Source of the DNA: Peribolospora baueri
Taxonomy: Eukaryota
DNA: 64,000 nucleotides
NCBI GenBank assembly: GCA_029717555.1
Contig: JAMDHS010000035.1
Coordinates: 124,001-188,000 of the forward strand
Reading direction: 5' to 3'
The notes beneath the pieces were generated by a model, which was given only the letters and a program-made list of their open reading frames with translations, ran no database searches and was not told the origin of the DNA. Positions 1 through 64,000 of this stretch are shown here, one piece after another. A program made the position numbers and the translations under genes. Numbering within the stretch: position 1 is the stretch's first letter; each line of letters opens with the position of its first letter.

Positions 1-1431
1 GGCGTCGGCGGCAGCCTAGGTTTCGACCCTCACGACGCCTCCCTTCTCCCGCGCCGCATTTACGCCGTCGGAAAGGCAGCGAGCAATCCGATGATCGCAG
101 AGATCGTCAGCACAGTCCTCGGCGCGCCGCTCGTGGTAGATCAGAACACGCTCTACTACTCGTCGTCACCCGCAGCCTCGTCTGCCTCTTCCGGCCTCTC
201 CGGAGGCGCCGCCGCCGCTCCAGGAGTGTCCGGTCTCGTGGCCTCGGCCACGTCCACGTTCAGCGACGGGTCTGCGTCCGCGTCCGCGTCGTCGCCCGGA
301 GCGCCCGCGAACAGCAGTCCGACGCAGGAGAGGAGGAACCTGCTCGGCGTCGGCGGAGCCCGGCCCGCTAATTCCTCCGGCCTTGGCCTTGGCCTCAACC
401 TCGGCTTCGGCTTCGGTCCAGCGGCGAGTACGTCCAGCACTGCCGCCGATGCGGACCTTTCCGGAACAGGCAAGGGGCCCCTCAGAAGCGCCTATGCGCA
501 AGCGAGCCGCGCCGCGCTGGGCGTCGCGTACCGCGCCTTGTGGTGGCACACGACCCACGAGGACGGGGCGGGGGCGGGGCTGCAGAAGGCGGTTGATGGC
601 AAGGTCGCGGGCGTGGTGCTCCCGTCATTCGAGGACGTGATCCGTGCGAGGTTCGCTCGCAGGGCCGCGCTCGACCTCGACGTCGACGTCGACCCCGAGG
701 CGGACATCGCTCCCACCGGGCTCGGCATCCGCAGCCATGGCTTCGGCGGTCTAGCACACGGGCACGCGCACGGCGCACACGTCCAGTCCCATCACGGTCA
801 CGGACACACGCACGCGCACGCGGGAGGCGCCGCCACGAGCCCGAGCTTGACGGTCGTGTCGGAGAGGGATGAGGACGACGGGTCGCCGCAGCGGAGCCAT
901 CTTCTGCCTCCTCACGGGGTACAAGAGCACGCCTTGCCGTTTGCCTCGTCGCCCGGTGGTGGTAGCCCCGCCGGGCTGGGTCTGACGGGCGTCGGGGCCG
1001 TTCCCGGTGGTACCGATACCGGTGCCCGTTCCGCGCGAGGCTACGGCTACGGCTATGGCTACGGCTACTGCTGGGGCTCGCCTTCGGACCGGCTTCGGAG
1101 CCGGACAGAGTCGAGCGCGATGACGGCGCCGGGGAGCGACTTGACTGACGTGAGCGGCTTGGGCGGCGACTCGTTGTCGGCCGACACCGAACACACCGCC
1201 GAGTCCGTCCTGGGCGCCGGCGGTGGCTCGGCGGTCGTGGCGGGCACGTCGGCGTGGGCGGCCAAGCGCGCCGCGATGCTGGAGGAGGCGCGGGCGAGGG
1301 AGATTGAGGAGGAGAGGCGGCGCGGGCTCGTGCGCGTCGCCGAGCCGGACGGGGACGCGAGCAGGAACTATGGGGGGATGGTGGAGGAGTTTGTGAGGTT
1401 GGAGGGCTTGGTCTTGAGGGGGTTTGTGTGA
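1..1431 (+). CDS. 3' part of an FGGY/xylulokinase-like (actin-like ATPase) protein with long low-complexity insertions; 5' end lies outside the window
   Basis: Frame 1 is open from base 1: ...LLPRRIYAVGKAASNPMIAEIVSTVLGAPL resembles the xylulokinase C-lobe motif RI.A.GGAS.N..I..I...V.GA.V. The ending ...YGGMVEEFVRLEGLVL resembles the xylulokinase terminal helix. Stop TGA ends at 1431. Confidence 0.55.
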   Translation, partial: GVGGSLGFDPHDASLLPRRIYAVGKAASNPMIAEIVSTVLGAPLVVDQNTLYYSSSPAASSASSGLSGGAAAAPGVSGLVASATSTFSDGSASASASSPGAPANSSPTQERRNLLGVGGARPANSSGLGLGLNLGFGFGPAASTSSTAADADLSGTGKGPLRSAYAQASRAALGVAYRALWWHTTHEDGAGAGLQKAVDGKVAGVVLPSFEDVIRARFARRAALDLDVDVDPEADIAPTGLGIRSHGFGGLAHGHAHGAHVQSHHGHGHTHAHAGGAATSPSLTVVSERDEDDGSPQRSHLLPPHGVQEHALPFASSPGGGSPAGLGLTGVGAVPGGTDTGARSARGYGYGYGYGYCWGSPSDRLRSRTESSAMTAPGSDLTDVSGLGGDSLSADTEHTAESVLGAGGGSAVVAGTSAWAAKRAAMLEEARAREIEEERRRGLVRVAEPDGDASRNYGGMVEEFVRLEGLVLRGFV

Positions 1432-1771
1432 TGCCTACCGCCTGCCACGGCGGGCCAAGGTGAAGAAGAAGGGTCGCTTCGATGGCCTTTTTGCGTTTCT
1501 TTCGTCTGATCTCATTCATTTTTGGTCGTTCCTGCTTCGGCTGGCTGGAGGTTACTCGTCTCAGACGTCATGTCTCGTCTCGTCTCGTCTTGTCATGTCA
1601 TATCACGTCTCGTCTCGCTGCCGACGTCCATTCCATCACCCCTAGATACCGATACATACCAAATCATCCCAATATGACGCCACGTGTGACTCCAGGTTCT
1701 CATTTGTCCCGTTGCTGTCACGCTCATTCGTCTCCACGCTGTCGGCCGTCCGTCGCCTCACACGGCTCCTT

Positions 1772-1866
1772 CTTTCGTCCTTCGTCCTTCGTCCTTCGTC
1801 CTTCGTCCTTCGTCCTTCGTCCTTCGTCCTTCGTCCTTCCTTCCTTCCTTCCTTCCTTCCTTCGTC
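1772..1866. repeat. Compound microsatellite: (TTCGTCC)n followed by (TTCC)n
   Basis: About 9 tandem TTCGTCC units run directly into a CCTT tetranucleotide tract. Confidence 0.9.
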
Positions 1867-2249
1867 TGCGCTCGTGCGGAAGTGTCATCCCAAGGTCTGC
1901 GCGTGTGGGCACGCCGCCTTTAGGAGTGATGACGGAGGGGAGGACAGAGTATATACAAGTACCGCGCGGACGGACGAGTGTGGAGGTCGAATCCAAGTCA
2001 GGGCGGAGGTGGCTGCGGCAATGCGGCGACGACAGAACATTCGTCGCGTGTCCGTCTACTTCCGTCGACAGCCGCCGCCGCACGTCCCCGTTCATCTCCG
2101 CTGACGCCGACGCCCTTCCCTCCTCCGCCCGCCAGCCCGCTCGGTGGTCGGCTGAGGCGGCGACTGCGGCAGTTTTGAAGCGACGACGACGACGACGTGC
2201 TGAGGCCGATGAAGATGGAACGAGCCGACCGACGCTCTTCCGGGATCAA

Positions 2250-2297
2250 CACCATCACCATCACCACCATCACCGACGACGACGACGACGACGACGT
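2250..2297. repeat. Trinucleotide tracts (CAC/CAT)n then (GAC)n
   Basis: caccatcaccatcaccaccatcacc followed by gacgacgac... in the region upstream of the 2700 gene. Confidence 0.75.
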
Positions 2298-2699
2298 TGA
2301 CGTCTCGTCCCCCTCGCGCCCTTCCTCCTCCTCCCCACCTCCCCACCTCCGTCTCCATCTCCGCGCTCCGCCCTCGTCATCCCCGCCTTCCTCGTTCCTG
2401 AGCTGGCTCGTTCCCTCGCTCATCCACCCAGGACCAGCCCCATTTGACCTCGCACCGTCCCAGCATCTCCGACCCCTCCGCACGCTCCTTCCTCTTCCTG
2501 ACCGCGAAGAAGGAGAAGACAAGAGAAGAAGAGAGAAGCGTAGCGCTCTTCCCTTCTTTCCTCTCTGTAATTTCCTTCTTCCCCTTCTTCACCCTCCCTC
2601 CCTCCCTCTCTCTCGTCCCAGACCTTCCTTCTCCGCCCGGCCGGCCGGCCGTCGCTCCTCGTCTTCGTCCTCCTCCTTTTATCCTTTCATTTTCCTGTC

Positions 2700-5600
2700 A
2701 TGCCGTCTCTCTTCTCCCGCAAGCCTTCGGCTGCGCCCCTTGCCAGCAAGGACAAGCCCCTGCCCGTGCCCGTCGCCTCCTCCCCCCGCGCAGGCTCTCC
2801 TGCGCTCGCCAGCCCCCCAAGCAGGGTCCGCAATCACTCGGCCGGCACTAGGGCGTCGGCAAAGGCCGTCAAACCCGACCTCGGTCGCCAGCGAAGCCTC
2901 GAGGATGACCTTGGACGCCTCGCGCCTCATTCGTCCGCCTCGAGGCATCAGAAAGGCGTCCGCTCGCCGCCGCCTGCTTCGGCGTGGAAGCCCGCGCCGC
3001 TCGGAGGACACCTCGGCGGCTCCGGGATGATCTCCGGCCTCGGCGAAGAGGAGATCGGCCAGATCGACTACGGTTACGCACCCGAGGGCCTCGACGTCAC
3101 CCTCGAGCCCAGGAAGGTGGAGGAGATCGTCCATGCTTGCGCACATGAAATCAGGGCCAGAGGTGAGCGGCAGTCGGACCGTCCGGAGTTAGGGCCCCAC
3201 CGACGTTCGTCTCTCCCGCGACAACGTACTCATTCGGATCTTCTTTTTTTCCTTCTCGCTCCCCTCCTCGTCCGCAGGCTTGGACTCGCCCTTGATTTTC
3301 TCTTCCATGGCCCTTGACCTTTCGGCCACGACCACCGTGTCCCTAATCCGATCCTACCTCTATGATTCCTCCAACTCCATCCCCCTCGGCTCCCAGACAT
3401 CCCTCGGCCGACCGTCACCGGCGGGGAAATACCTTTCCCTGCCCAACTCGTTCGCCCGCGAGATCCGTTTCGCCAACCCGCACGACCTCGCCGCCGTCAT
3501 CAAGTGGGCACTCGGCAGAATGTGCAGAGTCCTCCCCGTCCCTGTCGGCGCTGACCACGATGGAGGCGGCGGTAAGTCCGGCAAGGACATCCACGTTGAC
3601 ACCGTCTTCGTCCAGCAGCGGGGGTGTTTGGACGCCGAGGTGTACATGGCTTGGAGGGAGGAGGAGAGGAGTGAGTGGCTTGTTCCCTCGTTTTGACGAT
3701 CTTCCGTCCAGCCTTGTTTGTCTGACTTGTTCCTGACCTCGCGTCGTCCCCGCCCTTTCGTTTCTCCTATTTCCCGGTCACCAGTGAAAGGGTATCGCTC
3801 CACTTCTTACACCGACTTTGCCGAGCGTCTTCCGCTCCCCGTCTCCTCGCTTCTCTCCACCCTCTTCTCCCTCCTTTCCTCCACCACCTCGTACTCGCTC
3901 AAGAACGGCATGACGCCCTCCAAGCTGGCGCGCCACCTCGGCTCCCTCCTTTTCGGTCTCCCCGAAGATGAGACGTTTGTGCGCACATACGACGCCTATT
4001 TGCGTGCCTCAAACGCCACCGAGCACCTCCTCCTCGCCTACATCCGCGATCAGAGCTACCGGTCCTCCCTCCCCATCCGTCTGCTTGACCACATCAAGGG
4101 TTACCCCGCCATGCTCGCTTCCGAGCTCGCACAGCCTTCCAAGCACACTCGGACCGTGCCCGTGACGCAGATCGAGCGTACCGTGCGCCTCTACAGCGCC
4201 GACCTCGTTCAGACCGCCTGCCAGTGGGACGTGCCCGGCTGCGAAGAGTGGGAGGCGTGCAGAGGCGACGAGGAGCGCTACGGCAAGGACCCGCAGCTGT
4301 CGGATCGGTTCAGAAGGCTGATCAATTACCGCGGCGGCATCCTCGGTCGCAAGGAGCCCTCCGCCGCCGCCAAGGTCCAGCGTTCCAGGTCGTCCACCGC
4401 CACGGACGAGCTCGACTCCGATCCGACGGCCGCCTACCGCTCGCTCGTCGATAAGCAATGGAACGAGTTCGCGCTCGGCGGCTTCTCCTCGCCAGATGTG
4501 TCCAAGCTCGCGTTCGACCTGAACGAGAACAAGCGCAAGGAGCGGCAGACGAAGCGGAGGACGATGGAGTGGGGCGATTTTACCGTCACTGGCTTCGGCG
4601 GCGGCGACGGCGACGAGACCCTCAATGCCGAGCTCAACTTCGATCCCACGCTTCGTGACGAGATGGACAACTGGCCGACGGAGAGGGAGGAGCTGATGCG
4701 CCAGCTGAGGAAGACGGAGAAGAAGTTGCCCCCTTTCCCTTACGATACCACCCCGCGCGTCGTCGCCAGCCCGACGCGTGCGAGTCAGACCGGTGCCCGG
4801 CCGCTAGAGCATCCCATCAGCGCCATGGACGAGGTGTTCGCCGAGGCGTGGGCCGATTATTTCCTCGGCGGAGGCTGGGGCAACGTTAACGAGCTCACCC
4901 ACCGCTCCGCATCGTTCGCCGTGCTCCAGTTCAAATCTCGGCGCTCGCCCGGCATCAACCTTAGTCGGAACTCCGCCAACGGCCGCTCGAGCGCAAACTT
5001 GGTGACGAGGCGGGACGAGTTTGGCCAGACGATCCAGCCCGAGACGCGCGTTGAGTCGGCCTGGTTTGTCGTCCAAGAGACCGTGCCTAGCGAGTACCGG
5101 GCGAACTTGGAGCAGCAGATCCGGAACAGGGGTAAGGCGTTCAAGAAGCTCAACGTGTTCAAGACGATGAAGAAGCCCAGCGGCAAGCCCTTCGACGGTC
5201 CGGCCGGCGGCCTGACCGGGGCCGGATCGAGCAACTGGACGCTCAAGAGCCGTCACACCGAACAGGAGCTCGATCAGGTCTTCCGTCCCGGACCCGGGGG
5301 CACGACCAAGCGCATCCATCTCAGCGAGAAGCTCACCGAACCCCCGCCGTCGCCCGGCCTTCCGCCCCTGCCGACCTCCCCAACCGCTCTCACGAGCGCT
5401 ACCGCCTCGCCGCCTCTGTCCGACAACGCGACGGCTTCACGCGACCCTCGAGGAAAGGGCATTGGCGGCACCTTAGCCTCTCGATACACGCTCACCGATA
5501 GCCTCGCCCCAATGCCGATCGCTGCGGAGGACGAGAAGCCAGAGGCGTCGGATGTGCCGCTCGGCTCGGGGCCTTCCAACCTCAAGAGCGAAAACTCCAT

Positions 5601-7086
5601 CCTGGCCGCCATTCGCAACCGCCGGCTGAAAGCGCGCGCCGGCGTCAAAGGGGACGGCCTTGATCGCAGCAGCGCTATGGCCGGAGGCATTCAGTCCGGC
5701 TTCCACCCGCTCGATTTTGAGACTCGCAGCCTCCACGATGACGAACTCGGCGTGCTACATGGGGACGACAAGCCTCTGACGATCGCACAAAAGGCGCAGC
5801 GCCGGCTGAGCCGACACGGGAGGCAAGAAAGCAAGGACGACGCGTGGATCGACATCATGCTACGCACCGAGCCCAGTCGCGCGTCCGGGCAGGACGCCGA
5901 GCCGTCCGCGCCCCCTGCGAGCCGGCGTGACAAACCGTCGCTCCCACCGGCGGCTGCGGTGGGGGAGGGTAATGGACAGGCGAAGGCGGCCGCCACCAAG
6001 GCGGTTAACGTCGAGGAGCTGGCCGACGCGATGACGACGACGACGACGAGGAGCAACGGCGTTCGGGACCACGCGCCCGCGGAACACGACGGCGACGAGT
6101 CCGACTTCGAGCCTATCCACGGCCTCGAGTCGGCATCCGAAGCTGGACCGGCGAGCCCCACCTCGCCCCCGTCGGTCGCCGCCGCACCTCTGGCGCCCGA
6201 ACCTATTGCACTGGCTCCGAAAGGAACCGACGAGCGGCCCCCGGCCACGGCGGAGGCGGAGATAGCGGCGCGGACGCCGTCGCCCCACATGCCCGCCGTC
6301 GTGCAGCCTCCGAGGGAACCTTCGCCGCCGGCGCCGGCACCGAAGACCGGCCCCGTCGACGAAGCTCAGTCGCCTCCCCGCTCTCTTTCTCCCCGCGAAG
6401 AGTGGGCCGAACGGGCAAGGCTCCGAAACCGCGATCCGCCGTCGCCAACGGACGACCCGCAAGCCAAAGGTGGCCCGTCGGCCAATTTGACCCCCCAGCG
6501 CTCCAGCGTCCTTGCGGGGACGCGCATCCCCGTGCGCACGGGCGAGCGGGACCCCGAGCACGCGGCGAGGATCGCGAACATCATCAACATGTATGGAGGG
6601 AAGGGGAAGCGGCCGCAGGAGCCTGTACAGGAACAGAAGCAACAGGTACCTCCTCCGGCGGCGGCGGGGGGCAAGGTGGAGAAGGAGCTCCCCAAGCCGA
6701 GCCCCGCTCAGGAGTTTGTGCGCCAGATCGAGACCGATGGCGCCGGCACCGATTCCGGCGCCACGTCGCCCGTTCCCGCCGCTCCCGCCGCGGTGCCGCG
6801 GCCCGACACTCTCACCGCTCCGTCGACTGGAACAGCGTCGATGGCAGGCAGGGACTCGGAAGAGAGTGAAGGCCCTTCGCGCGCCTCAATCGTGTCCACC
6901 TCCACCATGAGCGAGGAGGAACTGCGCGAAGAGGAACAGCAGCGGGAGTGGAGGAGGCTCGAGCGGGTCGAGGCCGAGGGCGAAGACACGGCGATGGAGA
7001 TGCACGGGCGGTTCGTACCGCCGTACCAGCCTGGCATGCCGCTCGCCAACGTGGACGAGGAGAGCGAGAGCGTCGTCTCAGCGTAG
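2700..7086 (+). CDS. Msb1/Mug8 (DUF1708)-like protein with a RhoGAP-like N-terminal domain and a long Pro/Ser-rich tail; 3 exons (2700-3162, 3278-3670, 3785-7086)
   Basis: GT-AG introns 3163-3277 and 3671-3784 join in frame. Product includes VEEIVHACAHEIRARGLDSPLIFS...PHDLAAVIKWALGR...SYSLKNGMTPSKLARHLGSLLF...ASNATEHLLLAYIR. Confidence 0.65.
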
Positions 7087-7835
7087 CGCGCCTCACCGTT
7101 CTCAGCCTCTGTCGTTGTCAGTTTGAATGCTTCCCGCCTGTCTCGCTTCCCAAACTAGCCGGCGCCCCCACACGCGGCGTCGCACTGATACGATCCGTCG
7201 CCAGCTTTATATTCCCCTTCAGAGCCTCCTTTCCCTCTTCGCTTACTTTACCTCATCGACATGGCTCGATACCCGCCTCCCTTTGCCCGGTCTCGTCCAG
7301 TTCGGTTCGCTCTGACCGCCCCTTTTCCGTTCCGTGTTTCGCATACCCGCATTCGTGTTCCAAGCCTTTTTTTTCCGCTTCTACCACCTATTCCGCCGGA
7401 CGGACGGCCGTTCTTCGTTTCTTTATTCCACCCGAACGACCACGCTCCTTGCACTACTTACATCGTTCTTGTCGTTCTTTCTTTCTCCGTCTCTCTCTTC
7501 CGAAAATGCCCTTCCTTTCGTTTTTCTTGCCGTCGCCACTCGTTCGCCCTTCGGGCCTCATTCGCTTTCGATCTATCGGATATCCCAGCTTCGCTTTCGT
7601 CCTTCCCTCCCACTCGGTACCCTCTTGCTTTGTGTCTTCTGCCCCCCTCTTCTTCCTTCCCCCATCTCAGATCGAGGCGCCGTTCCTTTGTAATGAGAAG
7701 AGGAGCGTCGCGATTTCGGTTTGGCGCCCTGTCCAGCTCCGGATGCGTTCGTTGTAAGGCGGAGAGCAGCAAGATCAGCACGTTGCCGCAGTCGGCGCAC
7801 GGCGCACGACCCGCTTAACTCGCCTCCCTCCCACG

Positions 7836-10178
7836 ATGTCTCTCTCACCGTCGTCCGACCAACCTGATGCGATGCAAACACGTCTCCATATTCTTGCCTC
7901 CCACGTCTTTCTCGAGGCCAAGTGGACCACCGACCAGACAATCACGATAGATGGCTCCACCGGCCTCATCATCTCCGTCTAGCCAGCGGAGGAGGCGTTC
8001 GACGTCAACTATGTCGCGAGGGCCGCTAAGACCGAGAATGGTGCTCCGGTCATCGATCTGAGAGGCAAATTCGTGTTCCCCGCATTTGTGGACGCTCACG
8101 TTCATTTGTGAGTGGGCGAAAGAGTGGAAGCGAAGGAGGAGAAGTGGGTCGCGAGAACCAATACCGACTGGGCGAACGGTTTTGCGTCGGTCATTCCATT
8201 CCGTCTCAATGCTCCTCTCGCTCATCCTGGAGTTGCGTACCTGTCTGTACTCTTTCCCGCTTCTGACTCACCCCACCTTGCCTTCTCTTCAGTGTGAGTG
8301 TAGATGCAGCGTCGCAAACAAGTGTTCTACCCCATCTTCATCGCTTTACCGACCATCCTTCTATCTCATCTCATCACATTCGGACAGTTCTTACACGCTT
8401 ACTCTGAGACCAGCTGGACAGACTAGGTTTGCAACGAGAGGTGTGTTCGCTCACCAACGGCATCGGGAGGGCCTCTGCCCCTCCAGCGTCGTGCCGACGG
8501 CCTCCTTTACTTCTTCTGGCAACCTGTCTTGCTCTCTCGCCCGTCTTTCTTCCCTCTGCCTACTGGCATCGTCACTCAGTTTCGTCGAACGCACCATCAG
8601 AGCTGCAAATCGCGCCAAGGCCACGTTATTGTCTGGCTTTACCACCGTTCGGTGAGGGCGGGCATGTTCTGCGAATGACTTAGACTCCTACATCCGTACT
8701 CTCTTTCCATTCTTATCTTTTACCGTGCCCCTTACGCCAGCGACCTCGGCACGGAAGGCGCGCTAGACTCGGACGTCCAACTTCGAACCTGCCTCTCGAA
8801 AGGCCTTCTTCCCGGCCCACGCTACTTGTGCTCAACGCACGCCATCGTCTCCACAAATTCATATGGCCCTCGAGGTGAGAAATGGGACGAGGCCGGATCC
8901 AATACCGCCCCCGTCGAAGAGGCCGGACTGCCATGGTGCGGCACGAGCGGCCCGAGTGGGGCGGAAGTTGCCGATGGGGTGGACGGTGTGGTCAAGGCCG
9001 TGAGGCGGCAGGTGAGTGAGGCCCCGATGGACCTTGTGCTTGCGTAGTCTCACTTCGCTCTCCCATGAACGTCGGAGATTCGTCGTGCGATTCTCGCGAT
9101 AGCTGGGATAGACATACGAGTGATGAACGCACCTACTCGGCATATCCTCCCTCATCCACGCGTTCGCTGACAGGTCGGTGCCGGAGCGGACTGGATAAAG
9201 TTCTACGGCGACTACACGTTCCGCGCCCGCCAATCTCCCGTCTCCCCTTCCACGGCCTCCGAGGACTACGCCCTTTTCACGTCTGCAGAAGTCCACGCGC
9301 TATTTCCAGGGCCCACTCTTCGGGCGTCAAGGTCGCCGTGCATGCCTCTCGCCCTGACGTGGTACGGTGCGGTCGAGGCGGGTTTGGACCGGTCGAGCAC
9401 GGGCTCGGCCTTGACGAGCCTACGTTGAAGCTGATGAAGGAGAAATGGGTTGCTTGGGTGCCCACGTTGGCAGCCTGCGAGGAGGCAGAAAGGCAAACGG
9501 AGAGAGCGCTGAGGGCGACCAAGGTACAGATTGACGCGCTCCTCGCGCTAAGTCATTCACAAGGCACAAGCACCACCTCGTTAGTGTCATCCGATGTCTC
9601 TAAACTGATTTCCGACCTTAGAGCGCGGCTCCCTCGCCTGCGCGAGAAAGGCACGTTCGCGTTTCCATGAACTGTTGCACGTCTACCGCACCGGGTTCAA
9701 TCCACATCATCGCAGGTGGCGACACCGGCGTTTTCCCGCACGGCCAAGGAAGCAGAGAGCTCGCTCTCCTAGCTAGATACGCCCTCTACGAAGACACGTC
9801 CTTCGGTGGCAAAAGGTCGAGAACGACGTGCCGTTCGGGTCCGTCAAGCCGGGCTGGGCGGCGGACATCATCGTTAGTACTCGCTTGTCTCCCTGTCGTT
9901 GTCGTTATAATCGTCATCGTCGTCAGCTGGCTTTCGGTGAGGCTTGCGCGCCGTGGAATCGTGGTGTGGTTGGCGTGGAGCAATTGTAGAGCTCGATGGA
10001 TAAGCGGCTCATGGATACTCTCCCTTCTCCTTCCCCCACCATTATCCGATTCCCAAGGCCACCACTATCGACCCGGACAAGAACTTTGCAAAATCCAAGC
10101 TCGATCAACTTTGTGATGAAAGGGGGCAAGGTGTACAAGATGCGTGGAGGGGTTGGGTCGGCTTTGGATGGTTGGTAG
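7836..10178 (+). pseudogene. Metal-dependent amidohydrolase (prolidase-like subtype A), disrupted
   Basis: Family motifs in order: IDLRGKFVFPAFVDAHVH, FLHAYSETSW, TLLSGFTTVRDLGTEG, GPRYLCSTHAIVSTNSYGP, GADWIKFYGDY, AHSSGVKVAVHA, VEHG, VPTL, AGGDTGVFPHG, GSVKPGWAADII, FVMKGGKVYK. Lesions: in-frame TAG at 7980-7982 and 8424-8426, frameshifts near 9300 and 9810. Confidence 0.85.
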
Positions 10179-10933
10179 TCTCGATCTGGTTCGAGGCCTG
10201 AGCGGGCGGTGATTCCATGAGGACGAGAGCGGTGTACTATCGGATGCGGGGAATGTGAACGGCTGACTCTCCTTCCGTCGTTACAGAGACCGTGTCTTGG
10301 AGTGTTCACCCAGATCGAGAACTCTGAGACCTCGCTCACGCTCACTAAGTAGGGACCTTGTCTTTGCAATTTCATCCCGAGACGGGACATCGTCTCATTC
10401 ACACTCAACAAAGGCGCCTTCGGGTTCCGCTTGGCTTAAGGAGCGCTGAAGGTAGACATGAGTCCGCTCACCTTGTACCCTTTCATCTTCGGTTTACGTC
10501 TCATTAAAAAAAACTCTCCATGGGCACTGTTATCGCAAAGAAACAGCGTCTACACGGACGCCAGTGAGGAAGAAGGGAAGAGGACCGACGGAGCGTGATA
10601 TCTCCGACGAGAATGTTGTCGCGGTCCTCTTGCCCGCTCCATCTACTAACCGTGCTGTATTTAGTCGCCTCGTCGACGACGGCGACGGCCAAAGCGTGCG
10701 GCTCGCACGACCGATTGAAGTATGTGAGGCAAAACATCTTCACATACGTCGATTTCCCAAGGATCCCAAACGACGACGAGGGGCCGGAGGGCATTGACCA
10801 TGGTGCCCTGTCGTATCACGCAGTCTAACGATTCGCCCGCTGAACCAAAACGAACGGCAGAAACTAGGAAAGGCCGAACAACACGCGAACTGCGCAAGTT
10901 TGAAGAATAATTGCATATTCCTTCCTGTTGCTA

Positions 10934-11817
10934 TCATACCACCTTCGGCGCCATGCTCAGGATCTTGCCCCAGCCCTTCTCCCTAAGCTCTTGGGCGACG
11001 ACGCCATTGACCCTCGTGCCGAGGGGCTCCTTCTTGTTGTTCAACAGCACGCAGGCATTGTCGTCGAAGCGCACATAGCGTCCATCCGCCCGTCGTGTCT
11101 CCTTCTTGGTGCGTACGATCACCGCACGTCGGATGTCCCCTCGTCGCACCTTATTTTGCAATGCGAGCGTGGCCGACGTCACCGGGCCGCTCGACGTCGC
11201 CGTTTGGGACTGGGGACGAGCCTTTTGGACGACGACGACCACTTCGTCGCCTAGGACAAGAAGATGCAAGCGACCGAACGAAAGCGAGGTCGGCGCAAGC
11301 ACACATACCTTGTCAGGCGAAGACCAGCAGATCAAAGAGTGACGATCGGAGAGGAGACCAAGAGGACGCTGGCAGGACCGCCGCGCTCACCTATCCGCGC
11401 CAAAGCCTTTCCCGTGTTCTTCGCCTTCAGGACGTTGACACACTCGGCAATCAAAGCGCCGGAATTGTCGATCACCTGAAGTGGGCGAGTGGTGCAGTTC
11501 CATTGGAACAATACAGACGACGACGGAATGCGACTGGTCAGTCCTGGCGGCAATGAAAGATCTCGGCACAGGGTCCCCGCTCCGCAGGATGGGCAGGAGA
11601 AGAGAAGGGAAGCGCTCACGACCATCGTCCCCTGCAGACGAACACGATTGACAGTGTCCGAATCAAGGCAAAGGAGAAAAGTGAAGGGCGATGGTGAGCG
11701 ATGTCGGTCCGTCCGGCGCTCCTCTCTTCATTCACCGGCGGTTTCCACTTTCCATCCATCGTCTCAAGAAACAAAAGTACAAGACGACGCCGCACCACCT
11801 ACCTTTAGTCCAATCAT
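10934..11817 (-). CDS. MRPL38: Mitochondrial ribosomal protein uL14m; 4 coding exons including 15-nt and 12-nt exons
   Basis: Spliced [26 protein letters not shown]...[16 protein letters not shown]...[48 protein letters not shown], a typical uL14 sequence. Confidence 0.93.
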
Positions 11818-12023
11818 GATGGGTGGGAGGAAGAGAAAGGGGAACGGGAAGGGGAGTTGATAGGACGAGATGATATGATATGAACGGGATGGGACGGGAC
11901 CTGCCCAAGGGTCGAGAAGAACAGACGTGCTGCGGCAACCCCGTCGATCATTCCACGCGTGCCTTCTTCCCCCCACCCGGCCCATCCAGGATCACTACGA
12001 CACCCCATCCGCTTTTCGCCACC
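11818..12023. promoter_or_regulatory. Probable bidirectional promoter between MRPL38 and RPB9
   Basis: Divergent ATGs at 11817(-) and 12024(+) are separated by only 206 bp. Confidence 0.5.
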
Positions 12024-13258
12024 ATGTCGTCCATGGAGTTTTGCGACAGATGGTGAGGCACGCTTGAATACGCTTAGAGAGGGAGGCCATTGGAGTTGGA
12101 GGAGAGACCAGTGAGGGTCGGACCTGACAAGCCGCCATCGGGGGTTGGTTTGACCTGAGCTGATTTTCGCCTGGTTCTTGGCTGGATGCTCTTCTGCTGC
12201 TCGATGGATGCTCGGCATTTTCGACACTTTTCAGCTCGAATCTGCTGTATCCGAAGGTAGGTGGCTAGAGGCCGCCTCATTTGCTTTGTTTCTTGTATTC
12301 TCGCTCATGTGCTTGTCCATTTGTCCTCACCTTCGCCTCTTCCACGTAAAGGTGGACCGGACGAACCATATCTTGATGTGGGAATGCCGCAACTGCATGT
12401 GGGCGAAGGAAGCTGTGGATAACAAGATGGTGTATAGGAACGACTTGATGGCTATCACGAAGTGAGTGCTAGGTGGTGTGAAGCGAGTGATGGACAGGGT
12501 GGGAGGGCGGACGGACGACTGAAGGAAAGGGGTCTCATTCACGCTTGTGCCTTGGATTGAGTTGGTGGGGGGAAGGGCACGGAGGAGGCAACCGCGCTGA
12601 CCGCCTGCGCTCTCTTTTTTGTGTCCTTGCATTTGACTGCGCTTCACTAACGTGCGCTACGACTGCCCCAACGTGTAGAGAACACCCTGGTGTGACCAAG
12701 GACCTGAAGACGGACCCTACGCTGGCGAGGACGAAGAAGGACTGTCCGGACCCGATGTGCGGTAGTGACACGTGAGGCATCTCTTTCCTTCCTAGTGTTG
12801 GACTGGCGGTTGGTAGAGAATTTTGATCACTCGCACCCAGCGGTGCCGCTGAGATTGCTCGAGCAACAGCAATGAGGCTACGTAGTAGCGAGAAGGTTTC
12901 GATACTCATTCTTTGTCGGTCCATCGCTCCCTCCTCCACTGCGTAGGGCGATCATGTTCCAGGATCAGGGAAAGCGCGAACAGAACCGTATGATCCTGTT
13001 CTACGTGTGAGTCGAGTCGACTGTCCGAGTTGCTTTCCAAGCCTGTTTTCGTGTGCTTCTGGGAATGTTTATCCTCATTCCAATATCTCATTGGGTTGAC
13101 TCTCTCGCCAGTTGCACGGCTTGTGAAAGACAATTCAGGGTGAACAACGTCTTCTCGGATCCGTTCACCGTGCAGTGCTCCAGTTTTTCGCTGACGACGG
13201 TGTCTCTTTGGGATCGTGGCCCTGGCCACAGGACGAGGACCTCTTCATCGGCAGATGA
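12024..13258 (+). CDS. RPB9: RNA polymerase II subunit RPB9 (about 7 exons)
   Basis: Spliced MSSMEFCDRC|SNLLYPK|VDRTNHILMWECRNC...VYRNDLMAITK|EHPGVTKDLKTDPTLARTKKDCPDPMCG..|AIMFQDQGKREQNRMILFY|VCTACERQFR|DEDLFIGR*. Two Zn ribbons plus the DPTL motif. Confidence 0.92.
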
Positions 13259-13888
13259 GCCGCGCGCAAGGCGGGTCCGCTAGCAGGTCTGCTCCTATAC
13301 CTGTTGTTTCTTTCTCCTGTCCTCGTCCATCGTCGTTCGCTTCTCCTTCCTGCTCGCCGCCGCATTGCTTGTACACTAGAAAGAACTCTTCGGTGAGGAG
13401 AACATCGCTGGCGAGTTGATCCGAGCACGACGGCCGACGGCGATGGACGGCGTTGCGCGGACGCGTCCTCGAGGCTGGCCTCGCGCCTTCGCTTCGCTCG
13501 CCGCCGAACAGCGCTGCTTGCCGCCTTGCTCTCGCTCCTTCATCCACCTCGTCCTCTTCCTTCTTCTTGCTTTTCCTTCGTATTCGCTCCCTCACCCGTC
13601 CTCTCACCTCTCCCCCGCCGGTCTCCAGCGAGCGACAAGACCCGAGCCACAACTTCGACCCCCATTGGCCAGTCTCCCCGCCGCCTGTCGATTACCAATT
13701 CCTCTCGTCTTGCGACGATCACGTAGAGCGTTCGTCTCCTAATACTCCCCCCTCTCACCCCTTAGCGACAAACCCGTCCGCCCCCCCGTCAAGTTTCTTT
13801 CTTTTGTTCGGCGTCGCCAACCCACCCTCGTTTATCTTCCTATCAGCCTTGCACTCGTCTCATCGTAGCTCCCCATATCTCTCTCATC

Positions 13889-15497
13889 ATGATGGACGAC
13901 ACGCTCGAAACGCACTCGCAAATTCTCCAGCGGCTCACGCTCGACCTCCGCAGCACTCGCTTCGTCATCGAGCGGGAGACGCTTATGAACCTGCCGGAGA
14001 GCGTCTTGCTCTGCCTCTTCCCCAATGGCCTTGTGCTCAGTCGCCAGCATCAGTTCGGCATCGATGGGGAGGATGACGATGAAGAGGAAGAAGAGGAGGT
14101 GTACGTCGTTGATGTGAGTGTGCCAACATTCCGCTCTTGAAACAGGCTTCCTCTCCCTCGTCGATGATTTCAGTGGCAGAATTCAATTTGACCCGTGATT
14201 TCTTTCCTTGCTCACCTCCAACCTCCAGTTCGATCCACACTGCCTCTCCTTCGTACTGTCTTTCTTCAAAAAAGCGCAAGAAGATTTCTACGGGACGCCC
14301 ACCACACCGGGGCTTTACAACCCGGAGGCCGCTCAAATCGCCGCGGGACATCACCACACCCAGAGCTCGGCGGACTTCGACATGACGCCCCTGGGCGGAG
14401 CGCCGAGCCTGGGCGGAAACCCGCTTCTGGTCAAGCAGGCCATCATCGTCCTACGTGAAGAGCTCGAATACTTCGCCATTCCTCCCAAGGCCGCTTCCAA
14501 GGGAGCAGACGATCCTGAGGCAAAAGCGGTGGCGGCGACGGACGAGCGCGGACAGGCGAACCCCGCCCTCCTCGACCTCAAGCGAGCTTGCGGCGCCGCG
14601 CTACTGGGTCGGAAGCAGATCTTCACGGCGCTACAGAGGAACGTGAACAAGGAGAACAACGTCGCGGAGCAGCATCTTATCGACATGTTGTGCATGAGCG
14701 GATTCGACCGAGGCGACCTGTGGGGATACCGCGCGCTCGAGCCGTCGCGGTGCTGCATCACCTCTATCGCTCTCGTCCTCCTCAAGACGGGCATCACCCA
14801 CGCCGGCGCTGCCGCCACCTCTGCGACTGGGGCGGCGAACAGACCGGAGGACGGAGGCAAGACGGCGGGCGCTGATGCCGAAGGGGGAGCCGAGGAGGAG
14901 ACGCAGCAGCTCGCAGAGGGAGAGACGTCTATCGGTGGCATGAAGATCAACCAGCACCAGTTGGCGACTGCACAGAAGCTGTTGCTCTTCTGGAGGAAGC
15001 CTGCGGTGAGTCGAACCGAGGCCATCCGCATTTGTGCGCTCTTCTGTTCGGTGTTGGCGCGGTTGGTTACGGTGAATTGGTAAAGGCGTTGTCTGACGCC
15101 TCCTTGTTTTTGATTCGTCCTTCTCACGCCGTTTTGGATGCAGCGGAAATGCTGGTGGGACGGCGTAGACGTTGTGATCCCCACTTCCAGCGCTGCCGAG
15201 TCTGTCCCGGCAGGCCGGGCAACCGCGGCGGACACGGCGGGTACGACGACAGGAATGACCGAAGAAGAGGTAGCATTACTCGAGAGTGGTCGGGGTCAGA
15301 AAGTGAGGGTGTGGGCGAGGAGGGTGTGGACGCTCGAGTTGAGCTTGGTGAGTCTTTGGATTTTCAGCGGTCAAAGCCGCTCGATTCAGACTTGGTGTCG
15401 CCCTTTCTGCTAGGATGTCATACTCACCGGCTGGCTCGTTTCTGCGCTTTTTTCATTGCCACGTCTTTCTCTTCCTTACTGGGGGCACCAGATCTGA
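13889..15497 (+). CDS. WHI2: Whi2 growth/stress regulator (BTB-like)
   Basis: LDLRSTRFVIERETLMNLPESVLLCLFPNG, QAIIVLREELEYF, EQHLIDMLCMSGF, TAQKLLLFWRKPA|RKCWWDG, VRVWARRVWTLELSL. The last exon (ATC TGA at 15492-15497) is tentative. Confidence 0.9.
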
Positions 15498-16704
15498 GGA
15501 GACGCCAGTCTCACCTGCCAATCCGAGCGTTTTCTGCTGGAATAACTCCATAGGCACCCAAGTCCCCCTCCCACCCTCTCTGTCTTCGCGGCGACCGATT
15601 TGTACAGGATATCCATACCCCTCGGCGCGCTTCCCACCCTGGTCCCTTCCTTTCGTTTCCCCTTGCACCCCTTTCGTCCGTTTGTTCAGTCGCGACGCAT
15701 CGAGCTAGTTAAGCCGCATTTCCTCTCCTCGAGAGTAATGTCATTCGCTTGCAAGACTCGAACGGGTCGTGCGTAGACGCTCACTCTCCCTTCCTTTTAT
15801 GACTCTACTCTTTCTCTTTTCCTCGCCCCTCTGCCTCGCCATGCGGGCCTCCTTTTCTTGGCGATCCTAGCCACCGTCCTCCTAAGTGCTGAGCCTGGTC
15901 ATCATTCCTTCGTCATCCTCAGCCTCCTTCTGCGCGCTCTCTCCTTTTTTCCACTTTGTTACGCCGTTCTACCTACAGTGCTACCTATCTCCCCCATTCT
16001 TCATCATCTCACTCCCGTCGAGCCATACTTCTAGGGTTCCAGTCAACGGAGAAATACTAAATCGATACCCTCAAGTGAAAGAAGTACCTCTCTCTCATGT
16101 CCTCTGATTTGAGGAGACTGCTTTGCTCGGCCTTGGAAAAGATGCGCTCAGAAACCGTCGTCGGATAGAGCAGTTTGCTCGTACGAAGGGCTGACCGAGC
16201 CTCCCGCACGTCTTCTACACTCATAGCGCCCACCACTCCGTTCGGATACGCGATGCTCCCTGCGCTTTAAAACCACCTGACTCGTTCACGGAGGCGTCCA
16301 AGCTTGGGCTACTCCGCCCCCGGACCGAGCATTCATCGTCCATTTGCATCTAATGTTCTAGGTTGCATGAGGAGGATCCGGATCCCATGACAAAGAAAGA
16401 AAGGGAAAAGAAGCCATAGAGAAAATATCCACGAGAGCAAGAGTGGAACAATGAAATGTTTGTTTATACAAAAATCCCTCCGTTCGTTCGCCCAGTCCAG
16501 GGGCGAAAGACGACGCGGAACGGAGTCCTCGTTGGCTCGCGCAAGCGCTGTCACGATGCAGGGATGAAGGGAAATGTTCCGCCAGGAGAAGGAAAGGCCG
16601 ACGGCAAAGGTGACTTTCGAGAAACAGATGAAGACGAGACCAGAGTAGGAGAAATGACGGGTAGAAAGCCAATCGGGGCCTGACTGGTCGGGCCAAGCTC
16701 GGGC

Positions 16705-19700
16705 TTAACCTCCGACCTCGCGAGCCATGGCTTTCTTGCGACCACCTCCTTTCCGAGCGCGGAGTCCTGCATTGCCTTCCCCGTCGGGTACTGCCAAATC
16801 GAGGAAGCGATTCGCAGACATGAAACGTGAGGAAGAAGCACCAAGTCAGAGGCCCGCACCGACAAGGACCGAGGTCGACCGGCAGCACCAAGAGTCGACA
16901 AATGAACGCACGAGTGAAGTTCATGAAAGTCCTGTTGGCTCGCTGGCTCGTCGTACCGCCCGCACCCGTCGTCGCACCGTCGGCTCCGAGGCCAGCCACG
17001 GGGTCATCGGAGGGCGAGAGTTCGGACAAGGCGGACATGGGAGACCTCGGCTCATCGCCGTTGATGCTCTGTTCGTACCTTGGCGGAAGCGCCGCGGCGT
17101 CTTCGACCCAGTATTTGATGGGAACCTCCGGTGCGACGTACTCGATGCCGTGCTTGCGGGCTTGAGATAAGCACCCGCAGCGAAGGACACAGGAGGGAAT
17201 GAGAAGTCAGTGCCAGAAGTACTCCACTCCACACTTGGCCAATCGGATCGAGATGGCGGTCAGATTCGCTTACCGAAGTAAGTGAGCGCAGCGTAAAACG
17301 CCGTGCGATGCTGCCAGCGCGCACCCCAGTCTTGCCAATTGGCGCGGTGCTGTCCAACGTGCAAACGATTCGGGACGAGAGGAAATTAGCATCGAAACCA
17401 AGCCCCTGCAAGACGTGGCCTACTGGACAATCGCCGAACCACGAAAAGAACGGCGCGCGGTCCAGGCTCGATCCCGGCTTGACTCACAGTCATGGTCATG
17501 GTGAACTCGAAATCCCAAACGCCATTGGAGCAGAGCTTCTGCGGACACACGCTCGTTGCCGGCTCGAACATGCGGTCCGGCTCCGTGGCCAGCCAGTGGT
17601 TCATGTCTGACTCGAGCGCGTCTAGCTTTTCTTGAGAGGTGCTGAGTGAGACTTGCATGGCTATCGGTGGTGCGGTGAAGGTTGAGTCGAAATATCCAGC
17701 GATTCAGGAAATGATGGGAAAAGGGACGAACGGGGGACTCACTCGCGGATTCGCTCTGATAACCACTGCGACGGAGATTGGTAATCATCATGCTAGCGAG
17801 GAGCACGTTGGAGATGTACCTGTGCAATGACACGAGGCCGAAGGACAGGCGACGAGGTGCTGGTTAAACGCTGGCGCGCCCGATAGACGGAAAACGCGCA
17901 ATGAAGGAGGACCGATGGTGCTCACATCTCGGTGTTGTCCCAGCGAATGAAGACGCAGTTCAAGAGGCCCATCTTCTTGACCACAAGCACTTCATCTGCA
18001 CGCACAGAAAGGTAAGGCAGAATGCCAGGCTCGCGTTGAGCACGACGAACTACGAACGACGAACGACGAACGAAGCCAGCGTCAGATCTCGTGCACTCAC
18101 CTTGCAGGAAGATGCGATCACCGGTATCGAAGGGATGGGTGACGAAGAGGAAGATGATCGAGTCGAACACGTTCGCTGCCGACTCCTTGAAGACAAAAGC
18201 GAAGGCGATGCCGAGCGTGTAGAAGGTCGAGAGGGCGCCGCCAATGTTCACATTGAAAATCTGGAGGGCGACTGCGATGCAGCACGGAAGAGATGGACGA
18301 CGAAACACGGCGGGAAGCTCGATCAGCGGTCGCTCCACGGGCTCGTTTCGCCGTGCTCGAACCGGAACGGCGTTCCGGCAAATCGGCACCCACTGAAGAA
18401 GACGAGGACGAGGGCGACGACTAAGAAGATGGTGTCGAGCCGTGAGACGGCGTGGCTGACGTCCTGCATGCTCCTGGCAAGGAACCTGCGCTCCTTGTAC
18501 ACCCTCAGCACGGTGCTTTTCATCTCGCGCTTGGAGATGTCGCCGTTGTCGTCGCGGTCGAAGATGCGGAACGCTTCCTTGGCCTTGGTCTCGTTGGGAA
18601 AGGCGGGGAAAAAATCGGAGGGGACGAGGTAATCGCGCTTGTGGTCCGCCTTGAATGAGTAGTACAAGTTCTTGGCCAGCTTTTTGGCCTCGGCAGGGCT
18701 GTTGATGTCCAAACCCAGTCCGGTTTTCCGGTTGGCGATCAGGCCCAGAGGGTCCTGTACCGCCACGCGGGCGAGCGTGCTCGCCGCGACATTGCCCACA
18801 TTCTTCGCGACACTCATCGCACCCTTCTGCTTGCGCGCGATGTCCACCGCCGGTTGAGACTCGGTCGAGTACGCCGTGCCGGGCGTCATGGGATCTGTGA
18901 AGGCGGTGGTGCTGCCGCCAGAGAGTGGGATTGACATGTAGTCGCTCGATTTGTGCCGATGCATAGGCGGACGCCGGTCCTCATGCTTCTTCTTCTTCTT
19001 GTCCTTGCTGGGACCCCAGCTGAACTTCTTGCTGCGCTCATCGCCTCTGTTGTGGGACTCGCCGTGTGGGGGAGTAGTTATCTTCAAGGCCATCCCAGCA
19101 GAGGGTGTACCTGGCCGAGAGCTCGGAGCGGAGCCGCCGAACCGATTGCCCGAGTTCATGCGGGGATAGGCGGGACGCTTGCGCTTGGGACGGTAATCTT
19201 TGAGCTTGTCGAAGACTGCATGCGGCACGGCGCGTGTGAGACCGGAAATGAGCTGAGCGCGCTCGTCGTGAGGGGGCTTCCGCTCCGCTAGCGTTACTCA
19301 CTCGCCAGCGCCTGGCCAATCTCGGCGATGCGGTCCGCGTACGCGACGCGATGGAAGTCCATGGCTGCGAGTCATAGTCGAATCGGGGTCAAGAGTGCGA
19401 ATCGAATGGCCGGAGAGAGACAAGCAGATGCATGCGGAAGCGTGTGCTTACAAACGAACTGGATGACGATCTTCTCCACGCAAACGATGACGAAGAGGAA
19501 AAAGAAAAATTCGACGACTTCGTACATCTTGCAATGTCCGAAGGGAAGGGGAAAAAGGTATCGACGTGACGATCAACCTCGGGAGGGAGCGAAGCGAAGC
19601 GGTGCCCACCGTCGATGTTGGCTTACCCTGTAAGTATACGCGGCCGGACTTCCCTTGGGATCGGAATGGCTGTACAGGTGGTAGATGCCACCGAAGATGA

Positions 19701-20999
19701 TTGCCCAGGAGCCTAAATGAGGGGAGCGAAGACGCAGACAAGAGAAGCAAGGACGTCGGCCGGCAAATCAGTGGAGGGGTCGGACGAAGTAAAAGAAAGC
19801 GATGCGGCGGCTCACCCCATCCCATGGAGGCATAGAAAATAGGTTTGATGTAGCCTTTTGCCGAGTTATAGATCTCGATGTAGCTGAGCAAGCGCTGACT
19901 GACGTCGCCCCACACGATCCTGACGAGGAGGAGGAAGAGGCGCGGAATGACCTCGACGAAGAAATGAAGCCACCAAGAGACATGGATGTTGAAGGCAGCC
20001 CAGATGAGCCACGCCTCGACGTTGTCGGCGAGCATCCTGTTGGCATGGCTCTTGTGGCGGTAGATGATGTGGACGACGATGGCAGGGGTGACGAGGGCGC
20101 CGGAGACGATCAGGTTTCCGAGAAAGGTTGTGCCGAGGAAGGAGAAGATACTGGGAGGGAGGCACGAAGAAAGCCAAAAGCACTGCGATGAGACGTCTTC
20201 CGCCCGATATGCGTGTTGCGACGAGGCCCTCCAGGAAAGCAAACGGGTTCGACGCCACTCACTTCCAAGGGGAGCACCGCCCGCGCCACTTGCCCCTGAT
20301 CTTCATTTCATGCTCCTCGTTGTACTTATCCGCTTCGTCCAGATCATCGTCGTCGCTCCAGTTGTACAAGTCCGCGGCGTTGTCATAATCATCGTCCGAG
20401 CTGTCGTCGTCGTCTCCTCCCCAGGGACGCTCCTGGCTGGCCTCGATGGGTGCGGTGGGAGGATTGTCAGATTGTATGCCATGGCTAGGCAAGACGGGGG
20501 CGGAGTGCGGAGCGTGAGAGAGACGGGGCTGCGTCGCGAAGGGGTCAGACTCGGCGGGCCTGTGTTTGTCTGCCTTTCCCATATCGTCGATGGTCGGAAC
20601 CATGGTGAGGGCGCTGCCGAGACTGGGCCTGCCGTCGTCGGGACTGGCGCCGCTGCCTGCGTCAGAGCGCAGCTTGCCGTGGTCGTTCTGGGAGCGGGTG
20701 TAGGCAGGAAGAGAAAACATCTCGTGGCCGTGAGCGGCGTCGTAGGGGGGCGACTGGGGCGGGTCTTCGAGGTTGAGCGCGACATGGGGAGTCTCCGGGT
20801 CGCCAGCGCGAGCTTGGCCGCTGCTGCTGCGACTGGACGTCGGGGACGGCATGGCGGGCGGCGAGGGCACGCCGGGCGGCGGGGGTTGGGAGGAAGATGG
20901 GTGTGTCGGCGGGCAGAGAAGAGGACGTCGGGAAGGGGGTTGAAGGGTCTTGGTCTTCTTCTCTTCTTGGTCAATGATGGTGGTGGTGAGTGTCGGCAT
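16705..20999 (-). CDS. MscS-like mechanosensitive ion channel with EF-hand (Msy1/Msy2 type), multi-exon
   Basis: TM segments (EAWLIWAAFNIHVSW), EF-hand AFRIFDRDDNGDISKREM, MscS core FVFKESAANVFDSIIFLFVTHPFDTGDRI, ITNLRRSG. Predicted end ...LRARKGGGRKKAMAREVGG* (TAA at 16707-16705). Confidence 0.88.
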
Positions 21000-22692
21000 A
21001 TGTCCGCCAATCTCCTTTCAGGGGTCTTGATCAATCTCGGATCCGGATCCCGATCGGGGGTCGTCCCCATCGGCGTCCAGTTCGGACGGGCCCTTCTCTC
21101 CCCTACGTCCTCCTCATCGTCTGACGAGGCACGCAGAGCTCGCGGAAACTGCGAGGGCGAGGGCTGGGAGCGTGAGGGAGGGTGCCCACAAGGAACTCAC
21201 ATGGTCGCTCGTCACATACGTCCATCCTCATTTTACGTCTCGCCCGTCCCTACAGGCAGCCAAGAGGTCAGCGGCTGAGACGCCGACGCGACGACTCCCC
21301 CCGATCGAGCCCCAGGGCGGATCATGCCACCACGAAACCGCGAAGGGCCGCCCGTGAATAATCAAAGCTCGGATTCGATGATCTGCCTAGTCCCTCCTCG
21401 ATGCGTTCAGCGATCTCGGTCGCCCGTGAGCCTCTTCCATACGGCAGCCTTCGTTGCGTCTCTGCTCACAGTCGTCTTCGGCGTGCCGGAAGACGGGGAA
21501 GACCGTCTCGCTCGTCGGCTTTTGACCGGAGCTTCGTGGAAACCGAGATGGGAAGGCGGGCTGCAGAAGACAGGGGAACAGCGGCTCGACGGCCTCGGTG
21601 ACACAGGGGTTCCGTGCCAGAGTGAGAGCGATAATGGGCACGTCTTGTTCTGTCTCATCCGACTGACTGGCTTGCTGGCCGCGCCAAACCATCTCCAAAG
21701 GCGACGGATGTTATTGTAGCAAAACGAGGCAATATCTCTTTTGTTATTACACAAGATTCAAGAGATGTTCAAGATCTTAATATAGTTCAAGATAGCGGGA
21801 ATGGGCATGCATCGACTTACGCTGACATCAGCATGCCGTTCTATAGCCAGTACCTCCCGAGGAACAAGCTTTTTTTTTTCCGATGGCTCATCAGCACTAC
21901 AGATCAGCTCATTGAAATGCTCACACTGGGGGAGTTAGACCCCCGACAGCATTGCTGGGGCACCCTTGCCAAAACAGTCAGAATAGAAAAGAAATAGAAA
22001 AATTAAATAGCCGCTCATGTGATCTGATTAGATCGTCATAAGATCAACTCGACACGGGGATCGACGGGCAGGCGAGTGATAGGGCAACGGTGGCGCTGAG
22101 CGTGCGTCGATGGCAGATGGGATCCCCGTAAACGGATGGTGAGGGGGTTCCAAAGGACCTCGCGAGACCGCTGTTCATCGTAGGGCTTTGACAGAACAGG
22201 AGATCATGTCTCACTCAGTGACTCGAAGCTTGGCAAAACTCGTCACCCCGGTCCGAGTCTCTCTTGCGGACCATGGCACGTTTTCTACTTATCTGGCTAC
22301 CTGGTACCCCGTGGGTCTCGCCAGCAGCTCTCACACCATTCTAGTTGACAGGCAAGTAGATTTCCCTGCGGCCTTGATGAAGCGGACCAGCCGTCGCCCA
22401 TCACGGCGAAAGGTGGCGGGAGGACGGACGAAAGCTGATCATGATATCATCGCTCTCTTCTTGGCAACTACGGTCACCCAGCATCGCCACCCGACCTGCC
22501 TCCCATCTTTCCACTACCACCACCACCACCACCGCCTCCGCCTTACCTCAGCGACACTTTCTCGTCCCAGCCTCGACGTTCTTTCTCTCCCCCGCCCTTC
22601 TCGCCTTTGCCACCCTCTCATCGCCACCGCCCCATCCCCATCAACCCCATCATCGGCGCTTCCCGACCGATCGACGAACAACGGAACCAACC

Positions 22693-23629
22693 ATGGCCCG
22701 TCTGGCTACATCCATGAGCATCAGCGCACCGCTCACCATCCTCCTGCTTCTCTTGGCGTTCGCCTCGTCCGGCGTCCGAGCCTGTGAGTGGATGGCTCGA
22801 GCACTGGAGTACGGACGTCTGTCTGATCTCAACTTGACTTTGTCGCCCAACATCCACGGCCGTCTGTTGCCTTGTTGCGCCCAGATTGTCAACGTGAGTG
22901 GGCAGCCCGCCCGTGTCCAGCGCCTCGTGCCGTCTGACCTCACCCGGTCTCATACGTGTGAACCCGGATTCTCGCTCTTCCCCTCCTCTACTTCATTTCC
23001 CAGAGTACGATCGGTTTGGCAACTGCATGACGAATGGATGGTCCTATGGCGCCAGAGTAGGAGTCGGTGAGTTTCCTGGAGCCATGGACGCTTGAGCGTG
23101 TTGCCAGCCGGTCCTTGGCCGCTTCTTCTCGCGAGCCTGTCCTTCTCACACTTCCTTTCGCCTTGATGTCTTTGTCGTCTTTGTCCGGCGCAGGCATTGC
23201 TGTTGGTGAGTGGGATAGTGGTTAATAAGGCAGGTGTTTTTTATATCGCTTTTCCCTTTCCTGCTGATCCATCCCTGTCCGCCTCTTTTCTGTCCTCTCA
23301 TCCCCCAACTCGGTTCCGATCGGTTCCGACCATCTTCAGCAGCCGCCTGCATCTTCATCATCGCCCTCCTCTTTCTCGCCCGCCGCAAGCGCCAGGCCGC
23401 CTTCTGGCGGCGAGTGCAGGCCCAGAATCAAGGGTACCAGCCTGGCTACTATGGCGGCGGCGCTCAGCAGCAGCAGCATCATCAGCAGTACGGGTACGCG
23501 CCGTACGTCCAGCCTGCGTCTTCTTACGGCGCTCAGCAGCAAGACGCCCCCGCACCCCAGTACGCCGCCCCGCCTGGTCCGCCGCCGCCGGCTTACGAGG
23601 ACAAGCGCGAACGACCTCATCAGGCGTGA
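22693..23629 (+). CDS. Small single-pass membrane protein, RCR (Rcr1/Rcr2)-like, with PY motif; exons 22693-22783, 22885-22893, 23004-23066, 23194-23205, 23340-23629
   Basis: Signal peptide, short ectodomain YCQQYDRFGNC, TM helix GVGIAVAAACIFIIALLFLA, RRKR, then a Q/Y/P-rich tail with PPPPAY. All introns are GT-AG and phase-compatible. Confidence 0.7.
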
Positions 23630-24213
23630 GATGAGCCGGAAGCGGAGAACGGCGCTTCCGTGGTCCATCCACATTCGTCCAACGGTGTTCTTTTCTACTT
23701 AGTAAATATATAATTGCTCGCACAACGATCTGTATTCTCACATTGCGCTCATGGTAACCGCGTAACCGGTGTAGCTAGCTTTCGACCTGCTCGTCCTGTA
23801 TCGCTTCGCTTCTCCTTTCCTCCTCTAGCCCTTCACTCGCAGTTGTGAATGTAACTTCTATAAAGCTCCCCGCGTCTTGACACAAACCCTTTCCATCGCT
23901 TCTGAAATACCTGTGCGCACCAGCTTTCATTCCTACCAGCAGCTCGAACTTCATCGTCGACCCGCAATGGCTCATCTTGCAGGCTCACATCTCGGAGGCG
24001 GAGGCGGAGGTGAACGGCCGTGACACGGCATCTCTCATTGCCATGCGCAAAGAGTGGAAGAAGTCATTCGACGAAAGAGAACCATCCGATCAACAGGACG
24101 AATTTTCCAAAAGTAACCGGTCCTCCCCTCCCTTTCTTCCGATCAAATTAATAAAAAAAAGGAGAGCGTTCCGCGCTTGGTATCTTTAACTGATCTTTTT
24201 GTATGTGCTTAGG

Positions 24214-27200
24214 TCAGATCGAGCCTCCCACAGAGCGAAGGGTAAATTCGGAGGCCGTCTAGAGGGCGGCGGTGACAGGTGGCGATGAGAGCGAGCAAGG
24301 CATGTCCGAGAGGAGGATGGGAGGAAGAAGACGGGGAAAGTGACGCAGCAAGAGGTGAGTGAGCGGCAGATGTCACGCGAGGCTCGTGCACGAGCAGCGG
24401 AATTGGGGTGCATAGCCGCCCGGTGAGAGCAGCCAAGGCCGACGAAAAAGAGAGAGCAAACTCACTGGAGCGTCTAGAATCTTGAGCTCCTGGGTGGTGA
24501 AGAAAGGCATCTTGGGCATGAGGAAAGCACGAAGAGGGACGAGGAGAAGGATGGGGATCGGGAAACCGACGGCGGCTGCCGGAAGGAAGGGAGGCGAGGC
24601 GAGGGATGGAGGTAAAAACATCACGCATGGAGAATGTCAGTGAGGCGCGCTCTCGCCTCTCTCCACTTGCAAAAAACAACGCTCACCGATGGTCTGCGTG
24701 ACGGCGAACGTGACGCCAAAGCCGACGAGCTCGCACGCCACGAACGCGATGAGAGCCGTCTTGCGCACCTTCCTGAGCGGCTCCACGTTAGGGTCGCGAG
24801 GGGTGAAGTGTCGGTCGCGGAGGAGAAAGTAGATCTTCTCCACAACGCCGTTCGTCTCGAGGGCCGACGCGCCCATATACCAGAAAAGGCCGGCGAGAAC
24901 GCCTCGAGGGATGAGGCCGAGGACGTGAAGGAACGGTTCGGTCATGAGCACGAGGCACAAGCTCCCTTGCGCGAGGTTGGAGAAGCGCTGCTCGACAACG
25001 GCCACAGGTCGCTCCTCCACGTCATAGTCCTCGACGATGGTCTCCGACTCGTCCTCTCCCTCTGCCTTGGACGTCGGCCTACGACCCTCGTCCACGATTT
25101 TGGCCCCGAAGCCGTTTCCCACAGCGCGTTGAGAGGGGGAGGAGCTTGCGCTCGCCTTATTCGACGCAGCCGTGTTACGGCGATTGAGCGTGGCCTTGCA
25201 GTCGTCGCCGCCTCCGCCAACCGACGGCGGCTCGTCACCGGCACGCGCGGCGACCTTCTCGTCCACATTTGCCTGCTCGGGCGAGATGACGGCCTTTTCG
25301 CCGCGCTCGCCGAGGCCTTCGCGCTTCTTGCTCCGGTCATACTTCTTAACACGTTCGTATACGAGCAGGCTCTCGGTGTGGATCGGCGCCTGTGGGATGA
25401 GGCCGTTGGGGGCAGGGAGACCGAGAAGGGCGGCGAGAAAGGTGGTGATTCCGAGGAGGAAGAAGTCCCAGTGGAATCCCGGAGGCTTGCGGAGCGGGAA
25501 CTCGGAGCCTTGGGCGATGAGCGACTGTGAGAGCGGACAAGGTCGTTGGCGCGGGGAAACAGCGTGCGCAGAAACGATGGAACACGTCGCGACTTACCGA
25601 AACGTTCGAGTCAAAGTAGAATAAGATGGTGAGAAGGATGCCGAAGGGCACAGCGACACCGACCCACTTAGCAGGGAGCTCCCAAAAGCGAACCAACCAT
25701 TCGCGGCCGTTAGTGGGCGTGAACGCAGCCCCTGTGGGCAACGTGGAGATGTGAGAGCGGAGAAGCTTGCCCCAGTGGGGCACGGCGCTGATCGCGACGA
25801 CGGTGATGGGCATTCCGTAGTCTGCGAAGACGCGGCGGACGACGTGGTGAAGAAAGGTGGAGATGGAAAGGCGGTTGAAGAGGAAGCAGACGATGACGGT
25901 GAGGAGGCCACAGACGAGGGTAAGGAGCGCCTCGTCCTGCGCGTATTGGGAGAAGGAGCGGTCGACCGTCTGGCAGCCGTATTGCAAATACACTAGCGCA
26001 ACGTAGAGACCGAAGGCTGGCAAGGAGAAGGGGCGGCGTGAGGGTTGAGCGGACCGCTTTGCTGCATCTGGAAAGGGGAGAAGACTCACTGTCACAGCTG
26101 AACCTCGTCACGTATCTCAAAAAGTTTACGCCTGCGAGTTGGAAGGGAGAAGGGCAGACGAGATAAGCGTCGTGTTTTTCCCACCGGCGTCGTCAACATT
26201 TTCCTTTTCTGTGCTCCTCAAAATCAGACCACTCACCGTTCAGGGCGGCGATCAAAAAGTGCATCCAAGCGCCGTGGACGTAGACCCAGCCCATGAATGC
26301 GAGATAGTCCACGTTTTTGGGCAGGACTCTGTATGTGGTCTGGCTGAGCACGGTGATGGGACCGGTGACGCCGACGACGAGCAGGGGCTGGCCGCCAAAA
26401 ATGGAGAATACGAATGCGGCCATGAAAGTGGACAAGAGGACCTCGTTGACGCCGTAGGATTGATTCGTCTGGGTGAAGAGGTCAAAAGAGAAGGCGAGGG
26501 CAGGGAGAATGCTGTGGAGATGAAGAACAGGAGCGAGGAAGAGGAAAAGAGAGCCCGACCGAGATAAAGATGAGTGGAGCCGCCGTCGGCAAAGGGGGCG
26601 GAGAGTAAGGTCAGCATGACATACAGCACGTTCCGAATCGCTAGAGGCCGGGAAACTGGGAGAAGGGATGAGGAGGTCTATAACCGCTTCCGGCGCGCCG
26701 TCTTCGCGGTCACCACTAAACCCGCCAGCGCCCTACGCACTCCCGCCCCGCCGTCGTTCGCCCGTTCTCTCGCTCGTCTTTCGGAGGACATGAAGGAAAA
26801 AAAGCACAGTAGCTCACTTGGCAAAAAACATCTGCACCGTGGAGGGAATGACTCTATAGTTCCAAGCGTCCGCCCAATCGGACCAGTAGTATGGCAGGCG
26901 CGCTTTGACGTCTCGGTACATGCCCCGGAAAGGGTGAATCCTGGCCCAGCGAGGACACGAGCGTCTGCGGCGGTGGTGTGTTTGCTGCTCTGGGCCGTCA
27001 TGAAAGGCGTCGCCGGGCTGTCGCCCGGTAGCGGTACGCGGGGACGGTGGAGAGGCAGCCAAATGCCTAGGACCGTCACCATCGCCGTCGCCATCGCCAC
27101 CGCCATTCGCGGCGGACAACGTGGCGGGCGTGGCAGCACCTCCTTCGATGTCGGCGTCGTCGCCGGGACGAGCGGGATCGAAGAGGGTGCCGGAGGCGTT

Positions 27201-27305
27201 GGAGTCGGCGCCTCGTTGTCCTCCTCTACTGGTAGCTGGCGGGCGAGCGACGGAGGAAGAGGGAGAGCGGGCAGGGGTGGTGGATGGTCGGGGCTCTTCT
27301 ATCAT
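24214..27305 (-). CDS. BOR1: SLC4/HCO3- family boron transporter
   Basis: PFRGMYRDVKARLPYYWSDWADAWNYRVIPSTV, FSIFGGQPLLVVGVTGPI, LTILFYFDSNV, VVEQRFSNLAQG, GLIPRGVLAGLFWYMG. C-terminus ILDAP|TASEFTLRSVGGSI*. Confidence 0.92.
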
Positions 27306-27770
27306 CGTGCGTCTATCATTTGTGAGACGAGGGAGGGGAGAAGGGGAGGAAGGCGAAGGAAGTCTATGAGACGACTGAGAAGGGGGACGACAGAGAGGGT
27401 CAGGAAGTGCCAGTGGATGGTGGTGAGAGACAGAGAGCGCATCGGCCGTCGTGCCAAGATCGTCATCGTTCGTTCGTTCGTTCGTTCGTCGCACGCTGTC
27501 GGTCGAATCGAATCGATCAAAACGTTTTCCGTTCCTCCCACCATCCTCGTCGGCCCTCCAACTCCCTTCGTCGGCTGTCCGGGTCGCTCGCCGCTCACCT
27601 CAGCCACTGAGCTCGCACCGCCCGCCCGTCTGTACGATGGTGGTTAACTTGCACCCGCATCCTTCCGCCGGACCTCCGCATAACATCGTACGTACCGCAG
27701 CATGTCCCGCCGGCGCACACAAGCCAGCGGCCGAGCCCGAGCGCTCGCTCAACACGCTCACATCGCCGCC

Positions 27771-29282
27771 ATGCTCGACAAGGGGAAGGGCCGGGCCCTC
27801 GCAGGGGACAGCCCCAGTCCCACCAACGACCACGACACGCCCTCATGCGCATCGTCCAAGGCGGAGCGAGACAGTAAGGCCTGCCGCGACGATGCCGGCG
27901 TCGACGCGGAGGGCATGCAGCGGAGGTTCTACAAGACGTCGGCGAGCAGGAGGGCGAGGAACCTCATCAGCCAGAAGGAATACCGTGAGCGTTGGCCGTC
28001 ATCGGCCCCCCTTTTCTTGCAAACCATTCCTTCTCAAATCTCTTGTCTCAATTGGCTCGCCAGGAAAACGGCAGGTCCTGCACGTCTCCATGCTCGAGAA
28101 CGAGAACGCCCTGCTCAAGCTGCGTGTTAAGGAGCTCGAGGCGTTCGTCCACACTCTCCTTCCCTCGTCTGTGCAGCTCTTGCCCCCCAGCGTTGCGCCC
28201 GCAGGGACCGCTACTGCGGTGGAATTGGGAACGGAGAGTAAAGATGGTGTTCGAGCGGGTGGTGCCGCCGTTGTGACGGAGCCCAGCGTATCCTCTTCTT
28301 CTACGACGGCTCCTCTCCCGACGGGGGACTGGATGGGCGGAGACGGTGGCATCGACCTCGGATTAGGCTTTGATGTCGTGAGTGCTTGGCAATCTTGAAG
28401 AACTACGGCGCCTCGCTGCCACTTTCTGGCTGACCGCGCGTACGGTCGGAATCTCGTCGCTCATCTCAGACCACCTCAGGCCAGACGCTTTCTTTCCAAG
28501 ACGAAGCTCGTGCGGCCCTCGCAGCCCTTCTCGGCACACCTCTGCCATTCGAGTCGGCATGCCAGTCTAACGCCCCTGCGCTGACGAGCCCTTGTTCTAC
28601 CAACTTGGGCGCCCCGCCCCCGGCAGCCTTCGCTTTTGGTACCGACACTGCCGCCGGCCCATCCCTCTCCCAAACGTCGGCCAGCGTTGCTTCCACGGCG
28701 CTCGACCTTGGTGGAGGCCGCCAATCCAACTCAAGCTCCTTCCAGGCCCACGACGCCGCCGACAGTCTGCCATGGACGGCAGCTGTTACCGCGCCCATGG
28801 GCTTTGTCGACGCACTAGGCTTTGGCGTTGACTACGCGAGCGGCGAGAGTGACTCCGCCGCGACCGGCCTCACCTTTACGACGCCCGCCCCGCCCACGTT
28901 CTTCGACCCTTTAGGCCTTGGCGTAGACTATCAGGGCGTGTCAGGGGTCGGCGCCAACTCAGTCGCGGCCACTCATGACGGCGACGGCCAGCGTGTCGCC
29001 TCGGCGCCCTTTCCCAGTGGGACGTCATTCCCATCCACAGCAATGACGACGACCCTCCGAACGGACGGGTTCACCGCCAGCGCCGTCGTTTCCCCTTCCA
29101 CCTTCTCATCCATGATCGTCCCTCGACCGTGCATGGACGTGTCGAATGCTTCAGGCACGTCGGCCGACCTCTCCGTAGCCATGGTAGACGGCCCTCGTTG
29201 TGCATGCGACCGATCCGCTCCTCCCGCCTCGGACGCGCGGCTGCCTCGCGGGCGACTGCGGCCATCACGGCGACGGAAATAG
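27771..29282 (+). CDS. Putative bZIP transcription factor (3 exons; C-terminus uncertain)
   Basis: Intron 27985-28063 joins SRRARNLISQKEY|RKRQVLHVSMLENENALLKLRVKELEAFV, a basic region with N-x7-R plus leucine heptads. The tail is low-complexity. Confidence 0.6.
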
Positions 29283-30654
29283 CAAACTGGGCGGAGATGA
29301 GCATCGAAGACGTTCTCTCCGTCTTCTCTCCCGCCTTCGGTTCGCGGTGAACTGAAGCGGAGGGTCAGCGCAGATCCTTTGGGACCGGTCATAGTACGAT
29401 TGCCTACTTGCTTCGCATTCCGTCCAAAGCCGGTTCGATCCGCATCACCTCGTCTCGCTGCGCCCCAACCCTTTTGGCCCCAGCGCTGCCCGCGCGCTCG
29501 GAGATCTTATCGCCGCTCTGGACTGACGGGGTTGCGCACTCCGCTGGCGGAGCCCGCCCCTTTTCTCACGTACGTCGAACGAGACCGACACGGATTGCTG
29601 ACCGCCACAGCTGTCGATTGTTATGTATTTGCACGAACACTATGGTAGAAGGAATGTACACGACTGTCTTTGCCCGTAACTCTGGTCCTTCCTTATCTTT
29701 GCTCCGCCCCCCCTCCTTTGAACCGTAAACTCGTCGCGTCCGGACGATGAGCGGCGCTAGGGTGCGTCTATCTATCATCATATCATCACTTCCAACTTGG
29801 TCGTTCTTGTTCCGCCGAGGGCGGCTATCGACGGTCATGTCGTGAAAATGCAGCGTTGGAAGTCACGGGGTGGGGCAGCCGGTGGTGCGCAAGCGCAAGC
29901 GAGGCCAGGACAGCCGGACCTTTCCTCCTAGTCGAATGCCCTTATCGCCTCTTCCGAGCCCAACCGTCGTCGCCCCGCCGGAGACGGCTATGCACGATCA
30001 TGACGGACCACGTGAGCCATTCTTTGCAAACGCACCACGGCCTTGTTCTGCAGAAGAGTAGCGGCATTCTGCGCAGGTCGACAATCAACAGCCTCCGGTG
30101 GACGTGGCCGACGGGCCCAGCTCAAACAGACACTCTGAACTCGACACGACGCCGGTTCGAACGCCGCCCATTCCACTCCCCTTGGCTTCCCGTCCATCCG
30201 TCCGTCCGTCGTGTTCCAATCCAAGGCAAGCGCTCGCACACGACAGGTGCTTCTAGTCCCCGCAGCGGAGGCAGCCACGTGTCGGTCCGTGCTATCCCGG
30301 ATTAAATAACAGCCGATCCGGTCCCACCGGCTTGGGCGACGCGCTCGGCGCTCGGACCGAGGGCCGGACATGGACGTCGGGCCTTCGGGCCGTCGATGGG
30401 ACGTGAAGGCGCTCGAGGAAGGGCAGAGAGTCGAACGGAGTCGGTTACGGGATCGTATTGGCGTCGGGAGGGAGTGGCAGAGAGGCGCAAAGGCGGAGGG
30501 TCAGTGGCCAGCGTGATGGAGGAACGATTTCACGGCAGGCGGCGCCGGGATCCAGGGCGGCGGCGACCGCCTACATATATGCTCGCCGCGCCTCCTCTCT
30601 GTGGTAAAATCGTCCCCCCACCTCGACGTCGCCGGAGTACTCAGGCAAGATAAG

Positions 30655-33065
30655 ATGACCGTGACCGCGGCCAACTCGGAGAGCACAGGCTTGTCACACG
30701 CCACCGGTTCCACCGCCGGCCAAACCAACAATGCGGACCGATCCGCGGGCTCGCCGTTCGAGGGCTACATCGTGGGCGACGACTTCTCCGTGCACGATAT
30801 CCGCTTCCCGACCAGCTTGTCTGGCGACGGCACCGATGCCAGTGAGGCCCGTTCCAGCTGATCGTCGTCTCGGCCTGCGTTTCGCGCTCGTCGCTGATCA
30901 TCGCCGTGTCTTCCTTCGCTCCCGCTTGCCCTGCCCCTACGCGCCCGCCCTCTCCCTCCGTCCGACAGTGAACAAGGAGTGCGACTACTCCGCCGCCTAC
31001 ATCGTTCTCCGCGCCGCCCCCCGCTCCTCTGCCACCGCCACCGTCGCCAGCGATGGCGTGCAATCACTGGTCGGCTACGGCATGACCTTCACCATCGGAC
31101 GCGGCAACGACCTCGTCTGTGCCGCCGTACGCTCCATCGCACGGCTGATCGTGGGCAAGGAGGTCGAGGAGCTGTTCGCGGATATGGGCAAGACGTGGGA
31201 CATGCTCGTCGCCGATCCTCAGCTGAGATGGTGAGCGACTGCCGCTCGGCTTCTTGACGGAGGGAGAGCGCCGGTGACTGAAACACCACGAATTTTCTCT
31301 TCTTCTTCTTCTTCTCGTGCCTCGTGTCGACTCGGCCAGGCTGGGCCCGGAAAAGGGCATCATCCACATCGCCACCGCGGCCGTCATCAACGCAGTGTGG
31401 GACATGTTCGCCCGTGCACGTGGAAAGCCACTCTGGCGGCTCGTCACCGAGATGACGCCGGAGGAGATCGTCCGCTGTGTGAGCTTCCGGTGAGTCGTCG
31501 TCGTCGTCGTTGGCGCCGTCGAGAGGATGTATGCGTCATGTTTCCTGCCTCCGTATCTCAAGCCTCCGTCCTAGCCGTTCAGGTACATCACAGATGCGAT
31601 CACCCCTGCCGAAGCGCTCGACATTCTCCGCAAATCCGAGAAGGAGAGAGCAGCGCGGACAGAGTACGTTCTTAAGCATGGCTTCCCTGCGTACACCACC
31701 TCTGTCGGTTGGGTGGGCTATGACGACGCCAAGGTGGCGCGCCTGACTCAAGAGGCGCTCGATCAGGGCTTCAATCATTTCAAGGTCAAGGTCGGCGCCA
31801 GTCTCGAGGACGATAAGCGCAGGTTGGGCCTCGTCAGGAGCATCATCGACGATGGTAAGAATTTCAAGGAGGGCAGGAAGATCCCTAGCAAGGAGAGCTT
31901 AGAGGGCAAGAATGCCAATGAGGTGAGCGGTGCGGGCGCCAACCCAGCTCGTATCCTCTCCAGCCGTCTCTGATCGAGCGTCGACTCGTCCACTTCGCAC
32001 TTCGCTCGTTTCGGTTCTCTGTCGCTACGACAGAATCACTGCGTACTCATGGTCGACGCCAACCAGGTGTGGGATGTCGACCAGGCGGTCGAGTACATGA
32101 CCCAGCTCAACGAGTTCAAGCCTTGGTTCATTGAGGAGCCGACTGCGCCAGACGATGCTCTGGTGAGCTCGCGCGAGAGCGCCAGTCGATGGGGGAGATG
32201 CCTTTGACGCACGACGGCGCCGGCACGTTCTCCGAGGTGAACCGTTCGCTCATCGCCCGTCCTTCGTCCCGCCTTCGACTCAGGGTCACGCCAACATCCG
32301 CGCAAGGTTGAAGCCACTCGGGATCAAGGTCGCGACTGGCGAGCATGCGCACAATAGGTGAGAGAGGGGCGCCTGCCTTTGTGTGAGCGCACGACGGCGA
32401 ACCCCATCCCTGACTCCCTCCCACCAACGTTCTCCCGTCTTCACGGCACTCCGCACCGATCGTTCCCCCCTCTTCAGGATGCTCTTCAAACAACTCCTCC
32501 AAGCCCAAGCCCTCGACGTGGTCCAGATCGACAGCTGCCGCCTGGCAGGCGTCAACGAGATCCTCGCCGTGCTCCTTATGGCCAAGAAGTTTGGCGTGCC
32601 CGTTTGCCCGCACGCGGGCGGCGTCGGTCTGTGCGAGTACGTCATCCACCTCAGCTTGATCGACTACATCGCCGTGAGCGGGAGCATCGAGCAGAACGTG
32701 AGTCGATGGAGCCTGCCTTGTTCCATTTCATCTGTTTCCTCGTTCGATGGCCGGGGCACTCGCTGCTCCCCTCCCCGTCGGTTGACACGATCCGGTCGAC
32801 TCACCCGCCTACCTCCATTGACCGGTCATCCATCATCGCCTTTTCTGTGTCTCCGTCATCGTTCGCGACGCAGGTGCTCGAGTTCGTAGATCACCTCCAC
32901 GAGCACTTCCGTTACCCGGTCAGCATCAACGACGGACGATACAACATTCCCGACGACCCGCGCGGAGGATACTCTATTGAGATGTTCCAGGAGAGCATCG
33001 AAGACTATAGCTTCCCCGATGGCGCCTACTGGAAGAGCGGCCAGGCGAGGATCGCTTGTAAGTGA
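30655..33065 (+). CDS. Enolase-superfamily sugar-acid dehydratase (L-fuconate/L-galactonate dehydratase, ENOSF1/rTS-like)
   Basis: [130 protein letters not shown]. Confidence 0.92.
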
Positions 33066-33273
33066 GCGCGAGGACAGGAAACGGGCAGACGGTCGGGGAC
33101 ACTCAGAGCGTAGTAGGCGCAATGCATGGCTGGCTCTGGTCGGAAATTCCCCATGTTGAGATCAATGCGAAAGAGGGTGGTTTGCGCCGTTTCAACCTAG
33201 ACTGGCGTCTGGCGAGGCAGTCTGAATGAAGACTTCGTCCGTACCATGTCGTTCATACGCGAGCACATCAGAA

Positions 33274-33932
33274 TCATATATATCGGAACAAGTTGGCCTT
33301 TGAATGCCTCCCTAACCCTCCCTCGATCTGTCCGTCGACGATCCGCATATTGCTGACCCCGCCGTCCCGCTCTAGTAGCTTGGCCACGATTTCGGCGTCG
33401 GCGGCAAGGTCATTTTTGTCTTGGACGGGCTTCGCGTCCCTCGGAGGTGTCGCGTCGGCGCTGGGGGCCGCGCGGGACCCATGAGACAGAGAGCAAATCG
33501 ATGGTGGAAGGACGGTGAAGGGCAATTGAGGAAAGGTTCGAATGCGGGCCGCCGAGAAAAGGGAAGGAAGTGGGACGGCTTGGCTTACCGCGCACTCGCG
33601 CCACCTCCTTCCTCCGTCCTTCCAGCTGCCCCATCACGTTGATTCTTCTCTGTACACTCGGCCGGACGCACTGCACTCTTTCCGCTCATCTCTCTCGTAC
33701 CCTGCACTGCACCTCCCAACGCCCTCGCCCTCTCGCAGGCCGCACAGCCGCATCCTTCCCTCGCCCCCGCCCCAGCTGGCCCTACTCCTGCGGGTCGGTA
33801 GTCGAGCTTGAGAGAGGAGAGCGCCGGCTGCTTCAGGGTCGTGGCAGGGCTCGGGGCGGAGGTCCTGCAGAAGTAGTTGGAGAGCGGGTGGGAGCGGATG
33901 GAGAAGAGCGAGGTGGCGGCGCGTCGGGACAT
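33274..33932 (-). CDS. Uncharacterised 176-aa protein, probably mitochondrial; exons 33932-33589 and 33460-33274
   Basis: R/S-rich acid-free N-terminus MSRRAATSLFSIRSH. A GTAAG..CAG intron joins in frame to ...KLLERDGGVSNMRIVDGQIEGGLGRHSKANLFRYI*. Confidence 0.6.
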
Positions 33933-34512
33933 GGTTGTCGTCGTCGTCCTCCTTGACCTGTGGTCGCTTGCGGAGGACGGATGTGACGATCGTCGATCGC
34001 CGGCGAACGGGTCATGTGATGCGCTCCGAACGCGAAGAGTCTCAGACCACCTGAGTGAGAAAAAAAAGGGCCAGGCTCCGACGACAGTTTCAAGATTCGT
34101 GCGCTTCGTTCATTCGTGGTAGGACGGGAGAAGATGCTATGGGATGAGCTAACTGTTGATACATGGCTGAGACAGACGAGCGCGGACGGAACGGGATCTC
34201 AATTCTGAATGATGAAAGGAAAAGGTGCGAACGAGGAGAGGATGCGAATGCCATGTGTACGGCGGTTGTGGATCGACACTGTCGTCGGCCCAACCAGGCA
34301 CCAGAAACGTCGCCTGAACGAAACGCGCGGGGAGTGCAGCGTCGCCGAAGGGGAGAAAGATGTCAGGGTCGGCGTGTGTGGTGCATGTAACAGCTTCCAG
34401 CGATCCCTGGGGCTGTTTATGATGTTGTACGAGAGGAAGAACCGAGACTGGGACGGGTGATGCAAGCTGGCGCGTCGACGGTCGGCGAGTGCGAGTTGAA
34501 TAGGGGACGTCT

Positions 34513-35983
34513 TCATACGGCGTGAAGGTCGTCCCGTTGTCGCGTCACTTGAGAGCGATGGCGGCGAAACGGTGGCCATGTCGCTGAGAAGATCACCTAC
34601 CGGACGACGAGATGGGCGATGACTACAAGCCGTGTGAGAACGCAGGGGGCATGCAAAACTGCGGTGTGTGCGCGCGCGTGTGTGTGTATGTGAGATGGGC
34701 CGGAGGGAGGTGTCAGTACAAGAAAGAGGGACTTGGAGCAATGAAGAAAAAAGAATACGGGATCGATCACACACCTTTCGTTCCACCTCATCCGCAAACC
34801 CAGCCACGACGGCCCAGCCGTTCCTCCTCGCGTCGGTGTCCCTTTCAAACTTGCTCTGTGACGCCTCCTTCACGCTCCCCTTCATCTCTCGCGTCTCCTT
34901 CGAGGCCTCGTGCGCCTCCTCTGCAGCCCGTGCCCGCGAGACGGCCCACGTTCGACGGATCTCCTCCCTGGCCTCACGTCTGCGTTCGAGCAGCTCGAGT
35001 TCGCGGACTTTGAAGGATGACGAGAAGCGCCGGTCGGACCAGCGAGGAGCAACGTTGTCGTCTGATTCGACGTTGGCGCCACTCGAGGCGGCGGAGGCGG
35101 ACGTGGAGAGGGTTGCCGCCCTGGGCCTGGCGCTCGAGGAGGACATGCCGGCGGCGGCCGATGCTCGTCCAGCGGTGAAATTGGCGGCACGACGTGCGAC
35201 GCGTTCGAGATGGGAAGGGGGGGGAAATGTCGCGGTGCTCCTGTGCGCCGACCCGTCCCATGCGACCAGGCTGGCGATCCTGTTGCGCTCCTCCTCCTTC
35301 TTTCGCTTCATATCGCTCTCTGGCGCGTTCATCTCCGCCAACGTCTCCCGCTTCTGGACGTAGGGACGTGCGAAGTCGAGCGCGCGCAGGCTCGTGGGAT
35401 AGGCGTGCATGGCCGACGAGTCCCATGCAGAGGAGGATGCGGGCGATCCGGTCAGGGAGGCGCCTTGCGGACAAGGAGACAAAAGAGTCGAGCTGGACGG
35501 GTTGGACGGCTTTGCGTTGGCACGCGCCACAAAGTCAAGGCAGCGCGGATCGAACGAGGCGGACGGGGCAGGCGAGAAGGAGCGCGTCCTGTTCAGAGAC
35601 GGCCTGACGGGTGAGCGACCGCGAGGACGAGTCGAGTCCGTAGCGCGGTCCGTGGCTGAAAATGCGGGCAGGACAGACGCGGAGGCCATTTCGTTCTCGT
35701 CCTTGACCGGTGGCTGAGCGTGCTTGGCCGAAATGGAAGGAGCGGCCGCACCGTCCTCCTTGACCGCCGTCCTGGCGGCGTGCCGGCTGACGGCCCTCCA
35801 GGCCTCTCCTTCGCCCTTGGCGGCCTCGTACGCGAACCTGAGGGCGTCGCGCTGGTGGCGCACCCGGAGGGCGTAGGAGGCGAGGGCGAGCGTGGTGAGC
35901 GAGGCTGCGGTGAGCGTGAGGGTGGATGCGATGTAAGGCGTGGCGGCGTCGGCGGCCGGAGGGGTGGAGTCGTGTGCGGACAT
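34513..35983 (-). CDS. Hypothetical protein with an N-terminal hydrophobic anchor and a charged helical region
   Basis: Long ORF from MSAHDSTP with the TM-like segment YIASTLTLTAASLTTLALASYAL. Probable intron after ...DEVERK (GTGTGT near 34770). The last exon is tentative. Confidence 0.45.
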
Positions 35984-37471
35984 GGTGTGGAATGCGCGCA
36001 AGACGAAGTCGGGGCAAGTAAGGCTTGTTCTCGGGACAGAAGGGTGAGGTCTACGAGCGCTGCGAGACGAGGACGGGGATGATCAGCGAGCGCGCCGGGC
36101 GATTCGCGTTTGGACGACGACTGGAGTTGCGTGTGTCTTTCCTTCGTTCCTTCGTTCCTTCGTTCCTTCTTTCTTCCTCTGCCGCTGGGGAGAGAAGAGG
36201 GACGGTGTGTGCACGTAAGCCGGTCGGGATGAGCCACTCGTCCGTGCGAGCGGGTGTGAGAAGGTGGGAGAGATGCTGGTGAGCAAGCCGTGCCTGACTG
36301 CCCGTCCTCCACGCCCCGCCTTTTTATCAACGCGAGGACGACGGCGACGGGCGGTGCGCACCGATGCTGGCTGCCGGTGGGCGGGCGGGCGGGCGGGTGT
36401 GGTGCTGAGCCGCCGCCCAATCTCCATCATCCATCGCGCGTCATCCATCCGCAACCCGGGGCCATTTTAGACGGCCGAGACCGTGGTGAGGAGACAATGT
36501 GGGCGATGGGCCTTCCTTTTTCTCCGCTCCCCCGCGTCTCACTCCTGGTCTTAGATGTGGAGAAGGGCATGAGCGCCCGCGGGCAGGCCGCGCCCCCTGC
36601 GGGCGGACAATGGGGAGGATGGAAGAACGCCGGGCGTGGGGTCATGGTGACGAACACGATGAGCATCTGCTTGCTGTCTTGGCCGGGAGAAGAGGAGGCC
36701 ATTTCCTCTTAAGGAAGTCGCTTTCGAAAAACCTCGCTTCGGACTTGGGCGGCGTTGGCCGGAGCCTGAGGCCGGCCACATATGACGTAAGTGCAAGTCG
36801 CCGAAGCGCAATCACATGCGACGTAGTTGCCGCAGCAGCTACGTCACGCACCAGAGACGTTCCGAGACACGTTTCTTCCGTGGCCGTCGTCGACGCCAGT
36901 TCCCACGGCCCCCGTCTTCCCCAGGGTCGATCGACCCCGCTTTCTCGCGACAATGTCATTGATTACTAGGGATTTTGGTGACAGCGGCACTAAAACAAGC
37001 AGAGGTATGCAGCGCAGGAGGGAGAAGGAATGCGCGTGCGCTCGATAGAGAGGCGAACGAAGCAAGCAGAAAAACATATGGAAGGACGCGGGGACGAAAG
37101 CAAGCGGAGACTGTCTCTATAGGTACGGACGGACGGCACGAGATGGCAAAGCAAGGAGCACGGTGACAGTGAAAACAGATTGAACGGTGCACTGGAAGAC
37201 GCGGGATGAATAGACGCCGACGACGAGATTGCAAGATATCGGTGGTGCGGCGCACCAGAGGCAAGGACGTGGTGGGTTTGGACGGGCGAGCATGTTGAGC
37301 GGGCGAGCAAGCGTGCCGGGAAAGCAGGCAGAGAGCGGAGGAGAGACGGTACGATGCTGTGTTAGAGGGCGGAGCGGGCATAGAACAAAGGACGATGTGA
37401 TGATAGCAGGGATTGGAGAGTGATGTCGTAGAATGTCGTGTCGCAGCCGCGTCGCGTGGAGGGAGGCTGGC

Positions 37472-40400
37472 TCAGGTAAGCTGGGAAACCATGTATCCCT
37501 GAAGAACGGTGTGCGCGGCATGTCCAAAGGCGAGAGAGCAGTGAGTCGAACGAGCACCGGACCATTCAGATCATCCGTCCGCCTTTCTGTCCGCCCGCTC
37601 GCCCCACTCACCATCAGAACGTCCTGCTCCTCGACCGACACGCGGAGGATGATCTGGACGAACTCGGAGCACACCGACGGCAACTCCTTCTCCAATCTCT
37701 TCAGGCTGTCTGCGTCCAGCTGCCAGAGCGTGCACTCGACGTCAGCGGCGACGGTGGTGTTGCGCGGGTGCCGTGAGAGGAAGGACAGCTGGAGGAGAGA
37801 ATGGGGAGAGGAACCTGAGTCACCTCTGGTCAGCAGGAAAAACGCTCCGTGCGCGCTCACCTCTCCGGCCAAAGTGCCAGCGAGCATGCACTCTTGAACG
37901 GTGAAATCTTCCTTGTCGTACGAGTACTTGGCCTTGAGGATGCCGGACTCGATCTTTGAATGGAGAGCCGAGCCATAAGTCAGCCTCTGTCATTCGTCCC
38001 CGTCCTCCATGCGAGTTCGCCCGTGACCTCGCCATCGAGGAAAACATGCCGTCCGAGCCCCACTCACGATGTACATGCTATCCGCCTCGTCGCCCTCTCG
38101 CCAGAGCACCTGCCCCTCAGGGACGACAAGCATTTTGAAATAGGGCACGAGCTTCCAGAAGAAATCCTCCCTCTGGCCCGTGTACGCTCTGAACGTCTGA
38201 AGGAGCAGCGGCAAAGGCTGCGCAAAGTTGGGCCGAGCGAGCGCTTGCTCCGGCGATATGGGACCGGGAGATCCAGCTACGTGAAGGGGGAGGGAGAGCG
38301 CGAGCGGTGGGGAGAAGCATAAGATAACGGCGAACACGCGATCCGGGGAGGGACCTCGTCAGGGATAAGACTCACTTCCGACGGTGGAGACGATAGCCGA
38401 CTTTGCCGCTTCGTGGAGCTGGACTCGACGCGGCGAGTTCTCGTAAGACTCGCTCAAACTGAACACGGCCGGTCCCGATGCCGCTGGCACGTCTGTGAAG
38501 AAGGCAAACATCCGACAAGTAAACACTGTCAGCGGACCGGTTCCTTGAGAATCGTCCTTGCGGGACCGCATCGTTCGGTCACGCTCACCCAAACCAGCGC
38601 CGGCGGCGAACGAAGCCTGTCCGAAGGCTTTAGCAGCGTGGAGCTGAGAGGAGTACATGCCCCGCAAGTAGCTGTTCTCCGTCCACTCCAGCGCCTCGTT
38701 AAGGTCTTTGAGCACGCACACGCCAGACCGCAAATTGCCCGGTTCAGCCCAGAGGTCGATCCGCTGGAGCGCGTGTCCAATCTCTCCCTCGGGAGCGGCG
38801 CCACAGAAGACGAGAAGAACGTCTTTGGCGGAGAGAAGCCGCTGGATGCGCATGAAAGCCTCGGCGGCGCTAAAGTCGAGCCCGGTGACGAGGGTAAAGT
38901 CGACGATGAGGAAACGGATCGGGTCGCGCTGCCAGGTGGCAATGTCGAGGAGTTTGCGAATGTGCTGCTCGACCGAGGAGATTGTGCCAAAGAAGAGGAA
39001 ACCTTGCAGCTTGAGGATCTGTGTCTGCGCGCCGGCCGACTTGAGGAAGGCGCGCTGGATGGGGTGACGGCGCACGGTCGACTTTGCCGACGCGCCCGTC
39101 AGCGTGGCTCGGATGGTGCGGCCGCGGGAATTCTGGACGACGAAGAAGACGCAGGCAAAAATGATGCCGACGCCAATGCCGATAACAAAGTCCCAGAGGG
39201 TCATGACGACGACGATGATGACGATCGTCACGTACTCCCACTTGTTCACCCTCCCCCACGTGTCCCACACGGCCTCCTTGGTCAGGTCGATGCCGAGGAC
39301 GAAGATGAGCGCGCCGACGACGACGATGGGCAAGTATGAGATGATGCCCGGTCCGAGGACCATGATGCCAAAGGTGGCGGCGGCGAGCATGAGGCCGGAG
39401 AGCCTGCTGCCTCCGCCAGTCTTGTAGAACAGCACCGAGTTGACGTAGCAGAGGTAGTTCGGCACCGTACCCATCACGCCGGCGAGCAGGTTGGAGACGC
39501 CATGCGCGACGAGCTCGCGGTCGGTGTCCACGTTGTCCTCACCGATCGAGATGCCGAGGGCGGGTACGTTGAGAGGGACGTGAAGGATGCCGAAGAAGGT
39601 CAGCGCGAGTTGCGTCGGCATGGTCGCCCAAAGTGCTTTCCAGCTGACGCTCCTGAAGTCTGAACAACGGCAGAATGACGAGGGAAGCGGCGGCGTCATC
39701 AGGTCAAACGAAACCCAAAAGAGAACCGGCCATGGCTTTGAGCGGATAATCTCACCATAATACGTGTAGAACCTCCACCATGGCGTGTGTCCGCTCTGAC
39801 CGACGTCAAAGACCCAGCCTTCCTTGCGAAGCGTCTCGAACGAGAGGCCAGCGGCGAAGACGACGATGTAGAAGACGATCGGAATGCAAAGGAAGAAGAC
39901 GGGAAATACGAGAGGATGGTGGAAGCGTTGGGTTATGACGCGTAGGAGGACGGCAAGAAGGAAAGGAGGCAGCCAGAGAGAGAGGATGTGCATGTTGCCG
40001 AAGAAGAGACGAAGGTAGTCGAGGGTGAACTCGATACCCCCTTCCAAGCGCGCGGTGACCTCGAGACTATAAAGGGGAGCGGCGCGGCGGCAGCACATAG
40101 CGGAGCACAGCGCGTAAGAGAGCCGAGGTCAGTATGCTCCCCATCGTCATGTCCCTGGCTAGCGCACGCGACTCACCCAGTGATGATCAGGAAAACGCCC
40201 ACGCCGCCGATGCAGCCGACGAGGATGTGCCTGGGGAAGAAGGTGATGAGCACGCCGAGCCTAAACTTGCCGAGGGCGAAAAAGACGAGGCCGGTGAGAA
40301 TGGCGCTGAGGGCAAAGGCGACCATCGTGGTGGCGATGATGGCTCTCCCATTCTCCTCGCCGACAACGCGCGTGATGATCTCGACGATAATGTGAAGGAA

Positions 40401-42264
40401 GGGCACGACCTCGATCATCATGCTCCCGTTTCCGCCCTTGAAGATAGATCCGCCGAGGGTGTAGACGAGCTGGGCGACGATGCACGTCACGAAGAACATG
40501 GACACTCCGTCGCCGCCAAAGTCGGAGAAGATGAGCGTCCCGGTGGGGAACATGATCATCCCGTACGACACGCCGTCGAGGATGTTGAGCAGCAGGCCCA
40601 GCACCACGGCGGGTAGAAGCCGGATCGGCTCCATGACGGCGTGCTCCACCACGTCTCGCATCGTCAATTTGCGGAGCGCGGTAGACACGTGCGAGATCCC
40701 TTGCGAGGGGATAGGCAAGCACTGGCGGAGCCTGCCCGCCGTGGTGGCGGTCGTCAGCCCTTCCTGACCAAAACGAATGTCGTCGGGCGAGCCGGAAAAG
40801 CCGCTGCCGCCGTTGTGGTCCGGGACCGCGGCCGCCCCGTCTCCAGGCGGACGGCGGCCTCCGCCTCCGCCTCCGCCTCCGGCGCCGGGCGGAACGTCGA
40901 CGACCATGTAACCGGCGGTTGTGGGCTCGAAAGTGTTATACCGCGGTTTGCCTTCCTCGTGCGCCGACCGAGCCGACCTTGCGTTCAAGAGCGGCGCGCG
41001 CTCGCCTCGTGCCCTTCCCGCCTCAAGATCAGATTCGTCGGCAGTCAAGGAGATCTGGGAGCTCCCGCCACCCGCCTGCCAGGAGCCGGAAGGAACGGGG
41101 CTCTTGACGGCTCGGGTGGAGCTGAGACTCACCGCGCCAGAGGCGACGCCCGAGGCAATGTCCGAGACGACGCCTGAGGCAAAAGTCGGCTGAAAGGTGG
41201 CCTTGGGAGTGCCCTCCGTGCTGCTCGTCTTGGTGCTCGCTCCTTCCCCGTCCGGAGGGGTGGGAGGCGAGGTGCGTTGGAGTAGGACGCTCAGGCCGCT
41301 CGGGGCCTGGCAGGGCGCGCGGGGTGGAGAGGGGGAAGGTGCCTTGGTCAAGGTGATGGTGTCCCGTACGTCCTCTCCATCGTCCCTGCCACCCTCTTCT
41401 TGCAATTCGCCCTCTTCCAGCTCCCCCTCCTCATCCTCGCCCACGTCATCGAGCTCGCTCCCGCTTCCGGCATCGAAAGAAACCCGACTGCCTCTCGATT
41501 CGGCATCTTCCGAGTCGGACATACTGAGAGCCATACTGGCCAGCGCGGTGGTGTTGCCGCGAATGTCCTGCGTGCTAGCGGTGTAGGAAGACGGAACGGC
41601 GACCGCCTGGGCGCCGGAGCCCTGACCGGCACCGCTTGCGAGAGCGTCAAAAGTCTGAAAGTGACTGCGAGAGGAAGAAGACGAGGTGAGATTGGCATGA
41701 CATGGCATCCCAGGTCGGCGTGCCCGACGGCGGGACTCACTAGTTCCTCCCGCCCAACACTTCTCCCTCTCTCAAGCTGAACGACGACCTCCTGTCCGCC
41801 GCCGGGTTCTTGCCGCCGGTGCCTGCTCCGAGGGAAAAAGCAGAGACGATGCCGCTGCTTCCAGCGTCGTCGGAGCTGGCGGCGCCGGCGCCGGCGCCGC
41901 TTCCCGCTCCGCCGCTGATGAAGGAGAACGCCGAGCTGAGCGCGCTTTGCGGCCTCGGAGGGAAGTTGAAGCGGTCGACTGCAGAGGCGGCGGAGGCCGA
42001 GCCGGCGTGCGTCGGTGTGGCCGCGCTGCCGGAGCGAACGCGGCGCTGTGCGTGGGGGGAGTGTGCGAAGGGATGTTGGTAGTGAGGATGGCCGTGGTGG
42101 GGGCGAGAGGGCGAGGGGGAGGACGAGCGGACGGAGGCGAGGCGTGGCCTGGTAGGGTCGCCGACTGAAGCTGTTCGAGGGGAGACGGGCGGCGGCGACG
42201 AGGGGAGACGATCCGAGCGGTCGTTGGCCGCGGGCGACGCCGGGAGGGTTGAGGTCAAGGCCAT
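37472..42264 (-). CDS. VSB1: SulP/SLC26-STAS-cNMP transporter, Vsb1 (Ygr125w)-like
   Basis: [79 protein letters not shown] region [19 protein letters not shown]. cNMP region [16 protein letters not shown]. Ends GYMVSQLT*. Confidence 0.88.
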
Positions 42265-44050
42265 GGCGAGCGAGAAGGAGAACGTCGGGATGGCGACGGC
42301 AAGGTGAGGTTGGGTCGGACGAGCCCGCCGGTCGTCGGTCGGTCGATTCCGTCCGTGCCGGCGTCGTCGATGCGGTCCGATACGGTAATGTTTCAGAGAT
42401 TTCGGCGAATACGAGGGATAGGGGGTCGGGAATGGTCCAAAGGGGAGCAAAGGGACGTAGAGGAGGAAGGAGGCCGAGCGGTCAGTACTGGCGATAGCGG
42501 CCCGGAGCGGATGAGATGATGGTGTGACGACAACAGCGATGACGGCCCACGACGGACGCTGCGCTGCGCCAAGCGGGTCTGGCGCTCGGCGTGTGAAAGC
42601 GTCCGGCGTCGAGGACGTGCGGGCGTGTGCGAGGGAGGGGAGGTGTCGTACGACGACGACGACAACGAGGGGGATACTCGGACGACACGACGTCGAGGCG
42701 GCCAGCAAGGCGTACCTCGCCCACCGACCAGCGCACGCACGCACCTTTGGACGACGACGACGCCATCGTGGCCGGCCTGCTCGTGCTTGCCTCCGGGCCC
42801 GTCGACGGGCGTACCGCGTGCTGTGGTGTGCTGTGGTGTGGTGTGCGTGGAAGCCGACGGAGCGAAGGGCAAGGCAAGTGAGGGGACGGAGAGCGTCGAC
42901 CCGAATCGACTCGACTCAACGAGACTCGACGAAACGCGACAACAGGTCTGCTGTTTGTTTGCTTGCTCGAAAAGAGGCCAGGGGGCCCGTCCAAGCCTCG
43001 CTCACTAACCCGTCTCTGTTCCTCTTGACGCGACGCCGACGACGCCGGCTGATCAGCTCCCGTTCGTCGTCCACACAGTCAGTCGCACCCGGTCTCACAC
43101 CCATTCCAGCCAGCCAGCCAGGGTCTCGCCTCGGACCATCCTGCACCGAGCCCAACGTGCGGCCGCTGGACCGCTCCTCCTCCTCTCTCGGAGCGGGCAG
43201 AGAGAGCACTGGCAAATCATGTGAAAAAAGCGCGACAAGGGCCTAGACGAAAACATAGGGAGACGGAACGACGTCGGGCCGTCTCCATCCTTCATATCAG
43301 TCTTGGGGACACGCGGACTAAGCCTTGGAGGATGTGATCATACACTGCAACCCCGCCTAGACTCTTTGTATGGATGGACTTTGGGCTCTCAAGCTCGCCT
43401 CCGTTGCCGAATGCCGTCGCCGGCGTAGTTGATACTGCCCGCCCCTTCCGTCCAGCCTGGCCCGCGAGGCTTATGGAATGGGCGGCAGCAGTGTCGGCGG
43501 AGGAGGACGGGGACCAGCCAGCCCTGGATGTGTGGCCCTTGGGCCATAAACAGGTAAAGAAGAGGTGGTGTGGTAACTGACTAGCCACCCCACCCACCGA
43601 TACCGTGTTATCATTTGTATTCCGAAAACGTTGCCACGGTCAGGAACATATCTCCATGATACTGGGCTCAGCATGCCAGGGGAGTCGGATCAGAATCGCA
43701 CGGCGAGAGGGAGGGAGGGGAATGAAGGCAATGAAGTCCGCCGACTCGCCGGCCAGCTCACACATCTCCCAGACGCAGGCGATGGCTGCCATCAGTGGTG
43801 GAAGAGGGAGCGGCGCTGCGTGCGCTCGCTGCGATCATAGAAGCCCGCGAGAGGAGAGCTGAGACTCGCTCGACCGACCCACAACGGCCGCCTGAACATG
43901 TCGCTTTAAGTTGGGAGTTCCTTGGCAGGATCCAATGTCCAACGCAGAATGGTCCTCCAGCCCTCGTGCTGCTGTCGATGCGAGGATGTGGCCGGCAAGC
44001 GGCGACGGCGTTGGTGGCCGACATTGGCGTCGAAGCCGGAGGAACGAATC

Positions 44051-44090
44051 GCCTGGCCTTGCCTGGCCTTGCCTGGCCTTGTCTGGCCTC
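44051..44090. repeat. 10-bp tandem repeat (GCCTGGCCTT) x4
   Basis: gcctggcctt gcctggcctt gcctggcctt gtctggcctc upstream of KES1. Confidence 0.8.
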
Positions 44091-44343
44091 GCTCGGCCTG
44101 GCGCTACGTCATACCGTTCGAGATCTGGCCTGCTTAGGTGGCTTTCACATTTTCGATCCCAACGCCTCCGTCCCGGCCTCTTCCCATCGGGCGGTCACGT
44201 GCCCTTCCAGCAGCGACGATGTGAAACGCACTCGCTCTCCTTTCCGCTCACCACCATCGACTGGCTCGCCGTCACCCCGTCGACTCGTTCCACCTTCGAT
44301 CCTTCCCTCTCCCGCCGCGTTTTTCCTTCTCTTCTGTCACTCC

Positions 44344-46174
44344 ATGTCCGAGGACGGTGACATCGGCGCGGGCGTCCCCGCTCACCAGCGTCAGGGATGG
44401 GTGAGTCCTGCGGGGAGGTTCGACGATGGCCCCTCCAGGGCGCAGCGCTGGTCGGAGTCGTCGGCGTGAACAGGGCCTGACTGACGACTGGCTTCGGGTT
44501 GCCTTGACGCGATGCACCGTGCGCTGCACCACCGACAGGGTCAGTTCCTCAAGAACATCGCCTCCTTCTCCGGCGACCTCTCCTCCATGACCGCGCCCCC
44601 CTTCATCCTCTCCCCCGTGTCTTTGACCGAATACCCGTCCTACTGGGGCGAGCATCCCGACCTCTTCGCTGCCGTCAAGGACGGAAGGGACGAGGTGGAG
44701 CGTATGACCAACGTGCTCAGGTGGTTTATTGCCACGCTCAAGGGGCAGTACACCAGTCGCAACACGAGCATGGGCACCGAGAAAAAGGTGAGTGTGGGAC
44801 GAGCCATCTCGTTCATCTCCATGCCGACCACTTTGCTTACCTGCCCTCCTTCGACAGCCCCTCAACCCCATCCTCGGAGAGATCTTTCTCGGCTCTTGGC
44901 CGGAAAAGGACGGCCGCGGCGAGACGGTGCTCATCAGCGAACAGGGTGGGCAAGCGCGTCCGCCCTCCCTCGGCACTTCCTTCATCTTGTCTGACTTTGT
45001 TCTTCCGTCTTCCGTCCGTCGTTGTGACTGCAGTGTCTCACCACCCGCCTATCACGGCGTACAACCTCGCTAATGCCACGGCGGGCGTCTCCCTTGAGGG
45101 ACACAGCGGACAAAAGACGTCGTGGTCCAAAGGGTCGATCATCGTCAAGCAGGTCGGCCACGCCGTCCTTCGCGTCGACCTCTCCAAGGTCCCTGGAGGC
45201 GGATCGGGCGAGGAGCTCTATCTTATCACCCTTCCGAAGCTCCGGATCGACGGTATTCTCTACGGAAGCCCTTACATTGAGCTCACCGAGACAAGTCACA
45301 TTCAGAGCAGCACCGGTTATACCGCCAAGGTGAGCAGGCTAGCTTTATTCCCTCCCAAGTCGTGTTCTTCTCCCCTTGTCTTCGTTGCTTACGCTTCTTT
45401 TTCCTGCCCTTTTCGTGCATCGTCTGCAAGATCGACTACTCCGGCAAGGGCTACTTCTCCGGCAAAGCGCACACGTTCAAGGCGACGCTCTACAACTCTT
45501 CCTCCACTTCCTCCCACCCCCTCGCCGTCTTCGACGGTGTCTGGCATGAGACGTCCAAGGTCTCTTCCTCCTCCTCTTCCGCCATCGGCAAGGCCGGGGA
45601 CGTGTTCTGGGACGCCACGACGCCGAGGGAGGAGCTCGTGGTAAAGCCCATCGAGGAGCAGGGGATGTGGGAGAGTAGACGCGTGTGGGAGAAGGTTGCG
45701 AACGGCATTAGATCGGGCGACTATGAGACTGCCAGCAGGGAGAAGTCCAAAATCGAAGTGAGTGGACAGCGGCGCGTCTGGACCCAGCGATGGTCGTCTT
45801 AAAGCCCGCGCTGGTGGCGGTCCCCATTTTGACCCTTCTCCGTCTGTCTTCCCGTCTTCGATACCTACCCTCCTTCCGCTCCTTCCTGCCCAGAACGAAC
45901 AAAGACAGCGGCGCAAGGACGAGCAGGCGGCCAACACGCCGCATCAGCTCGAGTACTTTGTTCACGTCGACGACGACCAGGAATGTGAGTCGCGTCATCC
46001 ATTGTTCGAGCGGGAAGTAGTGGCCTGGGAGGTCGCGAGCTGGCGACCGTGTTAGTTCGAACGCTCACATGGCCTACCTCTTCTTTCGCGCCCCGCACAG
46101 ACGCCGAGTTGACGGCCAAGTTCAACGGCGATCCGCCGAGAGAGGACGCTTACAGGCGGAAGCCGGCTGTCTGA
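44344..46174 (+). CDS. KES1: Oxysterol-binding protein Osh4/Kes1
   Basis: [43 protein letters not shown], the OSBP signature [45 protein letters not shown]. Confidence 0.93.
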
Positions 46175-47035
46175 CAGACGACGGACCGACCATGCGGATC
46201 ACGGACTGATTCGGCCTAGGTAGACAGACCCACGCACCCACACACTCTTCCTTTCTTCTTTTGTTCCACGCTCGTACTCGTCTTGTACAAGTACGCCGTC
46301 AGGCCGCGCCCTGCCTCTCCCCTTCCTTTCATTTCCTTTGTCCCGAACCGCTAGGCCAGAGAACGCGACGGGGTCCGGGGCGGATGCCGGAGAAACGAAC
46401 AAGGAGCCTTCAAGTACGGACGTCGTCGTTTCGCCGTGCTGCCGCGGAGGTCCTTGCTTCGCGTCGCTGCTCCCAGCCCCGTTCCCGCCCCCGTTCTGCG
46501 TCGTCCTTATGTTCGTCGTCCTGTCCCGAACCGTGGTGTCACGTGTACAAGATCTCGGAACTCTTCCCTCGTCGCGACACGGAGCACTACTCTCATGCTG
46601 CGTGCTCAACCAAACTTGGGTCGATTTGGTGGAGACTTTCCTGCGAGCCTGCATCGTCGCTTGCGGACTGGAAGGCGACCGGTCTGTCTCGCCTGTGCAC
46701 GAGGTACTCACGGCATCCTTCTCCCCCATCACCTCTTTCCTTGGAGTTCGTCTTGCTGTCGTCTCATCTCGGACCGAGCTTCCGAGCCGTGTGAGTTGCC
46801 GCATGTTGCCGTTGCCGAGCGTCCGGTCCGGCCCTCCTCCACCTCCCGACCCCGCGCACGACTCGTCTTTTTCTTCTTACCCCACACCATCCACACCGCA
46901 CACGACGGACGTCTCTAGACGCTCGCTCGTCTAACGACCACATACGCCCCCATCGTACGGTAGGACAGACAGACCTCTGTCAGCCCAGCCCGTCTGCCGT
47001 CTATCCATCGCTTCCGACATCAGCACTCGCCGTCC

Positions 47036-48960
47036 ATGAGTTCGGAACGCAAGCGTGCGTATCACATGGACAGGACGTGACGGCCTCCGACCTCGGAGGA
47101 CGGGGACGAGGCGAGGCGAGAGAGGTTCTCATTATTTCCTGGGTCGCTTCGCTCATCCGTGGTATTCTGCTTCTCTGTTTTCCTCCCCTCTCATCCGCCC
47201 ACCACGCGGCTGCCTCCGTCCTTGTGCCAATGCCCCCTTCGCAGCCCTGCCCTTCTGGGCCAACTTCAGCGCGGGCGCGATCGCTGGCGTGACCGAACTG
47301 TTGTGTCTTTATCCTTTGGGTGAGTGGTAGCGCGATGCTCATTTGCTTCTGGCCGCTGGGAAGGTGTGAAGCGGACGGAAGGAGGCAGGGTGCCGGCGTG
47401 GATGGAGCGGAGTTAAGTCGGCTCAGGTCGTACCTAGAGCGATAGGAACTAGACGTCTTCGCCCGCTAGACACGCCCGCCCTTGCTCTCATCCGCCACTC
47501 CGCACGCATGCTCAACGTTGCTCTTCTTTTCCCCTTTCCCGACCCATTTACCGACCGCGATCGATCTACCCTTCAGATGTCGTCAAGACCCGCATGCAGC
47601 TCCAATCCTCCACGGTCATTCCTGGCGTCGAGCGATACAATGGCATGATCGATTGCTTCAAAAAGATCGTCGCCGCTGAGGGGTGAGTTTTCAGATTCGC
47701 CTGGGGTGACGTGTGCGAGCCGGTGCCAGCAGGCGATACGACTGGAGAAGGGGGAGGATTGCTCCGTTTGGCCGGACGTTCGTGAAAGGCTAGCACAAAC
47801 TGTTGACTTTGCCGAGGCGAATAATTGGACTATATGACCCGGGGGGAGAGGGAGACGAACGACGAACTTGGCGTCTACGTGCTTGTTTGCGATTTCGGTC
47901 CGATTTCGCTCATCCGTCCTTCTCCTACCCACTCCCTATCGGTGCCTCTCATCAGCGCCGGTCGATTGTACCGAGGACTCGTCCCGCCTCTGCTTCTCGA
48001 AGCTCCCAAGAGGGCTGTCAAGTTCTCGTGAGTTGCCGCTCTTCAATCCCGCCGAGCTTTGTGACCGATTTTTCATCCCCGTCTCGTGCAGTGCGAACGA
48101 CTTCTGGGGAAAGACATACCGCAAAACGTTTGAAGTCAACCAGATGTCCCAAGGTCTTTCCATCCTGACCGGTTGCTCAGCCGGAGCGACAGAGTCGGTC
48201 GTCGTCGTTCCCTTCGAGCTCGTCAAGATCCGATTGCAGGACAAGGCGCAGGCCCACCTCTACAAGGGCCCTGGGGACGTGGTCAGGAAGATCATCCAGA
48301 CCGACGGCCTACTCGGCATGTACGCCGGGATGGAGAGCACGTTCTGGAGGTGAGTCGGCGGCCGCATGAGCTGATTAGCGCTTGGTGCGTCGTAGGCGGA
48401 TGAGAGCTTATGTCATTCTTCGTCCCGGCGCTTCCCGTGGTCACCGTCAGGCATGTGTGGTGGAACGGAGGCTACTTCGGCGTCATCTTCCAAGTCCGGT
48501 CCCTCCTTCCCAAGGCAGAGAGCAAGGGCCAAACGCTGTTCAACAATTTCATTGCTGGCGCGATCGGTGGCGCTGCCGGCACTATGCTCAACACGCCTTT
48601 CGACGTCGTCAAGTCAAGGATCCAGAACGTAAGCTGCTGGACCGATGCGCGCTCCTTTCTCTTCTATGGAAACTCTGGGCATGGGCCCGTCCGCTGATCA
48701 TTATACCATTACCGGCCCCGGGCCCGCTCGATCCGTCCCGTGTCCTCTCACAGACGCCCAGAGTGCCAGGCCAAGTGCCCAAGTACAACTGGACGTACCC
48801 CTCCCTGGCGCTCATCGCCCGCGAAGAGGGCTTCGGCGCGCTCTACAAGGGCTTCGCGCCCAAGGTTCTCCGGCTCGCCCCGGGAGGAGGCGTCCTCCTC
48901 CTCGTCGTCGAGGCCGTCCTCTCTTCGCTTCGCAAGGTCCTTGGCCCTCCTTACAACTGA
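47036..48960 (+). CDS. ODC1: Mitochondrial 2-oxodicarboxylate carrier (SLC25A21/Odc)
   Basis: MSSERK|PLPFWANFSAGAIAGVTELLCLYPL|DVVKTRMQLQ, LLEAPKRAVKF, VPFELVKIRLQD, WNGGYFG, NTPFDVVKSRIQ, PKVLRLAPGGGVLLLV. Three Px[DE]xx[KR] repeats. Confidence 0.92.
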
Positions 48961-49599
48961 GTGTCGATCGATGGGACGGGCCCGTCGCAAAGGTCGTCTC
49001 TCTTCTCGCCCGTCTCAGTGGCCGCGGAAGGATGGACAGGGACATTCTCCATTCGCCCTTTCATACTTGCTCGCGATGCAAGCGCAGATAGACTTCTTTT
49101 TTTCATTCGTCTCCTCGTCTCACCGTTCATCCTTCAACCCTTCTCGTTCCCTTCGACATCGACGCCGGGGATCGTCACACGAACACGTACGCTAAGCCGA
49201 CGCTTCCACACGCCCGTTTGGTCGCCCATCCCTCTCTTCTCTGCACGGATAGACCTCCCCCTTTCCCCTCCTCTCACGCCCCTCACGACCGCTTTCCATG
49301 TTGGATTTTGGCGCCGTGGTCGTTTACTTTTCTTTTCGGAGAACTGCGGAGGGAAATGAGAATAGATCGATCCGGCCGGCATCCGGAAAAAAATACAGTG
49401 GCCGTGCTGCGATGTGCCTGTCCAGGCGAGGACGTCTTTGGGCGACGTGGTGGGTACGTTAAGCCGGATGTGTGGAAGGAGTCTCGATGTTCGCACACCA
49501 CCACTTCACGGCGCATCATCGGTACCTTGCCGCAGCACTCTCTCCAGGCGACATGCCCTGTATTCTCTCGTCTTCGTTACTGGCCGTTCGAATTCGACC

Positions 49600-52007
49600 A
49601 TGTCGGCGGCAATGCAAAGCTCGCTCCTCCCTCGGGCCGTGCTCGGCCTGTCGTCCGTGGTCGTGGCGTACCTAGTAAACACGCTGGTTCCAGAACCATA
49701 CCTCGTGCGTCGCACCTTGCTCTCTCCAGCACGCCAACGCGATGAAGACCCCGGCGCTGGCGAGGGAACCACTGCTAACCGTCTCTCGCCTCCCCGCCGC
49801 GCTCTTCTCCCACTCCTGACGGGACTGTTCCGTCGTCCAGGACGAGATCTTCCATATTCCTCAAGCTCAGCGATATTGTACCGGGGACTTTACGACCTGG
49901 GACCCAAAGATTACGACCCCTCCAGGACTGTACGTGTCCACTCATCCTTCTGCTCCCGCATCGGTCTTCACCCCGTCCTGGGACATCTCACGGCATGGCC
50001 CACTCCCCAGTGCCTCACCTCTCCTCACTCCTCCTCCACTTGTCGTCTCTCCGTGCAGCTATCTCTTGTCCACTTTTTTCCAGCGACTCGTCCACCTGAT
50101 ATGGAACGTTCCCTGCGACCCCGCCTTCCTCCGCTCGACCAACCTCATCCTCCTCCTCGTCCTTCCGGACGTGTTCGCCAGCATCCTGTCCGCTATTTCT
50201 GTGCCCCTCATCTTCTCTTTGGACGATAGTAGCACATCCCACCTTGTCCCACCGAAGGTGCGGGGCACACTCGTCCGCCGTGTGGGCGCTGACGGACAAG
50301 GCGGCACAGAAGCAGAGAAGGAGTCGGCTCGGAAGGCCCGCTCGTTGGAAGGTGTCATCATCACCAGTCTACCCGTGTTATGGTTCTTTGGTTATCTCTA
50401 CTACACCGACGTCGCCTCGCTCGCTGCAGTATTGGTTTGCCAGGCCTTGGCGCTCAGAGAAAACTATAAACTAGCTGCGTTGGTGGGTTCCCGCTTTCTC
50501 TCACGTTTCTGTGACCACACCTCAATCCGGGACGGCATGCGGATGTCCTCCGGTCTGACGGTATTTCATTCTGATTTTATTTATTGTGTTTTGCTTGCCA
50601 GTTCGCTCTGCTGTCCCTGACGTGTCGGCAGACGAACGTGATATGGGTGGCCTTCGTCGCAGCGACCGCGGCGTTAAAAGTCCTGCATCGTGAATCAAGC
50701 ACGGCTGCTCGAGTGACCTTTTTTGACATTCCGGCGGAAGACGCCTCGTGGGGTGGGTGCTTCTGAAGGCGCATGTTAAGTCGCACCTCTAGCTCACATA
50801 TAACCCCCCATCTTCGTCACGGCAGCCGACATCCCGCGAGTCTTCGTCAGATTTTTGACGACTTTGATTCACCATTGGCGGCCTGTCTTGCCCGTCGTTC
50901 TTCCCTTTGTCCCCGTTTTCGTGGCATTCGGTGCATTTGTGGTCTGGAACGGTGGGGTAGTCCTTGGTGAGTTGTCTCATGAGCGGACGCAAGGTACATC
51001 CAGCCTTATCCAACTTCTCGTCGCCCCCACTCTCCTTTTCCGGCTCAGGCGACAAGGCGAACCACGTCCCCGTGCTCCACGTGCCTCAATTGTTCTACTT
51101 CATCGCCTTCACCACATTTTTCGCCTGGCCTCATCTGCTAGAAGACCGGCGGGCGCTGTGGAGGGCCACTGTTGGGTGTGTGCGGAGCTGGCGGTGAGTT
51201 GAGCGAATCGATGTGCGCTCTCTCTCGGTCCCTTCATTCTCCGCTCACGTCCTGACGGCCTCTTCGTCAACCTTCAGTAATGCGCTGATCCATGCTGTCC
51301 TCTGCGCGGCCATCGTCTTCGCAATACACCGTTATACGTGAGCGGTCGTGACTCCTTCTCATCCTCAAGGTCGTCGTCACTCACGCCGATCCAACCGATT
51401 CTTAACCAAAGCTACGAACATCCATTTCTCCTCGCGGACAATCGCCACTACGCCTTCTACGTCTGGCGCAAGCTCATCAAGCGGCATTGGGCTGTTAAAT
51501 ATCTCCTCGCACCGGTCTATTTGGTTTGTGGGCGATCGTGGTGGATCAAGCTCGGTGAGGCTCTGGACGAGGGTGTCAAGGAGAACATGATCCGAGAAAG
51601 GCACTGAACTGAGTGCCCCTGCATCGCTCACGTTCGCAGGCCGCTCGCAATCGCTCCTTTGGATGCTCGGCTTTCTCGTCGCCCTCTTCCTCACCCTCGC
51701 CCCTTCGCCCCTGCTCGAGCCGCGGTACTTTCTCATTCCCTACATCCTCCTCCGACTGCACATCGCGTCCCCATCGCGGAACGCGGCGGCTGTCCAAGGT
51801 CCTCCGCCGGGCCAGGGCGCAAACGGAAGGCGATCGGCGGATGGCGAAAGCGGAGCGAGGCCGGCGCCTAGCGGCACGTCTCCTCTGCGGGTGCTCGCCG
51901 CGGAAGGGTGCTTCAACGTGCTCATCAACGTGGCGACCATGTATCTCTTCCTCTTCCGACCTTTTAAATGGCCCAGCGAAGACGGCTGGCAGCGTTTCAT
52001 GTACTAG
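49600..52007 (+). CDS. ALG10: Dol-P-Glc alpha-1,2-glucosyltransferase Alg10/Die2
   Basis: [97 protein letters not shown]. Confidence 0.93.
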
Positions 52008-52038
52008 GCAGTAGAAGGAACGAATGGATTGAATGAAC

Positions 52039-52120
52039 ACCGCCCGCAGACGTCATGATTCACGCTGGCTGCGGCAAAGACCGCCCGCAGACGTCATCAT
52101 TCATGCTGGCTGTGGCAAAG
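52039..52120. repeat. 41-bp tandem duplication (2 copies, 3 mismatches)
   Basis: accgcccgcagacgtcatgattcacgctggctgcggcaaag and accgcccgcagacgtcatcattcatgctggctgtggcaaag. Confidence 0.9.
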
Positions 52121-52335
52121 AACCTCCGCCCCGCTGCGCTGGTCCGACCTTGGCAGCGTTAACGAGGTCGGCGTTGGAGGAGAAACGCCGAGGGCGAGTG
52201 GAGGAACAAAAAGGGACGGGACGGCCCATCGTCCCATCGTCACAGCACATCATCTCGTTGACCCTCCTCCCTCATACCTTCCCCTCTCGCTTGCTCCGAT
52301 ACCCAGAGATCAATACCGTCGTCAGCATATCCGAC

Positions 52336-53614
52336 ATGGTGCGTCCGTGCGCTGCAAGGCCAGCTCAGTCGAGCGCACGGCCGTGGGCGCTGACGCCAGT
52401 CCCTTCTACTATCTCTCCCTACCAAGTCCCACGCAGAGCACCACCACAACCACCAGGTCGAAAAGACGGGTGACATGCCCGGCTCTCAGATGTCCGAGCC
52501 CAAGCCGGCCGATGAGGAGTGCAAGGCCGTGTTCAACGACGAGGAGGTCAAGCATGGCGTCCTGCACAAGGTGAGCTGAGCAGGTCTGGCTGGGCACGAG
52601 CCAGCTGCGTTCGGGAATCGTTGGCGCACGTCATGGGTGGGAGGGTCGTTACGTCGATGGAGGGAGTCGACGAAGACGTGAGGTCCCGGATCGCTTATTT
52701 GTTGGCTCATTCTCTTCTGTACGGACCACAGCTTTGGGTGCTGCACAAGGACGACGAGGTGCGTGTTTTCTGTTGACGCTTTGTGTGTGATCAGTTCGGT
52801 GCCCCGCGAGGTCGTGCGGTGACTGGAACGAATCTGTGTCAACTACGCTCCTCTTATCAGAGGCACCACCTGCACGAAGTCAACAGTGAGTCCGACCTTC
52901 CGGACGAGTGTACTCTTTGTTCTTCGCTTGCTTCACACACGGCAGCTCAAACCTCGCACACGACGATTTGATTGCCTCGACCTCTCTCCGTCCCTCCCTC
53001 CCTGTCCCGTACAGAGCTGAAGCACCTCGAACACTACGCGCCCCTTATCTATGCGACGGAGGCTGAGCCGTTCGGGACGAATTACTTCGCCAAGATCCTG
53101 CTCGACGACGAGGGTCACTGGTGAGATGGACCTCCGATGCGCTCACCTTACATTCAGGGCCAGTCCTACCCCGTCTTCCTTCCACGGCGTGGCTGTCTGA
53201 CGCTCTCCGGGCCGTTCACGTTGTTTATTCTCTTTTGTCTCTCCAGCATCCACGTGCGGGCGTTCAAGTCCTCGGAGGGCGAGCTCAAGTTCCACGCCAT
53301 GTGAGTTTATTCTGCCTGTCATGCTGCTCGCTATCGTCTACCTTACTCGAGCATTGATCATCCCTTTCTCATGGACATGGTTGATTTCTCGTCTCCTCCC
53401 TTCTCTGTCATCATCATCGCAGCCACTGGCGCCCCGACGAGGAAGGCGGCGCCGTCTTCACCAAGGAGGACCCGGTAAGCGCACCATTACCGCTCATCTA
53501 GCATCCGGCGGACGTTGAGTGACGCAATCACCCTCCCGTCGTGCTCCGCCTTCTCTCGACCCGCGAACCGACGTCTCATCCCTTTCCTTGCAGCTCAAGT
53601 ACTTTGACTACTAA
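52336..53614 (+). CDS. Stefin/type-1 cystatin-like protein, His-rich, 143 aa; exons 52336-52338, 52427-52570, 52732-52758, 52861-52885, 53015-53120, 53247-53300, 53423-53474, 53594-53614
   Basis: Seven GT-AG introns splice in frame to MSHAEHHHNHQVEKTGDMPGSQMSEPKPADEECKAVFNDEEVKHGVLHKLWVLHKDDERHHLHEVNKLKHLEHYAPLIYATEAEPFGTNYFAKILLDDEGHCIHVRAFKSSEGELKFHAIHWRPDEEGGAVFTKEDPLKYFDY*. GTNYF.K, H.R.F and D.L.YF match stefins. Confidence 0.75.
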
Positions 53615-53968
53615 GCGATCAGCGGGTGACCCCCGTCTGAGGATCGGATGGAGATGAAATCAATGCAAGAAAGTCTACACGCCCCCCTGAGCCTGCTGCT
53701 ATTGTGCTCGCGAGGTGTCTCAAAGGTCGATAGAAATGCCCACTCGCTCTGGAGGGGGACAATGTTGCTCGAAGGAAGGTGGGACGCGGGCGCGTCGGAG
53801 AAAAATCGTGGATGGCACGCGTTCTCTACTGACCAATGAGTGGAGGGGACGAAACCTGCATAGCTTGCTACATGTCGAGGAACGAGTGACCTTGTCCCTC
53901 GCGCGAGGCTATAAGGTTTCAAGGTCCATGCTCGCAAAAGAGAGACGTGCTACACCTCGACCTTGAGA

Positions 53969-55862
53969 CTACAGATAGGTGACCCTCGTTCCCATCCGGA
54001 TCGTCTCGCCAACTTTGACCAAAGCCGCCCACCACAGTCGATAGATCCACCCAAGCAGCGGGCCTATCCGAGCGCCCTGTCGTTGCTTCCCCTCGCCGGC
54101 GCGCTTGTCCTTGCCCTGGGTCGCAAGGCCTCCCTGTTTCAGGCGGATGGAGTTGAGTACGTAGAGCAGCAGAACAGCCGTTCCCACCCATCGGACCAAG
54201 TCTGCAGCGTTCAGATTTCGGGATGCCAGAGCCCACCAAGCTCTGACGCGTGACGCTGGGTCATTCACTGAACGCTGGTGCAGATGCCTCGGCGGAAGGA
54301 GGACGTCCCCTACGCCGTCGTCCGGCCCTTCGAGCGGGCGCGTCGCGAGATACCGAGACACTGAGCCGCGCAGGGCAGAAAAGGCACCTTGCTTGCCAAT
54401 GATATCGTGGGTGCCACGGATATGCGATCCTCGTCGTTCATTCGACCCGCCGGACGGGGTCAGGAGAGAGGACTCGGACCTCTCTTCGCTCAATCTTCTG
54501 CGAGACCCTCCAGCGAAGGCTTGCTGATCACCATCATAGGCGCCGAGGTTAGAGCGCAGCGTCTCAGGAGACGCAGAGCTAGAACTCCTACCTCCCCCTC
54601 CCGTCGAACCTGCACGCCTTTCCGCTTTCGAAGACGAGTGGCGCCGGCCCACCCGCTCGCTGCCCGTGTCCCCGTTGGCCGTAGATACGCTCCCATTGTC
54701 GGAAGGAGGGCTCTTCCGCTGGACAAGACTGTCCAGACCACCCCGACGAGGCGTTTTGTCCTCTTGTCGCTGCGACTGCTGCTTGCGAAGTGCCTCTAAC
54801 CTTGCTCTCTCTGCGCTCGCTAGCTGGGCTTGGCGCACCGCACGAGAGGCTTGCGAGGCGCGGATCGTGGACAGCGATTCTAGCAAACACTGCAACAGCA
54901 AAGAGGATTCATGCGTATGTGAAAGCGGAAATAAGTAATCATTCTTCTGACGGAGGACGACCCCACCTAAAAATCTAACTCACCCTTTTCCTTTCCTCCG
55001 TAAGATCCGCCAAGCCGACGAACGTCTCGGCGTACTCCCAGTCGCCGAGTCTACTCAGAACCTGGATGACATAGAGTTCGGCCACCTTGTCATACATTCC
55101 GTCACTGGTCTGCCCCCTCCGTGCGAAAACCTCCACACTCGCGTCCTCGCTGCCGGCCGCCCCGAGCCACCATTCGCACAGCCCTCGTGCCGACTGGGCG
55201 ACGTCCAGCTTCAAGGCGGCGAAGACAATGGATGTGAGAACGGGGAGCGGAAGGTGAATGGCGAGAGGGAGAAGGTCCGAGTCGGGGCTCAAGGTGGTGG
55301 CGGATGAGACGTCGGTTCGGAAGGGGTCGGCCAATTGAGGTAGAGAAGGAGGCGGACGGCAGCGAGCAAAGCGCAAGACGGACGAGTAGGCAAGATAGGC
55401 CACCAGAGAAGAGGGGTGAGAGTTGCACAGGTGAGATAGCAAATGCCTTGCCGTATCTTCTTCTTCTTTCGTCACTCCTTGAGTGGTAGACTTGCTGCTG
55501 CCGCCGTCCTTGCATACCGAACGCATGGCGGAGCCGTCCGTCCCGGCGGTGGCCCAGAAAGTGACGCGGAGCACGTCCACCTTTTCCTTCATCTTCTCCA
55601 CCTTTTCAACGTCAATGTGATTGACGTCATGTTGTGATCCTTCTGAGCGACGCAGCTCTTCCTCTGCCCTACGAAGATACACGAGCGTCCAGACGTGGTC
55701 TCGATCGAGGAAAGCTCGGGCGGCTTGCGCGTACGATCTCCGCAACGCAGCCCATGATGACGGCAAAGAAGGCGATGATATGCCGTTCTCTGTCTGCTTG
55801 CCCTTGAGCATGAAGGCGGAAGGACAGGCGTCAGAAGAGGGAGGGGACGTTGGAGCGGGCAT
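53969..55862 (-). CDS. PEX26: Peroxin Pex26-like tail-anchored protein
   Basis: YAQAARAFLDRD, ARGLCEWWL, YDKVAELYVIQVLSRLGDWEYAETFV, a C-terminal TM segment, and the fungal Pex26-type end KVGETIRMGTRVTYL*. Confidence 0.75.
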
Positions 55863-56021
55863 CGAATGGAGTTGCTGGTTGAACGTGCAGGAACACGTTG
55901 AGATCCGCCGGCCGGCACCGGCCACACTTTACCCCGGATTGGTGTAACCCTAACTCGATGGGCAAGCGTCGATCGTTCCGCGATCGCTCGTCCTCGACGT
56001 CAACAACTCCAGCGACGAACC

Positions 56022-58077
56022 ATGGCCTTTCGCAAGCTCTTGGACAAGGCCGAAGCCAAGCTGAAGGCAGCGGGCTCGACGCCAGGAGGAGGCGGAGGGG
56101 GTCCGCCTCCCATCCCTCCCAAACCTGGCTCGTCTCAAAGAGTCTTCGACGCCGGCGAGCACCTCCGCCTGAAAGAACACTTCGTCGCTCGTTCCCCGAC
56201 AGATGGCGCTCTCACTCTGGGCGGCAAACTCTTCCGTTTCGCATCCTTTAACGCCCCCGAACTGCTCACCAATACTCCGTTTGAGCAGGAGGATACCTTT
56301 CGCTCTCTCAGCGCTATGGGCATTGGCGGGGCCGTCACGAGGACATACACGCTCAGGGTGAAGAGCTGGCGGGTGCCAACCGGAGCCCATATCGAGGGCT
56401 GGGACGCGGAGAAGGGAGAATGGATATGGAACGATCAGGCGATGAGGACGATGGACAGCTGCATAGCCTTGGCGGGACAATGTAAGCGGTGTCTGAAGTG
56501 CTTGACGTCAGTACAGCGTCGTCGGTCCGCATGCTGACTGGATGTCTGTCTTGGAATCCTTGCTCGATCTTGCAGATGGCGTGAGGCTCATCATCCCCAT
56601 CGTCAATCAGGATTACGGGAGTGAAGGTGTGTTTTAGCCTTATATTTTGGGGAAGTGTACAGTTTTCCGCTTGGTTCTGGTGGGGCGTTGGAACTGACTA
56701 GCCTTCCGAGGTCGAACGCATTCCTGGCACCAGAAACGAACTGGGTACGTGCGCGTCGTTGGAAGCTTGATCGCGGAGGCACCTGTCTCCCTTCAGATAG
56801 GTATTCACCCTTATGCTCTTGGTCGTGTTTTTTGCAGGTCGGAAACATAACTGATTTGACTAAAATGGTCAAACCTGGCACCGATTGGTGGACTGACGTT
56901 GGTATGCGCAACGCCTTCAAGGTCAGCTTCAACCCCTTTGAGTGTATAGCCGTTCCCAGTTTTCACACGATTCTCTTCGCGTTGTACGTGTTTATTTCAC
57001 CCTCAGATCCTCCTGCATACCCTTTTGACCCGCACCAACACCGTCAATGGCAAAGTCTACGGGCAGGACCCAACCATCCTAGCTTGGGAAACGGGCAATG
57101 AGCTGCAAGAGCGCGCCCTGCGGCCCGCGAGGGGAGAGTGGACTGCCGACGTGGCCAAATTCATTGCAGAAAGGAGCCAGAGTCTCGTCATGGACGGTGC
57201 GTGACGAATCCGGGGTCCAGGCGAGTCCCACACCTTAACAAGATGCTTACTGACGTTCATTGCAACGCAGGCTCCTATGCTCGCAATGACTCTGTCGAGA
57301 TGTGCTACGCCCCCGAGGCGCTTGCTTGCCCCGATGTCGCCTTGTTCAGCTATCACTACTATGGCGGCGGTGAGTGGCACCGTCTTCCCCATCCTCTAAG
57401 TTTTGATAGGCTGGACAATGTCCTCATCCCACATGATATATCGCGCAGGCGACTCCAAGCGGCTGTCGAAGGACATTGCTTACGTGTCCGGCGCTCATCG
57501 GAAAGCCTTTGTAGCGGGCGAGTTTGGTTTCTTCAAGACGGGCAAGGAGTTTTCCTCGTTCTTGTCCACAGCGCACAAGGAGGGCGCGACGGGCTCGCTC
57601 GTGTGGTCTCTGCGTCCGCACGACGAGCAGGGTGGCTTCAAGACACACAGCGAGGGCGACGGTATATGGAGCTACCACGTACCGGGCTGGAACGTGCAGG
57701 ACGCGGAGAAAAAAGGGTGGGACGTTCGCGAGAAGGACGTCGTCAAAGCCGTCCTCGAAGCGGCTCACGTCGCTGGAGGAGTGAAGAAGAGGGGCGTCTA
57801 CCCGTCTCCCCAGGGCAAGCCCATCCTATTCAAGCGTGGTGACGGCAGCGTTGCATGGAAGGGCTCGGCATGGGCGGAGAGCTACGAGGTGTGGGTGAGA
57901 TTGGAGGCGGAGGGTGCGCAAGGCGGCCAGGGTCGGTGTGTTTATGACAGAATGAAGGACACCGCTCCAGGAGGTACGTGGGGCCTGCCTCTGGGCGAAA
58001 GCGGGACGCTGGTGAGGGTGAGAGGGAGGGGCGTTGGCGGTGAGATGGGGGAGTGGTCCGACGAGCTGGTGCTGTGA
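56022..58077 (+). CDS. Glycoside hydrolase family 5, beta-mannanase-like, with no signal peptide; includes an 11-nt exon (56734-56744)
   Basis: FRFASFNAPEL, VTRTYTL, GVRLIIPIVNQDYGSE|ETNW|VGN, acid/base ILAWETGNEL, SYHYY, nucleophile FVAGEFG, LVWSLRPH, and an FN3-like end WKGSAWAESYEV. Confidence 0.85.
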
Positions 58078-58453
58078 GGAGGGTGAGCCTGGGAGATGGG
58101 AGTGGAAACGGGGTTTGACCCGGAAAGAAGAAAGGAAGGATGGCAACGAAAGGACAATCTCGGACATTTTTCTAGAACCATACACGCACAATCATGACCT
58201 CCATGGACACTCAGGCCCCGACATTCCTCGTCGACTGCATGTAATCTTCCTCTCCATTTCATATTGTGTCCTGATTACGAGACGATTCATATATGGACTT
58301 TCGTGATGACTTCTGTTCACCTCACTGGGATGATAGTGAGACGAAGCCGAGTTGGCTCATGCATTTCGCAGTTTCCTGCGACGACATAATATTCCAAGGT
58401 CATTCCGGATGTCCATCCTTTCGTATACCTTTGGCCCAGGAAGCCCGCCAGAC

Positions 58454-60316
58454 TCAGGCCGATGCGCTAACGTCCTTATAGACATCGAAGCGACCTGTGC
58501 GCACACAGACACGGTATGCGCAGGAGGGGCGGTGAGGGTGCCGCAAAGGCCTTCTGTCAGCTGTTATGTCAGACGTGCAAGTCAAGCGAATAGCCCGGCC
58601 ATGTCCTTACGTTGGGTAGTCACGGGGATACCCGTCCGCGCTGCCTGGAGGGGTTCGGTTGCTGAAGATGAGAGAAAAACAAAATGGATGGGAAATGGGT
58701 GAAAAGGAACGGTGGGTACGTCGTACGAGTGACAGGACTTGTTGCGGGGACAGACAAAAAATGGAATGCCAAGGGGGCTCACCGATATCGGCGTATACAA
58801 TGCTCTCCTTCTCGTCAGTTGTGGCGATGACCGTGCCCCTGAGTTATCACACAAGCAAAGAAAGAGACGACTCAGCAGGATCGTCCCGACTTGCTCCTGT
58901 CCTTCTTCTATCAGCGGGAAGATGACAGGCATCGAATGAGTACTGACTGAGGATCCACGACCATGGAATGTCCCCATGCGTGATAGGAGGCGTTCATGTC
59001 CCTAGCCGGGGAACACATCGCAACATAGACTGTGCAGGAATGGGCAATGGGACGCCGTCCAGGAGATGACAACTCATCAGGTCGACATCTTCTCGATAAA
59101 AGAGAGTGTCAGTAGAGCCGGGCTCCTTGTTCATTCGCTCACTCTGGTTGTCCACCGCACGCGCTCGCTGAAGGAGCTCCCAGTGCAAGGGGCCGGTAGT
59201 GAGGTTGAAGGCGGAGGGATAAAACATGGCGGCGCAACCTGGGATGTGCGGGGTCGAATCAAATAGACAAAACCTCAGAGGTCCGGATGCGTTGCGCAAG
59301 GGCAGTGGGCGCCGAGCGTACCTCTGCGGGCTGCGATTTGGGCCATCTCGGGGCTGCACAAGGGGAGTCGAGGCGACATATAAGAGATGAACCGTGATCT
59401 GGCAAATGACGTCGAGCCTCGAAGACCGATTTCCTTACAATCGAATGTCATAGCAGATGCCGATACCAATCTTGCCGTATTCTGGGCCACCGTAGACGAG
59501 GCATGTTAGGATAAAAAGGCATAGAGATGGAGGACAGGAAAGAAGCTCACTAGTGTCCACCTCGGTCAACGCGTTCCCACCGGTCAGCGTCTCGCTCTCT
59601 TTGAAAGTAATCTTGCCAGGGATGTCAATATTGAACAAGTGGAGCTTGCGATGAATAGCGAGAAGCTTGCCAGACTCGTCGAAAATGGGACATGTGTTAT
59701 ACAGCTTGTCGGTCGTGGGGTCGCGTTCTGGGATGGAGCCTTAGGGTGCAGAAGGGCCGGGATGAGAACAAGCAAGGGCATGAGCACGAGAGAAGACAGA
59801 GACGAGCGTCCAACAAGGCTCACCTCCGATCAGCACCACTCCGGCCTCCTTGGCCACCTTGCTGAGCATCTTGATGCTTTCGCTTGGGCAGTCTTCCACC
59901 CTCCACCTTTCCCTCCTCATGGCGAGGTCATCCTCGACAGGCACATCCGTCTTAGCTGCCACAGCCTCCTCTCTGTCCACACGGTCCGACGACGGGGTCG
60001 CAGGCATGGGCCAGGCAACCTGCTCAGCATACTGCGGGAAGTAGCTGACTCCGTAAGGGCTGTTGAAGCACTCCGGAAGGACCACCACGTCTGCCTTGCC
60101 TTCCTGCTTCGCCTTGAGGACGGACCGGCGGGCGTGGGCGAGGTTGAAGGCCTTGTCGGCGCCGGTCTGGCCTAATTGGACCAGGGCGAGTCGGAAAGGA
60201 GTAAGCCGGGGCATGGGGGCCGCGGGAGGTGCGCTATTGGTAGACATTGTTGCTCGACAGAGGCTGGTGAGGTTCGAGGGGGTTCGGAGGACGCCGGCGA
60301 GAGCGTTGCGAAGCAT
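58454..60316 (-). CDS. NIT3: Nitrilase-superfamily omega-amidase (yeast Nit3/human NIT2 type)
   Basis: Catalytic triad motifs [11 protein letters not shown] (E), [26 protein letters not shown] (K) and GICYDIRF|PE (C). Also [51 protein letters not shown]. Confidence 0.92.
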
Positions 60317-60996
60317 CAAGTGATGGTTGGATGAGTCGATCTCCGCTCGACCCGACCGCCCTCCCGGCCTTATCAATTATCCCCGCCGATCACTTTGCCT
60401 CTCTATCGGCGTCTGTCTCCGTCGGCCATAGAAAGACGTGTGGACGCGGGATGACATCTCAGGGAATGGGGATGGACGAAGGACGCCGGGTTCCATGTTC
60501 ACGCGAGGCAGGGAATGACAAGACAGAACCGGGACACGGGAATAAAGTACATACACCAAGACTGGATATGTTGAAGTGGACAGGGGCATCGGGGAATACG
60601 TAAGGAAGGGGTGTGGTACGTATGTTGAGGAATACGAGCAAGCAAAGCGAGGAGCGACAAAAAAAGGGAAATGTATGTTATCGGGGTGTGGCCCGACGAA
60701 GTCGTCCGATGGATAAATGCGGGAAAATCGAGATAATGTGAATTTGGCAAGGCAGAGAGGACAGATGCGAGGCAGCCAAAGCAGAATGAGGAAGCCGCAG
60801 GAGCCGAAAAGAGAAGCGGACTGAGGCGGAGGCTATGGGGGTTTAAAGCGTGAAAGCGAAGAGACCATTCAAAGGAGCGACGGAATAGGCTGTGTGTGGA
60901 TCCGCACCGATGTGCGGCATCTCTCCAGGATCTCTCCAGGAAGAGCGTGGGGTCGTGGCCGATGTAGGGAGCGACCCGCACCGTTGGTCGCTGACG

Positions 60997-63900
60997 TCAC
61001 ATGATGACGCAGTCCTTCTCCTTGTTGCCGAAGCTGAACCTGCGGTCCTTCCTCTTGCTGACCGTGTTCGGTGCCGAGACGGAGACGGCCTGCGCCGCCA
61101 CGGAGGAAGAAGATATACGGGGGCGGTTCCCGTTGGAGCCCCAGTCGAACGACATGCCGCGCTTGCCGGCTCCGGCCGCCTTGGGAGTGGAGGAAGGGGA
61201 AGGGTGGTCACCGATGGACGCGTTGCCCGAAGCGGTGCGAGGGAAGCCCTTGCCGTTGCCCTCGCCCTTCTTCTTCGGCGTCGACTCGAATTGGCTCAGC
61301 TGCGGCGCGCTCGATGCCAGATTCTTGCCTTTCGCTGCCGCCCTGTTGGACGTGCTGGAGACGCTGCCCGATTGGGAAGCCGTGCTGAGGCTGACCGTCG
61401 AGGGAGCGCGTCCGGCTCCGTTAGGAGACGAGATCGCCGCGATGGATGGAGGACTACACGATTGCCCGCGGTCGGGAGAGCGCGATCTCAGTCGATCGAG
61501 CGGGGTGAGCGACTTTCTGGAAGGACGCACGGGCGTGAGAGGCGGGGCATCGCTCTGCGTGGGCGAGGAGGGTGACGGGGCCATGACCTCTTCTTCGGTG
61601 CCAGTCGACAAAGGGAAAGCGAGGCTATCCTTGTCCTCGGACGCTCCTCGCATGTCGGTCACACTCAGCGGCACGGACGACGCGAGAGGAGGGGCCGGCG
61701 AAGCCTTGAGCTTGTCCTTCTTGTTCTTGCTGAAGCCGAATTTCGGGTGGAAGGAGAACGTGGACGGCGACATAAGCGGGGTCTGCAGGATTGGCAGAGA
61801 CGACGACTGGCTCTTGGGCGACGCCCTCGGCAGCTTGGGCGATGCGGGCACGCGCGACATCTCCCCAGACACTCGGTGCGGCGGAAACATGAGCAACTGA
61901 GCCCGTAGATTGCACGGTACGGGCGCATACGGAGCGCAGCGCTGTTTTCACGAAACGGGAAGGACGGACCGTCAATCGTGCAATCCGACGCGCACGAGCG
62001 GCGAGACGCGAGGTCAACAAAAGACGTGCGACTCACAGCGTGGCAGATCAGCCCGCACTCTTCACAGAGTACCGCGTGCCTCTTCACCGGCTGGCGACAG
62101 AGCTTGCACTCGACGGCTGCAGATCGAAAAAGGCCATGGTCAACAACACATCATCGGCCTCCGCCTTCCGGGTCGAGCGAGGGCCGAAGCTCACCTTTGC
62201 TGAACGTGCTCTTGACGAATGCGTGCGTCATCCTTTCCTCGCCGCTGGAAGACAAGTCGCCTTCTGCCGAGAGCGGTGAGGGCAGCTGCCCAGCCGAGAC
62301 GCCCTCGTAGCCAGCGTTCGTGTCGGCGGCGGCCTGCCTATCGAGGCTGAACGAAACCCTGGGAAGAACGTTGGACGGCCTCGAGTCACTCGCGGAGGCA
62401 GGCAGCAGCATAGGCGAGGGCTGGGCGGAGGAAGGCGAGTTGGGAGACGACACCGAGTCGCGAGTCGTATGCGCTGCGCCATTGCGAAGGGCGATGGTGG
62501 CGGCCGGCGACGAAGACGAACGCTCCATCTTGTGCTTGCTCTCGCTCGGGCCCGGGTCGGCAAAGACTTTAGGGTCGAGCTTGCGATTGAAATCAGCGCT
62601 GATGCGGCGGAGGAAAGGCACGCTGTCCTGCGCCCGAAGCTCCTTGTGGCCGCCCCAAACGGTACAGAGCCAGTGGTGCTCGAAGAGCATCTCGGCGCTC
62701 GGGCGGTACGCAGGGTCCTTGTTAAAGCATTGCTTGAGGAAGTCGACCAGCTCGGGCGAGCACTTGTCCGGGATGGGAGGGCAGTCGTCCTCGACGATGC
62801 GGTACATGGCCGACATGGCCTGGATGTCGCCGTACGGAGGCTTGCCCGTCATGAGCTCGATGATGGTGCAGGCGAGCGACCAGATGTCAGCTGCCGTCGA
62901 GGCACCCTTCAACTCGATCACTTCTGGCGCCATCCAGTTTGGCGTGCCCACGGCGTCATTCTTGATCTTCTCCATCGCCTTGAGGTTGAGCGAGACGCCA
63001 AAGTCGGAGAGCTTGACGTTGCCGTTCTTTGTGGTAAGAATGTTGGCCGCCTTCAGGTCGCAGTGAACGACCTTCTGCGAGTGCAGGTAGTGCAGGCCCT
63101 CGAGGATCTTGACGACGTAGCTCGACACGAGCTTTTCAGGGAAGTGTCCGAAAGCTTTGAGGGTGTGCAGGAGAGAGCCATTTTCGACGTACCTGAGAAG
63201 CGAGTGAGATACAGAGCGCGTGTGAGTGAGTGAGAGGATGGGAGGAAGCGGCGGCCCGCACGGCATTTCCGCTCCGTCGTCCACGCCGCCGCGACACTCA
63301 CTCCAAGATGATGCTGACGACGTCCGGGCCTCTTACGAGACCCTCGTACTTGACCACGCTCGGGTGAGCCAAGCTCTTGAGGAGGTCGACCTCGTTCATG
63401 AGCTGCGTCACTTCCTCCTCGCTCTTTCCCTCCAGCTTGATCCTCTTGACGGCCACCATCTGGCCGGACTGCAAGTTGAGCGCACGGTACACGCTGCCAA
63501 ACTGGCCCCGTCCGATGCAGTTGCCGAGTTGGAACGTCGTGCTTGGCTTGCCCTCCTCGGTGACGACCAGCTTGTGCTTGGAAATGGGAGAGCGCGAGAG
63601 CCGCGATCCCACCGCGGATGCGCCCTCATCGTGTGTGGTGCTGCCGAGGGTGTTGGTGTAGATCGAGCCGATCTCGGTGTCGTACCGCGATCGGAAGCCG
63701 AGGGCCGAACGTTCGTCACCAGACGTCTCGGAGCGGTAGCCGCCAAAGCCGGTCATCCCGAAGGACCGGCGGGCGGCAGAGAGATGGAGATCGGAGGAGT
63801 AGCGCATGTGCCGGTAGGCCGACCTCGGCCCGGCGGCGGCGCCATGGAGCGGAGGAGGCGCCGCAGACACGGACGAGGACGTGGGAGACACGGACGAAGG

Positions 63901-64000
63901 CTGGGCGAGGGACGCGGTGCTGAGGGACAGCTGGCGTTGGACTCGACCAGCCCTGAGGGCGGGGAACTCGAGCGCGTTGGGCGAAGAAGGAGTGGAAGGG
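60997..64000 (-). CDS. Cdc15/SepH-related STE kinase with C1 domain and C-terminal CAAX; 5' end lies outside the window
   Basis: LGNCIGRGQFGSVY, VAVK, EYVENGSL, HCDLKAANIL, DFG, GTPNWMAPE, DIWSLACT. C1 domain HAFVKSTFSK|AVECKLC..CEECGLICHA|RCAPYAPVPC. Ends KEKDCVIM*. The frame is open to the window edge. Confidence 0.9.

Follow-up and report, generated by a model that had tools for sequence, protein, structure and literature searches.

The plus strand of the 64-kb window (the whole stretch of DNA that was analysed) carries a real, divergent fungal gene which, judged by homology, is derived from the stefins (type-1 cystatins) and whose product is predicted to adopt the cystatin fold, in which a five-turn helix lies against an antiparallel sheet of five strands. 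We hold with moderate confidence that this intron-rich gene encodes a small cytosolic stefin descendant, probably repurposed as a binding module. A stefin-derived fungal gene with two contact segments rewritten is a natural test case for the fate of an inhibitor scaffold after the loss of its target.

Gene structure and coding signature

The sequence-only reading had described a hidden gene of eight small exons encoding 143 amino acids. Both that length and the count of 17 His were reproduced exactly, whereas the first exon, an ATG alone, is uncertain. The features of the locus are as follows.

52039..52121, + strand: 41-bp unit in 2.0 copies with 92% match (Tandem Repeats Finder)
52336..52338, + strand: candidate exon 1, uncertain, an ATG alone; downstream donor GTGCGT, the same as the donor of intron 3
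52427..52474, + strand: optional His-rich N-terminal extension of 16 codons with five His, in the frame of the main ORF; coding only with the ATG microexon
52475..52570, + strand: exon 2, 32 codons, stefin-like N-terminus (Met-Pro-Gly...) and beginning of the helix; aligned to profile positions 4-27 with E 0.002; hhalign E 7.4e-4; rank 4 of 2179 segments
52732..52758, + strand: exon 3, microexon encoding the first half of a 17-residue insertion; 27 nt, nine codons, one His; CAG acceptor, GTGCGT donor; GC3 8/9; gap in the stefin alignment
52861..52885, + strand: exon 4, microexon encoding the second half of the insertion; 25 nt, eight codons plus one base, four His; CAG acceptor, GTGAGT donor; GC3 7/8; gap in the stefin alignment
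53015..53120, + strand: exon 5, the core, with strand 2, the EAEPFG loop, the conserved GTNYF.K block, then strand 3; 12.4 bits by itself (E 7.7e-6); best of 2179 segments; hhalign 93.5%, E 2.2e-7
53247..53300, + strand: exon 6, conserved H.R.F strand and second loop SSEG; GC3 18/18; profile positions 69-77
53423..53474, + strand: exon 7, acidic/glycine insertion of eight residues relative to stefins and start of the last strand; GC3 17/18
53594..53614, + strand: exon 8, stefin-typical C-terminus LKYF, two more residues and a TAA stop; profile positions 94-102

The six internal introns are all of the GT..CAG form, 102-161 nt long with pyrimidine-rich 3' ends, and their donors are of the GTGAGT, GTGCGT or GTAAGC type. 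All 12 splice sites are canonical, the ORF is unbroken over the seven exons (52475-53614, + strand), and a frame check of each intron showed that retention of any one of them introduces at least one in-frame stop. The predicted donors of the model are six of the ten strong donor motifs found in 52300-53700, and the extra base of exon 4 gives the phase that the CAG acceptor of exon 5 requires. An alternative AG at 53015-53016 would make in-frame skipping of both microexons possible, giving a 108-aa form; a shortened form of 117 aa would likewise stay in frame. Six competing ORFs on both strands were dropped; none of the six matched a Pfam family at E <= 0.001. Since the junctions were picked by a reader looking for a stefin, the exon boundaries are possibly somewhat over-fitted.

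The conservative choice of start codon is the ATG at 52475, which yields a product of 126 aa with 12 His. Joining the ATG-only exon to an AAG acceptor between 52426 and 52427 gives the form of 143 aa and 17 His, and a second acceptor between 52438 and 52439 gives 139 aa. These are the only two in-frame acceptors for the ATG exon, and a pyrimidine tract lies before 52426. The strongest-looking CAG acceptor, between 52436 and 52437, was rejected as out of frame, with a stop after 64 codons. The N-terminal 17 residues, and with them five of the 17 His, require that a putative ATG exon of 3 nt is joined to a weak AAG acceptor; within the extension (52427..52474) 13 of 16 third positions and 4 of 16 second positions are GC, a contrast that is suggestive only. 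The interval from 52339 to 52426 or 52438 may be an intron in the coding region or in the 5'UTR, or the transcript may begin downstream of it. The isoforms span 108-143 aa and have two Cys only, with no disulfide pattern. Their N-terminus is hydrophilic, and the earlier statement that a signal peptide is absent agrees with our own reading of the sequence. The 41-bp tandem repeat lies about 215-435 bp 5' of the candidate start codons and is a possible promoter element of the gene.

The codon positions differ sharply in composition. In the spliced frame GC is 0.89 at third positions (GC3) and 0.29 at second positions (GC2), and the introns have 0.56 GC. The third-position counts for exons 2-8 are 29/32, 8/9, 7/8, 29/35, 18/18, 17/18 and 5/7. 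The GC3-GC2 difference of 0.60 was equalled by none of the 1266 stop-free stretches of at least 30 codons in the window, for which the 99th percentile is 0.31. In the neighbouring genes, the exons supported by homology have GC3 values of 0.64-0.88.

Homology to stefins

A reference profile was built from 14 stefin ORFs of metagenomes, fetched by their QVVAG motif. All 14 members matched PF00031, and a search of the PDB with the profile returned 23 sequences; human stefin B (2oct, 1stf) was at the top with 1e-33, and the value for stefin A was about 1e-31. Against this profile the spliced protein scored 26.4 bits (E 3.3e-10), compared with 5.6 bits for the best shuffle, and hhalign placed residues 1-124 of the model on template positions 4-100 with a probability of 97.8% (E 8.3e-13). 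When the QVVAGTNYF columns were deleted together with the 10 residues of the protein that match them, the score was still 21.1 bits (E 1.7e-8; best shuffle 7.7). These three results bear out the stefin relationship that had been proposed from the letters of the sequence. The 108-aa form without the microexons scored higher (31.5 bits) than the form containing them against the same profile.

The signal is spread along the gene. Four groups of exons match colinear profile positions independently, exons 5 and 2 also by separate hhalign runs. In a blind six-frame scan, the exon-5 ORF ranked first and the exon-2 ORF fourth among 2179 segments, and the two lie colinear on the same strand about 450 nt apart. 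Conserved blocks continue over the exon 5/6 and 7/8 junctions, the latter lying within a ...DPLKYF stretch that is shared with L194, a stefin from the metagenomes. In pairwise comparison the spliced protein is only about 30% identical to the stefins fetched. Taken singly, exons 2 and 5 matched no Pfam family at E <= 10 (the gathering score of PF00031 is 22.2 bits) and exon 5 matched no PDB chain at E <= 10, because single exons are too short to score. A profile of 130 bacterial cystatin-like domains bearing QVVAGTNY (loci L001-L121) gave 3.3 bits and is too remote a reference.

Stefins A and B (MEROPS I25A, PF00031; PDB 1STF, 2OCT, 1DVC) are likewise single small domains, with stefins being about 100 residues long and having neither a signal peptide nor disulfide bonds, and the order of their elements matches the spliced protein over its full length (hhalign 97.8%). 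The N-terminal Pro-Gly, the helix, the GTNYF.K base of the hairpin, the H.R.F strand and the C-terminal YF are retained. The fungal protein differs from stefins A and B in having EAEPFG for QVVAG and SSEG for LP, and in adding a His-rich insertion of 17 residues after the helix and one of eight residues before the last strand. The gene structures also differ: the fetched metazoan-like stefin loci have an intron right after ...NYF.KV, whereas the fungal gene, with its 6-7 introns, is not interrupted there.

Protease-contact segments, insertions and proposed role

The segments by which stefins contact their proteases are GG, QxVxG and LP (PMC5727476, excerpt). Two of these three, QxVxG and LP, are replaced in the fungal protein, and the N-terminal Gly segment is kept. 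Its Pro-Gly at residues 2-3 aligns to the invariant GG columns with one Gly only, and if the 17-residue extension is translated this trunk is no longer N-terminal. In the first hairpin loop the hhalign alignment sets EAEPFG on QV-VAG, the same replacement that the sequence-only reading had claimed. The Q, both V and the A are changed, and the resulting loop has gained a residue and is now acidic, with a Pro in it. The loss of LP is a further change that the earlier reading did not mention: the second hairpin loop is SSEG where stefins have (P)LP(H) or DLSG, and the Leu invariant in 14/14 reference stefins is a Ser.

The peptides of the two microexons, like the C-terminal LKYF, are those described before, and the alignment gap confirms that the microexons form an insertion relative to stefins exactly after the helix. 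This insertion of 17 residues, five of them His, falls in the stretch that links the helix with strand 2. The legumain-binding site of some cystatins is also located directly after the helix, opposite the papain-binding face (PMC5727476, excerpt). Insertions at the same linker are present in metagenome stefins too, e.g. L198, where 14-16 residues are inserted. L198 and three other metagenome stefins with a short second loop (L150, L162 and L172) also lack Pro in that loop, which reads DLSG, NLQQ, NLSG or DLQG in this group. In addition, L150 extends beyond the YF (...GYFDHDN, compared with ...KYFDY in the fungal protein). These four differ from the fungal protein in keeping QVVAG, which was the criterion for fetching them, and the Leu of loop 2, and in having no His-rich inserts. 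A similar case is EnStef of Eudiplozoon nipponicum, which has an extra back-side element directly after the helix, as the microexons do here; it differs in that GG, QVVAG and LP are all kept and the site is a three-residue SNS rather than a 17-residue insertion (PMC5727476, excerpt).

His accounts for 9.5% of the residues in the 126-aa form and 11.9% in the 143-aa form, only modestly over ordinary reference stefins, which reach up to 8.4%. Metal binding, read from composition alone, is speculative.

In our reading the gene has kept the stefin scaffold and lost two of the three parts with which stefins fill the active-site cleft of papain-type proteases. The linker that holds the microexon insert would lie on the face away from the protease-binding wedge; natural stefins tolerate insertions there, and some cystatins have a second (legumain) site there. 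Classical tight-binding inhibition of cathepsins is most likely gone, in a kingdom reported to be without ancestral papain-type cathepsins. The more likely role would be that of a stefin-fold binding module for a new partner or ligand, and the His-rich helix and insert would confer pH- or metal-dependent behaviour. A cystatin-type domain without inhibitory motifs is known from histidine-rich glycoprotein and the fetuins, which are secreted, disulfide-bonded, multi-domain vertebrate proteins of types 3 and 4. Histidine-rich glycoprotein combines this domain with a His-rich region responsive to metals and pH. The likeness is one of proposed mode, and homology beyond the superfamily is not implied.

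It is possible, with clearly the smaller likelihood, that the protein still inhibits papain-type cysteine proteases but with a changed specificity, gripping them mainly by its N-terminal trunk together with a remodelled wedge. Its targets could be horizontally acquired fungal C1 peptidases or proteases of a host or prey. Both the scaffold of stefins and the N-terminal Pro-Gly are kept, and in an old mutagenesis report cystatin A reportedly did not depend strictly on its QVVAG region for inhibition. The retained Gly and that report together make residual activity thinkable, and the protein may have some protease-inhibitor activity. Short second loops such as DLSG and NLQQ also occur in some metagenome stefins with a canonical QVVAG, and nematode stefins without the Pro of LP are still classed as stefins (PMC5727476, excerpt). 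C1A peptidases acquired horizontally are described from some fungi, as is a vWFA-C1 peptidase (PMC10380794, excerpt). However, both hairpin loops are replaced, with the loop-1 residues Q, V, V and A and the loop-2 Leu all changed, although the invariance of loop 1 in the reference alignment is partly a product of how that alignment was selected. The acidic, Pro-containing and longer loop 1 also argues against inhibition, as do the lack of a signal peptide (by reading) for reaching extracellular proteases and the absence of a C1 peptidase gene among the 16 long ORFs scanned in the window.

That the locus is a functionless relic, decaying or silent, of an ancestral or horizontally acquired stefin gene is improbable. 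Such a relic would fit the loss of the contact motifs, the lack of relatives from exon-level searches, and the reported loss of the family and its targets from fungi (PMC2784779 and PMC10380794, excerpts). Against it, the ORF is intact over seven exons, all splice sites are canonical and the fold-building residues are kept. Moreover, neutral decay would erode GC3, which is at or above that of the neighbouring conserved genes, and this disfavours a relic.

We regard it as very unlikely that the post-helix insertion is a back-side reactive loop by which an asparaginyl endopeptidase or another clan CD enzyme, and not a papain-type one, is inhibited. The insertion does occupy the site of the legumain motif of type-2 cystatins and EnStef and contains one Asn, but the described motif is S/T-N-D/S (PMC5727476, excerpt), whereas the insertion has Val-Asn-Lys, and its Asn is inside a probably helical His-rich stretch. 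It is equally hard to credit that there is no gene and that over-fitted GT/AG pairs imitate a stefin: the junctions were selected by eye and neither exon 2 nor exon 5 is in an annotated protein of the searched collections, but the blind scan ranked both ORFs near the top, homology persists without the eye-catching motif, conserved blocks bridge two junctions, and the GC contrast between codon positions is independent of the alignment, which could not have created it.

Fungal context and search for relatives

Fungi are reported to be without stefins and cystatins (PMC2784779, excerpt) and without any ancestral C1A peptidases (PMC10380794, excerpt), and a stefin relative in a fungus is unexpected because both the family and its usual target enzymes are reported lost. 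No account of a fungal stefin was found in the incomplete set of literature searched, and an earlier database annotation is possible. The mycocypins (clitocypin, macrocypin), the known basidiomycete proteins that inhibit papain-like proteases as well as legumain, have a beta-trefoil fold (PMC7863939, excerpt) and, unlike the stefin-derived protein, are no relatives of cystatins. In the Fusarium FOLD effectors, the likeness of the N-domain to cystatins is structural only (PMC10942635, excerpt).

Exon-level searches gave no fungal relatives. A word-based homologue search with the exon-5 ORF (50 aa) produced two candidates, neither of which scored, and one with exon 2 extended upstream by 13 codons (45 aa) produced none; no annotated protein containing exon 2 or exon 5 was found in the searched collections. 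A HMMER scan of exon 5 (34 aa) against 1.84 billion representatives gave two matches at E <= 0.001. Both matches were set aside, P0002 as a tandem-repeat protein and P0001 (3265 aa, 22 matched stretches) as presumably repetitive as well. A metagenome scan with exon-5 peptides gave 593 pattern matches, none of which was confirmed. Within the 64-kb window no second copy was detected by tblastn with the spliced protein (other matches had E > 1).

These searches were calibrated with an exon of the neighbouring ALG10 gene, which matched 316 proteins at E <= 1e-5. Its best alignments (at least 80% query cover) had 33-35% identity, to plants, Tilletiaria anomala and Tulasnella. With no close relative annotated in the collection, ALG10 reaching about 35% at best, exon-sized queries are unlikely to recover orthologues of a small, fast-evolving protein, and little can be read into searches that came back blank. 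Should orthologues exist, the view that fungi lack the stefin family would have to be revised.

A wider proposal, which we consider doubtful, is that the gene belongs to a hidden Basidiomycota lineage of stefin-derived proteins that survived the loss of cathepsins as histidine-switch (metal- or pH-sensing) cytosolic binders, their microexons alternatively spliced. Such a lineage would have been overlooked because of its tiny exons and its lost QxVxG signature; small microexon-rich genes can escape genome-wide family surveys. If the proposal is true, the cystatin superfamily was not wholly lost from fungi.

In a feature search, exon 2 reached a best score of 0.77 with no family. For exon 5, two cystatin clusters were on top (0.84 and 0.83, with a lead threshold of 0.9), followed in third place (0.81) by an unnamed cluster of 130 members, mostly from Basidiomycota, with an 89-aa representative. 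This ranking, with its cystatin and Basidiomycota clusters, points weakly to a hidden lineage.

Gene model and coding signal

The sequence-only reading had proposed a hidden stefin-like gene of eight exons encoding 143 amino acids with 17 His. In the region examined (51800-54200), the following seven coding segments, joined in a script, gave a predicted open reading frame of 381 nt, with 126 codons, 12 His and a TAA end.

52475-52570, + strand, coding segment (exon 2)
52732-52758, + strand, coding segment (exon 3, microexon)
52861-52885, + strand, coding segment (exon 4, microexon)
53015-53120, + strand, coding segment (exon 5)
53247-53300, + strand, coding segment (exon 6)
53423-53474, + strand, coding segment (exon 7)
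53594-53614, + strand, coding segment (exon 8, with TAA)

The donors of all six predicted introns started with GT (GTGAGC, GTGCGT, GTGAGT, GTGAGA, GTGAGT and GTAAGC), and all six acceptors were CAG with pyrimidine-rich 3' ends; the introns were 102-161 nt long. Ten strong donor-like motifs were found between 52300 and 53700, six of which are the donors of the model, and one more is the donor 3' of a candidate microexon consisting only of ATG (52336-52338). The frame table showed that retention of any one of the six introns introduces at least one in-frame stop.

The eight exons, 143 residues and 17 His were reproduced exactly if this ATG joins an AAG acceptor at 52426|52427. The acceptor at 52438|52439 would give 139 residues, and a CAG acceptor at 52436|52437 was out of frame. 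The stefin alignment starts at the Met of 52475. Counted on the sequence, the 16 codons upstream of 52475 carry G or C at 13/16 third positions vs 4/16 second positions, which hints that they may be coding as well.

The frames permit in-frame skipping of microexon 3, leaving 117 residues. A tandem AGAG acceptor (53013-53016) precedes exon 5, and use of its second AG would skip both microexons in frame. The predicted isoform without both would be of stefin length (108 residues); its sequence scored 31.5 bits against the stefin profile. The AGAG could possibly serve as a splice switch for the His-rich insert.

The GC contents at the first, second and third codon positions of the predicted CDS were 0.64, 0.29 and 0.89, respectively, and that of the introns was 0.56. 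Third-position GC was high in every exon, including both microexons (8/9 and 7/8); homology-supported exons of neighbouring genes had values of 0.64-0.88. The GC3-GC2 difference of the CDS, 0.60, was not attained by any of the window's 1266 stretches of 30 or more codons without a stop; their 99th percentile was 0.31. The signal from codon positions is strong, and no alignment enters into it. Of six competing ORFs, spread over both strands, none matched a Pfam family at E <= 0.001.

Homology to stefins

A survey of about 100 genomes describes stefins and cystatins as absent from Fungi (Kordis and Turk 2009, PMC2784779). Other papers state that no ancestral C1A peptidase survives in fungi, where the only ones left are those acquired horizontally and a vWFA-C1 form (Kordis and Turk 2023, PMC10380794), that the mycocypins, the known basidiomycete cysteine-protease inhibitors, are beta-trefoils (PMC7863939), and that Fusarium FOLD effectors have a cystatin-like N-domain whose likeness is structural only (PMC10942635). 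No description of a fungal stefin was found in the literature searched.

Since one exon by itself is too short a query for Pfam and PDB searches, the full-length protein was compared in scripts. Metagenome contigs were scanned with the back-translated motif QVVAGTNY[FY], which yielded 88 loci and, from these, 33 distinct complete stefin-like ORFs; the 14 of at most 115 residues with a typical ...YF-type C-terminus were kept and 19 were set aside. All 14 matched PF00031, and the profile of their alignment matched 23 PDB sequences, with human stefin B (2oct, 1stf) on top at 1e-33 and stefin A at about 1e-31. It is a genuine stefin profile.

The 126-residue spliced protein scored 26.4 bits against this profile (E 3.3e-10 for one comparison), and the best shuffled sequence reached 5.6 bits (1795 of 2000 shuffles reported). 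In hhalign, residues 1-124 aligned with template positions 4-100 at 97.8% probability (E 8.3e-13). Because the motif used to select the references overlaps the GTNYF of the sequence-only reading, the comparison was rerun without 9 motif columns in the profile and 10 matching residues in the protein; it still gave 21.1 bits (E 1.7e-8; shuffle maximum 7.7). Hence, the stefin homology first seen by eye was borne out.

Exon groups alone matched colinear profile positions: exon 2 at 4-27, exon 5 at 54-66, exon 6 at 69-77 and exons 7-8 at 94-102. Separate hhalign runs gave 93.5% (E 2.2e-7) for exon 5 and E 7.4e-4 for exon 2. A blind six-frame scan of the 64 kb yielded 2179 segments, among which the exon-5 ORF ranked first (E 0.018), with the exon-2 ORF in fourth place. 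Conserved blocks span two junctions, those of exons 5/6 and 7/8. Compared pairwise with single stefins, the protein was about 30% identical.

A profile was also built from bacterial cystatin-like domains (130, found at 121 genome loci), but at 3.3 bits it was too remote to help. Five loci on Firmicutes-type bacterial contigs (L019, L037, L048, L058 and L072) each had two QVVAGTNY matches on the same strand, 282-321 nt apart, and each pair would mark a single protein with cystatin-like domains in tandem.

Rewritten loops and the His-rich insertion

Papain-type enzymes are contacted by three motifs: GG at the N-terminus, QxVxG in the first hairpin loop (loop 1) and LP in the second (loop 2) (PMC5727476), termed the 'tripartite edge' (PMC5072729). 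The window protein keeps the N-terminal Pro-Gly, the loop-flanking GTNYF.K and H.R.F, and the C-terminal YF. In loop 1, the alignment pairs EAEPFG with QV-VAG, as had been proposed; the replacement is an acidic loop with a Pro and one extra residue. In loop 2, SSEG stands where stefins have PLPH or DLSG, and the loop-2 Leu invariant in all 14 references is gone. The predicted gene is an ORF joined at canonical splice sites, with strong coding statistics and homology to stefins, and it lacks two of the three contact motifs. Neither QxVxG nor LP was found, and the protein is therefore not classed as a stefin inhibitor (I25A); judged by its sequence, it is best placed in the cystatin superfamily as a protein derived from stefins.

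The 17 residues of the two microexons, previously read as an insertion after the helix, coincide exactly with a gap in the alignments to stefins, at the linker that joins the helix to strand 2. A further 8 residues, ahead of the last strand, come from exon 7. Eight of the 12 His lie within residues 27-56 with i/i+3 and i/i+4 spacing. His content was 9.5% in the 126-residue form and 11.9% in the 143-residue form, compared with 0.9%-8.4% in the 14 references; there is thus a real, if modest, enrichment.

We infer that the protein adopts a cystatin fold in the cytosol. Given the rewritten loops, and since fungi lack the usual targets, it would no longer inhibit cathepsins in the classical manner, and its His-rich helix and insert may give metal- or pH-dependent binding. 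A still-active inhibitor of altered specificity, with Pro-Gly and the loop flanks kept around changed loops, is a less probable alternative. A silent relic is unlikely beside an intact frame and such codon bias. Type-2 cystatins and the Eudiplozoon nipponicum stefin EnStef carry a back-side legumain-binding motif at the same linker (PMC5727476); natural stefins tolerate insertions there (e.g., L198), and a back-side-loop inhibitor of legumain-type enzymes is very improbable. Equally improbable is an over-fitted artefact, given the motif-removed score and the blind scan.

Four metagenome stefin-like ORFs (L128, L151, L168 and L198) had a Ser/Gly/Asn-rich insertion of 14-20 residues at this linker. 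The first three also had a hydrophobic, signal-peptide-like N-terminus, as would be expected if they are secreted. On another metagenome contig (L194, 65% GC), a stefin fragment ended in ...ADPLKYF, near-identical to ...EDPLKYF of the window protein; its N-terminal half was in another frame, suggesting an intron or frameshift.

Genomic neighbourhood

The fungal window contains an Msb1/Mug8 domain; immediately upstream of the stefin-like gene lies ALG10.

49820-52007, + strand, ALG10/DIE2 glucosyltransferase gene (PF04922 in ORFs 49820-50620 and 51591-52007)

The best alignments of an ALG10 exon covering at least 80% of the query were only 33-35% identical (plants, Tilletiaria anomala and Tulasnella), and the searched collection thus contains no close annotated relative. 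Exon-level homologue searches with the stefin-like gene were blank, which for the same reason says little on the existence of an orthologue. In a feature search, exon 5 ranked two cystatin clusters on top (0.84 and 0.83), followed by an unnamed, mostly Basidiomycota cluster with an 89-residue representative (0.81); all are under the tool threshold of 0.9 and serve as a lead only. Exon 2 returned no family in this search.

Upstream of the stefin-like gene, a 41-bp unit is present in 2.0 copies with 92% match (52039-52121), and both copies include the core ACGTCA as well as TTCAYGCTGG. This second stretch fits the copper-responsive element consensus, which is loose enough for a chance match; if true, such an element would be of interest beside a His-rich protein.
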